From Candidatus Woesearchaeota archaeon (lineage in GTDB: Archaea; Nanobdellota; Nanobdellia; Woesearchaeales; GW2011-AR15), in contig JAVZBY010000003.1 of NCBI GenBank assembly GCA_038874655.1, positions 140,036 through 204,035 on the forward strand: a stretch of DNA of 64,000 bases, in the 5' to 3' direction. Below, piece after piece: positions 1-64,000 of this stretch. The first letter of the stretch is position 1, and the number at the start of each line of letters is the position of its first letter. The notes under the pieces are model-generated. The model saw only the letters and a list, made by a program, of their open reading frames with translations, was not told the DNA's origin and ran no database searches. The translations under genes were made by a program, and so were the position numbers.

Positions 1-504
1 ATAGCATTTGCAGTTTTACAAAAAAGCATGATTTTAGGCCCAAACTCTAAAAAATTCAATACAATTGTTGCTTTTGTTATAGGTATGGCATCTGTAATGC
101 CACATATTGTTGGTAGAGGCCCTGATGTTGTGCCTATTATTAATAGTGCTTTGCCTAATGTTTCTGTTTTAATGATTGCTTCTATGATGGTTTTATTAAT
201 GATAGGTGTATTTGGTAATAATGTTAATGTTGCAGGCACACCCTTAGTAGGAATTGTTGTTTTATTCTCTGCAATAAGTGTTGGCTATACCTTTATAGCT
301 GCTGCTGGCGGCTTGCCAATGATTCCTTTTTTAAATGATCCTGAAACATTGCAATTATTAGTTGCTATTTTAGTATTTGGAATAATAGTATGGTTTATAA
401 CAAAAGAAGAAAATGTTCCACAACACAAAAAAACATTTAAGGAACACTTAAATGATTGGTTTGGCGGAATGTATGGTGGTGGAAGCCAAGGAGGTCATCA
501 TTAA
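1..504 (+). CDS. Multi-pass membrane protein of unknown function, 5' end outside window
   Basis: Frame 1 is open from base 1 (IAFAVLQKSMILG...), so the ORF-track start at 28 is internal; about 4 hydrophobic segments; resembles the next gene. Confidence 0.75.
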   Translation: MAFAVLQKSMILGPNSKKFNTIVAFVIGMASVMPHIVGRGPDVVPIINSALPNVSVLMIASMMVLLMIGVFGNNVNVAGTPLVGIVVLFSAISVGYTFIAAAGGLPMIPFLNDPETLQLLVAILVFGIIVWFITKEENVPQHKKTFKEHLNDWFGGMYGGGSQGGHH

Positions 505-1064
505 TGGCATCCTTATTAGATATATCATTATTGAATTATTTTTCAAATGTATTTGTTATTCTATTTGTTTTTGCAGCAACTTATGCTGTATTAATGTTTA
601 AAAACCCATTTCAAATATCAGAAGAAAAAAAATACATTAATTCTGTAATTGCAATTACATTAGCATTAATGATGATATTCTCTCAAGACGCAATTGAAAT
701 TATAAAAAACACAATTCCTTGGTATATTATTATGCTTATTTCATTGTTATTTGTAATTATAATTGCCAGTGCATTTAATACCTCAATTCCAAGTTCATTA
801 TCAAGCTCAATGGGCACCTATATTTTAGTAATCGCTATAATAATCTTATTAATTAATGTTGCCAACAAAATAGGACAACAAGCAGGGCCTTATTTATCAG
901 GAAACGCTAATCCTGATGTTGTTGTTCCAAATGGAGAAGGAGATGTTGCCTCAAATAGCTTTACTCAAAACTTTGGCGCTACTCTATTTCATCCAAAAGT
1001 TTTAGCAATGATTTTAGTTTTAATTATTTCTTTATTTGCTGTTCTTTGGATAGGATATAAATAA
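504..1064 (+). CDS. Multi-pass membrane protein of unknown function (probable paralog of preceding gene)
   Basis: Start moved to ATG 504: TAATG stop/start overlap and SD-like AGGAGGT at 489-495; about 5 TM segments. Confidence 0.75.
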   Translation: MASLLDISLLNYFSNVFVILFVFAATYAVLMFKNPFQISEEKKYINSVIAITLALMMIFSQDAIEIIKNTIPWYIIMLISLLFVIIIASAFNTSIPSSLSSSMGTYILVIAIIILLINVANKIGQQAGPYLSGNANPDVVVPNGEGDVASNSFTQNFGATLFHPKVLAMILVLIISLFAVLWIGYK

Positions 1065-1100
1065 AAAAATCAAACAAAAGAAAAATTAAAAAAATTTAAT

Positions 1101-2849
1101 TTAAACTTTATCAAAATAGCTTGGTAATGTGGTTGATCCTAAAAAATTAACAATTACTCCTCCATAAGCACAATGATTTAAATTAGTATTAGGAACATAA
1201 ATACCTTTTATCTTTATTTTATTATGTTCTATTTTATATAAACTTTTTTTATTAATATTACCCTCTTTAATAGTATAAGGAAGAACAAAACAAGAATCTC
1301 CACTACTACAATAGGATACAACAGAAATTAAAAGTGTTTTTTCCTCTGCTATACACAAATTTCCTGGTTCATAAGGTATGCTTAAAAGATAATCCTCTCC
1401 TTCTGCTTTTCCACCTACACATCTAGAATCACAATATCCGTCATTTTTTTCTAGGTTATCATTTTCAATATATCTACATTCACAAAATCCCTCTCTAATA
1501 GGCATACAAACATTACTTGAACCGCAATATTCACCATACTTTTTATTACTACACATTTTTATAGAATCTATTTCTCCTGATAAAATTTTTATTGTTTCAG
1601 GATCATAAGCTAAATTTTTTGAAACATCTTCTATTAAATTTGAATCTAGACATAATCTATTTTCAAAATTATAATAAGGATTATAATATCTCCCATTCTC
1701 TACACATTTATCATGAATACTTTTTAACATTTCATCACACTTTATAAATTCTTTATTAATATCATTATTTTCATAATATCCATAAATCACATTATTCCTC
1801 TTATCAAAGTATTTTGGTTCATTTTTAGCTAAGAGAGTAGTATAAACTTTATTATTATCTAAATAATAACTAATTGCCCAATTATCTTTATCATTATCAC
1901 ATAAACAATTACCTTCACTTTCACATAACTCATTAAAATAATACATTGGTTTAAATAACAAATCTGATTTTATTATTTTTAAAGTATTACAATCTGTCAA
2001 CGGAGATTTATAAGAAAAACCATCAATATTTGCAATAAGTCTTCCATTTTTATATTCAGTTTTTAAACCACGCCATAAATTCTTTTCTGAATCCCAAGTT
2101 GCAATTCTATAATTATTTATAGGCAAAGGTAAAGTTGTTTCATCAACATCATAAGAAAAAATAACTGGTTTTGAAAAAACAACTCCATCTGGCAATCCTT
2201 CATAGACTATATTACTATGTACTACCTTATTTTCAAATCCATTAAAGTTAGTATCATGAATCTTTATAGAAATTTTATCTACAGGATTTCCATTTTTATC
2301 TAGAATTTTTGTTCCTTTTGAAAACAACAAATCAACTTTACCATCTATAGATTTAATTACAATATCTCTATCGGTTATACCATTAGGTATTCTAACGAAA
2401 TTAGTTTTATCTATATTAACTATAAACTCTCTAAACTCTATTTTTTGATTTTCTTTTTTTAACTCAACAAAATAATTAACATCTAAAGTAATTGTTTCTT
2501 CATTTAATTGTACATTTATTTGTAAATCACCTTCTTGAACTTGATAATTTTTCTTTTCTACCTCTGAAAAAAGTTGTTCTGTGCATAATTTTGTTTTTTG
2601 CTTAACTTGATTTTTAAATAATTCTATATTATTTTCATCAATACCTGTTTTTTCTATTTCTGTTTTTGCTGCATCAGCAATACATAATTTAATCATTTCT
2701 TTAATATTACTTTCATAACTAAACTCAAAATAATTGCTCTTTGAAAAACCTAAATTTGTATTTTTATATAACATTAAAATTAAAAATAGTAAAACAATAA
2801 TTCCAACAATAAAAAAAATAGTAATCTGTGTTTTTTTGAGTTTAATCAT
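1101..2849 (-). CDS. Large pilin-like surface protein with class III-type signal peptide, ZU5/PGF-pre-PGF-like central domain and Cys-rich C-terminus
   Basis: N-terminus KKT|QITIFFIVGII; central PDGVVFSKPV...W..L.T...ANIDGFSY; many Cys in C-terminal half. Confidence 0.6.
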   Translation of the reverse strand: MIKLKKTQITIFFIVGIIVLLFLILMLYKNTNLGFSKSNYFEFSYESNIKEMIKLCIADAAKTEIEKTGIDENNIELFKNQVKQKTKLCTEQLFSEVEKKNYQVQEGDLQINVQLNEETITLDVNYFVELKKENQKIEFREFIVNIDKTNFVRIPNGITDRDIVIKSIDGKVDLLFSKGTKILDKNGNPVDKISIKIHDTNFNGFENKVVHSNIVYEGLPDGVVFSKPVIFSYDVDETTLPLPINNYRIATWDSEKNLWRGLKTEYKNGRLIANIDGFSYKSPLTDCNTLKIIKSDLLFKPMYYFNELCESEGNCLCDNDKDNWAISYYLDNNKVYTTLLAKNEPKYFDKRNNVIYGYYENNDINKEFIKCDEMLKSIHDKCVENGRYYNPYYNFENRLCLDSNLIEDVSKNLAYDPETIKILSGEIDSIKMCSNKKYGEYCGSSNVCMPIREGFCECRYIENDNLEKNDGYCDSRCVGGKAEGEDYLLSIPYEPGNLCIAEEKTLLISVVSYCSSGDSCFVLPYTIKEGNINKKSLYKIEHNKIKIKGIYVPNTNLNHCAYGGVIVNFLGSTTLPSYFDKV

Positions 2850-2871
2850 AAAAATTAATTGTCATAATTAG

Positions 2872-2879
2872 TATATAAA
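2872..2879 (-). promoter_or_regulatory. Probable TATA box for leaderless transcript of 1101..2849
   Basis: TTTATATA on minus strand 23-30 nt upstream of ATG 2849; same spacing recurs at 51248 and 51882. Confidence 0.45.
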
Positions 2880-3047
2880 TTTAATGCTCTAAAATTAATA
2901 ATTGATATTATTAATATGTTTAAATAAAATATAAAAACTATTTAACTAAAAATAAATCAAAGAAAAGAAAATAAAAAAATTTAAAAAAGGTATAACTATT
3001 ATTTTTTTATGATTTTAATCATTTAAAAATTTAAAAAATTTATTAAA

Positions 3048-6000
3048 ATGAAAAAAAAGATGATAAAAAAGAGGTTATATTTTTTCTTAATTCTTGTATC
3101 ATTTTTTTTATTTTTCTTTATTAATACTATACAATTTTCAAACTCACAAAGTTTAAATTATGAGAAAATCGGCAGATCTTATTTTAATTCTCCAAATTGC
3201 TATATCTATGAAGATAACTCTTTAAAAGATGGCGGCTGCTTATGCTATGAAAATAAAATAATGGGAACTGGTAATGAAGAGGATGGTTTATACTCAACAT
3301 GTAAATCTAGTAACATGGATATTACTCAAATAGAAACTTCTTCAAATGAATGTTCTAAAAATTGTGTTTCTGATCAATACTATATAAGACTTTGCGAATT
3401 TGATGGCAAAAACTTCAATTGTAAAATCTTAGAAAAATTAACAGATTTTCCTTCAATAAAAGAAATAGAACCAATCCTTGATGAAAATGGAAATAAAAAA
3501 TGCTCTACTGATTTTTATAGAAATCCTGGGGAAAATAATTGCTATAAATACTATTTAGACCCAGAGAAAGAATTATGCGAATTACAAGAAACTAGTGAAT
3601 TAGAAAAGTGTAATTGTTTAGATGTTAATACTGTAAATTGTGGTTTTGATGAATTATTAAAATATTGTTGCAAAAAAGAAGAATTCAAAAATGACCCTAG
3701 ATGTAATTGTAATATATTAAGTATTGAAATCAAAGGTAATGAAATTACTTGTCAAGAAAGTTATAAAAGGCCTAAAAAAAATTCATTAAACTGTGAAAAA
3801 TTAACAAAAAAAGATAATTCATGCGTATATTTAGATGTAAATAATAAAGAGTGTTATGATTTTGAATTAAATAACCCTAATAAAAGAAATGGCGATTTAA
3901 ATTGCTTATCTGATCAATTATACCAACTTTATAATGAAGAATGTAAAAATTGTGAAAGCAAATTTATATATGATGTTGAAGAACATAAATGTTATTATAA
4001 ATCACCTGAAACATTTTGTACAGAAAAAGAAGTTTATATATGCAATTGTATAGATTTACTAAAAGAAAATGAAAAAACCTGTGATAATCCTTTTTATCAA
4101 ATCTGCAATTTAGAATGTAAAAATAATGAGCAAAAAAGATGTACAAAAGGTTATTATAGAGATTCATTTAATTCTGATAAATGTTTTATTCAAAAATTAG
4201 AAAACAATATTTGCATAGAAACTCAAGTAGATCCATTAAATTGTTTAGGAATTGATGGTTCTAATTCATGTGTTAATGATAAAATAAAACAAATGACTGA
4301 CGATTGCAATAAAAATTGCTCTGGAATAACTTATTTAAGATCAAAACATAATTCTAATGATTGTTTTGTTAAATCTCCTGATACAGATTGTGAAAAAAAA
4401 GAAACTGATTTAGAAAATTGTTTAGGTATAATGGGATCTAATAATTGTGAAAGTGATCCTATTTATAATAGGTATGGTAATTGTGAAAGACAAGATTCTG
4501 ACAATGATGGCATAGATGATAAATTTGAAAAAAAAGAATGTTTAAACACAAAAAATAACGAGCCTGTAAATAATGATGGCTGTTCTTGTTCTCAAATTAA
4601 TTGTGATGATAATAATCCCTGTACTGATGATTATTGCGAAAATGGTAGATGCATATACAAGTATAACAATAACCCTTGTGGAGAATTTAGAAAATGTCCC
4701 TCCAGTCAATGTGAAAGCAAATATCCTTATGAAAGATGGATTGAATATCCAGAAAGTGGAAAAGATTATTGCTCAGAAGGTAAATGCTTAACTTATAGCT
4801 GTGAAATAAAAAGCATAAAATACTCTAAATATTGTGATCCTGACGATGATGATGACAATGATCCAGATATAACTGATCCATATCCTGAAGATCCTTCTAG
4901 AAACACAGAATCAGAAAAAGAAAAACAAATAATTTGTGAAAAAAATGCCCCAAACTGTGAATTAAATCTTGGGATTTGTAAAGATTCTAAAAAACAATGT
5001 ATAAATAATGAATGGCTAACTTGTGACAAAAACAATTATGGCGAAAATTATGTGCTTGAAGAAGATAATAATCTTTGCGACGGATTAGATAATGATTGTG
5101 ATGGCACAATTGATGAGAATTGTGAATGTATAAACAATGAAATAAAAGAATGTGGCATAAATATTGGAATTTGTAAAAAAGGCATACAAAAATGTATTAA
5201 TGGCAAATGGAGCACTTGTGAAAATGCTATATTTCCAAAAAATGAAACATGTAATAATTTAGATGATGATTGTGATGGTTTAACTGATGAAGATATTTAC
5301 AATTCTGGTGATTACACCTTAAAAGAAGAATGCTTCATAAACCTATGTAAAGGTGTAAAAAAATGCAATTCTAATTGTGAATTATTTGAAGATAACGATA
5401 AAGATAATTATTGTACTACAATAGATAATTGCCCTGAAATTTCAAACACAGATCAGATAGATAGTGATGGTGATTTTATTGGTGATGCTTGTGATGTTTG
5501 TCCATTTGATCCTTTAAATGACATTGATAATGATGGTATTTGTAGTAATACAGATAATTGTCCAACTCTTTATAACCAAAATCAACAAGATTCTGATAAT
5601 GATAACATTGGTGATGCTTGTGATGTTTGTCCAAATGACCAATTAAATGATATTGATAACGATGGTATTTGCAGTAATACAGATAATTGTCCTTTAAAAT
5701 ACAATCCTGAACAAATGGATTGTGATAATAACGGTATTGGTGATATTTGTGATTTAAACTCTCTTTGTGTTATTGATAGTGATAATGACGGAATAAAAGA
5801 TAATAAAGATAATTGTCCTTATATATCAAATTCAGAACAAACAGATTCTGATAAAGATAATATCGGTGATGCTTGTGATGTTTGTCCATTTGATTCTTTA
5901 AATGATATTGATAAAGATGGTGTTTGTGGGAACATTGATAATTGTCCAAACATATATAACCCCAATCAACAAGATTCTGATAAAGATAATATCGGTGATG

Positions 6001-7835
6001 CTTGTGATGTTTGTCCATTTGATTCTTTAAATGATATTGATAATGATGGTATTTGTGGGAATATTGATAATTGCCCTTATAGATTTAATCCTCAACAAAA
6101 TGACTGCAATAAAAATGATATTGGTGATGCTTGCGATACTAATTCAGAATGCTCAATTGACTCTGATAAAGATGGAATTTTAGATGTTTACGATAATTGT
6201 CCCAATATATATAATCCCGAACAAAAAGATGATGATAAAGATGGAATTGGAAATGAATGCGATTTATTTAAAAATGATTTCTTTAATGATAAAGATAAAG
6301 ACGGAATCTCTACTGAGATTGATAATTGTCCTTTTAATTATAATCCTGATCAAAAAGATTCAGATAATGATAAAAAAGGAGATGCTTGCGATATTTGTCC
6401 TTATGACCCATTAAACGATATTGATAGTGATGGTATATGTCATAATATACTAAATAATATATCTCTTGACAATTGTCCTTTTAAATATAATCCTGAACAA
6501 TTAGATTGTGATAAAAATGGAATTGGTGATGCTTGTGATTTAAACTCTAAATGTATAGGTGATATAGATTTAGATAATATATTAGACACAAAAGATAATT
6601 GTCCTTTTAATTATAATCCTGATCAATTAGACCAAGATGGTGATGGTATAGGTGATATTTGTGATATTTGTAAAAAAGATGCCTTTAATGATTTAGATAA
6701 AGATGGTGTTTGTGGAAATATCGATAATTGTCCAAATATATATAACCCAAATCAACAAGATTCTGATAATGATAACATTGGTGATGCTTGTGATATTTGC
6801 CCTTACGATCCATTCAATGATATTGACAAAGATTTAATATGTGGTAATTTAGATAATTGCTTAGAAACAAATAATCCTAAACAATTAGATTGCGATAAAA
6901 ATGGAATTGGTGATGCTTGTGATTTAAACTCAAATTGCGTTAAAGATTATGATAATGACAACATACTAGATTATTATGATAATTGTCCTGAAAGTTATAA
7001 TCCAAATCAATTAGACTCTGATAAAGATAATATTGGTGATGCTTGTGATGTTTGTCCATTTGATCCTTTAAATGACATTGATAATGATGGTATTTGTAGT
7101 AATACAGATAATTGTCCAACTCTTTATAACCCAAATCAACAAGATTCTGATAATGATAATATTGGTGATATCTGTGATCTTTGCCCAAATGATGAAAATA
7201 ATGATATTGATGAAGATACAATTTGTGGCAACTTAGATAATTGCCCTTTTATAAAAAATCCTGGTCAAGAGCTTTGTGATTCTATAAACACTCAACAAAT
7301 TATATTTGACAACAAATTAAAAATAAGATTAGATAACCTTTCAAGTTTAACAAAAAAAGGTGTATTCCTAAACATATCAAAAAATGAAGAGGAAAAATTA
7401 AAAAAATTAAAAGAAAACATAGAAATTGAAACAAAAGAATATTATATAGATAATAAAAAATTTACCAAATATAAAATAACAATTGACTCAAAAAATTTAA
7501 ATAATTTATATTACTATCAAAATATTCCAAAATGCTTAGCTGAGAAAGCAGAAAATCTATATTTTAATGGAAAGAATTATCGTATCATTGAAAATGATCC
7601 TCTAATTGCATGGCAATATTCTAACACTCTAGATAAAGTTGAAATTACCTATGACATTGAAGGAAGTATCTCTAAAGAATGTTTAGCACAATTAAAAGAT
7701 TATATTTATTCTTCAACAATTAAAAATGAAAACAAAAAAAATATTTTATACATAATAATACCTTTAATTTTAATTCCTTTAATAATTTTCATAGTTATTC
7801 TATTAGAAAAAATGCAAAAAACAGATAATAACTAA
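3048..7835 (+). CDS. Giant Cys-rich surface protein with thrombospondin type 3 (Ca-binding) repeats, MopE-like DNDCDG repeats and C-terminal TM anchor
   Basis: Signal peptide; CDDNNPCTDDYC; CDGLDNDCDGTIDE and CNNLDDDCDGLTDE; long array of DNCP..NP.Q.D.D.D.IGDACD; hydrophobic C-terminal segment ILYIIIPLILIPLIIFIVILL. Confidence 0.85.
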   Translation: MKKKMIKKRLYFFLILVSFFLFFFINTIQFSNSQSLNYEKIGRSYFNSPNCYIYEDNSLKDGGCLCYENKIMGTGNEEDGLYSTCKSSNMDITQIETSSNECSKNCVSDQYYIRLCEFDGKNFNCKILEKLTDFPSIKEIEPILDENGNKKCSTDFYRNPGENNCYKYYLDPEKELCELQETSELEKCNCLDVNTVNCGFDELLKYCCKKEEFKNDPRCNCNILSIEIKGNEITCQESYKRPKKNSLNCEKLTKKDNSCVYLDVNNKECYDFELNNPNKRNGDLNCLSDQLYQLYNEECKNCESKFIYDVEEHKCYYKSPETFCTEKEVYICNCIDLLKENEKTCDNPFYQICNLECKNNEQKRCTKGYYRDSFNSDKCFIQKLENNICIETQVDPLNCLGIDGSNSCVNDKIKQMTDDCNKNCSGITYLRSKHNSNDCFVKSPDTDCEKKETDLENCLGIMGSNNCESDPIYNRYGNCERQDSDNDGIDDKFEKKECLNTKNNEPVNNDGCSCSQINCDDNNPCTDDYCENGRCIYKYNNNPCGEFRKCPSSQCESKYPYERWIEYPESGKDYCSEGKCLTYSCEIKSIKYSKYCDPDDDDDNDPDITDPYPEDPSRNTESEKEKQIICEKNAPNCELNLGICKDSKKQCINNEWLTCDKNNYGENYVLEEDNNLCDGLDNDCDGTIDENCECINNEIKECGINIGICKKGIQKCINGKWSTCENAIFPKNETCNNLDDDCDGLTDEDIYNSGDYTLKEECFINLCKGVKKCNSNCELFEDNDKDNYCTTIDNCPEISNTDQIDSDGDFIGDACDVCPFDPLNDIDNDGICSNTDNCPTLYNQNQQDSDNDNIGDACDVCPNDQLNDIDNDGICSNTDNCPLKYNPEQMDCDNNGIGDICDLNSLCVIDSDNDGIKDNKDNCPYISNSEQTDSDKDNIGDACDVCPFDSLNDIDKDGVCGNIDNCPNIYNPNQQDSDKDNIGDACDVCPFDSLNDIDNDGICGNIDNCPYRFNPQQNDCNKNDIGDACDTNSECSIDSDKDGILDVYDNCPNIYNPEQKDDDKDGIGNECDLFKNDFFNDKDKDGISTEIDNCPFNYNPDQKDSDNDKKGDACDICPYDPLNDIDSDGICHNILNNISLDNCPFKYNPEQLDCDKNGIGDACDLNSKCIGDIDLDNILDTKDNCPFNYNPDQLDQDGDGIGDICDICKKDAFNDLDKDGVCGNIDNCPNIYNPNQQDSDNDNIGDACDICPYDPFNDIDKDLICGNLDNCLETNNPKQLDCDKNGIGDACDLNSNCVKDYDNDNILDYYDNCPESYNPNQLDSDKDNIGDACDVCPFDPLNDIDNDGICSNTDNCPTLYNPNQQDSDNDNIGDICDLCPNDENNDIDEDTICGNLDNCPFIKNPGQELCDSINTQQIIFDNKLKIRLDNLSSLTKKGVFLNISKNEEEKLKKLKENIEIETKEYYIDNKKFTKYKITIDSKNLNNLYYYQNIPKCLAEKAENLYFNGKNYRIIENDPLIAWQYSNTLDKVEITYDIEGSISKECLAQLKDYIYSSTIKNENKKNILYIIIPLILIPLIIFIVILLEKMQKTDNN
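5390..7280 (+). repeat. Intragenic tandem repeat array, ~129-bp (43-aa) units encoding TSP3 repeats
   Basis: 72 bp identical at 5843-5914 and 5972-6043 (129-bp period); 101 bp identical at 5477-5577 and 7031-7131. Confidence 0.85.
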
Positions 7836-7873
7836 AAACATTAATTAAAATAATTTCTCTGAATGATTAATTA

Positions 7874-10351
7874 TTAATCAATAGAAACTCTAAGATTTTC
7901 ACTTATAATTATATCTCCTTTTCCAAAATCAATATTCTTTGCATAACAAACTGCTTGAATATCCTCCAAAACTAACTCTAATTTTTTTCTTAAATCCTCT
8001 TTACAATCAATTATCAAAGAAATTTCATCTTTTAATGACATTCTTTTTGAGGATTTATATTTTCTTACTTCGCTTAATATTAAAACAACAAGGTCTCCAA
8101 TAAGCTCTGACTCTTGATTAATAAAGTTTTCATTAAATTCTGGCCATTTTGTTAAATGAATGCTTAATTTTTCTTTACTATTATTTTGTCTATTACTAAA
8201 ATATTGATGATATATCTCTTCTGTTATAAAAGGCATTATAGGCGCAATTAATTTTAATATTGTTAACAAAGATTCATAAAGAGTAAATTTAGCCGATTCT
8301 AGTTCATATTCTTCATACTTATTTGAATTATACAATCTATCCTTCACTAATTCTAAATAATTATCACAAAAAACATTCCAAAAGAAAATTTCAATCTCTT
8401 GTTTTGCTTTTGAATATTCATAATTTTCAAAACTTTCTGTACAATTTTTTATAACCTTTTGTAATTTTGAGAGAAGCCATTTATCAATCTCGTTTAAATT
8501 ATCATAAACTATCTTTATTTTTTTAATATCAAAATCCTTTAAATGCATTATAACAAATTTACTTGCATTCCACAACTTTGTAATCATTTTCTTTCCTGTT
8601 ATTAAATCTTTTTCTTGGAAAGGCAAATCATCTCCTAATTTTGAACCAGCAGCCCAAAATCTTAAAGCATCTGCACTATATTTTTCAATCATTTCTTGAG
8701 GTGCTATAACATTACCCTTGCTTTTAGACATTTTTTTTCCATGTGGATCTAACGCCCAACCAGAAATCATTACATTTTTCCATGGATTTTTATTATAGTG
8801 CAATTGACTTTTAACTAAGGTATTAAACAACCAAAATGTTATAATATCATGTGCTTGTGGTCTTAAATCCATTGGAAATAATTTTTCATAATTTTTAGTT
8901 CCTTTAACTAATTCAATTGCTAAAATTGGTGTCAATGATGAAGTTGCCCATGTATCCAATACATCTTTTTCTGGAACAAACTCATTAGAATTACATTTTG
9001 GACATTCTTTTATTGGACAATCTGTCTCAATTGGATCTACAGGCAACATAGATTCATCTGCAACAACTTCATAATCACACTTTTTACAATACCACACTGG
9101 AAAAGGAACTCCAAAAAATCTTTGCCTAGAAATACACCAATCCCATTGTAAACCATCAATCCAATTAATTAATCTTGACTTCATAAAATCAGGATACCAT
9201 TTTAATTTCAAGCCATCTTTTTTAAACTCATCTTTTAAATCCAAATATTTAATAAACCATTGTTTTGTATTTAAAATTTCAATTGGCGTGCCACATCTCT
9301 CATGAACATTAACATTATGCTTTATTTGCTTTTGATTTACTAGTAATGCCTTTTCTTTTAAATCTTTAATAATTTCTTTTCTTGCTTCTGTTATGTTTAA
9401 ACCTTGATACTTTCCTGACAATTCAGTCATTTTTCCGTCTTTGGTTATAGAAATTCTTAAAGGTAAATTATATGCTTTAAACCATTCAATATCTGTTTGA
9501 TCTCCAAATGTACAACACATAACACAACCAGTTCCTTTTTCCATATTAACTCTTTCATCACTAAGAATTTGAACAACATGTTCAAATATTGGAACTTTTG
9601 CCTTTTTTCCAACATATTTCTTATATCTCTTATCATCTGGATGCACAAAAACAGCAACACAACTACTTAATAATTCAGGTCTTGTAGTTGCTATAATTAA
9701 ATCTTCAACTTCATTAAAGTTTTCATCAACAATCTTAAAAATAATATCATTAAAAGTGCTATCTAATTCTTTATCTTCTAATTCCACTTGTGCAATTGCT
9801 GTCTGACACTCTGGACACCATATTGTAGGACTTTCTTTTCTATACTCTCTACCTTTTTTATATAATTCAACAAACGACTTTTGACTTATTTTTCTACAAT
9901 GACCATTTATAGTTGAATAAAACAAACTAAAATCACAACTCATGCCTATATTTTTCCAATCTTGCACAAAATCAGGTCTTATTTCATTTAAGGTTTCTAA
10001 ACACAAATTTATAAAATCACTTCTTTTCATTTTGACTGCTTTAACATTCTTGATTTTCTCAATTAATCTCTCTGTAGCTAAACCATTATCATCAGTTCCA
10101 AATGGATAAAACACATTTTTTCCTTTCATTCTTTGATATCTTGCAATAAAATCTTGCTGTGAATAAGAAAAAGCATGTCCTAAATGCATTTTTCCAGAAA
10201 CAGTAGGTGGTGGCGTATCAATAACAAATAACTCTCTTGTATCATCATTAGCATCAAATCCATAGATTTTATTTTCTTCCCAGTATTTTTGCCATTTTTT
10301 TTCAGCTTCTTTTGGCTCATATGAATTTTTACTTTCTTGACTTTGTTCCAT
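7874..10351 (-). CDS. valS: Valine--tRNA ligase (archaeal type)
   Basis: IDTPPPTVSGKMHLGH (HIGH motif), ATTRPE, DWCISRQRFFG, KMSKSKGN; start could be 10351 or 10360. Confidence 0.97.
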   Translation of the reverse strand: MEQSQESKNSYEPKEAEKKWQKYWEENKIYGFDANDDTRELFVIDTPPPTVSGKMHLGHAFSYSQQDFIARYQRMKGKNVFYPFGTDDNGLATERLIEKIKNVKAVKMKRSDFINLCLETLNEIRPDFVQDWKNIGMSCDFSLFYSTINGHCRKISQKSFVELYKKGREYRKESPTIWCPECQTAIAQVELEDKELDSTFNDIIFKIVDENFNEVEDLIIATTRPELLSSCVAVFVHPDDKRYKKYVGKKAKVPIFEHVVQILSDERVNMEKGTGCVMCCTFGDQTDIEWFKAYNLPLRISITKDGKMTELSGKYQGLNITEARKEIIKDLKEKALLVNQKQIKHNVNVHERCGTPIEILNTKQWFIKYLDLKDEFKKDGLKLKWYPDFMKSRLINWIDGLQWDWCISRQRFFGVPFPVWYCKKCDYEVVADESMLPVDPIETDCPIKECPKCNSNEFVPEKDVLDTWATSSLTPILAIELVKGTKNYEKLFPMDLRPQAHDIITFWLFNTLVKSQLHYNKNPWKNVMISGWALDPHGKKMSKSKGNVIAPQEMIEKYSADALRFWAAGSKLGDDLPFQEKDLITGKKMITKLWNASKFVIMHLKDFDIKKIKIVYDNLNEIDKWLLSKLQKVIKNCTESFENYEYSKAKQEIEIFFWNVFCDNYLELVKDRLYNSNKYEEYELESAKFTLYESLLTILKLIAPIMPFITEEIYHQYFSNRQNNSKEKLSIHLTKWPEFNENFINQESELIGDLVVLILSEVRKYKSSKRMSLKDEISLIIDCKEDLRKKLELVLEDIQAVCYAKNIDFGKGDIIISENLRVSID

Positions 10352-10450
10352 AATAATCATCCTTTATAAATAAAATTATTTATTATGATTATAAAATTAT
10401 TTAAAAAAATAAAATAAAATTTATTAAAAAACTTTCTTTTTTTTATAAAA

Positions 10451-11014
10451 ATGAAATCTAATTTAGAAAAAATTTTTAAAAGAGTAAAAGAAAAAAAAAC
10501 CTTTTTTCTTATATTAATCATAATATTACTAATTTTTTTTATCTACTTAAATTTAATCAAACAAATACTCTTTTCTGCAATAATAATAGCAATAGCCTCA
10601 ATAACAAAAATATACCATAAATTTATAAAAACAACATTAAGCATTGACTTAATCTTTTTTTCTACACTATTAATATGTTTCGCCTACAAAAATTTTATTT
10701 TAAGCATAACTTTTTCTTTAATTGGATTAATAATTGCAGATTATTTAGCCCAAAAATTAAACCAAAACACATTAATAAGTGCCTTTACACTTATTTTAAC
10801 AATATTATTTTTTAATCTTTTAAATAGTTTAAAAATTGATATTATAATTATTGCTATATTTTTAATGCTATTATATGAGATTTTAGCCTCGTTTTTATAC
10901 AATCTAATTGGAAGTTCAAAGGATAAAATAGTATTATTTTTTATCTCACACTTTTTAACAAATTTATTTCTTATTTTAAATTATTTAAAACAAATCTTAG
11001 AATTAATCTCTTAA
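10451..11014 (+). CDS. Small multi-pass membrane protein, unknown function
   Basis: About 6 hydrophobic segments in 187 aa; size like an ECF S-component but no diagnostic motif seen. Confidence 0.6.
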   Translation: MKSNLEKIFKRVKEKKTFFLILIIILLIFFIYLNLIKQILFSAIIIAIASITKIYHKFIKTTLSIDLIFFSTLLICFAYKNFILSITFSLIGLIIADYLAQKLNQNTLISAFTLILTILFFNLLNSLKIDIIIIAIFLMLLYEILASFLYNLIGSSKDKIVLFFISHFLTNLFLILNYLKQILELIS

Positions 11015-11063
11015 TAATATAAAATAAAGACCTAAAAAATAAGAAATTAAAATTTTTAAAAAT

Positions 11064-12146
11064 CTAAGGATTTACTTTAACCTCTACATTTACTCCTTTT
11101 TCTGTTTGAACAACTACCTTAGGTTTATCCTGATTATCATTTTTATTATTAGTCTCTTCTTTTACTTCTTTTTTCTCATTTTGTTGCTTCTTCTTTTTTT
11201 TAATACTTTTTTGCTCTTTTTTATTTGAATTTATTTCTTTTTTCTTATTTTTACTATTTTTTTGTTTTGTTTCTTTTTTTACACTTTTTTGTGTTTTATT
11301 ATCCTTTACTTTTGTTTCTTTTAATTTTTGTGTACCCTCTTTTTTTAATTGTTTTTCCAACTTAACTAGTTCTTTTTCTACATCACTAAAGCTAGATTTT
11401 TTATTGCTTTTTTTAGCATTTGTTTTTTTAACTTTTGATTTTTTTGCTTCTTTTTTATTTGATTTTACTTTTTTCTTCTTTTGAGATTTTCCTGATTTTT
11501 TAACTTTTTTATCTGAAGATTCTGTTTTATGGTGTATAATTATTGGTTTTTCAACAACTTTAACAACACTCTCTTTTACCTCACTCTCTTTTACATTAGT
11601 TTGTTCTTTAAGTTGATTCGCCTCTTTACTTTCTTCATCTTTTTTTGGTTCAGGTATCTTCAATTCATCTGTAGAATCTAATAATTTTTTATCTTCTTTA
11701 TAATAGTCCTTATATTTCATAATATCTTTTAAAACCATATCAACTAGATTATTATCTTTCCATCCTTTTGATTCTAAATTTTGCTTTATTTGTTCAGAAC
11801 TATATCCTTTATTCATTGCCCATATAACATAGTTCATTATTTTATATAAATCAGGAGCCAACCTCTTTAAATATAATGTTTCTGTGTCATCTTCTAATTC
11901 TTGTATTTCTTGTTCAAATTTACTTAAATCTGTTGATTCTTCTGTTTCAAATCTTCTAATCTCATCTAAATCCTTTTTTTCTTCTTCTGCTAATTTTTCT
12001 AATTGCATTAATTCTTCTTGCTCTTCAGTAGTCATTCTTTGTAATTTTTGCAGCTGAACTAAAATTATAACAAGCAAGATTAAAAATAATATCACTAACA
12101 TAAAGAAAATTTCAGGTAAAGGCATATTTACTCCAAATACTAACAT
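11064..12146 (-). CDS. Membrane-anchored protein with acidic coiled coil and long Lys-rich low-complexity tail
   Basis: SD GAGGTGAT upstream; N-terminal TM; E-rich heptads; small helical YV...KGYS.EQIK..L...GW domain; K-rich C-terminal third. Confidence 0.7.
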   Translation of the reverse strand: MLVFGVNMPLPEIFFMLVILFLILLVIILVQLQKLQRMTTEEQEELMQLEKLAEEEKKDLDEIRRFETEESTDLSKFEQEIQELEDDTETLYLKRLAPDLYKIMNYVIWAMNKGYSSEQIKQNLESKGWKDNNLVDMVLKDIMKYKDYYKEDKKLLDSTDELKIPEPKKDEESKEANQLKEQTNVKESEVKESVVKVVEKPIIIHHKTESSDKKVKKSGKSQKKKKVKSNKKEAKKSKVKKTNAKKSNKKSSFSDVEKELVKLEKQLKKEGTQKLKETKVKDNKTQKSVKKETKQKNSKNKKKEINSNKKEQKSIKKKKKQQNEKKEVKEETNNKNDNQDKPKVVVQTEKGVNVEVKVNP

Positions 12147-12231
12147 TAACTATCACCTCTTTTATAATAAATAAAGTTATCTTTATAAATTTTTATAAAA
12201 TTTAAAAAAATTAAAATAAAAAAATAAACAA

Positions 12232-15200
12232 CTAAGATTCTAAATCAACACTAGATTCTGCTACTTTATTAATGATCCTGAAACTACCTCCTTTGTATAG
12301 ATAAGCATTTATCTTATAATTAATTCCTTCTCTTACACAATAGGGGTTTGATAGTAAAGGCTCAATTACTATACCTTGAATATAAACACTTCTCATATAA
12401 TCCACAATAACGCTTTTTCCGAATATAGTAGATGGATCATGTATATCTAACTCTATATCTGAATAACCTTCATAATCTCTGTTATTTACTATATAATATA
12501 AATCATAACATACCATGTTTCCTTTATTGAATCTAGAATCTGGCATTGCTCTTATCTCAAATTCTGGAATCACAACTTCTAACTCAATATCTTTTTGAGC
12601 TAAAAGATCATTATTGTTTTTTATATATAATTTTAATATTGCTTTACTTGAAGTATAATCCTTTACTAAAACAACAAAATTAATCTCTTTTTCTTCTCCA
12701 GCAGTAATTTTTTTGATAATTAGATTATTATTTTTTACATCTATTTTATTTGGCGCTTCTAAAGAAATAACTAAATCTTCTAACTCTCTATTTAGATTGT
12801 TTTTTAATTTTACTTTTACTAAAACAGAATCTAATACATTAACAACATTTTTAGTATTAATAGTTATTGTAAATAACTCTTCATTAAGTAGACAGTTTTC
12901 ATCTACTTGTCCATTACAGTTATCGTCTATATTATTACATAATTCCATTCTTCCTGGATTTATATTATAATCATTATCATTACAATCATTACTACCTGAA
13001 CATGTGCTTAAAATTTTATAATAACCATCATTATCTAAATCTACACAAACAGGTTGTTGATTTTGTGTTGTTGGTTTATAACATAATTTTGTATTTGAAT
13101 TGCATAATAATCCACTCTTACAAGAATCTCTTTTTTCATAACAATCTTCGCATGCACAACCCTCGCCTATTTCACATTCTCCGTTTGGTTGCCCTATACA
13201 TCCTTTTTTGCCGCCATGATTTTCACATGTTGCATCACAAGTATTATCATTACATAAAACAGTTCCTTCATCACAATAATAAGTTCTATCTTCTACACAC
13301 AAAGAAGTGAAATAATTACACTTTGCTCCTAAAACACAACCGTCTCTTAAATCATGACAATCTTTACAACCACATCCTTCTCCTAATTGACAGAAACCAT
13401 CTTCAACAATGCAACCTTTAACACCTCCATGATTAGCACATGTTTCATTACAGGTATTATCATTACATAAAGTTGTTCCAACAGGACAACCACATAAACC
13501 AAAAGAACAAATAGCTCCTTGAACACAACTATCTTGTTTGTTTCTACAATCTTCGCAAGCACATCCTTCTCCTATTTCACATTTTCCGTTTCTATTTATA
13601 CAACCTGCAAAACCACTATCTGTTTCTAGACAATTTCTACTACATGTTCCGTCTTTACATAATGCTGTTCCAGGCAAACATTGTTTAAATGCATCATTGC
13701 AATTACTACCATTCCAAACACAACCAAATTGTGTTAATGATGCCCTACAAGGATCAAAAACACATGAAATCTCATTAGTATAGTTTGAACATTTCATATT
13801 ACTTTTACAATTTTCACAATAATCCCCTAAATTACTTGTTGGGAATAAAGCATCAAAAATAGTGCTTGTATTTATCCAATAACCCCCACAATCAAATAAA
13901 CATTTCTCTGCACTACAACCTTCTAAAAAAGGAGGTATTATTGTTTGTTTCCCACAATTTTCTGGCTTATCACATCCACTTGTACATAAAGGATTAGAAT
14001 AACTAAATGGATTTGTTATTGGATTAATTTTACGCTGTGTTAAATATACTTTTCTCAAATTAACTAAACCTTCAAAATTAACATTGAAATTCATTACTGA
14101 ATCAGTTTTTATAACTAAACAATCTAAATCATTTTTAACTTTTGATAAGTACAATACTTCTTTATTATTATCTCTTAATTGATAACTATCTTGGTTTAAA
14201 TCAAAATTATTTAATTCTTTAACAAGCATAGATTTTTCTGAATTTATCCTTATAGTAATATTGTGTTGAATACTATCGTCTGAATAAGTACAAACAAAAT
14301 AATTACAATTTGAATCCCATATATATACTCCATAACCCTGCAAAAACTCTGGTTCATCAATTAAACCATCGCAATCATTATCAACACCATCATTTAATGT
14401 ACTTTCAAAATTTTCTGTTTTTACACAAGGTAAAGAACATTTTTCATTAAGATAATCACATACTAATCCCTGTGCACAACTATCTTTTTTATTAGAGCAA
14501 TCTACACATGCACAACCTTCTCCTTCTTCACATATGCCATTTCTTATATTACAACCCTTTGATGCTGTATCAGTTTCTTTACAATTTTCACTACATGTCC
14601 CCTCTTGGCATAGTGTTGTTCCTAAAGGACATTGACATAAGAAATTAGTATCACAAACAGCACCTAAAACACATCCATCTTGTTTTCCTAAACAATCTGA
14701 ACATGCACACCCTTCTCCTTCTACACAATTTCCATCTGGATCACCAATACAACCCATAAAATCTGTATCTGTTTCTTTACAATCTGAACTACATGTTCCA
14801 TCTTGACATAAACCTGTTCCTACTGGACAACCTTTTAATTCACAACTACATGTGTTTAAATTACATGTTTTACCTTCACCACAATCTTGATCATTACCAC
14901 ATTGTGCCCCACATTTATTCTTTACACACTTGGGTAAATCATATAAACAGTTACAATCTGCACATCCTATTCTTTGTGAAACTTTTTTACTATTTTGTGA
15001 ACACAAAAATTCATTGCAATTATTGCCAAAAACAGGTCGATTATTTATAACATCACATTCTTCTACTGATTCTAGTTTTTCATTACCACATATATTAACA
15101 TTTTCACCTACACAACTATTACAACTCATAACATCTGCATCTGTTATAGCACCATCACTATTAATATCATAAATATTTAAAGACTCTGTATCTGTTTTTC

Positions 15201-16797
15201 CGATATTATTAAATATTGCTGTTAAATCTGCATCATCTACTACATTTGAACTTTCTCCTTCTGTATTAACATTACATTTTAAACATATATTTTGACAAGT
15301 TTCATCTATATATCTTATCCAAACACCATACCTTGGTCTTCCTAAAATATTTGTTATCTCAACTTCTTTACAAACCTTTTTTACACCTTGTGAGCAATAT
15401 GCAAAATTTTCTTCTCTACATTTACCTTGCTCATCTACACAAAGATGTGTATTATTAATACAACATGAAGAAGGATTATTACTCAATTGACCTATTTCTG
15501 AATATTGCATATATGCTGGATTTACAGAATTATAAGTATTAATTGAAACATAATAGTCAATTGGTATTTCCTTATTATCATCTCCACAACACAATCCTTG
15601 AATATCTTCTAACCCCTCAACTTCTTCATTGGGTTTAAAAGTATCTTTACCATAATAACATTGATTTTCATTTTCACAATCAAACCATTTTGATTTAATA
15701 AAGTGATAAACATATTGTGGTGTCTCAGGTGTATTTGACATAGATACAAACTCTTTAATAATTACTTTATCTGTACAATTCCCTTCATTTACATCCAAAT
15801 CAAGCCACCCTCCTTGAATACCATTTCTTGAATAACAATATTCTATTTCATTATCACCATCTGCATCAATTAAAGTGCCAACTGGATGTCCTTTTTTATT
15901 AATGTCAACACAATCTGTATTCCTGTAACTACAATTTATAATATTTGTATTTGAATTACATTCATCCCAATTATATACTAAATTATTCTCATAAAAATAA
16001 TAATAAGTATAATCATAAGGATTTTCATCTCTTCCAGTTTCAAAAACATAATAATCAAAATCAGGATTAATATTATCATTAACTTTTGGACAATAGAAGA
16101 AATTTTCATATCTTATTGGAACAATCACTTCTTCTGTAACATCATATGTATTTGTGTCTAATGCGGTTTTTATTTCATTTCTATTACCTTTAACTATAAC
16201 CCTTAAAGGAGTATTAGAAACAATACTTTGTGTAATTGCTTCATTAGGAACTTGAATCTCTTCCCTAAATGCATATGCATTTCCAACATTATTATAAACT
16301 AAATCCTCATTATCCCAACTTTTATCAACTGTTATAGTATCTCCACAATATGTACAAGCTACTTCTAAAATAAATTTTTTTGAATTAGGACTATTATTCA
16401 AACAAATCTCTGAAACAGAAGCAGTTAAAGATGCTGGCGGATAATTACAAACATTATTATTACATATGCCATAATAGCCACACTTTGTTCCTAATCCAGA
16501 ACATGTGCCACAATTATTAGTTGGTGTTATTTGTACACCACATTGCACTTGAGATGCAGGTGGACATTGAGGTGTACATGATGAACCCTCATTATATTGT
16601 CCACAACAACACGCTAAAACACCATTATCATCTCTACATCCATCAAAGCCAGGTTTACAGTTTGGATAAGTATATTGAATATCTCCCTGACAACAATATT
16701 GACTACATAATTTAGCATTAGAGGGAAATAAAAATATTATAAAAAAAATTAAATATATTATATAATAAAAATTGTTAAACTTATAATTCTCTTTCAT
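12232..16797 (-). CDS. Giant secreted Cys-rich protein with dockerin-like domain, five ~60-aa Cys modules, MopE-like repeats and C-terminal Ig/CARDB-like domain
   Basis: Start at ATG 16797 after SD-like AGGTGG; signal peptide ending PSNA; NVNTEG..VVDDADLTAIFNNIG and DINSDGAITDADV; DNDCDGLIDE; DLDNDGY..DCNDND.NINPG..ELCN.IDDNCNG.VDE; no C-terminal TM. Confidence 0.8.
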   Translation of the reverse strand: MKENYKFNNFYYIIYLIFFIIFLFPSNAKLCSQYCCQGDIQYTYPNCKPGFDGCRDDNGVLACCCGQYNEGSSCTPQCPPASQVQCGVQITPTNNCGTCSGLGTKCGYYGICNNNVCNYPPASLTASVSEICLNNSPNSKKFILEVACTYCGDTITVDKSWDNEDLVYNNVGNAYAFREEIQVPNEAITQSIVSNTPLRVIVKGNRNEIKTALDTNTYDVTEEVIVPIRYENFFYCPKVNDNINPDFDYYVFETGRDENPYDYTYYYFYENNLVYNWDECNSNTNIINCSYRNTDCVDINKKGHPVGTLIDADGDNEIEYCYSRNGIQGGWLDLDVNEGNCTDKVIIKEFVSMSNTPETPQYVYHFIKSKWFDCENENQCYYGKDTFKPNEEVEGLEDIQGLCCGDDNKEIPIDYYVSINTYNSVNPAYMQYSEIGQLSNNPSSCCINNTHLCVDEQGKCREENFAYCSQGVKKVCKEVEITNILGRPRYGVWIRYIDETCQNICLKCNVNTEGESSNVVDDADLTAIFNNIGKTDTESLNIYDINSDGAITDADVMSCNSCVGENVNICGNEKLESVEECDVINNRPVFGNNCNEFLCSQNSKKVSQRIGCADCNCLYDLPKCVKNKCGAQCGNDQDCGEGKTCNLNTCSCELKGCPVGTGLCQDGTCSSDCKETDTDFMGCIGDPDGNCVEGEGCACSDCLGKQDGCVLGAVCDTNFLCQCPLGTTLCQEGTCSENCKETDTASKGCNIRNGICEEGEGCACVDCSNKKDSCAQGLVCDYLNEKCSLPCVKTENFESTLNDGVDNDCDGLIDEPEFLQGYGVYIWDSNCNYFVCTYSDDSIQHNITIRINSEKSMLVKELNNFDLNQDSYQLRDNNKEVLYLSKVKNDLDCLVIKTDSVMNFNVNFEGLVNLRKVYLTQRKINPITNPFSYSNPLCTSGCDKPENCGKQTIIPPFLEGCSAEKCLFDCGGYWINTSTIFDALFPTSNLGDYCENCKSNMKCSNYTNEISCVFDPCRASLTQFGCVWNGSNCNDAFKQCLPGTALCKDGTCSRNCLETDSGFAGCINRNGKCEIGEGCACEDCRNKQDSCVQGAICSFGLCGCPVGTTLCNDNTCNETCANHGGVKGCIVEDGFCQLGEGCGCKDCHDLRDGCVLGAKCNYFTSLCVEDRTYYCDEGTVLCNDNTCDATCENHGGKKGCIGQPNGECEIGEGCACEDCYEKRDSCKSGLLCNSNTKLCYKPTTQNQQPVCVDLDNDGYYKILSTCSGSNDCNDNDYNINPGRMELCNNIDDNCNGQVDENCLLNEELFTITINTKNVVNVLDSVLVKVKLKNNLNRELEDLVISLEAPNKIDVKNNNLIIKKITAGEEKEINFVVLVKDYTSSKAILKLYIKNNNDLLAQKDIELEVVIPEFEIRAMPDSRFNKGNMVCYDLYYIVNNRDYEGYSDIELDIHDPSTIFGKSVIVDYMRSVYIQGIVIEPLLSNPYCVREGINYKINAYLYKGGSFRIINKVAESSVDLES

Positions 16798-16927
16798 ATA
16801 CCCCACCTTCTAAAAGTATTATTTTATTTTTAAAACATTATTAATTAATTTTTAATAAAAGTAATCTCATTTTTTACATATATAAACTTTTCGCTCCTAG
16901 ATAAATTATATCCTAAAAATATCATTT

Positions 16928-17953
16928 CTAATTCACATTCTTTATTAATATCAAAGCACCTTTTTTTGTATCTGGTAAATCTTCAATGGAATATGCGTTA
17001 AAATTACAATCTAATAACCTTAAATTACTATCACCAAATAATTCATCAAAATTAATATTAGTTTCTGTATCATCATTAACATTTTTTGCTTTAAATGTCA
17101 ATTTAGCTATACTTCCTGAACCAGAAGCACATTCATTACCTATAACTCCTAAACTAAATCTTCCCTCACTTGGACTTATCAATGGATAAGAAATACTGTT
17201 TATTTCTTTATGAGAATTATCTAAATTAACAACAAAAACAGAATCAAATAAACTATTTTCATTATAAGATGACGATGTAATTATACCAGTCCTTTCAAGA
17301 GATATAAAATTAGGGTCATACTTTATAGTAATTTGTATAGATCTTAAATTATTAACACAATAAAGATTCAAATACAAATCAAACTCATTGTTCTCATTAA
17401 CAATTACATCATATTTGCTGTAAATATTGCTTTGTTTTGATTCCAAACTAGCTTGATTTTTAGAAATTCTTATTCCATCTTTATCACTTTTAGTTATACA
17501 ATGTCTATTAGTAGTTTCATTAATCTTTTCTGCAAAATTCCCTTTCACAAAAGTAGGCAAAATACTATTATAGGTTTTTTTCACTTTTTTATTTCCGCCT
17601 AAATAATATTTATCAAAAATAATTAAGGTTATTTCATCATTGCTTAAATTAAGTGTATATTCATATCCCATTAATCGTGTTGGTAATTCAAATTCCCTAT
17701 AATAATTATTATGCATTGATGAAGCAATAATAATTTCATTTTTTATATCATTAATCAAATTAATAATCTCTTGATTTTCTTTTTCTTGGCTAATCTCAGA
17801 AATTCTATTTGTAATTAAATATATAAAACCAGTTATAACTAAAAAAACAATACCAAAAATTAATATAAATTCAAAGGATATCTGAGCTATTTTAGCTATT
17901 TTAAAGTATTTAAGCAAACCTTCTTTTGTTATAGTTTTATTAATTTTTTTCAT
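16928..17953 (-). CDS. Pilin-like protein (class III signal) fused to C-terminal cohesin-like domain
   Basis: KIA|QISFEFILIFG (Q+1, E+5); C-terminal EFDLYLNL..VNNLRSIQITIKYDPNFI...GRFSLG...SGSGSIAKLTFKAK...TNINF matches the cohesin consensus; start set at ATG 17953. Confidence 0.75.
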   Translation of the reverse strand: MKKINKTITKEGLLKYFKIAKIAQISFEFILIFGIVFLVITGFIYLITNRISEISQEKENQEIINLINDIKNEIIIASSMHNNYYREFELPTRLMGYEYTLNLSNDEITLIIFDKYYLGGNKKVKKTYNSILPTFVKGNFAEKINETTNRHCITKSDKDGIRISKNQASLESKQSNIYSKYDVIVNENNEFDLYLNLYCVNNLRSIQITIKYDPNFISLERTGIITSSSYNENSLFDSVFVVNLDNSHKEINSISYPLISPSEGRFSLGVIGNECASGSGSIAKLTFKAKNVNDDTETNINFDELFGDSNLRLLDCNFNAYSIEDLPDTKKGALILIKNVN

Positions 17954-17985
17954 TTTAAAAACATCAATTTTCACAGAGACTTTAA

Positions 17986-18774
17986 TCAAGTTTCTTGACA
18001 ACCATTTTTACAAATACCTTTTCCTTTAAAATTATCACTTTTACTTAATTTATTTAAAACAGATGCTTCGTCATCATTATTAGTATCAATCAACCAACTA
18101 TTTGTAATTTTACCTCTATTTCCTGCTGAATCATAACTATAAATTCCATAAACACTTATCTTTATTATTTTATTAGTTTTCCCTTTCCATGAAGCAAAAT
18201 TAGTTTTATCTGCTATTTCATAATTAAAAGTTCCATTTAATTCTAATGTCCATGGATCAATTTGCTTAATAAAATTTCCAAAAAAAGAAACATTTAATTT
18301 TTTCAATTCAATATTTAAGTAAGAAAAATTTTTTTCTAAATCACTTTTTAAATTAGTAAACAAATATCTTTTGTCAATGTAATTCAATTGTGTTAAATTA
18401 TAATCTCTATTATTAACAGTCAAATTACCATCATAAAAAACATCTGGAAATGCTGATAAGAAAGATTTAATATAATTTTGATTAAACCCATTATCATAAT
18501 AAAAATGTGATAAACCAATTATGACTTCTTTAGAACTAATATATAACATGTTTTCTAAATAATAATTTTCAAAATCATTCACAAATGAATTTAAAACTTT
18601 TAACCTTGCTCTTGTAGCATCAAGATCTGAAACTTTTTCATATCTTTTTGAGTTTAAATCAATAGTTGCTAAAAATAAAAAAACAAATAAAATAGAAGTA
18701 ATTGTAAAAAAAACAGACTTTTTATTATTTTTTAATCTAAATTTTTTTAATTTAATTAAGATTCTATTTTTCAT
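17986..18774 (-). CDS. Minor-pilin-like protein with class III-type signal peptide
   Basis: Basic leader then KKS|VFFTITSILFVFLFL; overlaps upstream gene; operonic with other pilin-like genes. Confidence 0.6.
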   Translation of the reverse strand: MKNRILIKLKKFRLKNNKKSVFFTITSILFVFLFLATIDLNSKRYEKVSDLDATRARLKVLNSFVNDFENYYLENMLYISSKEVIIGLSHFYYDNGFNQNYIKSFLSAFPDVFYDGNLTVNNRDYNLTQLNYIDKRYLFTNLKSDLEKNFSYLNIELKKLNVSFFGNFIKQIDPWTLELNGTFNYEIADKTNFASWKGKTNKIIKISVYGIYSYDSAGNRGKITNSWLIDTNNDDEASVLNKLSKSDNFKGKGICKNGCQET

Positions 18775-19330
18775 TCCAAAAAAGCACCTCTACTAAATAA
18801 GGGCCAAATTTAATAAAACTACCATCATTTGGATTTTCATAATACCCAAAAACAATAGTTTGTCTATTAATTATTTGCTCAGCTTTTTGAAATTTATCAC
18901 CTTTTGAAAAAATCTCTTCATTGTTTATTCTTATTTTAAGTCCATATCTATCATCAACTAAATTATATGTGTCTATAAAATCTTTAATTAATAATTTTAT
19001 TTGAGCTCTATTATTTTTATTATATAACTCACCAATAATGGTAATTAAAGTTTGATTAATATTTACATTATTATGTATTGCTGTTAAATTATTAAAATTG
19101 CAATTTCCTGCATTACACAAATCTTCACCCTTAACATTAGTTATTAAATCATAAAAATTGTCTGCTATATTATCCATAGTTATAGCATTACTTTCCGCCC
19201 TATAACTTGAAAATAATAATAAATACCCCATAATCAATATAATTATCCCAAAAATTCCATCAATTATGAAAAATTGTGCTTTTTTATATCTCATTTTGCA
19301 TAACTTTTTACAAATATAATTATTTGCCAT
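18764..19330 (-). CDS. Minor-pilin-like protein with class III signal peptide
   Basis: KKA|QFFIIDGIFGIIILI; start either 19330 or 19294. Confidence 0.7.
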   Translation of the reverse strand: MANNYICKKLCKMRYKKAQFFIIDGIFGIIILIMGYLLLFSSYRAESNAITMDNIADNFYDLITNVKGEDLCNAGNCNFNNLTAIHNNVNINQTLITIIGELYNKNNRAQIKLLIKDFIDTYNLVDDRYGLKIRINNEEIFSKGDKFQKAEQIINRQTIVFGYYENPNDGSFIKFGPYLVEVLFWNEK

Positions 19331-19332
19331 CT

Positions 19333-19887
19333 TTACTCTGCACATATATAAACATTAAAAGTATAAATATCCTTTTGATTATTATAATCATAAAGAACAT
19401 TTCTCTTAATAAGTATTGATTCTTTCAACGAACATTTTGGATTAGCAACTATATTATTTAAATCAGAATCTCCACATAAAATCCTTTCTCCAATAGTTAA
19501 AAAATAAACATAATTATTATTATAATTAGGAAAAACTGCCCTGCTTTTTATTATCCTATTGTTTTTATCTTGTAGATATAAACAATAAGAAATCCTCTTA
19601 ACAGAATTCGTTGTTAAATCTTTAAAAAAAAAGTCATATAAAACATTATTATCCTCATTAAAAAAAGCATCTAGCTTATTATTATCAATTTTAATTCCAT
19701 CTAAAAAATCTTTTTCCTCATCATAAATTTCATTTAACTTATTAAACATTAACTCATATTGAATATCCAATTTTTTTTCAGATGTCAAAAAAAAAGCATT
19801 ATTCAATCCATAAAAAAATAAGGATACTGCAAATATATATAAAATAAAAGTCATAACAAAATCCATACTAATAATTTGAGATTTCAT
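19333..19887 (-). CDS. Minor-pilin-like protein with class III signal peptide
   Basis: MKS|QIISMDFVMTFILYIF. Confidence 0.7.
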   Translation of the reverse strand: MKSQIISMDFVMTFILYIFAVSLFFYGLNNAFFLTSEKKLDIQYELMFNKLNEIYDEEKDFLDGIKIDNNKLDAFFNEDNNVLYDFFFKDLTTNSVKRISYCLYLQDKNNRIIKSRAVFPNYNNNYVYFLTIGERILCGDSDLNNIVANPKCSLKESILIKRNVLYDYNNQKDIYTFNVYICAE

Positions 19888-19899
19888 TTTTTACAAATT

Positions 19900-20454
19900 T
19901 TAACTATATTCTTGTTTTGAGATATTAACACAAATCTTTTGTATTACATTATTATTTTGATATTTATAAATACAATTTGGGATTACATCCAAGTAAATAC
20001 CTTTTAAACCTTCTCCATATATACTTTTTTTTAAACATTTACAATCATTATCAATACAAAGTTCATCTGGATTTATATCGCAATTATCACCATACAATGG
20101 AACACTAGACTCATACATAACTTTATTTTCCCCTCCTGTTGTAATATATTTAAAAATCAAATATGTTTCATTTCCACCTTTAACATTTAATATATACATA
20201 TTAGTAATACCCGAAGGCATCTCAAAAGTTAAGGTTGTTCTAGATGAAACACCATAATAATAAATTTTTCTTGCATTATTTATAATTAAATTAGAAATTT
20301 GATTTAGTTTATTATTAATTGCAAAATCATTGCTTTGGAAAACATAATTTCTAAAAACATAAATTCCAGAAAGCAAAATAGCTAATGCAATAGCAATCAT
20401 TAAAACATATTCCATTGCAAACTGAGATTTACCCCTTTTTTTAAAAATCTTCAT
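19900..20454 (-). CDS. Pilin-like protein with canonical class III signal peptide
   Basis: KKRGKS|QFAMEYVLMIAIALAIL (Q+1, E+5). Confidence 0.8.
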   Translation of the reverse strand: MKIFKKRGKSQFAMEYVLMIAIALAILLSGIYVFRNYVFQSNDFAINNKLNQISNLIINNARKIYYYGVSSRTTLTFEMPSGITNMYILNVKGGNETYLIFKYITTGGENKVMYESSVPLYGDNCDINPDELCIDNDCKCLKKSIYGEGLKGIYLDVIPNCIYKYQNNNVIQKICVNISKQEYS

Positions 20455-20561
20455 AAAAAATAATTAGGAATCTTTCTTTAAATAATTTTTGATAAATTTT
20501 ATACAGAATTCATGATAAATTTCATATAGTATATAGCAAAAAATAAAAAAAAGAAAAAATA

Positions 20562-20651
20562 CGCAGCTGAGAGGATTTGAACCCCCGACCTACTGCTTAG
20601 GAGGCAGTCGCTCTTTTTGGCTTACTTGTATCCAAGCTGAGCTACAGCTGC
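20562..20651 (-). tRNA. tRNA-Arg(CCT) with 15-nt non-canonical intron in the D-loop (20615-20629)
   Basis: Acceptor GCAGCTG/CAGCTGC, anticodon arm ACTGC-CTCCTAA-GCAGT, T arm GGGGG-TTCAAAT-CCTCT; removing the insert restores D arm GCTC-AGCTTGGATA-GAGC. Confidence 0.93.
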
Positions 20652-20776
20652 ATACTAATTATAAATAAATATAAAAAAATATAAAACAAAAAAAAAGAAA
20701 AAAAACTATTTTAAAAATATTGTTAATCTATATGATAAAAACATAAAATTAAAAAGAATAAAAAAATTTTTTTGAT

Positions 20777-21199
20777 TTATTTACCCCAAGCTAAAATACC
20801 CCATATAACAAAATTTACAATGGGTATCATCATTAATATTGCCCACCAACCTGGTTTTTGTCTTGCTTCGCAAATTTTCCATTGTGCCATTATTGAAACT
20901 ACCATTAAAGTTAGTGATGCAAAAAAGTTTATAAAAGGTATAATTAGAGCTATTATCAATAACATTAACATTGGGTTCATTTTAGCCATTTTTAGCATCA
21001 AATAAAAATTAGCTATTGGAATCCATGCTAACCATGCATTTTGTACATTCAATCTTTGTGCTGTTTTCATCAATGCTAAAGACATATAGACATATACTGC
21101 TACTGAAAACAAAACTAAAAAAACCATCATCCCCATTAATAATCCTAATAACCCTGCTGCACTATCTCCAAAAACCACATCATTGTATTGCAATAACAT
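20777..21199 (-). CDS. Small membrane protein, DUF5684-like
   Basis: Repeated AWLAWIPIAN / PGWWAILMMIPIVN motifs; SD GAGGTGAT upstream. Confidence 0.7.
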   Translation of the reverse strand: MLLQYNDVVFGDSAAGLLGLLMGMMVFLVLFSVAVYVYMSLALMKTAQRLNVQNAWLAWIPIANFYLMLKMAKMNPMLMLLIIALIIPFINFFASLTLMVVSIMAQWKICEARQKPGWWAILMMIPIVNFVIWGILAWGK

Positions 21200-21308
21200 T
21201 TTATCACCTCATAATATAAATAAAATTTAGAATTTAAATATTTTTTTATTCAATCTTTTGTAATATTTATGTAAAAATTTTAAAAAGATTTAAAATTTCA
21301 ATCATAAA

Positions 21309-22307
21309 ATGAAACTAAAATTAATTCCTCTATTTATATTTGGATTTATAATTATTTCATTAATTTACAGTCATTTTGGTTTAAAAGATGCACTAGACGC
21401 ATTTAAAAAATTTACAATATTACCTTTAATTGCTTTTATAATAATTGCTATTATAATTGACTATTTGTTAACTTACAGATGGAAACTCATATTAGAAGCA
21501 AACAACATAAAAATAAATTTTCTAAAAATATGGCAATATAGGCTAAGTGGTTTTGCAATTGGTTATTTAAGTCCTCAACCAAATATTGGTGGAGATCCTA
21601 TAAGAGCAATATTATTAAAAAAAGATAAAGTAAAATTCAAAAAAGCTTTATCAACAGTAATAATTGATAGAAGTATTCAAACATTAACAGATTTAATTTT
21701 TGCATTTATAATGATTCTAATTATTTTTTTTTCAATAAAAATCTCATTAAAAACAAAAATCCTTTTATTTTTAATTGTTAGTTTCCCATTATTAATAATT
21801 ATATATTATTTCACTGCAATGAAAAAAAACAAACCCTTTTTTAGCAAGTTATTTAAAAGATTTAAAAAAATACAACAAAACTTAATTGAAATAGAAAAAA
21901 TAATTTCTAATTTTCACAGAAAAAAAAACCACATATTTATAAAAACATTATTAATAAATTTTTTAGTCCTACTCTTGATTATAATTCAATATGTATTCAT
22001 ATTAATGCTTCTAAATATTAATATTAATATAATCACTATTTTTTTATTAATAATAAGTATAACTATTGCATCTGCTGTTCCCTTACCTATGAACATGGGT
22101 GCTCTTGAAATTTCACAAATTACAGCTCTTAGCTTTTTAAAAATAGATCAAGCAATTGGATTATCAATAAGTATTTTAATAAGATTTTTAGATTTAACAA
22201 AAACAATTATAGGGCTAAACAGTTTATTTTACTTTGGATTTAATTTTGAAAAGATATTAAAAATTTTAAAGATTAAAAATGACAAAAAAAATAATAAAGA
22301 AAAATAA
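21309..22307 (+). CDS. Flippase-like membrane protein (UPF0104 / lysylphosphatidylglycerol synthase TM family)
   Basis: YRW..IL, P...IGGDPIRA..L, IIDR, P.P..MGALE, RF motifs; about 8 TM. Confidence 0.85.
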   Translation: MKLKLIPLFIFGFIIISLIYSHFGLKDALDAFKKFTILPLIAFIIIAIIIDYLLTYRWKLILEANNIKINFLKIWQYRLSGFAIGYLSPQPNIGGDPIRAILLKKDKVKFKKALSTVIIDRSIQTLTDLIFAFIMILIIFFSIKISLKTKILLFLIVSFPLLIIIYYFTAMKKNKPFFSKLFKRFKKIQQNLIEIEKIISNFHRKKNHIFIKTLLINFLVLLLIIIQYVFILMLLNININIITIFLLIISITIASAVPLPMNMGALEISQITALSFLKIDQAIGLSISILIRFLDLTKTIIGLNSLFYFGFNFEKILKILKIKNDKKNNKEK

Positions 22308-23031
22308 AAAAAATATTAAACAATCAAATAAGGCTACTGAAAAAATAAAAAATCTTTTATTAGAATATGAATCAAAAAAAGATAAAATAAGAAAAAGATT
22401 AGATGATTTCATAAAGTTTTATAATGAGGATTATTCTTGGTTTTATGAAAATAATGAGTTAATATTAAAAAAAATTAATAAAAATAATGATGAAAGAATT
22501 TTTGAAGAACTTTGTTTCTGTATTTTAACTGCTAATGGTTCTGCACTAACAGGGATAAAAGCAATTCAGTATTCTAGAGATATTTTAATAAATGGAACAA
22601 AAGAAGAAATACAAAAAAAGTTAAAAGAATCTGGGGTTAGATTTCATAATAGAGCAGAGTATATTTTTCATAATAGAGAAAAACTAAAAAAAGATTATAA
22701 TTTTGAAATTAAAAAATTAATTGATGAAAAAAAACACAATAAACAAGAATTACGAGAATTTTTTGTTTCATACATCAAAGGTTTTAGTTATAAAGAAGCA
22801 AGTCATTTTTTAAGAAATATTGGCGTTTTTGATTATGCAATCCTTGATAAACATATTTTAAGAACAATGTTAGAATATAAAATAATAAGAGAAATTCCTA
22901 AAACAATTACAAAAAAGAAATATTTGGAATTAGAGCAAAAATTTATTGATTTCAGCAAATTTTTGAATATTGATATGAATGAATTAGATTTATTACTTTG
23001 GCAAACCAAAACAGGAAAAATTCTTAAATAA
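22279..23031 (+). CDS. ogg: 8-oxoguanine DNA glycosylase/AP lyase (archaeal Ogg2 type)
   Basis: EELCFCILTAN, RFHNRA.YI, KG.SYKEASHFLRN, ILDKHILR, ELDL.LW..KTGKILK C-terminus. Confidence 0.92.
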   Translation: MTKKIIKKNKKNIKQSNKATEKIKNLLLEYESKKDKIRKRLDDFIKFYNEDYSWFYENNELILKKINKNNDERIFEELCFCILTANGSALTGIKAIQYSRDILINGTKEEIQKKLKESGVRFHNRAEYIFHNREKLKKDYNFEIKKLIDEKKHNKQELREFFVSYIKGFSYKEASHFLRNIGVFDYAILDKHILRTMLEYKIIREIPKTITKKKYLELEQKFIDFSKFLNIDMNELDLLLWQTKTGKILK

Positions 23032-23120
23032 AAATAAATTATAAAAAAGTATAATTAAAATTTTAAAAAATTGAAATTAAAAAAAAAATACTAGAAAATA
23101 CAAAAGATCATCTGAGAAAA

Positions 23121-23384
23121 ATGCCAATAAAAATAATAGCAGATTTAATAAAATTCAAAATAAAGTTTATTGCATATTTAGCAAGACATAGTAAAAAATC
23201 ATTTAAGTTTTTATTTTGGATAGATGACTTTATAAGAATTTTTGCAATGACAATTTTATTTATGCTTATTGCAAGAATTCTTAATTTAAATGCTTTATTT
23301 TCAACAATACTTTTCTTTATTGGTGTTATAGTTGATATAGAAGATTTTATTAATAACAAAGGTATAGGTAAATTAGACATTTAA
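23121..23384 (+). CDS. Small membrane protein, unknown function
   Basis: 87-aa ORF with two hydrophobic segments, co-oriented with neighbours. Confidence 0.5.
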   Translation: MPIKIIADLIKFKIKFIAYLARHSKKSFKFLFWIDDFIRIFAMTILFMLIARILNLNALFSTILFFIGVIVDIEDFINNKGIGKLDI

Positions 23385-23442
23385 AAATAGAAAATCTAAA
23401 ATTATTGAATCATTAAAAACATATAAGAATAAGCTAGTATAT

Positions 23443-23564
23443 ACGGCAGTGGTCTAACGGCATGATAGGACCCTCCCATAAAAAAAGTATAAAACATATA
23501 ATAATAAATTATGTTAATAAATTGAAGAGAGGTCTTGATCCGGGTTCAATTCCCGGCTGCCGTA
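23443..23564 (+). tRNA. tRNA-Gly(CCC) with 51-nt intron at canonical 37/38 site (23479-23529)
   Basis: Acceptor ACGGCAG/CTGCCGT plus discriminator A; anticodon stem GGACC/GGTCT; loop CT-CCC-A[intron]A; T arm CCGGG-TTCAATT-CCCGG. Confidence 0.9.
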
Positions 23565-23613
23565 TGAAAAGATTTATTAAAACTAAATCTAATATTTAAA
23601 TAAAGGTGAAAAA

Positions 23614-24330
23614 ATGAAAAAAAAATTATTAATTATTCTTAGTATAATTATAATAATACCTATATTATTATTAGCCTATTTTGGTTTTGTTCCTGTTTTA
23701 TCAGAATTATTTAATAAACCAGTTGATTTAGGAATCAGATATACAGAGCAGGATTTAATTTCAGCACAACAAAAATCTGGAGTAATAAAAAAAGATCTTC
23801 CTAAAAATACATTAACAGAAAAAAGCATTTATTATGAAGGTAATAACAATGTTAATACTTTTTTTACAAGCAAAGAATTAACAGCATGGGCAAACAGCCC
23901 TCATTGGAAATATTATCCATTAAAAGATGTTCAAATTAGAATAAATAATGACAACACTGCCGAAGTTTCTGGTAGAATTAAAACATCTGTTCTTGAAAAT
24001 TATAAAAAATCTGTTAATCTAAAAGATGAAGAAGTTGATAAAGGTTTAAACTATATTAAATACTTGCAAAACCCAACATTTTATGCAAAAGGAAAAGTGG
24101 AAATAAAAAATAATATTGTTGAATTAGATTACGAAACTATAAAAATAAATAATTTTGAGGTTCCAAAGGAATATGATAATAAAATAGAAAGCACTTCCAC
24201 AAGGACATTGTACAACATAAAAAATTCTGTAAAAGGGTTAGATGTTCTAAATGTAAAAGAAATGAAAATTGAAAATGGTCAATTAAAATTTGATGGAACA
24301 TTGCCAAAAGAAGAATATGGATTAAAATAG
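23614..24330 (+). CDS. N-terminally anchored extracellular protein of unknown function
   Basis: SD AAGGTGA; single N-terminal TM; beta-rich soluble part. Confidence 0.7.
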   Translation: MKKKLLIILSIIIIIPILLLAYFGFVPVLSELFNKPVDLGIRYTEQDLISAQQKSGVIKKDLPKNTLTEKSIYYEGNNNVNTFFTSKELTAWANSPHWKYYPLKDVQIRINNDNTAEVSGRIKTSVLENYKKSVNLKDEEVDKGLNYIKYLQNPTFYAKGKVEIKNNIVELDYETIKINNFEVPKEYDNKIESTSTRTLYNIKNSVKGLDVLNVKEMKIENGQLKFDGTLPKEEYGLK

Positions 24331-24376
24331 AAATTAATAAAATTTTTATTCTTTATTTATAACTTTATTTATAAAG

Positions 24377-25072
24377 ATGAAAAGAAAAATATCTATAGTT
24401 ATTCCTACCTTTAATGAAGAAAAATATTTACCAAAACTATTAAAATCAATTAAATCTCAGTCCTTCAATGATTATGAAATCATTGTTGCAGATAATAACT
24501 CAAAAGACAAAACTATTCAAATAGCAAAAAAACATAATTGTAAAATAACAAAAGGAGGCATTCCATCTGTTGCAAGAAACAATGGTGCTAAAATAGCTAA
24601 ATATGACTTATTATTTTTAGATAGTGATGTCATTTTACCTAAAGATTTTTTAAAAAATTTTTTAAAAAAGATAATTAATAATGATTTAGATTATGCCAGT
24701 TGTAGAATAGAACCTTTAACAAATAAAAACAAGATTAAATTTTCATTCATGTTAAAAAATATAGGAAATAAATTAATTCCCAATCATACTTCAGGACAAT
24801 GTTTATTTGTAAAAAAAGATTGCTTTAATTCTATAAATGGATTTGATGAAAAACTTTATTTGGCAGAAGAACATGATTTTGTTGAAAGACTAAATAAAAG
24901 AAAATTTAAAGGTAAATTTTTTTTTGATACATTTGTTTATTGTGTTCCAAGAAGACAAGAAAAAGAAGGAACTTATAGAACATTGATTAAAGATATTTAT
25001 TCTGAATTATATAGAATTTTTATAGGTAAAATAAAAAAACCCATTTATAAAAAAGAATATGGGCATTATTAA
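24377..25072 (+). CDS. Glycosyltransferase family 2
   Basis: ISIVIPTFNEE, IIVADNNSKD, ARNNGA, FLDSD, GFDE. Confidence 0.93.
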   Translation: MKRKISIVIPTFNEEKYLPKLLKSIKSQSFNDYEIIVADNNSKDKTIQIAKKHNCKITKGGIPSVARNNGAKIAKYDLLFLDSDVILPKDFLKNFLKKIINNDLDYASCRIEPLTNKNKIKFSFMLKNIGNKLIPNHTSGQCLFVKKDCFNSINGFDEKLYLAEEHDFVERLNKRKFKGKFFFDTFVYCVPRRQEKEGTYRTLIKDIYSELYRIFIGKIKKPIYKKEYGHY

Positions 25073-25092
25073 AAAATAAAAAAATTTAAAAC

Positions 25093-26331
25093 TTAAATTT
25101 CGTGAAATTTTTCTTTTGTAATCTTAAAAAATAAAACAAAAGCAACCCAAGAAACAAAAATTAAAAAACTTGAAATTATAATTGGAAAGTCAATTCTTAT
25201 AGAAACAATAAAACCAGAAATTAAAGCAGGTAAAGACATTGCAAAACTTTGAACTGATTGAGAAATTCCCAAAATTTCTCCTTGTGATTCTTTATCTGCT
25301 AAGTTTGAAATAATTGCTGTTGCATTTGGTTGTGTTAAACCATTTGAAATAGCAACAAAAGGAATTAAGTAATACAAATAAATCGCTTTATCTGGAAAGC
25401 TCATTGCAACTAAGCTTAATGATAATAAGATTAAACTAAATCTTAAAATTTGTTCTGGTAAAAATTTTTTTGATAATTGTCTCGTTAAAATTCCTTGTGT
25501 CAATGCAACACATAAACCCATATAAGCAAATAAATCCCCAATCTGACTTTGTGAAAAATTAAATTTTTCTATTAAGTAAACCTGTAAAAACTGTGTATAA
25601 AAATTAAAACCAATTGTAAATAAAAAGATAATCATAAACATTAATCTCAAATTTTTCATTGCAAATGCTTTTTTTAAATTTTTAAAACCTGTAAATACAT
25701 TAATTTCCTTATGTAATTTATATTTTAAGGTTTCATTAAACCTAAAAATAACTAAAATTATATTAATTGCTGATAAAAAAGCAGCAAAAAATATAGGTGT
25801 TGTATTATTGAATAAATAAAAAAAAGTAGCGTCTGAAAGTTTTCCTCCTATAAAAGGTCCTAATATAAATCCTAATCCAAAAGCCATTCCTATTAAACCA
25901 AAATTTTTAGGCTTTTCTTGTTCATTACTTAAATCAGAGATTGCAGATAATGCAATAGATATATTTCCCCCAGTAAAACCATCAATAATTCTTCCTATAA
26001 ACAATAATAAAACATTTTTTGTTATTAAAGCAAAACCAAAAAATAAATATCCTAAAAAAGTGCCAAATAAAGAAATTAATAATATCTTTTTTCTTCCATA
26101 TCTATCTGATAATGCACCTAATATTGGAGAACCAAAAAATTGTGCAATGGGAAAACTTGATATTAATAAACCTAAAAGGATTGTTCTTTGTCTTAAAGAA
26201 AAATAGCTAGGTAAAATACCATTTGTATCTAAAAACAAATGCCCTAATATTGGAATAACTAAACCAACACCTAATAAATCTAAAAAAACAGTAAAAAAAA
26301 TAGTAAAAAGTTGTTTGTTTTGATTTTGCAT
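25093..26331 (-). CDS. MFS efflux transporter, TetA/DHA1-like
   Basis: GALSDRYGRK motif A, GRIIDGFTGGN, G.AFGLGFILGP.IGG motif C; about 12 TM. Confidence 0.92.
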   Translation of the reverse strand: MQNQNKQLFTIFFTVFLDLLGVGLVIPILGHLFLDTNGILPSYFSLRQRTILLGLLISSFPIAQFFGSPILGALSDRYGRKKILLISLFGTFLGYLFFGFALITKNVLLLFIGRIIDGFTGGNISIALSAISDLSNEQEKPKNFGLIGMAFGLGFILGPFIGGKLSDATFFYLFNNTTPIFFAAFLSAINIILVIFRFNETLKYKLHKEINVFTGFKNLKKAFAMKNLRLMFMIIFLFTIGFNFYTQFLQVYLIEKFNFSQSQIGDLFAYMGLCVALTQGILTRQLSKKFLPEQILRFSLILLSLSLVAMSFPDKAIYLYYLIPFVAISNGLTQPNATAIISNLADKESQGEILGISQSVQSFAMSLPALISGFIVSIRIDFPIIISSFLIFVSWVAFVLFFKITKEKFHEI

Positions 26332-26369
26332 TTTAAATTATATATGAAAAAAATTAATAAAAAATAGTT

Positions 26370-26651
26370 CTAATCTTCTTTTTCATCGTTTATATCTGAT
26401 TCATGTAATTCTTCTAATTCTTCTTCAATCTCTTCTTCAACTTTTTCTTGTCTTTCTTCTTGCATCTCTAAATCTTTTACAACATCTGCTAATTTTAACC
26501 TTAATTCTTGCTCTGAAATCACTCCTTTCTGTATCAATAGATCTATTAAAGTATTCAAAACTATATTATTATTTTGTACAATATCCTCTATTGTAATATC
26601 ATGTCCATGATTATGCCCACATTCACATGAACCATCTTCACAACATCCCAT
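26370..26651 (-). CDS. Small acidic protein with Cys/His-rich N-terminus (putative metal binding)
   Basis: MGCCEDGSCECGHNHGHD; SD AAGGAGG; directly downstream of copA. Confidence 0.7.
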   Translation of the reverse strand: MGCCEDGSCECGHNHGHDITIEDIVQNNNIVLNTLIDLLIQKGVISEQELRLKLADVVKDLEMQEERQEKVEEEIEEELEELHESDINDEKED

Positions 26652-26739
26652 TTTGATTTCCTCCTTAAAGTTTTATTTTCTTATATTTATTCAAAACAAA
26701 AAGTTAGAGTTTTTAATTATTATTAAATCTATGGTTTTA

Positions 26740-29004
26740 TTAATCAATATTATCCTTACTCATTAACAATGTATTACTAACAACACTAACACTTGAAAAA
26801 GCCATTGCTGTTCCTGCAATAATAGGGCTTAATAACAAAGGATAAAATAATCCTGTAGCAATTGGTATTCCTAAAACATTATAAAAAAATGCCCAAAATA
26901 AATTTTGCTTTATTTTTCTGATTGTTAATTTACTTAGATTTATTGCTTTAACAAAAGACATTAAATCATTATTCATTAAGATTATATCACCTGTTTCCAT
27001 TGCTATATCTGTTCCTGATCTCATTACAACTCCAATATCTGCCTGAGCTAATGCTGGTGCATCATTTATTCCATCTCCTACCATAGCAACATATCCCTTT
27101 TTTTCAGATTGTAATTTTTTAACATAATTTAATTTTTCATCAGGTAAAACATTAGCAAAATAATTTATTTTTAACTCATTAGCAATTGATTTTGCTGTTT
27201 TTTCATTATCGCCTGTTATCATATAAATCTCCATCTCTTGTTCCTTTAATTTATTGATAACCTCAATAGCATTTTCTCTTAATTTGTCTTTAATTCCAAT
27301 GACACCTAATAAACTAAAGTATTCTTTTTTGTTTTTTAGAGTTTTCTCAGCAACTAAAACTATTGTTTTTCCTTCATTTTGAAGTTTATCTAAAATTTCA
27401 AAATATTCTTTCTTTAAAACTATTTTATTTTTTTCTAAGAATTCTTTTATGAAATTTAAACTTCCAACAAAATATTCCTTATTTAATATTACTCCTTTAA
27501 TCCCTTTACCAGAAAAAGATTTAAAATTTTTAACATTATAATATTCTTTTGAAATTTTTTCATACTCATTAAGAATTGCCTCTCCTAAAGGATGCTCTGA
27601 ATTTTTTTCAATTGATGCAACAATCTTTAAAAAACCTTCTTTTGTTAATTTATATTTATCATTAGAAAATATAATAACATCTGAAACAACTGGTTTTCCA
27701 ACTGTTAATGTTCCTGTCTTATCAAAAACAACATACTTTACTTTATGCAATTTTTCTAATGCCTCAGCGCTTTTTATTAAAATACCTTTTTGAGCTCCTA
27801 AGCCAGTTCCAACCATTATTGCTGTTGGAGTAGCTAATCCTAATGCACATGGACATGCAATTACTAAAACAGAAACAGAATTAATTATAGCCAATTCTAA
27901 ATTTTTAAAAACAAAAAACCAAATACTAAAAGTTATTAAAGAGATTAATAAAACAATAGGCACAAAATAACTTGAAATTAAGTCCGCATATCTTTGTATA
28001 GGTGCTTTTTTATTTTGTGCATCTTCTATTAATTTAATAATATTGGCTAATGTTGTATTTTCTCCAACAGAGGTAGCTTTAAATTTAAAACTTCCATTTT
28101 TATTAATAGTCCCTGCAAAAACCTTATCATTTATTTTCTTTTCAATTGGCAAATGCTCCCCAGTAAGCATACTTTCATCAACAAAAGAATTTCCTTCTAT
28201 AATAAATCCATCAACTGGTATTTTTTCTCCTGGTTTCACAAATAAAACATCATTTTCTTTAACTTCATCAACACTAATTTTAATTTCTTGTCCATTTTTT
28301 ATTAGAGTTGCAATTTTCGGACTTAGATCAATTAATTTTTTAATTGCTTCATTTGTTTTTGACTTTGCTTTTGCTTCTAAATATTTGCCTAATAGAACCA
28401 AAGTAATAATTATAGTTGATGCTTCAAAATACAAACCATCTCCACCAATTATCATAGAATAAATACTGAAAAAATAAGCTGCACTTGTTCCTAATGCTAT
28501 CAATGTATCCATATTAGCAGTTTTATTTCTAAGAGAAGCAAAAGCTCCTTTATAGAATCTCCTCCCAGAAATAAATTGCACTGGTGTTGCTAAATAAAAT
28601 AAAATTAATTCTTGATAAGGAATCATTATTTTTAAAAACATAAATACCATACCTATAATAAAAGAAGGAATTGCAAAAATACTTGAAAATATTAATAAAA
28701 ACTTTAATTCCTTTAATTCTTTTTTCTGACTTATTTTTTCATCAAAATTAAAAACAACTCTATAACCCAATGAATTAATTATATTAATTATTTTTTCATC
28801 ATTAACCGAATTTCTATCATATTCAACAAATGCTTTTCCATTTGCATAATTAACATTAACTTCATTAATGCCATTTATCTTTGTCAATGATCTTGTAATT
28901 AATAATGAACAACTAGCACAATGCATTCCTGTAATTGAAAATGTTTTTTTTACTAGATTTATATTATTAATGTTATTATTAAGATTATTACTATTATTTT
29001 TCAT
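26740..29004 (-). CDS. copA: Copper-translocating P1B-type ATPase
   Basis: GMHCASC HMA domain, [32 protein letters not shown] and M..SS TM motifs. Confidence 0.96.
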
Positions 29005-29008
29005 TTTA

Positions 29009-29746
29009 TCATCTCAAATCTGATTCAATTAAAGGAATAAAATGAGTCATATCAATAATAGAGTTAGTTTTATTTATAATACCAACAACATGCACATTTA
29101 TTCCAAAAAAATCATCAATCTTATCACCTGATTTTTGAAATAATTTTTCTGAAATCATCATACTTGCTTCATCAAATCCAATAACAACAGGATAATATGT
29201 TTTTCCGTTAATTATCTTCACATTATAATCTTTTATGTTGCCCTCCATTAACTCTAAATTGGGTTTATCTCCTAAACTATAACTATAAAATAATTTAGGC
29301 ATTCCTTTATTTGTAAATTTAATAAAAAGTTTATTTTCAATTCCATTTATTTTATAAAAATTTTCCTCAGATAAAAAATGCATATCATCAATCATTGTAT
29401 TTGTTTTTTTCAATACGCCACCTATTTGGACATTTATGCCAAAAAAATTGTTTATATTATCATCAATTTTTGAAAATAGTTTTTCATTTTTCATCATTTC
29501 TGCCTCATTAAAACCTAAAACAATTTTATTATTTTCAATAGAAATTTTTCCATCATTTAGTTTTAGTTTTTTTAATTCCTGCTCATTCACATAAGAAAAA
29601 ACTTTCATTTCATTTTTCTCACTAAAATCTACTTTCATTTTTAAATTTTTAAAAAAATTTTCATCTATCATAACTGGTGAATATCTAAAATAAAAAAATG
29701 TGCCAATGAAAAGCATTATAGTTGTAATTATTATTGCAAATTTCAT
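29009..29746 (-). CDS. Membrane-anchored protein with internal two-fold repeat, in copper operon
   Basis: Start at 29746 (TAATG overlap with upstream stop); repeat [IV]V[LI]GF.EA.MM..EKLF....D.I..FFGINV...G...KTN..ID..HF occurs twice. Confidence 0.7.
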
Positions 29747-30339
29747 TAAAATCTGCCCCCGCAACCACATCCTATTCTTGTAGTTTGATTATTATCTTGA
29801 TTTGTTTTTTCTTCATTATTATCTTCTTTGGTGTTTTCATAAGATTGTGTTTTCAATTCATTATTCTTTGACTCATCTATCTTTGAATCATCTGAAACAA
29901 CATCAAAATAGCCAACATACATATTCATAGAGCATTGTATTCTTATTCTTCCTTCTTTTGTTGGAGTAAATTCTATAATATTATCTCCTTGCCTCACATT
30001 TTTAAAGACATTAAACTGAGGAATTACTATTGATCTTGCACAACCATAAACAGAATTTAAATCAACCAGCATCTTAACAGGAACATCTTTTTTTAAAACA
30101 CTCGGCTGTAATTCATAATTTCCTTTAGCATTTATAATTAAATTAACATTTTGAAAACCAAAATCTTGATTATTAATATTATTTAAATTTGCATTATTAT
30201 TTACATTAATATTTTGATTAATACTTTGTTCTTTTGTGTTTTCTTTCAAAATATTAAAATCATTCATCAATATATTTCTTGAAGAGATAATTGTTAATAA
30301 TAAAATAACAATTCCAAAGACAATAACGACTGTTTTCAT
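29746..30339 (-). CDS. Secreted/anchored cupredoxin-domain protein
   Basis: GCARSIVIP...IEFTP..EG.I...CSMNMYVG; C-terminal GCGCGG; SD AAGGTGA. Confidence 0.85.
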   Translation of the reverse strand: MKTVVIVFGIVILLLTIISSRNILMNDFNILKENTKEQSINQNINVNNNANLNNINNQDFGFQNVNLIINAKGNYELQPSVLKKDVPVKMLVDLNSVYGCARSIVIPQFNVFKNVRQGDNIIEFTPTKEGRIRIQCSMNMYVGYFDVVSDDSKIDESKNNELKTQSYENTKEDNNEEKTNQDNNQTTRIGCGCGGRF

Positions 30340-30388
30340 TTTTTCACCTTTTTCATTTAAAATTTTTTAATATTGTTAATTTTTAAAA

Positions 30389-31276
30389 TCAAATAGCTAA
30401 AACTGACTTAGGACCAAAATAAATTATTAAAAGCAATAAAATCAAAAACAATGCTGAATATGAAGCTAATGTTAAAAAATCAATATTATTAATCTCATAT
30501 TTTTTATTTTCTGCTAATTCTTCATAAATCATATATGATAAAAATAAAAAGATTAATCCATTTAAGAAAAAATAAATCGGACTAAAGATATTCAAATTAT
30601 CATTTAATAACATTACTGAAATCATTGCTCCCATTGTTCCTGCCATTATGCCAGACATTGAACCCTGTAAAGCACCCATAATACCACAACATTGTCCAGT
30701 AATAAAACCAACAAAAAAACCTATTAACATTCCTACTAATGCTCCAATAAAAAAGCCATTTGTTATTCCAAAGATATAACCAATCATCATTCCTGACTGC
30801 ATCCCAAAGGTCATTCCAATCATCATTCCTGTCATGCATGTAATTTTAGTTTTATAACTTAAAAAGTGCCATAAAACACTTGAAATTATTGCTAAACTAA
30901 AATTCAAGTAAATAAAATATTGTAAATATTTTACAAAAGATAATTTAAAAGCAAAAACAAAAACAGCATTAACAAAAATTAAAACAAAAAATAAAGAAAT
31001 AAAATATTTTATTAATTTGTATTCTAAAAAATATTTATGCTTATTTTCAATAAAATCCCTAAATCTTTCTGAAAATGTTTTTCTTTCAAAGCTTAATGAA
31101 GCCCTATAACCTAATTCTTTTATTTTTTTGATATATTTTTCAGGTTTTTCAGATTCATCTATCTCAATATGATCATTATTAATTTTTACATTTTTATCAT
31201 TACTAAATGCCTTTTCTAAAACTTTTACACAACTCTCGCATTCAATATCTGGAATATAAATTTTTGTTTTTTTCAT
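30389..31276 (-). CDS. HMA-domain membrane protein with Met/Cys-rich TM region
   Basis: DIECESC N-terminal HMA; CMTGMMIGMTFGMQSGMMIG and CCGIMG..G.M.G.MAGTMGAM in TM helices. Confidence 0.8.
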   Translation of the reverse strand: MKKTKIYIPDIECESCVKVLEKAFSNDKNVKINNDHIEIDESEKPEKYIKKIKELGYRASLSFERKTFSERFRDFIENKHKYFLEYKLIKYFISLFFVLIFVNAVFVFAFKLSFVKYLQYFIYLNFSLAIISSVLWHFLSYKTKITCMTGMMIGMTFGMQSGMMIGYIFGITNGFFIGALVGMLIGFFVGFITGQCCGIMGALQGSMSGIMAGTMGAMISVMLLNDNLNIFSPIYFFLNGLIFLFLSYMIYEELAENKKYEINNIDFLTLASYSALFLILLLLIIYFGPKSVLAI

Positions 31277-31281
31277 ATAAA

Positions 31282-31476
31282 TCAACCTAAAACTTTATAG
31301 CCTTCATCCTCAATTATTTTTTTAATATCCTCAAAAGAGATTTTTTTATCATCAAACTCAACATCTGCTTTTCCAATAACTACATTTGCTTTAACTCCTT
31401 TTTCTTCCAAAGCAATCTTTATCAAACTAACACAACTTTTACAATGCATACCATTAATAATCATAGTTTTTTTCAT
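31282..31476 (-). CDS. copZ: Copper chaperone (HMA domain)
   Basis: 64 aa, GMHCKSC, IEDEGY C-terminus. Confidence 0.9.
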   Translation of the reverse strand: MKKTMIINGMHCKSCVSLIKIALEEKGVKANVVIGKADVEFDDKKISFEDIKKIIEDEGYKVLG

Positions 31477-31525
31477 AAAAAAGAGAAGAATGAAACACCT
31501 TAAAAAGTATTATTTGAAATTAACA

Positions 31526-31539
31526 TGAAACTAGTTTCA
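31526..31539. promoter_or_regulatory. Perfect 14-bp palindrome TGAAACTAGTTTCA, candidate operator of the copper operon
   Basis: Lies just upstream of a TATA-like TTTTTAAG (minus strand, ~31499-31506) of copZ; extra TGAAA half-sites at 31491 and 31515. Confidence 0.6.
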
Positions 31540-31587
31540 ATTTAAAAAAATAAATAAAATAAAAAATATAAAAAGAAATATGATTAA

Positions 31588-32100
31588 TCAATTCCTCAAT
31601 ATCACAACATTAGTCATTCCTCTTCTCTTTCTTTCAATTAAACCCTTTCCTTCTAATTTATCTAAAATCCTGGTTATTTTTACTTTGCTATAATTAGTTT
31701 TCTCAACCAATTCTGATTGAAATATTGTTCCTTGTGATTCTACTATTTTATCATATACTAATTTTTCATCAGGCAATAAATCCAAAATTCTTTTTTTTAT
31801 TATTTCTTTTTCTGTTTTTTCAGATTCTTCATTTTTTTCAATAATAAAATTTCTTTTAAACTTGCTCTCAAACAAAAAATAAATTCCTAAAGCAATCAAA
31901 GAAACAGATAAAACACTTCCAAAAATATACACTAAAAAATTTCTGTTTTCATGCAAGCAAGTTCCATCATCTAAAAAACAAGTTCCTTCATTTTTAACAT
32001 ATAGATTAATATAATAATCTTCTCTTGCTTTAAACATAAAAAGCATAACAGCAAGTAAAATCCCAATAAAAATAACAACAAAAGCAAAATTTTTATTCAT
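31588..32100 (-). CDS. Membrane-tethered winged-HTH transcriptional regulator
   Basis: Two TM helices flanking loop with CFLDDGTCLHE; C-terminal L.PDEK.VY..I....G.IFQSELV......KVKITRILDKLE.KGLIERKRRGMTN; start set at 32100. Confidence 0.8.
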   Translation of the reverse strand: MNKNFAFVVIFIGILLAVMLFMFKAREDYYINLYVKNEGTCFLDDGTCLHENRNFLVYIFGSVLSVSLIALGIYFLFESKFKRNFIIEKNEESEKTEKEIIKKRILDLLPDEKLVYDKIVESQGTIFQSELVEKTNYSKVKITRILDKLEGKGLIERKRRGMTNVVILRN

Positions 32101-32181
32101 AATAATTTGTAAAATATTTAAATTTAAAAAAGTTATTTTTAATTTCTCTAAAATCATATTTTATTAAAATGCTACATAAAA

Positions 32182-32823
32182 TTAGTCAAAATAAAAATTA
32201 AATCTTTTTTCATCACACATTAAGCCTATAATAACATTAGGACTATCCCATTTTATTTGATTATAAGATTCAATATCCTGATTAGAAAAAATACAATGTA
32301 AAATAGGATGTGTATGTAATTCAATTAGAGTTTTATCATCACAAATTTCAGATACTACTTTATAAACATCACTTCCATAAATTTTTGGTATATAAATTCC
32401 TTTAACATTATAAACTTGATAACCTAAATTTTGCTCATTGGAGATATTACCATATAAACACATCTTAATTTCTGATTTTTGATTTTGTCTAAATATAGAA
32501 AGTAATGCATTGTAATTTTCTTTCCCAATGATAATTTTCTTATTATTCAAGATTATTTCATAATTATCATTAATTTCAGTACTTATAATTTTTCCAAATA
32601 ATATATTTAATATATGAAATCCCAACAAATTACTAATAAGCAAAAAAATAATAAAAAATGTGATTAAAATAATATAGGTTTTTTTAAGAATTTTTTTTAA
32701 TTCTGATTCTTCTTGTTGTGATTCTAAAATTTCATCTTCTAACTCAATTAAATTATATTCCAAATTTTCTTCAGATTTATTCAAATTCTTTAAATTATCT
32801 TCATTATTTTGTTTTTTGCTCAT
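32182..32823 (-). CDS. Single-pass membrane protein with C-terminal JAB/MPN+ (JAMM-motif) domain
   Basis: E(IKMCLYG)...HTHP-ILHCIF-SNQD fits E-x(n)-HxH-x7-S-x2-D; ATGA overlap with uppP stop gives start 32823. Confidence 0.65.
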   Translation of the reverse strand: MSKKQNNEDNLKNLNKSEENLEYNLIELEDEILESQQEESELKKILKKTYIILITFFIIFLLISNLLGFHILNILFGKIISTEINDNYEIILNNKKIIIGKENYNALLSIFRQNQKSEIKMCLYGNISNEQNLGYQVYNVKGIYIPKIYGSDVYKVVSEICDDKTLIELHTHPILHCIFSNQDIESYNQIKWDSPNVIIGLMCDEKRFNFYFD

Positions 32824-33584
32824 AAATAAACACTCAATAATATAATTAAACCTAATACAAAACAATATATTGAGAAATAACTAAATTTGTTGGTTTTAAT
32901 AATTCGTAGTAAAAATTTCAATGATAAATATCCAGAAATCATTGAAAACAAAACTCCAATAAATGCAAAACTTAAATTTTCAATTTGCCCAATATTTCTA
33001 ATTTCTAAAATTGTTGCACCAAAAATTGGTGGGATAGCCATTAAAAAAGAAAATTTTGCTGCTTCCTCTTGCTTTATTCCTTGAATTAATCCTGTTGAAA
33101 TTGTAATTCCTGATCTAGAAACACCAGGTAAAATTGCAATTGCTTGACTTACACCCATTAAAAATGTGTTTAAAAAATTTAAATTCTTATCTTTTATTTT
33201 TGGATATTTTGATAAAAATAAAACTATTGAAGTAAATATCCATGCAAAACCTACAAAAGCTAAATTTGAAAATGCTCTCTCTATATAATCATTTAAAAAA
33301 AAACCAACTAATGTAATAGGAATTGATGCAAAAATTAACATTAAAGCTAAATTTATATATTTCTTTTCTCTTTTTAAAACACCTAAAATTAATTCTAAAA
33401 TTTCCTTTCTAAAAACAAATAAAATTACTAATAAAGAACCAAAATGCAACAACACATCAAAAATTATTGGTTGCTTTATTTTAAAAATAGTTTGAAACAA
33501 AACTAAATGTCCTGAACTACTTATAGGAAGCCACTCAGTAATGCCTTGTATAATACCTAAAATTATTGCTTCAATTAGATTCAT
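32820..33584 (-). CDS. uppP: Undecaprenyl-diphosphate phosphatase (BacA family)
   Basis: GIIQGITEWLPISSSGHL, LHFGSL, Q..AILPGVSRSG.TI, FSFLMAIP. Confidence 0.95.
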   Translation of the reverse strand: MNLIEAIILGIIQGITEWLPISSSGHLVLFQTIFKIKQPIIFDVLLHFGSLLVILFVFRKEILELILGVLKREKKYINLALMLIFASIPITLVGFFLNDYIERAFSNLAFVGFAWIFTSIVLFLSKYPKIKDKNLNFLNTFLMGVSQAIAILPGVSRSGITISTGLIQGIKQEEAAKFSFLMAIPPIFGATILEIRNIGQIENLSFAFIGVLFSMISGYLSLKFLLRIIKTNKFSYFSIYCFVLGLIILLSVYL

Positions 33585-33694
33585 AATATAAAGAAAATTT
33601 TTATTACTTAAATATTATTGCTTAAATTATAAGTAAATAAAAAAACAATATAGTGATAAAGAAAATATAAAATTTTATTATATAGTAATTAATT

Positions 33695-35352
33695 TTATTT
33701 ATTCAAACAATCATTTTTTAATTTAGTATTGCTAATTTCTTCACAAATATCTTTGTTATATATTGCATAATTAATTATACATTGATCTCTTTCATTAGAA
33801 GTTAAATAAATACAAAACAAAGGATCCTTAATTTTTTCTATAATTGTTAGTTTACATTCACTATCTTTACAATCAACAATAAGTTGTTTTACAATTCTTG
33901 CTTCAATAAGTTTTAATGCCAATATTTTATCTATATCTTTTTCTTGATGGTTTAAATTATATTCTTGTTTTATTATTTCATTTTTGATTTTTTGACGAGT
34001 TTCAAATAATTCAAGGACTATTTTTTCTGCCATTTTATATATATCCAAATGTGTGAAAAGTTTATTGGTTGCTTTATAAAATAGAGAATAATCATTATCA
34101 AGAAAAGGTGAATTTCGAAGAATATTTATTAATTCATTTTTATCATCTTGATTGATTTCTGATATTTTTGAATAAAGATAATTTACATTATTATTTAGAA
34201 ATTCTATATGCTCATTCATACTTTTTGAACCATCATAAAAGAGAGTATTATTTATTATATTTTTCTTAATCCATTTATATTCATTAGAAACAATTTTTTT
34301 TGATTCTAATATATCACTTAACATTAATCTAAATTTTTCAAAAAAGATAATATGATTTTTCATATCTTCATATACTTTACCATTAAAATAATAAGATAAA
34401 CTCTCTATCCAGTTTTTTGGAAAAACTACATTTTTATTAATTAATTCACTATGAATTGATTGCCATTTATTATTAATTTCCATTGCAACCTGTGTTTTTT
34501 GAAGTTCTGGCTCTTCATTTTCAAAGAGATTATCAGAAAGGGTTTGTGTTATTTTATAAATATTTTTTTGAAAATTATTAATATTTATATAAGTATTATT
34601 AACAAAAATTATACCAAAAATTGAAGCAATTACAAAACATAATATCAAAAAGAAAAGATATAATATCATCATAGATTTTATAACTGTTTTCTTAACATTT
34701 TCTTCTTTTGCTGAGAGAATATTAAATAGAGAAAATGGAAAAAATTTAAACCTAAAATATGCAACATAATTAAATTCCCCAAAAACCTTTTTAAGTAATT
34801 TCATAGATATTAAAAAATATGATAAAATAAAAAAGATAAATAAAGAAGACATTATTAAAATAAAACTAAATAAAGAGATTGTTCCAATGAAATCAAAAAT
34901 AACAAAAGCATAAAGAAGATAAATCAAAAAAGAAAATGTAAATGAAAAATTTAAACTTATTAACAATGTTAAAAAGATATATTCAAAAGGATATTTCTTT
35001 TGTGAGTTAAAAAAATAAGATAATGAAAAAAGAAATGATAAAAAAAGTATAAATGATAAATATAAGAAACTATTAGTGATACTATAAATAAAAAAAAAAA
35101 TATAGTTAATCCATTAATAAAATTTGCAATATTTATTTTATTACTTTTATATAAGAAATTAATTATCAAAAAAATACTTGCATAAATAAAAAGAAATATT
35201 AATACTTCAAAGATTTTATTAAAGGAATATGAGATAAATAAAATCGACAAAATAAAAATAAAAAAAACAGAAAATGATAATTTTTTTATATAATTATTAA
35301 TTGAAATGTTTATCCCTTTCTGAGATAAAGAATCGAAAGATATTTTTTCCAT
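33695..35352 (-). pseudogene. One membrane protein gene (~552 aa) split into two ORFs by a frameshift in a T11 tract (35090-35100)
   Basis: Frame of ORF 33695..34966 stays open upstream to 35113 across the homopolymer and encodes a TM-like stretch; one extra T joins it to ORF 34969..35352. Confidence 0.7.
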
Positions 35353-35417
35353 TATATAAATTAAAAAAATACATCTATATAAGATTTATTATTTTAATAA
35401 TTGAAGAAATATTTAAA

Positions 35418-36785
35418 TTAATATAAATTATTTTTACTATAAAACCTTCTTATCAAATAAGACAAAATAGTTGGCACTAAAAAAGAAGTTAATAAAGCCA
35501 TTGCTGAAATAATAGAATATTCTTTCACACTTAAAATATTATTTGCCAATCCTAAAGAAGCTATTATTAAAGCAACTTCTCCTCTTGGAACCATTCCTAT
35601 TCCAACAATTAAAGAATCTTTAAAATTCAATTTTAGTAAATATGAAAAACCTCCACATGCAATAACTTTACTAATTATCGCAATAAGAGTAATTATTAAA
35701 ATTGGAATAAAATAGAAATATATAGATTTAACATCAACTAATATGCCTAATGAAATAAAAAATATAGGCATAAATAAAAACTCTAAGCCATATGTTTTTT
35801 CTTCTAGTTCTGCATAATGCCTACTCCTATTTATGATAAGCCCTGCTAAAAAAGCTCCAACAATAGCAGATAATTTTATAATTTCAGCAACATAAGCAAA
35901 AAAAAGCATTAAAGCTATTGAAAGTAAAAATCTTTTATCTCCTAAATCTTTTTTATCCAAATATTCAACTATATATCTTCCTGCTATAATAGCTCCAACT
36001 ACAAAAACAACTGCTGTAAAAAAGGTTTTAGAAACTGTTTTAAATATCTCTCCTTCTGCATTAGCTAAATTAACAACAATTGACAACAACAACAAACTTA
36101 GTATGTCGTCTAAAACAGCAGCGCCAATAATAACTTCTGAAAACTTTTTATCCAAAACTTTCATTTGTTTCAAGATTGCAACAGAAACACCTACGCTTGT
36201 AGCAGATAATGCTGCTCCTATAAACATAGAATAAACAAAATTCTTGCTTAAAAAAAGTGCATAAAAATATCCCATAAAAAAAGGTAATAAAACACCTGAT
36301 AATGCAACAAACAAATTCTCCTTTGAAAAAATTTTTTCAACTTTACTATGCAATCCTACTTTAAAAAGTAAAATTATTGCCCCTAATTGTGCAAAAATCT
36401 CTATAATATTTTCGTTCAAAAAAAGCTTTGGTGCATTACCTGGTAGATTAAAAAAATCCCAAGAAAAATTTAAAAAACTTGGACTTATTAAAATGCCTAA
36501 AATCATTAAAATAATGACATTTTGTGCTTTTAAATAAAATACAGCAACCTCTGCTAAAACCGCTAAAAGTAATAAAAAAACAATCTCAAAATAGAGATGC
36601 TCACTTGGCTCAACTTGACCTAAAATACTCCTTCTAATAATTGAAAAGATTAAAATACAAAATAAAATAAAAATTCCCATTGCAGATATATTATAAAAAG
36701 GTTTTTTTATTTCTTCTATATCTAAATCTTTTAATTTTATATCATCAACCTTATTTATAATTTTTTTTATTCTTCTAATAGGCAT
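35418..36785 (-). CDS. Cation:proton antiporter (CPA2, NapA/Kef-like)
   Basis: LGAIILLF.VGL, ATSVG, GAAVLDDIL, GAFLAGL, PIFF..LG, GMVPRGEVALI. Confidence 0.92.
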   Translation of the reverse strand: MPIRRIKKIINKVDDIKLKDLDIEEIKKPFYNISAMGIFILFCILIFSIIRRSILGQVEPSEHLYFEIVFLLLLAVLAEVAVFYLKAQNVIILMILGILISPSFLNFSWDFFNLPGNAPKLFLNENIIEIFAQLGAIILLFKVGLHSKVEKIFSKENLFVALSGVLLPFFMGYFYALFLSKNFVYSMFIGAALSATSVGVSVAILKQMKVLDKKFSEVIIGAAVLDDILSLLLLSIVVNLANAEGEIFKTVSKTFFTAVVFVVGAIIAGRYIVEYLDKKDLGDKRFLLSIALMLFFAYVAEIIKLSAIVGAFLAGLIINRSRHYAELEEKTYGLEFLFMPIFFISLGILVDVKSIYFYFIPILIITLIAIISKVIACGGFSYLLKLNFKDSLIVGIGMVPRGEVALIIASLGLANNILSVKEYSIISAMALLTSFLVPTILSYLIRRFYSKNNLY

Positions 36786-36844
36786 GTTAAAAAAAAAATA
36801 ATTCCATGTTTAAATAATTTTAGAAAATATAATATTAAAACAAA

Positions 36845-38263
36845 TCAATTTTCAGATGCCCTCTTCTGATCTGCTCTAGAATAAAAACCATTAATAACAT
36901 TAACCAATTGAACTAATCCATTATTACTAACATTCCACAATAAAGCATGTGTATTAGTGCAAGCATTTGGTCCTTGTGCATATGGTAAAACTAAATAAGT
37001 TGAAGTTCCTACAACATAAGTGTCTCTTAATATTTCAGCTTGATGAGTATGTCCTGAAATACTTTTGCCAGCATCTGCTTCAATTGTCTTTGCATTTCCT
37101 CTTCTTCCATTAGGACCAAAATGACCATGCGCTGCTAACTGATATCCTAAGATTTTATAATCTTCATCTGCTCTTAAAAATTTTACATTCTTAGGCAATT
37201 TCCCATGTGATTTAATACCCATTTCAACAGGGTTTTTACCATCAGCAAATTCTTTTGCCAATTCTAATGCCTTTTTCAAATTTAAAGGATCATTGATAAA
37301 CCTACCTTCATCTAAATATCTCTCTAACATCATAGGATCATGATTAGAATAAACAACTAAAATTTCTCTACCATTATTATTTGTTTCTAATGCATCTAAT
37401 AAATAACATAATTCATCATAACATGCTTTTAATTCCTCATCTAAACTTAAAAAACCTTTATCAGAACCTTCTCTAATTTTTTGACTTATTAAATGCCCTT
37501 CTTTATGATGATTAACTGAATGTCCATCAAAAAAATCATGTAAAACAATTCTTTTTGGTTTAAAATCTTTTATCATCCTTAAATTTGCCTCTTTCACAAC
37601 AGGATCTGTGTAGCCAACATGCCAATCTCCGAAAACAATTGCTTCTAATGTTGCTTCTCTAGGTTCTTCATTTGGTAAAAATAAAGTGCCTAAATCTACA
37701 AATTTACCATTAGATAATGCCCTCACATTTCTATGATGATAGATTTCATCATCAATAACTTCAACAATCCACGCTCCATAGATATGATCTCTTAAAGCTA
37801 AATTTCCTAATCTTCTTCTTTCTGCACTAAAATCTTCAGAAGTAGCATAATTAGGTAATGTAATTGCTCCTGTAGTAATCAATGCTTTTGGAATTTTAAT
37901 ATTGCTATGGGGAATATATTTTAATCTTTGTTTGGGGCTCGCAAAAATAGTGCTAATTGCTCTTTGTGTAAATCTCGATAAGCCAGTAATAGGATCAATT
38001 TGCCAGGGTCTTATATAAAACTGATCAATCATTACATTATTATTTAACCTCATCTCATCATAAACAAAAGGAAACCTTTTTAATTGTGAATCCATATATT
38101 TAAAGTTCCAATCTTCTTTAGCACTACTTCCTATCATTGGTAAAATAAGTAATTCTCCATTTACAAAAGATGCGAATTTTTCTAGTGAATTTAAAAAAGG
38201 AATGTTTGGCTCAGAAAAAGATTGTGCAGAGGTTATTATATATGTTTTTGGTTGATATTGCAC
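36845..38263 (-). CDS. Calcineurin-like metallophosphoesterase with large N-terminal extension
   Basis: GDWH, HDFFDG, SNHD, HGH, GHTH motifs in order; GTG start. Confidence 0.75.
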   Translation of the reverse strand: MQYQPKTYIITSAQSFSEPNIPFLNSLEKFASFVNGELLILPMIGSSAKEDWNFKYMDSQLKRFPFVYDEMRLNNNVMIDQFYIRPWQIDPITGLSRFTQRAISTIFASPKQRLKYIPHSNIKIPKALITTGAITLPNYATSEDFSAERRRLGNLALRDHIYGAWIVEVIDDEIYHHRNVRALSNGKFVDLGTLFLPNEEPREATLEAIVFGDWHVGYTDPVVKEANLRMIKDFKPKRIVLHDFFDGHSVNHHKEGHLISQKIREGSDKGFLSLDEELKACYDELCYLLDALETNNNGREILVVYSNHDPMMLERYLDEGRFINDPLNLKKALELAKEFADGKNPVEMGIKSHGKLPKNVKFLRADEDYKILGYQLAAHGHFGPNGRRGNAKTIEADAGKSISGHTHQAEILRDTYVVGTSTYLVLPYAQGPNACTNTHALLWNVSNNGLVQLVNVINGFYSRADQKRASEN

Positions 38264-38396
38264 AAAACAGTTAAAAAAATAATAATTTAAAAAGAATTCT
38301 TTTTTTATTTATAATTTTTCAAAAATATATTTTAAAAAACAAAAATTATTTAAAATAAAAAAATTATTTTATATTTACTCAAACTTTTTGATAAAA

Positions 38397-38618
38397 ATGA
38401 AAAGAAGATTTCAATATGCTCCTTTATCTGGTGCTTTTATGGCTACTTCAATCCTTGGATTAATGATTTCTATTTTTTTCGTTTACAAACATTATCCTGA
38501 TTGGGGAATTACTTTTTCGATAGTTTTTGGAATTATGTTTATTTCCTCAATTATATCAATGACAGTGGCTGACCCTGAAGAATTTATTGATTTAGAATCA
38601 AAAAATAAAAAACAATAA
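38397..38618 (+). CDS. Small two-TM membrane protein
   Basis: APLSGAFM...DWGITF; two hydrophobic segments; first ATG at 38397. Confidence 0.65.
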   Translation: MKRRFQYAPLSGAFMATSILGLMISIFFVYKHYPDWGITFSIVFGIMFISSIISMTVADPEEFIDLESKNKKQ

Positions 38619-38632
38619 AAAAATAAAAAAAT

Positions 38633-38932
38633 TTATTTATTAATTCTATCAAACTTTTCTTTTGCTTTACTCTCTTTATAATAAACTTCATGACTTGCTC
38701 TTTTATCAAATAATGCAATTGCAATTTTAATCATATCTGTTTGAAATTGTTTTAAATTTTCTTTTTGCATTATTTCAATGGCATCTTGTATTGATTCATG
38801 CATTTTTTTTATATTCTCTAATCTGGCCAATTGCTCTTGTTCTTTTTCTTCTTTTTCTGTTAAATAAACTTCTTCCCATTTATTATAAACTGCTTTTTGA
38901 ACTTGTTTTGGAAAATCTTTATTAAATGCCAT
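38633..38932 (-). CDS. Hypothetical helical protein
   Basis: 99-aa ORF with SD GAGGTG upstream. Confidence 0.65.
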   Translation of the reverse strand: MAFNKDFPKQVQKAVYNKWEEVYLTEKEEKEQEQLARLENIKKMHESIQDAIEIMQKENLKQFQTDMIKIAIALFDKRASHEVYYKESKAKEKFDRINK

Positions 38933-39064
38933 GATAACACCTCTTTTATTAATATCATATTAGTAATATAATAAGTATATAAACCTTTCTAAAAAAGGTC
39001 TAATTTTTTAAAGAAACTAATACTAAACAGTTAAATTTAAAACCTCATAAAAAATAGAAAGATT

Positions 39065-39781
39065 ATGATTTCATTTATTATTCCTACTTTGGATGAAGAA
39101 AAAAATATTGAAAGAGTTGTTTCTCAGTTTAATGTTTTAAAAGGCAAATTTAGTTATGAAGTTATTGTTGCTGATGGGGGAAGCAAAGATAAAACAAGAC
39201 AAATTGCTAAAAAACTAGGTTGCAAAGTTTTCAAAAATAATAGAAAAAATCAAAACATAGCAAAAAATAGAAACTTAGGTGCAAAACATGCAAAAGGCAC
39301 TATTCTTGTTTTTTGTGATGCTGATACTCAAATAAAAAACCCTGTCTTTTTTTGTAAAATTGTTTTAAATAAACTTAAAAATAAAAACATTGTTGCAGGT
39401 GTTCCTAAAATCAGAGTATTTCCAAAAGAAGAAAAAAAAGAAGACAAAATTTTTCTTAAATTATTGAATTATTTTGTTGAAAAAAGTTTTAAATCAAAAT
39501 ATCCTATGGCATCAGGACAATGTCAAATTATAAAAAAAACAGCATTTGAAAAGGTAAATGGCTATAATGAAAATTTATCTTATGGTGAAGATGCAGACAT
39601 TTTTTTAAGATTAGGAAGAATAGGCAAACTTTATTTTTTCTCAAATTTGATTGTTTATGAGAGTCCAAGAAGATATAGAAAATGGGGATATCCTAAATTA
39701 ATTACAAATGCTATCTCTAATTATTTATATAAAATACTTTTTAAAAAAGAAAAAATAAAAGAATGGAAAAGAGTTGATTAA
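39065..39781 (+). CDS. Glycosyltransferase family 2
   Basis: ISFIIPTLDEE, VADGGSKD, RNLGA, FCDAD, GED, ESPRR. Confidence 0.93.
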   Translation: MISFIIPTLDEEKNIERVVSQFNVLKGKFSYEVIVADGGSKDKTRQIAKKLGCKVFKNNRKNQNIAKNRNLGAKHAKGTILVFCDADTQIKNPVFFCKIVLNKLKNKNIVAGVPKIRVFPKEEKKEDKIFLKLLNYFVEKSFKSKYPMASGQCQIIKKTAFEKVNGYNENLSYGEDADIFLRLGRIGKLYFFSNLIVYESPRRYRKWGYPKLITNAISNYLYKILFKKEKIKEWKRVD

Positions 39782-39805
39782 TTTTTTTATCATTTATAAT
39801 ATAAT

Positions 39806-41521
39806 TCATTTTACTGTAACTGATTTTGCTAAATTTCTTGGCTTATCAATAGGTAAATCTTTTTTTAATGCAATATAATAAGTTAATAATTGACCTATAA
39901 TTGCTGCTAAAATTCCAAATTTACCATCATTATCAGTATTCACTTTAAGATCACCCTCTAATTCATTTGTAATTTTTATTACAAAAGCGCCTCTTGCTTC
40001 AACCTCTTTTGTATTTGATAACATAGCATAATCCTTATTGCTTATTAATGAAATTACTGGTGTACCTTTTTCTATTAATGCAATTGTTCCATGTTTTAGT
40101 TCTCCGCCCATCATGCCTTCTGCATGTATATAAGAAATTTCTTTAATTTTAAGTGCTATTTCTCTAGCAACAGGATAACTTAAACCTCTGCCTAAAATAT
40201 AAATATCTCTTTTATCGTAAATTAAATTCGCTATTTTTTTAATTTCCTTTCTTAATAAAAGTGTTTCTTCAATTTTTTCAGGTAAATTTTCTAAATTTAT
40301 TTTAAACCCAAATTCTTGAGCAATTCTCAACAATAAAGTAACTTGATTAACAAATGACTTTGTCGCAGCAACACAAATTTCTTGTCCAGCTGCAATATTT
40401 AATGAAATTTCTGACATCCTTTGTATAGTTGAGTAAGGAACATTAACAATAGAGGCAATTTTTGCGTCATTCTTTTTTGCGTACTTTAATGCTTCAATAA
40501 CATCCATTGTTTCTCCTGATTGTGATATTGCTATTACTAAAGTGTCTTTATCAACTCCTACAAAATGCTCAAATTCTGATGCAATAATAGTCTGTGCATT
40601 AATATTGCATTTATGCAAATAATAAACCCCTAACAAAGAAGCATGATAGCTTGTTCCTGCAGCAACAAAAGTTATTTTTTTTGCTTTTTTCATTAAACTA
40701 ACAAATTTATCAAAATTTTCTTTTTGCTCTGCTTTCAAACTTAACAACAATCTTCTAACAACTTTTGGTTCTTCCATTATTTCTTTTATCATATAATGCT
40801 GATAATTTTCTGTTTTGCTTTCTTCTTGTTCCCATGAAAATTCAAAAATTTTTTTTTCAATTTTTTCTCCATTTGTATTATAAAAAGTATAATCTTTTTC
40901 ATTTATGATCGCAAATTCATTATTATCAAAAAAAATTGCTTTATTTGTTATATCAGAAAAAGCATAAATATCTGATGCTAAATAAAACTCACTTTTTCCA
41001 ATTCCCAAAACCAAAGGTGAATCCCTTCTTAGTGCATATAAATTATTATCTCCCTCAATAACAACTAATATTGCAAATTCTCCTTTTATCTCATTTATAA
41101 AATCAATGCAAGCTTCTTTCATTGATTTTATTTTTAATTTTTCTTCAAAATAATGTGCCGCAATCTCTGTATCCGTCTGACTTATAAATTTATGACCTTT
41201 TTTTTCTAAATCTTTTTTTAGTTCTTCATAATTTTCAATAATACCATTATGCACTAAAGCAATTTTTTTATCACAAGATAAATGTGGATGCGCATTAAAA
41301 TCAGTAACACCACCATGTGTTGCCCATCTCGTGTGTGTTATAATTTTTTTTGTTTTGTCTTCTATGTTAGGAACAACAATATTTCCTACTTTTTTAATTA
41401 ATTTTTTATCATAATAATAACCAAAAGAATCATAACCTCTATATTCTAATCTTTTTAATCTTTTTAATGCATCATTAACTAAAAAATCATTTTTTGAAAT
41501 TATTCCCACAATTCCACACAT
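39806..41521 (-). CDS. glmS: Glutamine--fructose-6-phosphate transaminase (isomerizing)
   Basis: MCGIVG, LEYRGYDS, HTRWATHG, SQSGET, ELKHG, PRNLAKSVTV. Confidence 0.97.
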   Translation of the reverse strand: MCGIVGIISKNDFLVNDALKRLKRLEYRGYDSFGYYYDKKLIKKVGNIVVPNIEDKTKKIITHTRWATHGGVTDFNAHPHLSCDKKIALVHNGIIENYEELKKDLEKKGHKFISQTDTEIAAHYFEEKLKIKSMKEACIDFINEIKGEFAILVVIEGDNNLYALRRDSPLVLGIGKSEFYLASDIYAFSDITNKAIFFDNNEFAIINEKDYTFYNTNGEKIEKKIFEFSWEQEESKTENYQHYMIKEIMEEPKVVRRLLLSLKAEQKENFDKFVSLMKKAKKITFVAAGTSYHASLLGVYYLHKCNINAQTIIASEFEHFVGVDKDTLVIAISQSGETMDVIEALKYAKKNDAKIASIVNVPYSTIQRMSEISLNIAAGQEICVAATKSFVNQVTLLLRIAQEFGFKINLENLPEKIEETLLLRKEIKKIANLIYDKRDIYILGRGLSYPVAREIALKIKEISYIHAEGMMGGELKHGTIALIEKGTPVISLISNKDYAMLSNTKEVEARGAFVIKITNELEGDLKVNTDNDGKFGILAAIIGQLLTYYIALKKDLPIDKPRNLAKSVTVK

Positions 41522-41577
41522 ATTTTCACCTTGTATTTTTTTAATAATACTTTTTTAATATTTTCTAAAACTTTTTT

Positions 41578-42816
41578 TTATTCAATATCTTTTTTCACTA
41601 TTTCTCCTGGCAATGTTGTTTTATTAGGCCAAATTTTTCTTCCTGGATAGATAGATGTATGTATCCCTGTATGAACATTATCTCCTATAATAGCACCTAA
41701 TTTTCTTCTACCACTATCAACTAAATTACCCTTCACAAAAGAAAATACATTTGAATCATCATGCCTTAGATTTGCTGTTATTGTTCCTGCACCAAAATTT
41801 ACATTATTTCCTATAATAGAATCCCCTACATAAGATAAATGCCCGATTGAAGTTTTATCTCCAATAATAGAATTTTTTACTTCAACTGCATTTCCTATTT
41901 TACAATTATTTCCAATACTAGAAAAACCTCTTATATAACAATTAGGGCCAATCACACAATTATCCCCAATAATAATATTTCCTTCTAAATAACTTCCTGA
42001 TTTAACAATTGTATTCTGTCCAATAATTATATTCCCTTTTAATGTAGCACCTTTTTCAATAATACCTTTATTAATAGATTTTTTAAAATTACTTAAAATT
42101 ATTTCATTAGCATTTAACAAACTCCAAGGATAGGTTATTGGAATCCAAAAATCTGCTATATTATAATTAACTACTTCTTTTTCAGATAATTTTTTTATAA
42201 AATCTGTAATTTCATATTCATTTCTCTCTGAAAGAGCTATATCAAAATCAAATATTTTTTTATCTAAAACATATACTCCTGTATTAGCAAAACCTTTTCT
42301 TTTTTCTTGTGGTTTTTCTTTTATTGTTATTATCTTTTTATTTTTTTCATCAACAATAAGTTCACCAAAATTACTTATATCAAAAACTTGTTTGGCTAAA
42401 ACAGAATATCTATCTTTCAAGCAATTTTCAATATCTCCTTTTGAATAGATATCATCTCCATTAATTACTATAAACCTGTCTTTTAGATAATTTTTTACTT
42501 CTAATAATGCTCCTCCTGTTCCGTTTTGCTCTTTTTGTTCAACAAACTTTATATTTAGTTTAGGATATTTCTCTTCAACATATTTTACTATTTGTTCTTT
42601 AAGATAACCAACAACAATTAATATCTCATTTGTAAGATCCTTAATTGCTTCAATGTTATATTCCAAAAGTGTTTTATTAGCCACTCTTAATAAGGGTTTT
42701 GGTTTTGTAATAGTTAATGGCCATGCTCTTGTAGATTTACCTGCACATAAGATTATTGCTTGATCTATTTTATATTTGTTTACTTTATTGTTATTTATGG
42801 AATTTTTTTTTGCCAT
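41578..42816 (-). CDS. glmU: Bifunctional sugar-1-phosphate nucleotidyltransferase/acetyltransferase (archaeal GlmU)
   Basis: ILCAGKSTR.WPLT..KPKPL, hexapeptide repeats, HLSYVGDS, GAGTITANLRHD. Confidence 0.92.
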   Translation of the reverse strand: MAKKNSINNNKVNKYKIDQAIILCAGKSTRAWPLTITKPKPLLRVANKTLLEYNIEAIKDLTNEILIVVGYLKEQIVKYVEEKYPKLNIKFVEQKEQNGTGGALLEVKNYLKDRFIVINGDDIYSKGDIENCLKDRYSVLAKQVFDISNFGELIVDEKNKKIITIKEKPQEKRKGFANTGVYVLDKKIFDFDIALSERNEYEITDFIKKLSEKEVVNYNIADFWIPITYPWSLLNANEIILSNFKKSINKGIIEKGATLKGNIIIGQNTIVKSGSYLEGNIIIGDNCVIGPNCYIRGFSSIGNNCKIGNAVEVKNSIIGDKTSIGHLSYVGDSIIGNNVNFGAGTITANLRHDDSNVFSFVKGNLVDSGRRKLGAIIGDNVHTGIHTSIYPGRKIWPNKTTLPGEIVKKDIE

Positions 42817-42817
42817 T

Positions 42818-44197
42818 TTATACTCCTATCTCTTTTTTTATTGCGTTTGCTATTTTATTAGCTATTTTTTTCATTATTCCAGAATCTTTAGCTTCAACCA
42901 TTACTCTTATCAATTGCTCTGTCCCACTATATCTTACTAAAATTCTTCCTTGGTTTTCTAAAATCTTTTCTGAATCCATAATTATTGAGTAAGCATTTAA
43001 TTTTTCTAATGGCTTTTTTTCTTTAACTTTTACATTAATAGTAATTTGAGGATATTTTTTTAAAACACTTGCTAATTTTGATAACTTTATTTTTTTTTCT
43101 TTCATAATTCTTAGAATTTGCAGAGCAGCAATAATTCCATCTCCTGTCGTGTTATAATCTGAAAAAATAATATGCCCTGAATATTCCCCACCTAGGTTAT
43201 AGTTATTTTTTCTCATTTCATCAATAACATATCTATCTCCATTAAGAACTTTGACAACATTAGCATTATGTTTTTTCATCAATTCATCAAAAGCCAGATT
43301 CGTGTATTGTGTTGCAACAATTGTATTTTTTGCCAATTTATTTTTTTCTAATAAATATAAGCCAGCAATAGCTAAAATATAATCCCCATCTAAAATATTA
43401 CCTTCTTCATCTATTAAAATTACTCTATCTGCATCACCATCCAATGTAATCCCTATGTCTGCATTATAACCCAAAACTGCTGATTTTGCAAGTTCTGGAT
43501 AAAGTGCACCACAGTCCTTATTTATATTATTTCCATCCGGTTGATTAGATAAAACAATTACATCTGCTTTTAATTCTCTCAATATTAAAGGTGCCACTTT
43601 ATAAGCTGCACCATTAGCACAATCTAAAACTATTTTCAAACCATTTAAAGAATTATTTTTTATAGTTCCTTTTGCAAATTCAATATATCTTCCCTGTGCA
43701 TCATCAATTCTATAAGCTCTACCTATTTCTTTTGATGTAATATGTTCAGTTTTTATATGATTATTAGTTAAATCCTTTAAAACAAGATCTTCTATTTGAG
43801 ATTCTACTTCATCAGGCAATTTATAGCCCTCTGAATCAAAGAATTTTATACCGTTATCATCAGAAGGATTATGTGAAGCAGAAATCATTATTCCGGCATC
43901 AGCAGCAAAAGACCTTGTTAAATGCGCAATTGCTGGAGTAGGCATAGGCCCAACTAACAAAACATCTGCACCCATGGAAGTTAATCCTGAGGTTAATGCA
44001 TATTCTAACATATAACCACTTAATCTAGTATCTTTTCCAATTAAAAAAACCGGTTTTTTTTCTTTAACTTTTTTATTAACATCCTTATTTCTCAATACAA
44101 GAGCAGCAGCTTTTCCTAATTTTAAAGCAACTTCTGCTGTAATTGGATATGTGTTTGCTTTGCCTCTAACCCCATCAGTACCAAATAATCTAGCCAT
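42818..44197 (-). CDS. glmM: Phosphoglucosamine mutase
   Basis: FGTDGVRG, GKDTRLSGY, ISASHNP, DGDADR, GGEYSGH, RYSGTE. Confidence 0.96.
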   Translation of the reverse strand: MARLFGTDGVRGKANTYPITAEVALKLGKAAALVLRNKDVNKKVKEKKPVFLIGKDTRLSGYMLEYALTSGLTSMGADVLLVGPMPTPAIAHLTRSFAADAGIMISASHNPSDDNGIKFFDSEGYKLPDEVESQIEDLVLKDLTNNHIKTEHITSKEIGRAYRIDDAQGRYIEFAKGTIKNNSLNGLKIVLDCANGAAYKVAPLILRELKADVIVLSNQPDGNNINKDCGALYPELAKSAVLGYNADIGITLDGDADRVILIDEEGNILDGDYILAIAGLYLLEKNKLAKNTIVATQYTNLAFDELMKKHNANVVKVLNGDRYVIDEMRKNNYNLGGEYSGHIIFSDYNTTGDGIIAALQILRIMKEKKIKLSKLASVLKKYPQITINVKVKEKKPLEKLNAYSIIMDSEKILENQGRILVRYSGTEQLIRVMVEAKDSGIMKKIANKIANAIKKEIGV

Positions 44198-44388
44198 AAT
44201 TTATTGGCATTAAATTTTATTTAAAAAGTTAATTAAAAGAAAATTTATAACCAAATACAAAACTTTATAAATAAAAAACAAAAAAAGAATATTTTTTTAT
44301 AAAAAATATATAAAAATATTATAATTTTTTTTATAATAATATAAATTTTATAGTAATATTTATTAATTCGTTTGTTTTTTTGTTTATT

Positions 44389-45312
44389 ATGAAAACATAT
44401 GTTTTAAAAGAAAAAGACAACAAATTTTATTATAGCCCTGCTATTTTTGTTGATAATCCTAATTCTATTAAATTAATAAACCATCCTATAAGATTAAAAA
44501 TATTAAAGCTTTTATCTAAAAAGCCTATGTATCCAGCAGAATTAGCAAAAGAATTAAAGATGCATGAACAAAAAATTTACTATCATATAAATCAAATGAT
44601 TGAATCAGATTTATTAGATGTCGTAGAAAAAGAAGAAATAAGAGGCACAACTGCAAAAAAACTAAAACCAAAAATACTAAACTTTGCTTTTACAATGTCA
44701 ACTGATTGGTTTAACATAAAGAATTTGTACGAAGAAAAAGACAAAGAAATTATAACTTTTTTAAAACCTTTTATTCTTGAAGGCAGATTAAATTCTTATA
44801 TTGTTGTTGGCAGCCCTGACCCACATGGTGAGCATAAAGCAAGAGCAAGAGATGGCCATTATGCTATTGATTTAGCTTTATTTTTGGGAAGCTTTTGTAA
44901 TGTTGATGAATTTTCAACAAAATTAGATGTTGATATTGATTTGAAACAAAATAAAAATTTAATTTTAGTTGGAGGCCCAGTTACAAATTTAGTTGTCAGT
45001 AAAATTAATGAATATCTACCAGCAAAGTTTTCAGAACAAAAACCCTGGGGGATAATCTCAAAACTAAAAACGTATACTGATGAGAGTATAGGTTTAATCT
45101 CAAAAATTCCTAATCCTCTTAATCCAAATTACTATATATTAGTTTTAGCAGGAATTAGATTCATAGGAACAAAAGCAGCTGTAATGGCATTCACAAAATA
45201 CACAAAACAAGTAATTTACAGATATACTGGGCAAAAAGAATTTTATTGCATTGTTCAAGGTTTTGATTTAGATGGAGATGGAAAAATTGATAGTATTGAA
45301 GTTTTAGAATAA
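44389..45312 (+). CDS. ArsR-like HTH regulator with C-terminal putative ligand-binding domain
   Basis: HPIRLKILKLL...PMYPAELAKEL....QKIYYHI; C-domain VVGSPDPHG..ARARDGHY, NLILVGGPVTN, DLDGDG; divergent from glmM. Confidence 0.75.
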   Translation: MKTYVLKEKDNKFYYSPAIFVDNPNSIKLINHPIRLKILKLLSKKPMYPAELAKELKMHEQKIYYHINQMIESDLLDVVEKEEIRGTTAKKLKPKILNFAFTMSTDWFNIKNLYEEKDKEIITFLKPFILEGRLNSYIVVGSPDPHGEHKARARDGHYAIDLALFLGSFCNVDEFSTKLDVDIDLKQNKNLILVGGPVTNLVVSKINEYLPAKFSEQKPWGIISKLKTYTDESIGLISKIPNPLNPNYYILVLAGIRFIGTKAAVMAFTKYTKQVIYRYTGQKEFYCIVQGFDLDGDGKIDSIEVLE

Positions 45313-45327
45313 TCCTATATTATAAAA

Positions 45328-45954
45328 ATGAAAAAGATAAAAAATAATGTTGAAAACTTAAAAATTGATAATAAAAAAATAATTTTAGCCTCAAAATCAC
45401 CTAGAAGAAGAAAACTTCTAGAAGATATTTTTGGAGAGGACATAATAATTCATCCTAGTAATATAGATGAAAATTCTATTAAAGAAAAAGATCCAATAAA
45501 ACTAGCAAAAAAATTAGCATTTTTAAAAGCAAAAGAAGTATCAAATTTCTATGATAAAGGGATAATCATTGCTGCAGATTCTTTTGTTGTGTATAAAAAT
45601 AAAATATTAGGCAAACCTAAAGATAAAAAAGATGCATTCAACATGTTAAAACTTCAATCTGGTAAAAAAACGAAGGTTATTACAGGACTATGTGTTATTG
45701 ATTTAAATAAACAAAAAGAGTATTTAACTTATGATATTACTGAAATAAAAATGACAAAAATGAATGATGAAGAAATCTTAAATTATATAAAAACTGGTGA
45801 TCCATTAGATAAAGCAGGTTCTTTTGGAATGCAAAGTAAAGGTTCAATATTTGTTGAAAAAATAAATGGTTGTTATTCAAATGTAGTTGGCTTACCAATG
45901 CCTAAATTATTGAAAATATTAAGAAAAATAGGCTTAAAAATTTTTAATTATTAA
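45328..45954 (+). CDS. maf: Maf-family nucleoside triphosphate pyrophosphatase
   Basis: ILASKSPRR, IAADS, ILGKP, DKAGSF, NVVGLP. Confidence 0.93.
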   Translation: MKKIKNNVENLKIDNKKIILASKSPRRRKLLEDIFGEDIIIHPSNIDENSIKEKDPIKLAKKLAFLKAKEVSNFYDKGIIIAADSFVVYKNKILGKPKDKKDAFNMLKLQSGKKTKVITGLCVIDLNKQKEYLTYDITEIKMTKMNDEEILNYIKTGDPLDKAGSFGMQSKGSIFVEKINGCYSNVVGLPMPKLLKILRKIGLKIFNY

Positions 45955-45968
45955 TTTTTTTCTTGCCT

Positions 45969-46478
45969 TTATTGGTTTTCTGCTTTCTTTTTTTTTGATT
46001 TTTTATTTGTTGTATCTATAACTCTTACATTATGCCCTAATTCCAAAGCTTCCATTCTACAAACATCAAAAATCTCAGCATCTAAGTTTTCTCTAATTTT
46101 ATGTTTTGAATACCCTCTTTTCTCTAGCCTCTTTTTTAATTTCTTCAATTCGCATTTGGTTATGATACATAAATCTACATATTTTTTAGGTAAGTAGTGA
46201 GATAAGTGAGAATCAATAACAATTCCCTTTGTTTTTTTATCTTTTTTTTTCTCTTTAATTATTTCTATAAGTGCTTTATTTAAATTATCAGTATCAATTA
46301 TTTTAGTATTTCTTTTTTTATCATATCCGGATATTATTTTATATTTATTGTTATAAATCTCTATAATTTTATTTACATCAATATATTCATAATTTTTTTC
46401 TTTCGCCAAATTTTTTGCTATTGTTGTTTTTCCTGTTCCTGGAGTTCCTGATACAATAATAACTTTCATACTTTTCAT
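45969..46478 (-). CDS. Adenylate kinase 6 / Fap7-family ATPase
   Basis: SGTPGTGKTT, IDSHLSH, RLEKRGYS..KI.EN..AEI. Confidence 0.9.
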   Translation of the reverse strand: MKSMKVIIVSGTPGTGKTTIAKNLAKEKNYEYIDVNKIIEIYNNKYKIISGYDKKRNTKIIDTDNLNKALIEIIKEKKKDKKTKGIVIDSHLSHYLPKKYVDLCIITKCELKKLKKRLEKRGYSKHKIRENLDAEIFDVCRMEALELGHNVRVIDTTNKKSKKKKAENQ

Positions 46479-46570
46479 TATATTACTGAAATATAAAAAA
46501 CTATTTAAATCAATAAACTATTTTATATGTGATATATCTTTTAATTTATGGTTGTAAGGAGGTCATTAAA

Positions 46571-46837
46571 ATGTTAAAAATGAAAAGAATCTCAGAATGC
46601 TATGAAATGAAAGTTTTTACAGATGAAGGAGATTATTTTGGAGATGTTGAAGAAATAATATTAACAACTAACAAAATAACTGGTTGGCGTGTAAAAGCAA
46701 CTAAAAATTCTTTTTTAAACACTGTTTTAGGAAGTGCAAAAGGAGTAATTGTTCCTCATCAATTAGTTAAAGCTATTGGAGATATAATGATAATTAACAA
46801 ATCTGCTGTTCCTTCTTATGACCCAGATGAGGAATAA
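46571..46837 (+). CDS. PRC-barrel domain protein (CdpB-like)
   Basis: Start 46571 after SD AGGAGGT; KVFTDEG.YFG.VEEI, VIVP...VKAIGDIMII. Confidence 0.8.
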   Translation: MLKMKRISECYEMKVFTDEGDYFGDVEEIILTTNKITGWRVKATKNSFLNTVLGSAKGVIVPHQLVKAIGDIMIINKSAVPSYDPDEE

Positions 46838-46906
46838 ATAAAAAAATAACAAATAGGACTAAATTTAAAAAAAATAACTTTTTTCTTTTCTATAATTTTA
46901 TTTAAT

Positions 46907-47042
46907 GCGCAGGTAGTGAAGTGGTCAAACACGATAGACTCAAGAAATTTGAGTGTTGAGCTTTATGCTATGAAAAACACTTGCCCATTATGAGGAATCT
47001 ATTCCCTTAGTGGGTTCGCAGGTTCGAATCCTGCCCTGCGCA
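46907..47042 (+). tRNA. tRNA-Leu(CAA) with 52-nt intron at 37/38 (46945-46996)
   Basis: Acceptor GCGCAGG/CCTGCGC; anticodon stem ATAGA/TCTAT; CTCA pairs with intron TGAG between AGA and GAA bulges; long variable arm; GCAGG-TTCGAAT-CCTGC. Confidence 0.93.
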
Positions 47043-47152
47043 GTTTTTATTTTGATTTAAAAAATTTATTCTATCTAATTAAAAAGAACATTTATATAAT
47101 AAGAAAGATTTGTTATAGTTATAATTGTTATAAAATAGTGTGAGGTGAGCAT

Positions 47153-47803
47153 ATGAAAAAAAAACTTGTTTTATTAAGTCTTATTTTGGTTTTGACTTTT
47201 ATGAGTGTTTCTGCAAAGAACAAATTTTTTTTAAAAGAAATGTTTAAAGACAATGATTATACAAATAACCCTGTTTGGGAATTAGGCTTAGGTGGGAATG
47301 TATATTTAGTTAATGGCGTTCTACATCATGATGGTATAAATCTTGATGATTCAGATAGATATTGGTCATTACTTAGCACAAATACCATTTTTTCAACAAA
47401 AGATTATTTAGAATTGTCATTTAAGGGTTTGTTAAAATCAGAAGGAAACCCACAAGAAGGTAGGGGTATAATTTTAGCTCTTTACTCTTCTGACAAAAAA
47501 AAGAGATATGACATTAGAATACAAGATGGATTTACTAGTGGTTTTCCAATAAACCAACATTCTATTTCCTTAGGATATGGTGATGAAGATTCATTAGGGG
47601 ATTATATAGTAACTTCATTTGTGCCTGAAAGAGACAGATTTTATAACATAAAAGCGGTAAGAAAAAATAATCTATGGTCATTATATGTAGATGGTGTTTT
47701 AATTGGAACACATGAAGATACTTTAAAAATAAAAGAATTTAGCATGGTTCAAATGCCTTTAGTTGGAAGTGTTGCTATTGACAACATAAAAGTAAGAAAT
47801 TAG
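47153..47803 (+). CDS. Secreted beta-sandwich protein, probable concanavalin A-like lectin/glucanase fold
   Basis: SD GAGGTGA; signal peptide ending SVSA; F.DNDY...P.W start and FYNIKAVR....WSLYVDG...IDNIKV end. Confidence 0.6.
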   Translation: MKKKLVLLSLILVLTFMSVSAKNKFFLKEMFKDNDYTNNPVWELGLGGNVYLVNGVLHHDGINLDDSDRYWSLLSTNTIFSTKDYLELSFKGLLKSEGNPQEGRGIILALYSSDKKKRYDIRIQDGFTSGFPINQHSISLGYGDEDSLGDYIVTSFVPERDRFYNIKAVRKNNLWSLYVDGVLIGTHEDTLKIKEFSMVQMPLVGSVAIDNIKVRN

Positions 47804-47867
47804 TTTCTCTTTTTTTATTATTTTATTAAACAATATCTTTATATCTTTTTGATATTTTTCAAGCAAC

Positions 47868-48413
47868 ATGAAGCTACTATATTTATTATCTATTATGACT
47901 CTTTTTTCACATTTAGCTTTAATAACACTTTTATTTATATATATTTTAAAAAAAGAGTTTTTTAAAAATTTTTTAAAAATTTTTTATAAATATAGCCTAT
48001 TTTTTGCTTTTCTAGTTTCTCTTGTTTCTACTATTGGAAGTTTAAGCTTTTCAGAAATCTTAAAATTAGAACCTTGTAGATTATGCTGGTTTCAAAGAAT
48101 ATTTATGTATCCTTTAGTTATATTATTAGGATTGCCATTGTTCATTAAAAAATTTAGAAAAGATTTTTTTGTTTTAAAAAAATACATTATTTTATTAGCC
48201 TTAATTGGAAGTTTATTTTCAATATATCATCATACATTACAAATATTCGGTTCTTTTTTTAATCAAAACTATATCTGCGATGTTAATGGGATATCATGTT
48301 CAACAGCCTATTTTCAATTTGGTTATATAACTATTCCTTTAATGGCTTTGACTTCATTTATTATGATTATTTTTATTATATCTGTAAATAAAAGAAATTT
48401 TAAAAAAATATAA
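47868..48413 (+). CDS. Disulfide bond formation protein (DsbB/BdbC family)
   Basis: GSL.FSE....PCRLCWFQRIFMYP, second Cys pair CDVNGISC, FGYITIP.M. Confidence 0.92.
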   Translation: MKLLYLLSIMTLFSHLALITLLFIYILKKEFFKNFLKIFYKYSLFFAFLVSLVSTIGSLSFSEILKLEPCRLCWFQRIFMYPLVILLGLPLFIKKFRKDFFVLKKYIILLALIGSLFSIYHHTLQIFGSFFNQNYICDVNGISCSTAYFQFGYITIPLMALTSFIMIIFIISVNKRNFKKI

Positions 48414-48425
48414 TCTAAAAAAATC

Positions 48426-48974
48426 TTAATTAAAACCAATTTCTTTTAATTTTTCAATGTTCTCGCTTTTCTTTACTTTTATTTCATAATAATATGTTGT
48501 TGGGCAAACATTACAAGCTTGACAAACTATTCTATCTGTTTCTATTTTCTCAAAACTCACTAGTTCTATATTGAATGCATTACTCAGATAAACAGTTATA
48601 ACTTCCTTTTCTGTCGGTGCTTTTACCCATCTAATATCGCTTGTTTTTATCCATTTCTCCCAAGGTGTTTCTTCACATTGCTTTGGTTGATATATTAATG
48701 CTATTATTTCATTATTATTTTCAATACTATTATTTGGACATTCATTTCTAAAAAAAGCCCATTCATCACATTCAATGCCATTAGGCAAAACACAAATTCC
48801 TTTTTGACCTTGTTCTGTTTCTATTATTTTTACTTGACCTTTATTTTCAACGCAATATTTTGATGCTGGATTTGTTATTCCAAAATTTTCATTTTCTTTA
48901 TCAATTTCTTTGTTCTGACAAGCGCTAATCAAAACCATGACTAAAAAAAATCCTACTAAAAAAATTCTTTTCAT
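48426..48974 (-). CDS. Putative lipoprotein with DUF333 domain and second Cys-containing domain
   Basis: Lipobox-like ISAC; NPASKYCVE.KG...GICVLPNG..CDEWAFFR; SD AGGTGA favours ATG 48974. Confidence 0.75.
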   Translation of the reverse strand: MKRIFLVGFFLVMVLISACQNKEIDKENENFGITNPASKYCVENKGQVKIIETEQGQKGICVLPNGIECDEWAFFRNECPNNSIENNNEIIALIYQPKQCEETPWEKWIKTSDIRWVKAPTEKEVITVYLSNAFNIELVSFEKIETDRIVCQACNVCPTTYYYEIKVKKSENIEKLKEIGFN

Positions 48975-49132
48975 TTTTCTCACCTAAAATAAGAAAGATC
49001 TTTTTATATTTAAATAAAGTTATAGGTTCAATTTAAATTGAAGTTAATTTAAATCTTATCAATATTTAAAACTAAACTTATAAAAAGTATAAAATTTATA
49101 AACAAATAATTTTTTTAATATATAAATTACAA

Positions 49133-50404
49133 ATGACTTTCCCAATTACAAAAAAACATGAATTCTGGAAAAATATTAATAATGAGCAGTGGAATGATTG
49201 GCACTGGCAACAATCTAATAGAATAACAAAACTAGAACAAATTCAAAAAATATTAGGCAATAAATTAACAAAAGAAGAGTTAAATGCCTTTTCAAAAACC
49301 TCTTTGAATTTTATGGTTGCAATCACACCTTATTATTTTTCCTTAATTGATTTTGATAATACTAATGATCCAATAAGATTACAAGCAATTCCTCAGAATG
49401 GTGAAACACTAGAACATATTGATGATTCAGAAGACCCTCTAGCAGAAGACCATGATATGCCAGTTCCTGGGTTAACTCATAGATATCCTGATAGAGTTTT
49501 ATTATATACTACACATAATTGTCCTGTTTATTGCAGACATTGCACAAGAAAAAGAAAGGTAAGTAATCCTAATAGTGCTGCAACAATAACACAAATCAAT
49601 TTAGGATTGGATTATATAAAAAAGCACAAAGAAATTAGGGATGTTGTTATTTCTGGTGGAGACCCATTATCATTATCAGATGAAAGATTATTTAAAATTA
49701 TTTCAGATTTACAAGAAATTGAACATATCGAAATGATGAGATTAGGCACAAGAAATTTAGTAACATTGCCTCAAAGAATTACTAATGATTTTGCATCAAA
49801 ATTAAAAGAATTAAATTCAAGAAAGATAAATGGAAAAAGAAAACCTATTTACATAAACACGCACTTTAATAATCCAAAAGAATGCACTGATGAAGCAGAA
49901 GAAGCTGCACATAGATTATTACAAGCTGGAAGCCCTTTAGGAAATCAATGTGTTTTACTAAAAGGTGTAAATGATAATCTTAATGTTATGAAAGAACTAA
50001 ATAAAAAATTATTACAAATGGGTATTAAACCTTACTATATTTATTTATGTGATCCTACACCAGGAACAGGGCATTTTAGAACAAGTGTTGAAATAGGATT
50101 AGAAATCATTGATAATTTAAGAGGACACACCTCAGGATTTGCAACGCCACAATTAGTTATTGATGCACCATCTGGTGGAGGCAAAATATTAATTCCTAAT
50201 GGTATTGTTGCAAGACATGTTGGTTCAAAATATACTGTTTGGAAATTAATTAATTTCGAAAAAAAATATTACTATTATATAGCTCCAAATGATGAAACAA
50301 ACTATTATAAGAGATATAATAAACCAATTCCACCTGATTTTGATATTTCAGAATTAGAAAATTCATTCTTAAAAAATGCTTATGAAAAAGGATTAATTGA
50401 CTAA
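49133..50404 (+). CDS. kamA: KamA-family radical SAM enzyme (lysine 2,3-aminomutase-like)
   Basis: WNDWHWQ, HRYPDRVL, CPVYCRHCTRKR, SGGDPL, HFRT, DAPSGGGK (PLP Lys). Confidence 0.88.
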   Translation: MTFPITKKHEFWKNINNEQWNDWHWQQSNRITKLEQIQKILGNKLTKEELNAFSKTSLNFMVAITPYYFSLIDFDNTNDPIRLQAIPQNGETLEHIDDSEDPLAEDHDMPVPGLTHRYPDRVLLYTTHNCPVYCRHCTRKRKVSNPNSAATITQINLGLDYIKKHKEIRDVVISGGDPLSLSDERLFKIISDLQEIEHIEMMRLGTRNLVTLPQRITNDFASKLKELNSRKINGKRKPIYINTHFNNPKECTDEAEEAAHRLLQAGSPLGNQCVLLKGVNDNLNVMKELNKKLLQMGIKPYYIYLCDPTPGTGHFRTSVEIGLEIIDNLRGHTSGFATPQLVIDAPSGGGKILIPNGIVARHVGSKYTVWKLINFEKKYYYYIAPNDETNYYKRYNKPIPPDFDISELENSFLKNAYEKGLID

Positions 50405-50440
50405 AAAAATTAAAATTAAGTTCTATTCTTATTTTATTGT

Positions 50441-50812
50441 TTATATCTCTTCTGATAAATTTTTCCTATAAAAACTATATTTATGTGTTTTTCCCTTAAC
50501 CAATTCTTTCGGATATCTTACATTATTGATTTCTAATTTCTTATTAAAAGATTCATATAAATCAATTCCTGTTGCATTGCTAAAAGCTATTAAAAAATGC
50601 ATTAAATCTGCTATTTCTAGTTCAATTTCATCTTTTTTTTCTTTCAAAATTTGCCATGATTCTTCTGTTGTTTTCCATTCAAAGATTTCTAAAAGTTCAT
50701 TAGCTTCAATTGACAAAGCAATTGCTAAATCTTTTGGATTATGGAATTTTTCCCAATCTCTCTCTTTTAAAAATTCTGAGAACTTTTTTTTCATATCTTC
50801 TATTTTGTCCAT
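50441..50812 (-). CDS. MazG-like nucleotide pyrophosphohydrolase (dCTPase family)
   Basis: ERDWEKFHNPKDLAIALSIEANELLEIF.W, EIAD, K...N..RYP. Confidence 0.92.
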   Translation of the reverse strand: MDKIEDMKKKFSEFLKERDWEKFHNPKDLAIALSIEANELLEIFEWKTTEESWQILKEKKDEIELEIADLMHFLIAFSNATGIDLYESFNKKLEINNVRYPKELVKGKTHKYSFYRKNLSEEI

Positions 50813-50931
50813 ACTTATAGGTTTATTTTATTTTTTAAAAATTTATTTAACTTTAATAATTAACTTTAAAAATATCCTCAAAATCTTTTTAAAGTAATAG
50901 GCATTTCAATTAATCCTATGAATAAGGTGAA

Positions 50932-51201
50932 ATGATGGAAATAAATATTCTTGAAGACAAACCAAAAAGATTAGTTTTTGAATTAAAAGGAGAAGATCAT
51001 ACTCTATGTAATGCATTAAGAGAAGAACTTTGGAATGATGAATCTGTTGTTGTTTCTGCTTATAATATTGAACATCCTTTAATAGGCACACCAAAATTTA
51101 TTATAGAAACAAAAGATAAAGAACCTAAAAAAGCATTAAAAGATGCCATTTCAAGATTAAAAAAAAGAAATTCTGAAATTAGAAAAACATTATCTAAGTA
51201 A
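50932..51201 (+). CDS. rpoL: DNA-directed RNA polymerase subunit L (Rpo11)
   Basis: GEDHTLCNALR.EL, AY.IEHPL; SD AAGGTGA. Confidence 0.95.
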   Translation: MMEINILEDKPKRLVFELKGEDHTLCNALREELWNDESVVVSAYNIEHPLIGTPKFIIETKDKEPKKALKDAISRLKKRNSEIRKTLSK

Positions 51202-51277
51202 ATAAAAATTTTTATTCGATTTTTTTATATTTTATAATTTAACAATTTTTATATACTTCTTTTGTTTATTATCATTT

Positions 51278-51862
51278 ATGTCAGATTTAAATTATGGAAA
51301 AACCTTAATAAAATATGCTAGAGAATCTATTGAAACCTATTTTTCTGGCAATAAACCAAACATTCCAGATGTTTTAAAAAATGACAAAGAAAAGAAAGGA
51401 GTTTTTGTTACTTTAGAAAAGAATGGTCACTTAAGGGGTTGTATTGGTTTTCCAGAGCCTGTTTATGAATTAAAAAAAGCAATTTTTGAGGCTGCTAGAG
51501 CCGCAGCATTTAAAGATCCTAGATTTATGCCATTAGAAGAAGACGAATTAGATTCTATAACAATAGAAATAAGTTTATTAACAAAACCTGTTTTAATTGA
51601 AGTAGAAAAACCTGAAGATTATTTGAAAAAAATAATAATTGGAAAACATGGTTTAATTATAAGAAATATGTATAATTCTGGTTTATTGTTACCACAAGTT
51701 TTTACTGAATACAAATGTAGCTCATTAGAAGCTTTAGAAATGGTATGTGAAAAAGCTGGATTAGATAAAGATGCTTGGAAAGAAGAGGAAAGTCAGATTT
51801 ATTCATTTGAAGCAGAAATTTTTTCAGAAAAAGAACCAAAAGGTGAAGTTATAAAAAAATAA
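51278..51862 (+). CDS. AMMECR1-family protein (AmmeMemoRadiSam protein A type)
   Basis: GVFVTL, LRGCIGFP, AAF.DPRF, G.HGL, GLLLPQV, KAGL; TATA TTTATATA at 51248-51255. Confidence 0.92.
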   Translation: MSDLNYGKTLIKYARESIETYFSGNKPNIPDVLKNDKEKKGVFVTLEKNGHLRGCIGFPEPVYELKKAIFEAARAAAFKDPRFMPLEEDELDSITIEISLLTKPVLIEVEKPEDYLKKIIIGKHGLIIRNMYNSGLLLPQVFTEYKCSSLEALEMVCEKAGLDKDAWKEEESQIYSFEAEIFSEKEPKGEVIKK

Positions 51863-51881
51863 AATGAATAAAAAATTAAAT

Positions 51882-51889
51882 TTTATATA
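51882..51889 (+). promoter_or_regulatory. Probable TATA box for leaderless mvaD transcript
   Basis: TTTATATA 24-31 nt upstream of ATG 51913. Confidence 0.45.
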
Positions 51890-51912
51890 TTAAAAATAAT
51901 ATTTAAAAATCT

Positions 51913-52863
51913 ATGAAAGCAACAGCAATAGCAAACTCAAATATAGCATTTCTTAAATACTGGGGAAAAAAAGATGATTCTCTTAATATTCCAATGAATC
52001 CTAGTATATCAATGACCCTTGATGAAAATATTTCTACAAAAACTTTTGTTGAGTTTACTAAAGAATTAAATGAAGATGAATTTTATTTAAATAATATAAA
52101 ACAAGAAGGAGAAAAATTAGATAGAGTAAAAAATTTTTTAGATATTGTGAGAAAAAAAGCAAATATTTCATTAAAAGCAAAAATAATTAGTGAAAATAAT
52201 TTTCCAACTGCATCTGGAATAGCTTCATCAGCTTCTGGTTTTGCTGCTTTAGCAGCTGCTTCAACAAAAGCATTAAACCTAAAAATAACTTTAAAAGAAC
52301 TCTCAAGTTTAGCAAGATTAGGCAGTGGAAGTGCTTGTAGAAGTATCTATGGTGGTTTTGTTGAATGGCAAAATGAATATGCAACACAAATAAAAGATGA
52401 AAAACATTGGCCAGAAATAAGAGATATAATTGTTTTAATATCAAATGATGAAAAAAAAATCAACTCTAGACAAGGAATGAAATTTACAAAAGAAACTAGT
52501 AAAAAATATCAAGAGAGGTTAAAAAGTATAAATCTAATCTATTTTAAGATAAAAAGAGCAATAATAAATAAAGATTTTATAAACTTAGCTGAAGCAATAA
52601 TGAAAGAATCTGATAATTTGAATGAATGTTTTTTAGATACAATTCCAAAATTAGATTATTTAAACGACAAATCATATGAAATAATAAAATTAATAAAACA
52701 AATTAACTCAAAAATAATTAAAGCTGCTTATACATTTGACGCTGGTCCAAATGCACATATTATAACATTAGAAAAATATTTACCTGAAATAGAAATAGAA
52801 TTAAAAAGAAAAAACTTTAATTATATAATTTCTAAATGTGGAAAAGGTGTTAGATATCTATGA
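51913..52863 (+). CDS. mvaD: Diphosphomevalonate decarboxylase
   Basis: NIAFLKYWGK, NNFPTASGIASSASGFAAL, ARLGSGSACRS, YTFDAGPN. Confidence 0.93.
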   Translation: MKATAIANSNIAFLKYWGKKDDSLNIPMNPSISMTLDENISTKTFVEFTKELNEDEFYLNNIKQEGEKLDRVKNFLDIVRKKANISLKAKIISENNFPTASGIASSASGFAALAAASTKALNLKITLKELSSLARLGSGSACRSIYGGFVEWQNEYATQIKDEKHWPEIRDIIVLISNDEKKINSRQGMKFTKETSKKYQERLKSINLIYFKIKRAIINKDFINLAEAIMKESDNLNECFLDTIPKLDYLNDKSYEIIKLIKQINSKIIKAAYTFDAGPNAHIITLEKYLPEIEIELKRKNFNYIISKCGKGVRYL

Positions 52864-53918
52864 AAGCAAAAGCATATGGTAAAATATTGATATTTGGTGC
52901 CTATTCAATTTTAGAACCAGGTAATTTAGGTTATGTTGCAACAATAAATAAAGGCACAACAACAGAAGTTAAAGAAACAGATTCTGGAAAATTAATAATT
53001 GACTTAACAAATTTTCAAATTTCCATTGAAGGAAATTTTAAAAATAACATTCTAAAACTTGAAAAAGAACATGATTCATTAAACTTTATAAAAAACGCAA
53101 TAAATTATTCATTCCAATATTTAGCATATAAAAAAGTAAAAATAAAAGATATAAAATTAACTTCAATAAACGACCAAATTTTTTCAATTAATAATCAAAA
53201 AACTGGCTTAGGTAGTAGTTCATGTTCTGTTGTTTCCACAGTTGCCTCAATTTTATCATTACATGATATTAATAATAGAGATATTGTTTTTAAAATATCT
53301 AGATATGCTCACTATAAAGCACAAAATAATTTAGGTAGTGGATACGATATAGCTTCTGCTTGTTTTGGAAGTCATTTTTTCATTTCTGACAACTTAACAC
53401 AAACCACAAACTTTTTTGACTATTTAAACCAAAAAGATAATTATATAAAAAAAGAATTTGAATTTCCACAATCCTTATTACCAATTTTAATATTTATAAA
53501 TAGACAAGTTTCAACAAAAGAATTCATTAAAAAAGCATTAATCTTTAAAAACAAAAAACCAAAAGAATATGAATCTTTTATGTATGAATATAATCAAATA
53601 AACAACAAAGTAAAAGAAGCTTTTGAATATAATGATATAAAAAAAATAAAAGATTTTCTAGAAGAAAGTTGGGCTAAAAGAAAAAAATTTGGTTTAATGG
53701 CGGAAATTCCTATTGAAACTGAGAGAGAAACAAATTTCATAAATAATATTAAACAAAAGGGTGCTTTCACAGCTGGAATTATAGGTGCTGGAGGTGATTC
53801 TATATTAGCATTATGTGATTCTAACTATAATAAACAACAATTAATTAAATTCCTAGAATCTAACGATTATAATTATGCTGACATTGACTTTAGCAATCAA
53901 GGTTATGAAATAACATAA
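52860..53918 (+). CDS. Phosphomevalonate kinase (GHMP, ERG8/MvaK2-like)
   Basis: AYGK..IFGAY.ILEP, KTGLGSSS, AHY.AQ...GSGYDIA, GAGGD; ATGA overlap with mvaD. Confidence 0.85.
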   Translation: MKAKAYGKILIFGAYSILEPGNLGYVATINKGTTTEVKETDSGKLIIDLTNFQISIEGNFKNNILKLEKEHDSLNFIKNAINYSFQYLAYKKVKIKDIKLTSINDQIFSINNQKTGLGSSSCSVVSTVASILSLHDINNRDIVFKISRYAHYKAQNNLGSGYDIASACFGSHFFISDNLTQTTNFFDYLNQKDNYIKKEFEFPQSLLPILIFINRQVSTKEFIKKALIFKNKKPKEYESFMYEYNQINNKVKEAFEYNDIKKIKDFLEESWAKRKKFGLMAEIPIETERETNFINNIKQKGAFTAGIIGAGGDSILALCDSNYNKQQLIKFLESNDYNYADIDFSNQGYEIT

Positions 53919-53982
53919 AAATTAATAATCATTTAGAGATTATACCAAAAATTTATATTTATTTTTCTATTTTAAAAAAAAT

Positions 53983-55038
53983 ATGAGTGGAATTGTGTCA
54001 TTTGGTAGTTATATTCCTATTTATAGGATAAAAGTTGAAGAAATTGCAAAAGCACATTCTCAAAACCCTGATAACATAAAAAAATCATTGAACATTGAAG
54101 AAAAATCTGTTCCAAATATTGATGAAGATTCTGCTACAATGGCAGTTGAAGCAGCAAAAAATTGCTTAATTCCCATTAAAGAGGATATAAATTACGAAGA
54201 CATAAATAGTATTTATATTGGAAGTGAATCTCATCCTTATGCTGTTAAACCAACAGGAACAATTGTGGCTGCTGCTCTTAACATAAAGAATTATTCTACT
54301 GCAGATTTAGAATTTGCTTGCAAAGCTGGAACAGAAGCAATAAAAATTGGTTTATCACAAGTAAAATCAAATTTTGTTAAATATTCTTTAGTAGGTGGCT
54401 CTGATACTGCACAATCAAAACCTGAAGATATTTTAGAATACACTGCTGCAGCAGGAAGCGCTATTTTTTTAATTGGAAGTTCAAATGTAATTGCTGAAAT
54501 AAAAAATTTTACTAGTTTTACATCTGACACTCCTGATTTTTGGCGTAGGCAACATGAAAAATATCCTAAACACGCTGGAACTTTTACAGGTGAACCTGCA
54601 TATTTTAAACACATAATAAATGCAACAAAACTCTTATTTCAAAAAGCAAAAACTAACCCAGAAGATTACAAATATGTTGTTTTTCATCAACCTAATGGAA
54701 AATTTCCTTTGGAAGTAGCTAAAATTTTAGGATTCAAAAAAGAACAAGTAATGCCAAGCATTTTAGTAAATAAAATTGGAAACACCTATTCAGGATCTTC
54801 ATTACTTGGATTATGTAAAATATTAGAAATTGCAAACCCTAATGATAGAATATTATTAACATCTTATGGTTCTGGCTCTGGAAGCGATAGTTTTGATATT
54901 ACAATAACTGATAAAATTATAGAATTTAGACAAAAAATAAAAAAACTAAAAATAAAAACATTAGACTATTATTTAAATAATAAAATATATATTGATTACA
55001 TTACCTATTTAAAAAACACAGGAAAACAACTATATTAA
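53983..55038 (+). CDS. Hydroxymethylglutaryl-CoA synthase (archaeal type)
   Basis: GSESHPYAVKP, DLEFACKAGT, TPDFWRR, FHQPNGKFP, GNTYSG, SYGSGSGSD. Confidence 0.93.
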   Translation: MSGIVSFGSYIPIYRIKVEEIAKAHSQNPDNIKKSLNIEEKSVPNIDEDSATMAVEAAKNCLIPIKEDINYEDINSIYIGSESHPYAVKPTGTIVAAALNIKNYSTADLEFACKAGTEAIKIGLSQVKSNFVKYSLVGGSDTAQSKPEDILEYTAAAGSAIFLIGSSNVIAEIKNFTSFTSDTPDFWRRQHEKYPKHAGTFTGEPAYFKHIINATKLLFQKAKTNPEDYKYVVFHQPNGKFPLEVAKILGFKKEQVMPSILVNKIGNTYSGSSLLGLCKILEIANPNDRILLTSYGSGSGSDSFDITITDKIIEFRQKIKKLKIKTLDYYLNNKIYIDYITYLKNTGKQLY

Positions 55039-55058
55039 AAAATTAAAATCTTAAAAAA

Positions 55059-56210
55059 ATGAGAAAAGTTGCAATAATAGGTATTGGCCAAATAAAATTT
55101 GGCTATCATTGGGATAAAGATGCTATTGATTTAGCAGTAGAAGCAGGAATTAAGGCAATCCATGATGCTGGCATACATAAAAAAGATGTTCAAGCAATTT
55201 ATGGAGGTATTATGTCAGGTGGATTATTTAATAATCAAGAGCATTTTGCAAGTATATTTTCTGATCACTTAGGTTTCAATAACATTCCAAGTGTTAGAGT
55301 TGAGGCTGCATGTGCTTCTGGAGGTTTGGCTTTAAGACAAGCATACATAGATGTTGCTTCAGGTTTTCATGATATTGTTGTTGCTGGTGGCGTAGAAAAA
55401 ATGACTGATTTAAACACAAACCAAATTACAAAAATTTTAGCAACTGCTTCTGACACTGAAAGAGAAGCCATATTCGGTGCAACTTTTCCAGGATTATATG
55501 CAATGATGGCAAAACTTCATATGCATAAATTCAATACAACAGAAGAGCAATTAGCCTATGTTTCTGTAAAAAATCATAAAAACGCTTTGAAAAACAAGTA
55601 CGCACAATTTCATAAAGAAATATCTATAGAAGATGTATTAAAATCACCAAAAATAGCAGATCCCTTAAAGTTATTGGATGCTTCTCCAATAAGTGATGGT
55701 GCAGCTGCTATTGTTTTAGCTAGTGAGGAAGTTGCAAAAAAATTCACTGACACTCCTATCTGGATAGCTGGAAGTGGTCATGCTACAGACGCAATAAGCT
55801 TACATGATAGAGAAGATTTACTAACAATAAAAGCAACTGTTGAAGCTGCAAAACAAGCATTTTTACAATCAAAATTAGAGCCAAAAGATATTCATGTTGC
55901 TGAAGTTCATGATTGTTTTACAATTGCTGAGTTATTGGCAATTGAAGACCTAGGGTTTGTAAAAAAAGGGCAAAGTGGTAAATTTGTTGAAGAAGGTCAA
56001 ACAGAAATTGGTGGAAAAATTCCAATAAATCCTAGTGGTGGTTTAAAAGCAAAAGGACATCCTGTTGGTGCAACTGGAATTGCACAAGCAATAGAAGCTG
56101 TTTTACAATTAAGAGGTGAAGCTTCTAATAATACAAATGCTGAAACAGCACTCACACAAAATGTTGGAGGCAGCGGTGGAACTGCTATTGTGCATATATT
56201 TAAAAAATAA
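55059..56210 (+). CDS. Acetoacetyl-CoA thiolase (archaeal type)
   Basis: [46 protein letters not shown]. Confidence 0.93.
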
Positions 56211-56293
56211 TTTTAAAAAAATTGGTAAATAATTTAAAAATAAATTATTAAAAGTATAACAAATAAAATAATAACAAAAAAATTAAGATAAAA

Positions 56294-56698
56294 ATGAAAG
56301 TACCAAAAATTTGGAGAAAAATTCCTGAATATTATTGCTTAATTGGTAAAAAATGTAATGATTGCAATGAACTTTATTTTCCTGGGAGAAAAGTTTGTAA
56401 AAAATGCGGTTCTCTAAACTTAAGTGATTATCAATTTTCTGGGAAAGGAAAAATAATTACTTTTACAATTATAAGAACAACAACAGAATCAGAATCTGAA
56501 AAACCATTCAGAAAGCCACCTTATGCATTAGCTATTATTCAATTAGATGAAGGCCCTAAATTAACTGCTGAGATAGTAGATTCAAATTTTGAGGACATAG
56601 AAATTGGTAAAAATGTTGAATTTGTATTTAGAAAAATATTAGAGTATGATGAAAAAGGTGTAATTCAATATGGTTATAAATTCAAGCTCACAGAATAA
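56294..56698 (+). CDS. DUF35 Zn-ribbon/OB-fold scaffold of the thiolase-HMGCS complex
   Basis: CNDC...FP.R..CKKCGS, G.I.TFT, PYALAII.L.EG, YGYKF. Confidence 0.92.
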   Translation: MKVPKIWRKIPEYYCLIGKKCNDCNELYFPGRKVCKKCGSLNLSDYQFSGKGKIITFTIIRTTTESESEKPFRKPPYALAIIQLDEGPKLTAEIVDSNFEDIEIGKNVEFVFRKILEYDEKGVIQYGYKFKLTE

Positions 56699-57968
56699 AA
56701 AATTAAACTCAATAGAAAATAAAAAAAAAGAAAAAAACCATAGTGATGAAGAACTATTAAATTTATTATTAAGTGAAAAGATAAAATTACATGAATTAGA
56801 TTCATTAAGTGAAAATGCTGATAAAATTAGATTGGTCTATTTAGAAAAGAAATTAAATTTAAGTTTAGATGGCATATCAAAATCAATCTTATCATTGGAA
56901 GATTGCAAAGGAAACATTGAAAATTTAATTGGCACATGTCAAATTCCATTAGGTATATCTGGCCCAGTTTTAATTAATGGCAATTATGCTAAAGGTTTTT
57001 TTTATTTGCCATTAGCAACTACTGAAGGTGCATTAGTTGCTTCTGTAAATAGAGGTTGCAAAATAATAAACCAAAGTGGTGGTGCTAAAACAATCATTCT
57101 AAGTAATGAACAAACTAGATCATTATTATTTAAATCAAATGATATATATGAATTAAAAGAATTCTCAGATTGGATAGAACAAAATTTTGAAACTTTAAAA
57201 AAAATAGGAGAAGAAACATCAAATCATATAGAAATTAAAAAAATTGAAACCTATATTTTAGGACTAAATATTTGGCTTAGATTAAAAGCCTTTACTAATG
57301 AAGCAATGGGTATGAATATGATAACAATCGCAGGAAAAAAAATCGCAGATTACATCATAGAAAATTATATAAAAAAAGAGCATAAATCTATAATCTTTAT
57401 ATCTGAATCTGGAAATTTGTGTGTTGATAAAAAACCGAGTTTTATGAATTTAATAAATACAAGAGGAAAAAAAGTAATTGCTTCAATTAACATTAATGAA
57501 AAAGACATAAATGAAATATTAAAAACCACAAGTGATAAATTAATTGACATAAATTACAGAAAAAATTTACTAGGTAGTGCTTTTGCAGGTTCTTTAGGTT
57601 TTAATGCGCATTTTGCAAATATTATCGCAGCAATGTTTTTAGCAACAGGACAGGATTTAGCTCATGTTGTTGATGGTTCTCTCGGATTCACAACAATAGA
57701 AAAAATTGAAAATCAAAATAACAAAAATAAATCTACAATAAACATTTCAATTACTATTCCAAGTTTACAAGTTGGCACTATTGGTGGTGGCACTAAATTA
57801 AAAACACAAAAAGAATGTCTCTCTATTTTAAGTTGTGAAGGTAAAAATAGTTCGTTAAAATTGGCTGAAATAATTGCAGTTGCAGTTTTAGCGGGTGAGA
57901 TTTCATTATTAAGTGCTCTAACAACAAAAGAATTAGCTGAAGCACATAAAAAACTAAACAGAAAATAA
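56670..57968 (+). CDS. hmgA: HMG-CoA reductase, class I (NADPH)
   Basis: IENLIG, PLATTEGALVAS.NRG, AMGMNM, SGN.C.DKK, ATGQD.AH, GTIGGGT, LAGE.SL. Confidence 0.95.
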   Translation: MVINSSSQNKKLNSIENKKKEKNHSDEELLNLLLSEKIKLHELDSLSENADKIRLVYLEKKLNLSLDGISKSILSLEDCKGNIENLIGTCQIPLGISGPVLINGNYAKGFFYLPLATTEGALVASVNRGCKIINQSGGAKTIILSNEQTRSLLFKSNDIYELKEFSDWIEQNFETLKKIGEETSNHIEIKKIETYILGLNIWLRLKAFTNEAMGMNMITIAGKKIADYIIENYIKKEHKSIIFISESGNLCVDKKPSFMNLINTRGKKVIASININEKDINEILKTTSDKLIDINYRKNLLGSAFAGSLGFNAHFANIIAAMFLATGQDLAHVVDGSLGFTTIEKIENQNNKNKSTINISITIPSLQVGTIGGGTKLKTQKECLSILSCEGKNSSLKLAEIIAVAVLAGEISLLSALTTKELAEAHKKLNRK

Positions 57969-58014
57969 AAATTTAAAATTATAAAAAACAATTACAAAAA
58001 ATATAATTACAAAA

Positions 58015-58716
58015 ATGAAAATTCTAACTCAAAATATGTGGCTATTGCCATTTGGTTTCTCAAAAGATAATAAAAAAAGATTAAAACTTTTAGTTGATTA
58101 CATAGAAAAAAATGAGATTGATATAATCTGCTTACAAGAAGTATGGAAAAACAGTTATATTAGTTATCTTAAAAAAAATATTAAAAAAAAATATTTTTTT
58201 TCGTATAACAAAACAAAATTTTGGAATAAAAGTGGTTTAATTTGTTTAACTAAAATTAAACCAAAAAATGTAGAATTTTTTGAATTTAAAAAATCAAAAG
58301 ATAATCCTCTTATCAATAAAATTGCTAAAAGAGGATTTCTAAAACTAAGTTTTAAAGAATATGATATATATAACACACACTTATATTATAAGACTGATAT
58401 AAAAATAGGATTAAAAATTGCATTAAAAGAATTTGAACAATTAAAAAAAAATATCCATAGATTTTCAATTATTTGTGGTGATTTAAACATTGATAAAAAA
58501 ATCTTTGATAAAATTAATACTTTTTATTATGCAGATAATATAGAAAACACATTTTCTTCAAAAAATAAATACTCAAAAAAATGGTGGGAGAAAAAAGTAA
58601 TTTTAGATAAAAAAATAGATTATATCTTGACAACAAAAAAAGTAAATTTTAAATCATATGCTATTGAAGGTTTATCTGATCATGAAGGTATTTTAAGCGA
58701 GATAATACTAAATTAA
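58015..58716 (+). CDS. Endonuclease/exonuclease/phosphatase (EEP) family hydrolase
   Basis: TQN, DIICLQEV, NTHL, GDLN, IDYI, SDH motifs all present. Confidence 0.88.
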   Translation: MKILTQNMWLLPFGFSKDNKKRLKLLVDYIEKNEIDIICLQEVWKNSYISYLKKNIKKKYFFSYNKTKFWNKSGLICLTKIKPKNVEFFEFKKSKDNPLINKIAKRGFLKLSFKEYDIYNTHLYYKTDIKIGLKIALKEFEQLKKNIHRFSIICGDLNIDKKIFDKINTFYYADNIENTFSSKNKYSKKWWEKKVILDKKIDYILTTKKVNFKSYAIEGLSDHEGILSEIILN

Positions 58717-58834
58717 TATTTATATGAATTTAGTATTTTTTAACTTTTATATATAAACTTGTACAATAATTATTACTATAAAAATAAAATATAATAAAGT
58801 TAGTTTTTTATAGTTTAGATTTATTCATTAAATT

Positions 58835-59719
58835 ATGAGTATAACAGCAAAAGCATGTGCAAAATCAATATTACTTGGAGAACATGCTGTTGTATATGGA
58901 AAATATGGAATTTCTATCCCAATAAAATCTTTATATACCTTAGCAACTGCTTCAAATGAAAATTATAACTTTGAAACCGATAAAGAATTAGACGAAGAAG
59001 AATATAAAAAATTAAGTAAAGTTCTAAAACTAGTTTATGAAAAATTAAATAAAAAAATATCTATAAAAATTGAGTCCAATATTCCAACAGCATCTGGTTT
59101 AGGGAGTAGTGCTTCTTTATGCATTGCTATAATAAGAGCTATTTCAAATTATTACAAATTAAATTTAGAAAATGAAAAAATAAATGAAATAGCATTTGAG
59201 TGCGAAAAAATTTTTCATGGAACACCAAGTGGTATAGATAATACAACTATCGTTTATGAAAAACCAATATTATTCAAAAAAGGGAAATTTGAATTCATAA
59301 ATTTAAAAAAACCATTACACTTAATAATCGCAAATTCAGGAATAAAATCTAAAACAAAAGAAGTTGTTGAAGAAGTCAAAAAAAATTATCTAAAAAATGA
59401 AAATAAATATTCTGAAATTTTTGAAAAAATAAATGAAATTTCATTAGAAGCAAAAATCGCATTAGAAAAAAATGATTTAAAAAAATTGGGAAAACTTATG
59501 GTAAAAAACCATGAACTTTTATGCTCAATTGATTTATCAAATACAGAAATTAATAATTTAGTAAATAAATCTTTAAAAAATGGTGCATTTGGCTCTAAAT
59601 TAGTAGGTTCAGGAAAAGGTGGAAATATAATTGCCTTAGTTGATGAAAAAAATAAATTAAAAGTTTATAATTCTCTAAAAGAAATATCCAAAGAAGTTTA
59701 TATGTGTGTTATTACTTAA
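58835..59719 (+). CDS. mvk: Mevalonate kinase
   Basis: K.ILLGEHAVVYG, P..SGLGSSA, E..FHG.PSGID, KL.GSG.GG. Confidence 0.93.
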   Translation: MSITAKACAKSILLGEHAVVYGKYGISIPIKSLYTLATASNENYNFETDKELDEEEYKKLSKVLKLVYEKLNKKISIKIESNIPTASGLGSSASLCIAIIRAISNYYKLNLENEKINEIAFECEKIFHGTPSGIDNTTIVYEKPILFKKGKFEFINLKKPLHLIIANSGIKSKTKEVVEEVKKNYLKNENKYSEIFEKINEISLEAKIALEKNDLKKLGKLMVKNHELLCSIDLSNTEINNLVNKSLKNGAFGSKLVGSGKGGNIIALVDEKNKLKVYNSLKEISKEVYMCVIT

Positions 59720-59723
59720 AAAA

Positions 59724-60911
59724 ATGAAAATGAAAAAAAATAAGAATCTAAAAAAAACTTTTAAAACTATAACTGAATATGAAAAATTAAAAGATTATTT
59801 TAATCAAGAATTTGAAAAATTTTTAACTAATGACTTAAAAAAATTTGAAAAAAATCTTTCTATTTCAAAAACAAACAAAAAGCATTTAACTTTTTTTTAT
59901 GAGTTAATAAAAGATTATGCATTAAACAATGGAAAAAGATTAAGACCTATATTTTTAATTTTAACTTATAAAATTTATTCTAAAAAAGTTAATTCTAATA
60001 GAGAAGATAGTATAAAAAAAATTTTATTACCTAGTTTTGCAATAGAATTAATTCATACATACAGTTTAATTTTAGATGACATAATGGACGAAGATGAATT
60101 TAGAAGAAATAAAAAAACTGTTTATAAAAAAGTAAAAGATTATTATTTAGAAAATTTTAAAGAAATAAATTACAACGGTTCTTTATTCAATAAAAGATCG
60201 AATAAATTTGCTAATTCATTTTCAATTATGCTAGGTAATTTAACCAGAATTTTAGCAACTGAATGTTTAATAAATAGTGATTTTTCATCTCAACAAAAAT
60301 TAAAGGCCATTAAACTATTAGAAGAAACTGATAAATTAATCTATCAAGGACAAATGTTAGATATCTTATTTGAAAATATAACTTATAATAATACTTCTTT
60401 TATATCTGAAAAAGATTATATTAAAATGATAGTATTAAAAACTGGCGTTTTATTTTCTTTATGTTTTGAATTAGGTTTATTATTAGCACATAATAATCAA
60501 AAAAATTTTTCAAATAATAAAAATTTAATTAATCAAATTGAAAAAATTAAAAAAGCCTCTCTATATTGGGCAATTGCTTTTCAGATAAATGATGATATAT
60601 TAGATATTGATATGAATAACAAAAAAGGACACGAAATTGGAAGCGATTTAAAAAAACAAAAAAAGACATTACTATTAATAAAGGCACTAGATATTTTAAA
60701 AAAAAATAATGACAATGATAAAATAAAGTTTTTATTAAATTTAAACCCAGATAGCAGTAATGAAGAAATAAAAAAAGCTATTCAAATCATTAATGAAACA
60801 TCATTGAGTTATGTAAAAAATTTAAAAGATAGATATTATAAAAATTCTAAAAAATTATTCAAAGAAACAAGATTACATGAAATATTCAATTTTCTAGAAA
60901 AATTTATTTAA
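59724..60911 (+). CDS. Trans-isoprenyl diphosphate synthase (probably short chain, GGPP/FPP)
   Basis: GKRLRP, FARM YSLILDDIMD...RR, GQ.LD, KTG, SARM FQINDDILD; aromatic residue five before FARM. Confidence 0.9.
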   Translation: MKMKKNKNLKKTFKTITEYEKLKDYFNQEFEKFLTNDLKKFEKNLSISKTNKKHLTFFYELIKDYALNNGKRLRPIFLILTYKIYSKKVNSNREDSIKKILLPSFAIELIHTYSLILDDIMDEDEFRRNKKTVYKKVKDYYLENFKEINYNGSLFNKRSNKFANSFSIMLGNLTRILATECLINSDFSSQQKLKAIKLLEETDKLIYQGQMLDILFENITYNNTSFISEKDYIKMIVLKTGVLFSLCFELGLLLAHNNQKNFSNNKNLINQIEKIKKASLYWAIAFQINDDILDIDMNNKKGHEIGSDLKKQKKTLLLIKALDILKKNNDNDKIKFLLNLNPDSSNEEIKKAIQIINETSLSYVKNLKDRYYKNSKKLFKETRLHEIFNFLEKFI

Positions 60912-60928
60912 AATTTAAAAAAATAAAA

Positions 60929-61459
60929 CTAAATCAAAGATATAACTTCATCTATAATAATTCTTAACCATGGTGTATAATTATCTCTGCTTTTTTCTAT
61001 ATCTCTTTTCAAATCATTAAGAGAAATCCATTTATAATCAATAACTTCATATTTATTTGGCTTTATTTTTATATTGCTATTAACAAAACCAAAAAAAACA
61101 ATATCATATTCATGTTCTATTAAATTATTATCTAATCTGGCTCTATAAATAAAATTAAATTTTTTTTCTAAATTGCAAGTAAACCCCATTTCTTCTAATA
61201 ATCTTTTTTCTGCTTCATTTTTTATTAAGTTTTCATCCTCAGAAATTGGATGACTACAACATGTATTGCTCCATAAATAACTAGAATGATATTTTTCCGC
61301 TCTTTTTTGTAATAACAATTCTTTTTTTTCATTAAAAACAAAAATAGAAAAAGCTCTATGAAGTAATCCTTTTTTATGTGCATCTAATTTCTCTAATTTA
61401 CCTAAAATTTGATTTTTTTCATTGACTAACAGAACATATTTTTTTTTTATATCTTTCAT
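60929..61459 (-). CDS. idi: Isopentenyl-diphosphate delta-isomerase, type 1 (Nudix fold)
   Basis: K..AH..G.LHRAFSIF, NTCCSHP, RL.EEMG, EHEYD, TPW. Confidence 0.95.
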   Translation of the reverse strand: MKDIKKKYVLLVNEKNQILGKLEKLDAHKKGLLHRAFSIFVFNEKKELLLQKRAEKYHSSYLWSNTCCSHPISEDENLIKNEAEKRLLEEMGFTCNLEKKFNFIYRARLDNNLIEHEYDIVFFGFVNSNIKIKPNKYEVIDYKWISLNDLKRDIEKSRDNYTPWLRIIIDEVISLI

Positions 61460-61576
61460 ATTATCACAAAATAAGAAATTTATAATCTTTTAAAAATAAT
61501 TTCTTTTTAAATAATTATATTAAAAATAGCGTAATAAACAAAAAATTATTTAAAGTTTCATTCTATATGCTATTTT

Positions 61577-62896
61577 ATGTATGACATTGTCTTAGGAAGA
61601 AGTCCTAGTGATTTAAAAAAATATGGAACTAAAGGAACAATTTTACTAGGAAAACATTATGTACAAATGGGACAAACTGTTTCTTTATCCAATAATGTGT
61701 TATTAGATGTTGTAAGAAGCCATGTTGTTTTTGTCTGTGGTAAAAGAGGAGGCGGTAAATCTTTTACAATGGGGGTAATTGCAGAAGGAGTTTCTGATTT
61801 AGAGCCTGAAATCAAAGAAAATATTTCAGTTGTTATTTTAGATACAATGGGTATTTATTGGACTATGAAATATCCAAATCAAAAAGAAAGAGATTTATTA
61901 GAACAATGGGGTATAAAACCTAAAGGATTAGATGTTACTATATTTACACCAAAGGGTTTTTTTAAGGAATTTAAAGAAAAAGGTATTCCTGCTGATTTTC
62001 CTTTTTCAATAAAACCAAATGAATTAGATATCGAAGATTGGCAAATGACTTTAGGAATAGACAAAAATTCAGAAGAAGGCATATTAACTGAAAGAGCTAT
62101 TAACAAATTTAAAGAGAATAACCTTGATTTTGATTTAATAGACATAATCAAAGAAATTCAAAAAGATGAAAGATCTACTCAAAGAGCAAAAGACGCTGCG
62201 GAAAATAAATTTAGAAGTGCTATTAATTGGGGATTATTTGATAAAGAAGGCACAAAACTCAATGATCTTGTTAAAGGTGGTAGAGTTTCTATATTAGATG
62301 TAAGCGTTTATGCCACTATGCCTCGTGGTTGGGACATAAAGTCCTTAGTTATTGGCTTAGTTTCAAAAAAACTATTTCAACAAAGAATGCTAGCTAGAAG
62401 AGATGAAGAATTTAAAGCTGTACATGAGACCGTTCATTATTTTGGAGAGGAAGAACAAAAAAAGATGGAATATCCTATGGTTTGGCTTATAATTGATGAA
62501 GCACACGAATTTCTCCCTGTTGTGGGTGAAACACCTGCTTCAGCTCCATTAATAACAATTTTAAGAGAAGGTAGACAACCTGGAATTTCATTAGTTTTAG
62601 CAACACAACAACCTGGAAAAATACACACTGATGTAATGACACAATCTGACATAATAATAAGTCATATGATTACTGCAAAACCAGATATAGATGCTTTAGG
62701 GATGTTAATGCAATCATACATGAGAAAAGGCTTAGATAAATATTTAGATGAATTACCTAGAGAAAAAGGAGCAGCATTAGTTTTAGATGACAATAATGAA
62801 AGAATGTATCAAATTAGAGTTAGGCCAAGATTTACATGGCATGGTGGTGAAGCTCCTATTGCAATTCCAAGAGAAAAAAAAATATTTTCATTCTAA
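61577..62896 (+). CDS. HerA/DUF87-like P-loop ATPase
   Basis: GKRGGGKS Walker A, IIDEAHEF Walker B, REGRQPG, LATQQP. Confidence 0.88.
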   Translation: MYDIVLGRSPSDLKKYGTKGTILLGKHYVQMGQTVSLSNNVLLDVVRSHVVFVCGKRGGGKSFTMGVIAEGVSDLEPEIKENISVVILDTMGIYWTMKYPNQKERDLLEQWGIKPKGLDVTIFTPKGFFKEFKEKGIPADFPFSIKPNELDIEDWQMTLGIDKNSEEGILTERAINKFKENNLDFDLIDIIKEIQKDERSTQRAKDAAENKFRSAINWGLFDKEGTKLNDLVKGGRVSILDVSVYATMPRGWDIKSLVIGLVSKKLFQQRMLARRDEEFKAVHETVHYFGEEEQKKMEYPMVWLIIDEAHEFLPVVGETPASAPLITILREGRQPGISLVLATQQPGKIHTDVMTQSDIIISHMITAKPDIDALGMLMQSYMRKGLDKYLDELPREKGAALVLDDNNERMYQIRVRPRFTWHGGEAPIAIPREKKIFSF

Positions 62897-62985
62897 AAAA
62901 TAAACTTATTGAATATAAATTAAAAATTATTATGTATTAATTAAAAACCCATAAATATTAAATATAAAAAAAAAATCAATTAATT

Positions 62986-64000
62986 ATGCAAGAATTATCT
63001 TCATTAGATATTTATTTTTGGTTGAAAGAAAATAATATCGAAAATTCTAAAATAGAAAATATATATGGTACAGAAAAAGAAATAATATTACAATTATTTG
63101 TTCCAAAAAAAGAAAAAACATTTTTATACATAACAGATAAATTTTTATTTCTAAAAGATGATAAAGATGAAATAAAAGAAAGTTCAAAATTTGCCCTTTC
63201 TTTAAGAAAACACATTCTAAAAAACAGGATATTATCAATAAAACAAAAAGAATTTGAAAGAATCATAGAAATAAAGCTTGAATCTTTAGAAGGTATAAGA
63301 TATTTAATTATTGAATTTATCAAACCTGGAAATATTATATTATGCGATGAAAATTACATTATTAAATTAGCAAAAAACTATAAAGCCTTTGGTTCTAGAT
63401 TAATTAGGCCTGGAAATTTATACACATATCCAAAAAAAGAATTTAATCTATTAGATATAAATGAAAACGATTTTAAAAAAGTTTTTGAAAACAATAATTC
63501 AATTGTAATTAATTTGGCTGTTTCTCTTGGGTTAGGTGGAAAATATTCTGAAGAGGTGTGCTATAGAGCAGATATTGATAAAAATAAAACAGCTCCTGAG
63601 AAAAAAGAAATAAAAAAATTATATGAGATGATTCAAGAAATAAAAAAAATAAAAATTGATTCTTTTATCTATAAAGACCAAAGTAAAACAATTAATTTTA
63701 GTCCATTTGAACTTTTATCCTTAAAGTTATATAAAGAAAAAAAAGAAACATTTAATCAAGCTATACTGGAATATTATTATTCTAATTTAGAAAAAAACGA
63801 ATCAAAAATAGAAAAAGAAAAAAAGAAATTAGAAATAATTATTAAAAACCAAGAAGCACAAATAACAAGTTTATTAAAATCTTCAGAAGAAAACCAAAAA
63901 AAAGCTGAATTAATATATGAAAATTACGAATTAATTAACAACATTTTAAATGAAATAAAAAAAGCAATGGAAAAATATTCATTAAAGGAAATTAAAGAGA
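62986..64000 (+). CDS. NFACT/Rqc2 (NEMF-like ribosome quality control) protein, truncated by window end
   Basis: Not in ORF track because no stop is reached; MQELSSLDI..., F..SLRKHI, Q.EFERI, LI.EF...GNIIL.D, R.IRPG..Y.YP, LGLGG.YSEEVC.RA. Confidence 0.85.
   Translation, partial: MQELSSLDIYFWLKENNIENSKIENIYGTEKEIILQLFVPKKEKTFLYITDKFLFLKDDKDEIKESSKFALSLRKHILKNRILSIKQKEFERIIEIKLESLEGIRYLIIEFIKPGNIILCDENYIIKLAKNYKAFGSRLIRPGNLYTYPKKEFNLLDINENDFKKVFENNNSIVINLAVSLGLGGKYSEEVCYRADIDKNKTAPEKKEIKKLYEMIQEIKKIKIDSFIYKDQSKTINFSPFELLSLKLYKEKKETFNQAILEYYYSNLEKNESKIEKEKKKLEIIIKNQEAQITSLLKSSEENQKKAELIYENYELINNILNEIKKAMEKYSLKEIKE

Follow-up and report, generated by a model that had tools for sequence, protein, structure and literature searches.

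In the window analysed here, a stretch of 64,000 nucleotides from a Candidatus Woesearchaeota archaeon, six co-oriented open reading frames occupy the minus strand between 12232 and 20454, at the places given in a preliminary description of this DNA. Five of them encode small pilin-like proteins, and the sixth, which is downstream, encodes a large secreted protein that we call the cargo. A conserved gene of the same orientation comes after it. The features are as follows.

19900..20454, minus strand: pilin-like gene 1, 184 aa
19333..19887, minus strand: pilin-like gene 2, 184 aa
18764..19345, minus strand: pilin-like gene 3, open reading frame of 193 aa
17986..18774, minus strand: pilin-like gene 4, 262 aa
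16928..17953, minus strand: cohesin-pilin gene, 341 aa from its ATG (the longest open reading frame, 357 aa, extends to 18001)
17441..17953, minus strand: pilin module of the cohesin-pilin, residues 1-171 of the 341-aa protein
16940..17416, minus strand: cohesin module of the cohesin-pilin, residues about 180-338
12232..16797, minus strand: cargo protein gene, 1521 aa from its ATG (the longest open reading frame, 1524 aa, extends to 16806)
15097..15276, minus strand: predicted dockerin module in the cargo, residues 511-570 of the 1524-aa open reading frame
11064..12146, minus strand: conserved gene downstream of the cargo gene, 360 aa

The 360-aa protein has an N-terminal membrane segment, an acidic coiled-coil-like stretch and a Lys-rich tail, and gave no family match in Pfam or NCBIfam. 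Its gene follows the cargo gene in the loci of seven relatives (L023-L026, L028, L030 and L033), accompanies the unlinked cargo gene in three genomes (G001, G017 and G019), and in G017 is found directly after the cohesin-pilin gene.

Each of the five small proteins has at its N-terminus a short basic leader, then G, S or A, and then about 20 hydrophobic residues. The preliminary description had counted them as five class III signal genes. This pattern, kept in 15-17 orthologues of each protein, is class III signal-like in all five, but the Pfam family does not reach its threshold: Class_IIIsignal (PF04021) touches two of the five window proteins, at 15.9 bits, and its cut-off of 23.7 is attained by none. 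Three of the five are without any match in Pfam and NCBIfam. Among orthologue N-termini, the same profile matches 26 out of 79 at E<=0.1 (best 2.7e-6), and the homologue P0018 scores 23.3 bits. Gene 1 (...KRGKS↓QFAMEY..., the arrow standing for the presumed cleavage site) has a Glu at +5 past that site, a motif kept in 15 orthologues and one of the weak Class_IIIsignal matches (15.9 bits); its product is weakly similar to the pilin module of the cohesin-pilin (E 1e-5). Gene 2 begins with MKS↓QIISMDF..., its motif K[SA]QIISMDF is kept in 15 orthologues, and no Pfam or NCBIfam family was found for it. For gene 3, the true start is probably an internal ATG at about 19294, giving MRYKKA↓QFFIIDG..., and the motif KK[AG]YFF(L/I)ID is kept in 15 orthologues. 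Gene 4 (...NKKS↓VFFTITS) has no acidic residue near +5, and its motif is kept in 17 orthologues.

The last pilin-like gene had been proposed to end in a cohesin, and family profile, structural model and fold matches all agree with this. Pfam Cohesin (PF00963) matches residues 206-333 of the 357-aa open reading frame with E 3.2e-9 and 37.6 bits, above the cut-off of 24.1, and the domain scores 38.6 bits in a six-frame search of the genome. In the AF2 model of the protein (pLDDT 89.1), the C-terminal module is a beta-sandwich. Its top Foldseek matches in the PDB are all cohesins, among 72 matches at E<=0.001, with 1g1k_A at E 2e-8 and TMt 0.72, the non-cellulosomal cohesin 2xdh of Archaeoglobus fulgidus at TMt 0.72, and a best TMt of up to 0.73. 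Judged by profile and predicted fold, the domain is a true cohesin. In front of it, the protein starts with a leader followed by A↓QISFEF, again with Glu at +5, and the pilin module is modelled as a helix (residues 10-79) followed by strands that form a small beta domain (84-171), with pLDDT mostly >85; this check of the pilin shape covers the cohesin-pilin, one of the five pilin-like proteins. The two modules have separate homologues, which are small stand-alone proteins for the first and scaffoldin-type cohesins for the second. Taken alone, the pilin module has many matches among stand-alone proteins, about 125-190 aa in length, and in a sample of these DUF7266 was matched in 10/10 and Class_IIIsignal in 7/10, mostly below cut-offs. 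The same module is also joined to other modules of adhesion type, in G018 to cohesin, DUF4215 and Laminin_G_3, and in the protein P0119 to Laminin_G_3 and PKD. The cohesin-pilin, as modelled, fits a modular pilin, made of a pilin module and a recognisable non-pilus module.

The cargo protein contains 140 Cys. It consists of a signal peptide, a Cys-rich N-terminus, a conserved head domain, the dockerin module, five Cys-rich repeats of about 65 aa each, two MopE-type motifs and a C-terminal beta-rich region. Its single hydrophobic segment spans residues 9-35, whereas the nearby TSP3 protein (3048-7835) has a C-terminal membrane segment, so that the contrast drawn earlier, between a cargo without membrane anchor and an anchored TSP3 protein, holds. 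Pfam searches of the 1524-aa open reading frame at E<=1 gave MopE, PTHB1_GAE and EF-hand_7 only, with no enzyme domain among them, and NCBIfam gave no match. The model of the head domain (pLDDT 62.7) has generic Ig-like fold matches only. For the adhesin identity that the preliminary description gave to this protein, profile and fold searches returned no supporting domain, only an Ig-like sandwich, Cys-rich repeats and MopE motifs.

The dockerin of the cargo is less easily recognized. Dockerin_1 (PF00404) gave no match at E<=1 on the full-length protein, and the isolated segment, with scores of 21.3, 20.2 and 20.3 bits, fell short of the 22.9-bit cut-off. Repeat 2, DINSDGAITDAD, is canonical (D-x-N-x-D-G...D) under what we take to be the dockerin calcium-loop rule, and repeat 1, NVNTEGESSNVVDDAD, has a 4-residue insertion in its loop. 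This insertion is also present in the G010 copy, and the other seven aligned copies are without it; by eye, the G001 and G009 copies have extra loop-1 residues as well. The orthologous segments all match Dockerin_1 at E<=1 (9/9, best E 2.8e-7). When a profile of these nine segments was searched, solved dockerins came first (2vn5_B, E 4.3e-5), the top 21 entries listed were all dockerin-bearing, and EF-hand proteins (secretagogin, calexcitin) appeared only at E 0.076 and weaker. The segment is thus predicted, from sequence comparison, to be a real two-repeat dockerin, and a lone EF-hand is disfavoured. The two-repeat dockerin first proposed is supported by the orthologues, although the window copy itself stays below the Pfam cut-off.

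Six-frame searches of the genome, which is 97% complete, found one cohesin and one dockerin, in adjacent genes. The chance of such adjacency is about 0.15%, given roughly 1300 genes, a number that we estimated from 1.26 Mb. In these searches the count of other dockerin proteins, which the preliminary description had put forward as a check, is zero. A complex model of the two domains, another of its proposed checks, passed its controls, with a median ipSAE of 0.77 against 0.40 for the best control; the mark used is one that 58 of 80 solved complexes and 2 of 110 mismatched pairs reach. Runs agreed in at least 94% of contacts, and partner pLDDT was at least 68. The model used our own shallow alignments, of 9 and 27 rows, and its success may be a form of memory, since solved cohesin-dockerin complexes exist and predictors can pass family look-alikes. 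In the model, residues of the cargo dockerin contact the cohesin, at cohesin residues 204-207, 240-248, 269-272 and 309-325. We regard it as probable that the cohesin binds the dockerin of the cargo. The coupling proposed in the preliminary description is backed by the domains, their uniqueness, their co-occurrence and the complex model, and binding itself is an in silico prediction.

Conservation of the pair was followed in 20 genomes of the family, 17 of which have the pilin-cohesin fusion. A dockerin protein is present in 16 of these 17. In the exception, G002, the cargo orthologue is cut by a contig end ahead of the dockerin position, and no other fusion without a dockerin partner was seen among the 17. 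Pfam cohesin matches occur in 15 of the 20 genomes, exactly one in each, and 13 of those are the pilin fusion. The dockerin protein is encoded on the same strand, at most four genes downstream of the cohesin-pilin, in 10 genomes; it is away from the pilin gene in 6 of the 17, and G017, G019 and G009 have kept both cohesin and dockerin though the two are unlinked.

What bears the dockerin varies. Orthologues of the cargo are found in 11 other genomes of the family, that of G002 being the truncated one. G004 has an unrelated neighbouring cargo, 1817 aa long, which bears Laminin_G_3, Kazal and PPC domains and a dockerin of 24.3 bits, above the cut-off. Other relatives encode additional secreted proteins in which a dockerin, placed C-terminally or nearly so, is combined with a GH5 cellulase, a beta-lactamase fold and Golvesin_C, or Laminin_G_3. 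Relatives have 1-3 dockerin matches per genome, some of them on enzymes, and no membrane segment beyond the N-terminal one was seen in the 20 dockerin proteins examined. The cargo had been called swappable. Between relatives it changes while the dockerin is kept, which fits swapping over evolutionary time; within this cell nothing is swapped, because the genome has one dockerin only.

We propose that a pilin-borne cohesin docks secreted cargo onto a pilus-like structure, and as a whole we consider this explanation somewhat more likely than not. The last gene of the operon would encode a modular type IV pilin-like protein with a cohesin grafted at its C-terminus, and this cohesin would capture, non-covalently, the dockerin inside the cargo, whose gene comes next. 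Solved pairs suggest that this link would be calcium-dependent. Docking would tether the anchorless cargo to the structure built by the five pilin-like proteins, most likely a minor-pilin complex on a type IV filament, whose assembly would be ensured by an ATPase, a platform protein and a prepilin peptidase encoded elsewhere in the genome. Signal cleavage, incorporation into the filament, a position at the tip and an adhesive role of the cargo are steps that we infer. That the cohesin-pilin sits on the filament rather than staying in the membrane is close to an even call, falling slightly short of it, and an attachment of the archaeon to another cell through the cargo, such as the host attachment suggested in the preliminary description, is in our view rather less likely than not.

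It could be that the cohesin-pilin is not polymerised at all, and that its hydrophobic N-terminal helix, cleaved or not, keeps one cohesin on the surface of the cell, in the manner of the anchoring scaffoldins of cellulosomes. Dockerin proteins would then be shown on the cell body, and the four other pilin-like proteins would perhaps form a short stalk through the S-layer. Such an anchored cohesin would resemble the sugar-binding proteins of Sulfolobus that have class III signals. The evidence for cohesin-dockerin pairing serves this explanation equally well, and the dockerin enzymes of relatives (GH5 cellulase, beta-lactamase-fold hydrolases) fit a display of enzymes. Genes for filament assembly are also unlinked to the operon: the genome has one Peptidase_A24 match (52 bits) and, above cut-offs, 5 T2SSE and 6 T2SSF matches, and prepilin peptidase, T2SSE-family ATPase and platform genes are located on contigs C1, C2 and C11, but none of the pilus ATPase, platform or peptidase genes adjoins the operon, here or in the scanned flanks of 10 relatives. 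On the other hand, the cohesin-pilin gene invariably closes a conserved series of five pilin-like genes. A second five-gene pilin-like set, on C1, has a VWA-like module fused directly to one pilin, and it is found about 8 kb from the gene of a 757-aa T2SSE-family ATPase, with small pilin-like genes also near. Paralogues on C1 were identified for gene 1 (161 aa, 26.6 bits), for gene 3 (a 1264-aa pilin with a split VWA-like module) and for gene 4 (326 aa, 42.6 bits). Moreover, the Glu at +5 of the pilin module and its helix-plus-beta-domain shape are those of polymerising pilins, and bacterial modular pilins of like build are displayed on filaments, according to PMC8179133. We consider an unpolymerised, membrane-held cohesin unlikely.

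Less likely still is the absence of any pairing. The dockerin-like segment would then be a structural calcium-binding insert, the cohesin would serve pilin-pilin or glycan contacts, and adjacency of the genes would reflect a shared surface-protein operon. The sub-threshold score of the window dockerin and its loop-1 insertion agree with this, as does the capacity of complex predictors to pass look-alikes. The predicted cohesin interface is not preferentially conserved relative to the remaining domain (Mann-Whitney, p=0.58), a result that can be counted on the same side but that we take as neutral, and G003 and G012 have dockerin-like proteins without a detected cohesin, which leaves orphans in these two genomes. 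These observations are opposed by the side-by-side position of the sole cohesin and the sole dockerin of the genome, by co-occurrence in 16 of 17 genomes together with the absence of both domains from G008, by the dockerin on the unrelated G004 cargo, and by the lack of any other anchor on dockerin proteins. A last possibility, that five pseudopilins akin to those of the type II secretion pseudopilus, which also number five, push the cargo through the envelope with cohesin-dockerin contact as a transient loading step, is suggested by the number of pilin-like genes, five, and by how closely a large secreted protein is linked to them, but is highly improbable, as the cargo has its own Sec-type signal peptide, the large module of the paralogous set is covalently attached to its pilin, which argues for display and not export, archaea have no outer membrane to cross, and solved cohesin-dockerin pairs are stable, high-affinity links, strong under force in cellulosomes.

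The docking of cargo by a pilin-borne cohesin can be compared with three known systems. In Streptococcus sanguinis, PilB is a pilin with a vWA module and PilC a pilin with a lectin module (Raynaud et al. 2021, PMC8179133). The likeness consists of a small pilin module headed by a class III-like signal, a non-pilus C-terminal module and a place among minor pilins; it extends to the lectin-type Laminin_G_3 carried by the pilin module in relatives and to the VWA-like module of the paralogous operon. In the cohesin-pilin, however, the added module would be an adaptor and not an effector, the effector being a separate secreted protein, and the locus is archaeal. The survey in PMC8179133 relied on IPR012902, a bacterial motif, and its main text contains neither 'cohesin' nor 'archaea'. 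With the PilY1/PilC tip complex (PMC8179133), the locus shares a large non-pilin gene beside minor pilins, whose product is proposed to be held by them, and by analogy the cargo may work like PilY1. It is not a member of the PilY1 family: no PilY1-type C-terminal propeller was found in it with Pfam at E<=1 or with NCBIfam, and attachment is proposed to take place by cohesin and dockerin instead of such a propeller.

Cellulosomes and non-cellulosomal pairs (2vn5/2vn6 of Clostridium cellulolyticum, 2xdh) share with this locus the cohesin fold, the two-repeat form predicted for the dockerin, anchorless secreted dockerin proteins and, in some relatives, glycoside hydrolases bearing a dockerin. Such pairs are reportedly reviewed by Peer et al. 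(2009). In contrast to a cellulosome, a single cohesin is found here, on a pilin-like module and not on a scaffoldin anchored by SLH, sortase or membrane segment, the dockerin is internal and not C-terminal, the sole dockerin protein has no recognisable enzyme domain, and no CBM of the sort found in cellulosome scaffoldins was detected. With one cohesin, one dockerin and no enzyme domain in the cargo, a cellulosome scaffoldin system was rejected. The preliminary description knew of no account of a pilin-cohesin and dockerin-protein pair, and our literature search likewise found none, supplementary tables (such as Dataset S1 of PMC8179133) being outside its scope.

A broader and rather doubtful extension is that a type IV filament in a DPANN-type archaeon uses the cohesin as a general socket able to present any secreted protein tagged with the matching dockerin. 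It would be a pilus-borne analogue of the cellulosome with one socket and with cargo that is replaced in the course of evolution, for contact with, or attack on, another cell or a surface. The tagged proteins of relatives to be considered in this respect are a large Cys-rich protein, lectin-type proteins, a GH5 glycosidase and beta-lactamase-fold hydrolases.

To our knowledge, little has been established about the means by which ultra-small DPANN archaea cling to surfaces or partner cells, and we know of no adhesive tip component described for archaeal type IV filaments. In modular pilins described to date, the effector is covalently attached; with an adaptor-bearing pilin, carrier and effector would be separate. 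As an orthogonal cohesin-dockerin pair, the two domains could also find use as a tool. If our proposal is true, the force-resistant cohesin-dockerin link would be put to use in a structure that itself experiences pulling, and by relocating a module of about 60 residues the lineage could alter the display on its filament.

The operon lies in AT-rich DNA (window G+C about 25%), on contig 3 of a genome of 1.26 Mb in 17 contigs that is 97% complete. A close homologue of one window protein carries the NCBI label Candidatus Woesearchaeota archaeon, and the organism is accordingly taken to be a DPANN-type archaeon. The genes of the operon and the one that follows are:

19900-20454, minus strand, pilin-like gene 1, 184 aa
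19333-19887, minus strand, pilin-like gene 2, 184 aa
18764-19345, minus strand, pilin-like gene 3, 193 aa
17986-18774, minus strand, pilin-like gene 4, 262 aa
16928-17953, minus strand, cohesin-pilin (fifth pilin-like gene), 341 aa
12232-16797, minus strand, large protein, 1521 aa, 130-nt gap after the cohesin-pilin gene
11064-12146, minus strand, membrane protein gene, next after the large protein, 360 aa

From gene 1 to gene 4, neighbours are separated by 12 nt or share 11-13 nt; the cohesin-pilin gene begins 32 nt past gene 4. An alternative genetic code was rejected, every frame being open under table 11. The protein encoded at 11064-12146 combines a membrane segment at its N-terminus with an acidic stretch resembling a coiled coil and a tail rich in Lys, and it matches no known family. 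In relatives its gene accompanies that of the large protein (called the cargo below, together with its orthologues), also where the cargo is unlinked from the pilins. In one relative, G017, the gene is present twice, once behind the cohesin-pilin and once behind the cargo.

All five small proteins start with a short basic leader, followed by Gly, Ser or Ala and then by about 20 hydrophobic residues. Each of the five patterns is kept in 15-17 orthologues: KKRG/QISVEY for gene 1, K[SA]/QIISMDF for gene 2, KK[AG]/YFFLID for gene 3, KK[GS]/[VI]FFSI for gene 4 and K[SA]/QISFEF for the cohesin-pilin (slash, presumed cleavage). The 27-position Class_IIIsignal model of Pfam was matched by two of the five window proteins at 15.9 bits, below its cut-off of 23.7, and by 26 of 79 orthologue N-termini (E<=0.1); neither Pfam nor NCBIfam has a family for three of the five. 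Candidate assembly genes of this genome all lie on contigs other than that of the window: there is one prepilin peptidase, the T2SSE family of ATPases has five genes scoring above its cut-off, and six matches are to platform proteins. No assembly gene adjoins the operon, either in the window or in the flanks scanned in relatives, and in five relatives the operon is flanked by housekeeping genes, among them tRNA synthetases, genes of the mevalonate pathway and GatD. The preliminary description had taken the five for class III signal genes. This agrees with a pattern conserved in all five families, although the Class_IIIsignal scores in the window fall short; given the N-terminal pattern and its conservation, the class III reading appears well grounded. 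At presumed position +5 after cleavage, the cohesin-pilin and gene 1 have Glu, and gene 4 has no acidic residue. In bacteria, the pilus cap subunit is the one without Glu5. If this rule applies here, gene 4 would be the cap, with the cohesin-pilin below it.

A C-terminal cohesin had been proposed for the fifth protein, and it was confirmed. The protein scored 37.6 bits against Pfam Cohesin (cut-off 24.1). Its AF2 model (29 homologues, pLDDT 89.1) has an N-terminal helix of 70 residues, then a small beta domain at 84-171 and a beta-sandwich at 183-338. The best PDB fold matches were cohesins without exception, among them the one from Archaeoglobus fulgidus, which is non-cellulosomal. The family profile was run by HMMER against 1.84 billion representative proteins, and 33 of them were matched at E<=1e-30. 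Among the best 150 matches, 26 spanned both modules, whereas 15, long proteins with several matched stretches, covered the cohesin part alone; in the one of these long proteins scanned for domains, P0047, there are ten cohesins along with a CBM3 and a dockerin. The remainder of the 150 were mostly proteins of about 125-190 aa matched in the pilin part only, and in a sample of these DUF7266 was found in 10 of 10 (one above cut-off) and Class_IIIsignal in 7 of 10 (below cut-off). Judged on these sequence matches, the fusion is rare and built of two separable modules. The pilin module is also joined to other modules that bind surfaces: a cohesin with four DUF4215 and a Laminin_G_3 in the relative G018, and Laminin_G_3 with PKD in P0119, a homologue from the profile scan. 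Such builds, that of the cohesin-pilin included, correspond to the bacterial "modular pilin" of Raynaud et al. (PMC8179133). At ten cohesin loci from other families of the order, no cohesin protein had a class III-like N-terminus. At one locus in another family (G020, L059 79-4482), a gene whose 163-aa product has a class III-like N-terminus (MKKKSQISSH...) lies directly upstream of a 1303-aa cohesin-containing protein, and this pair may represent a similar arrangement in unfused form.

In the cargo, the dockerin-like segment occupies residues 511-570. Alone or in six-frame searches its score was 20-21 bits, slightly short of the 22.9 set as the cut-off for Dockerin_1, and a scan of the whole protein did not pick it up. 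Repeat 2 is canonical, and repeat 1 has a four-residue insertion. Nine segments from the family were aligned, eight from cargo orthologues (the window's included) and one from the neighbour cargo of G004. The latter is an 1817-aa protein unrelated to the window's cargo, in which Laminin_G_3, Kazal and PPC domains accompany a dockerin scoring 24.3 bits. All nine segments have the same placement, conserved cysteines around them and a C-x-x-CGDN motif after them, and all nine matched Dockerin_1 (best E 2.8e-7). The nine-segment profile retrieved solved dockerins first (Clostridium cellulolyticum endoglucanase A, 2vn5_B, E 4.3e-5), EF-hand proteins coming only from E 0.076. A lone EF-hand was therefore rejected, since there are two conserved repeats and the top-ranking matches are solved dockerins. 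The two-repeat dockerin-like domain of the preliminary description stands, and by these profile comparisons segment 511-570 is a dockerin.

Six-frame searches of the window's genome gave one cohesin and one dockerin, in neighbouring genes, so that a count of further dockerin proteins, suggested earlier, left a single dockerin adjoining the only cohesin gene. The survey was then of 20 family genomes, this one counted in. A Pfam cohesin is present in 15 of the 20, exactly one in each, and is fused to a pilin in 13; Pfam dockerins occur in 14 of the 20, at one to three per genome. The fusion with its C-terminal domain is present in 17 family genomes, and in the four most distant fusions (G006, G009, G013, G015) this domain has large insertions and is not scored as a cohesin by Pfam. 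The expected co-occurrence held, within this one family, for 16 of the 17 fusion genomes, which have a dockerin protein (by Pfam, or by family profile and reading of the sequence), but not for G002, in which none was found and the contig end cuts the cargo orthologue about 466 residues in, before the dockerin position. Neither module was found in G008 (89% complete), and G003 and G012 have dockerin-like proteins without a detected cohesin.

In 10 genomes the dockerin protein is on the same strand as the cohesin-pilin and at most four genes downstream of it. The cargo orthologue lies elsewhere in the genome, unlinked from the cohesin-pilin, in G017, G019 and G009. In G001, the closest relative, it is on another contig, and the cohesin-pilin contig is only 3.2 kb, so that the two may or may not be linked there; after this cohesin-pilin comes an unrelated ORF that matches no family and is cut at 513 aa by the contig end (L038 1699-3239). 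In G007 two ORFs, of 877 and 1186 aa, make up the cargo orthologue, and the dockerin is in the first (L033 6044-12216, minus strand). The split may be genuine, or it may come from a frameshift or from an error in assembly. In G015 a 1311-aa protein with four Hint/intein-like matches (L035 7504-11439, minus strand) lies between the cohesin-pilin and the dockerin proteins. Several relatives encode additional secreted proteins whose dockerin is C-terminal or nearly so. Among these are a GH5 cellulase in G014 (L045 4242-6746), two tandem secreted proteins with a beta-lactamase fold, Golvesin_C and MopE in G013 (L047 1127-5375), a Laminin_G_3 protein, and a protein with a weak match to a GH115 C-terminal domain (21.0 bits, below the cut-off of 24.1). 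The genomes of G013 and G014 have a single Pfam cohesin match each.

The cohesin module (residues 164-341) was modelled with a 96-residue dockerin segment, each with its own alignment. Median ipSAE was 0.77, versus 0.40 for the best of three controls, with at least 94% contact agreement between runs and a partner pLDDT of at least 68. Of 80 solved complexes 58 reach the mark used for such models, as do 2 of 110 mismatched pairs. In the model, the dockerin makes contact through the helix after its first loop and part of the second helix, and the cohesin through four strand segments (204-207, 240-248, 269-272, 309-325). The complex prediction suggested earlier thus passed its controls, but because cohesin-dockerin complexes have already been solved, the pass shows a predicted likeness to known pairs rather than binding. 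For the 25 cohesin residues predicted to make contact, mean conservation was 0.55; the remaining 134 residues of the domain averaged 0.57 (p=0.58), a result that speaks neither for nor against binding. In silico, there is good support for the pairing; the cellular context proposed for it is putative.

In the large protein of the window, read as a 1524-aa ORF, the only hydrophobic segment is at residues 9-35. Cysteines number 140, and there are five Cys-rich repeats, each about 65 residues long, together with two motifs of the MopE type. As first described, the protein has no C-terminal anchor, unlike the TSP3-repeat protein at 3048-7835 (plus strand), in which a C-terminal membrane segment is present; the latter has 1595 aa, a signal peptide and 14 TSP_3 repeat matches. 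No membrane segment besides the N-terminal one was found in the 20 dockerin proteins examined. Pfam and NCBIfam gave the MopE motifs only, with no enzyme domain, and the protein atlas gave no usable match. Residues 125-500 gave a poor AF2 model (pLDDT 62.7, only the first 120 residues or so being confident), and Foldseek returned generic Ig-like sandwiches only, none at E<=0.001. With domains limited to MopE, a poor model of the head and generic folds, the evidence does not justify naming this protein an adhesin: the terms "adhesin" and "host attachment" amount to guesses that fit the presumed lifestyle of the organism.

Non-cellulosomal cohesin-dockerin pairs are known in archaea (PMC10066038, PMC10553843), and bacteria have both modular pilins and the arrangement of PilY1 with minor pilins (PMC8179133). 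The modelled cohesin of the cohesin-pilin matches the fold of the solved, non-cellulosomal one of A. fulgidus. Neither a pilin-cohesin fusion nor a pilus-docked dockerin protein turned up in the literature searched, passages of these articles and of 10.1101/2023.11.21.568195 included, and to this extent the claim of no earlier description holds. A bacterial pilin-cohesin architecture may be among the entries of Dataset S1 of PMC8179133. What appears new, within that literature, is a pilin module with a grafted cohesin, paired with dockerin-tagged, anchorless secreted proteins.

A second five-gene pilin-like set is present in the same genome, on contig C1 (about 260.9-267.4 kb; L064 878-7368). 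Four of its five genes are detectably paralogous to the window set: the 161-aa protein to gene 1 (26.6 bits), the 132-aa protein to the pilin module of the cohesin-pilin, without the cohesin (23.6 bits), the 1264-aa protein to gene 3 (31.3 bits) and the 326-aa protein to gene 4 (42.6 bits). The 197-aa protein is like gene 2 in its N-terminal motif only. The 1264-aa pilin contains a split VWA-like module with a DVSGS motif, scoring 23.4 against a cut-off of 23.8 and 21.5 against 27. Genes for a 757-aa T2SSE-family ATPase and a 175-aa pilin-like protein lie 8-12 kb from the set. A 1209-aa paralogue of the TSP3 protein is also found on C1 (L064 12102-15731), starting instead with a class III-like N-terminus (MKFKKSQISLF...). 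The C1 set holds a large adhesion-type module covalently on a pilin, whereas the window set would hold its partner by a cohesin-dockerin link. This comparison, an argument from analogy, is the best comparative argument that the five proteins may form a display platform.
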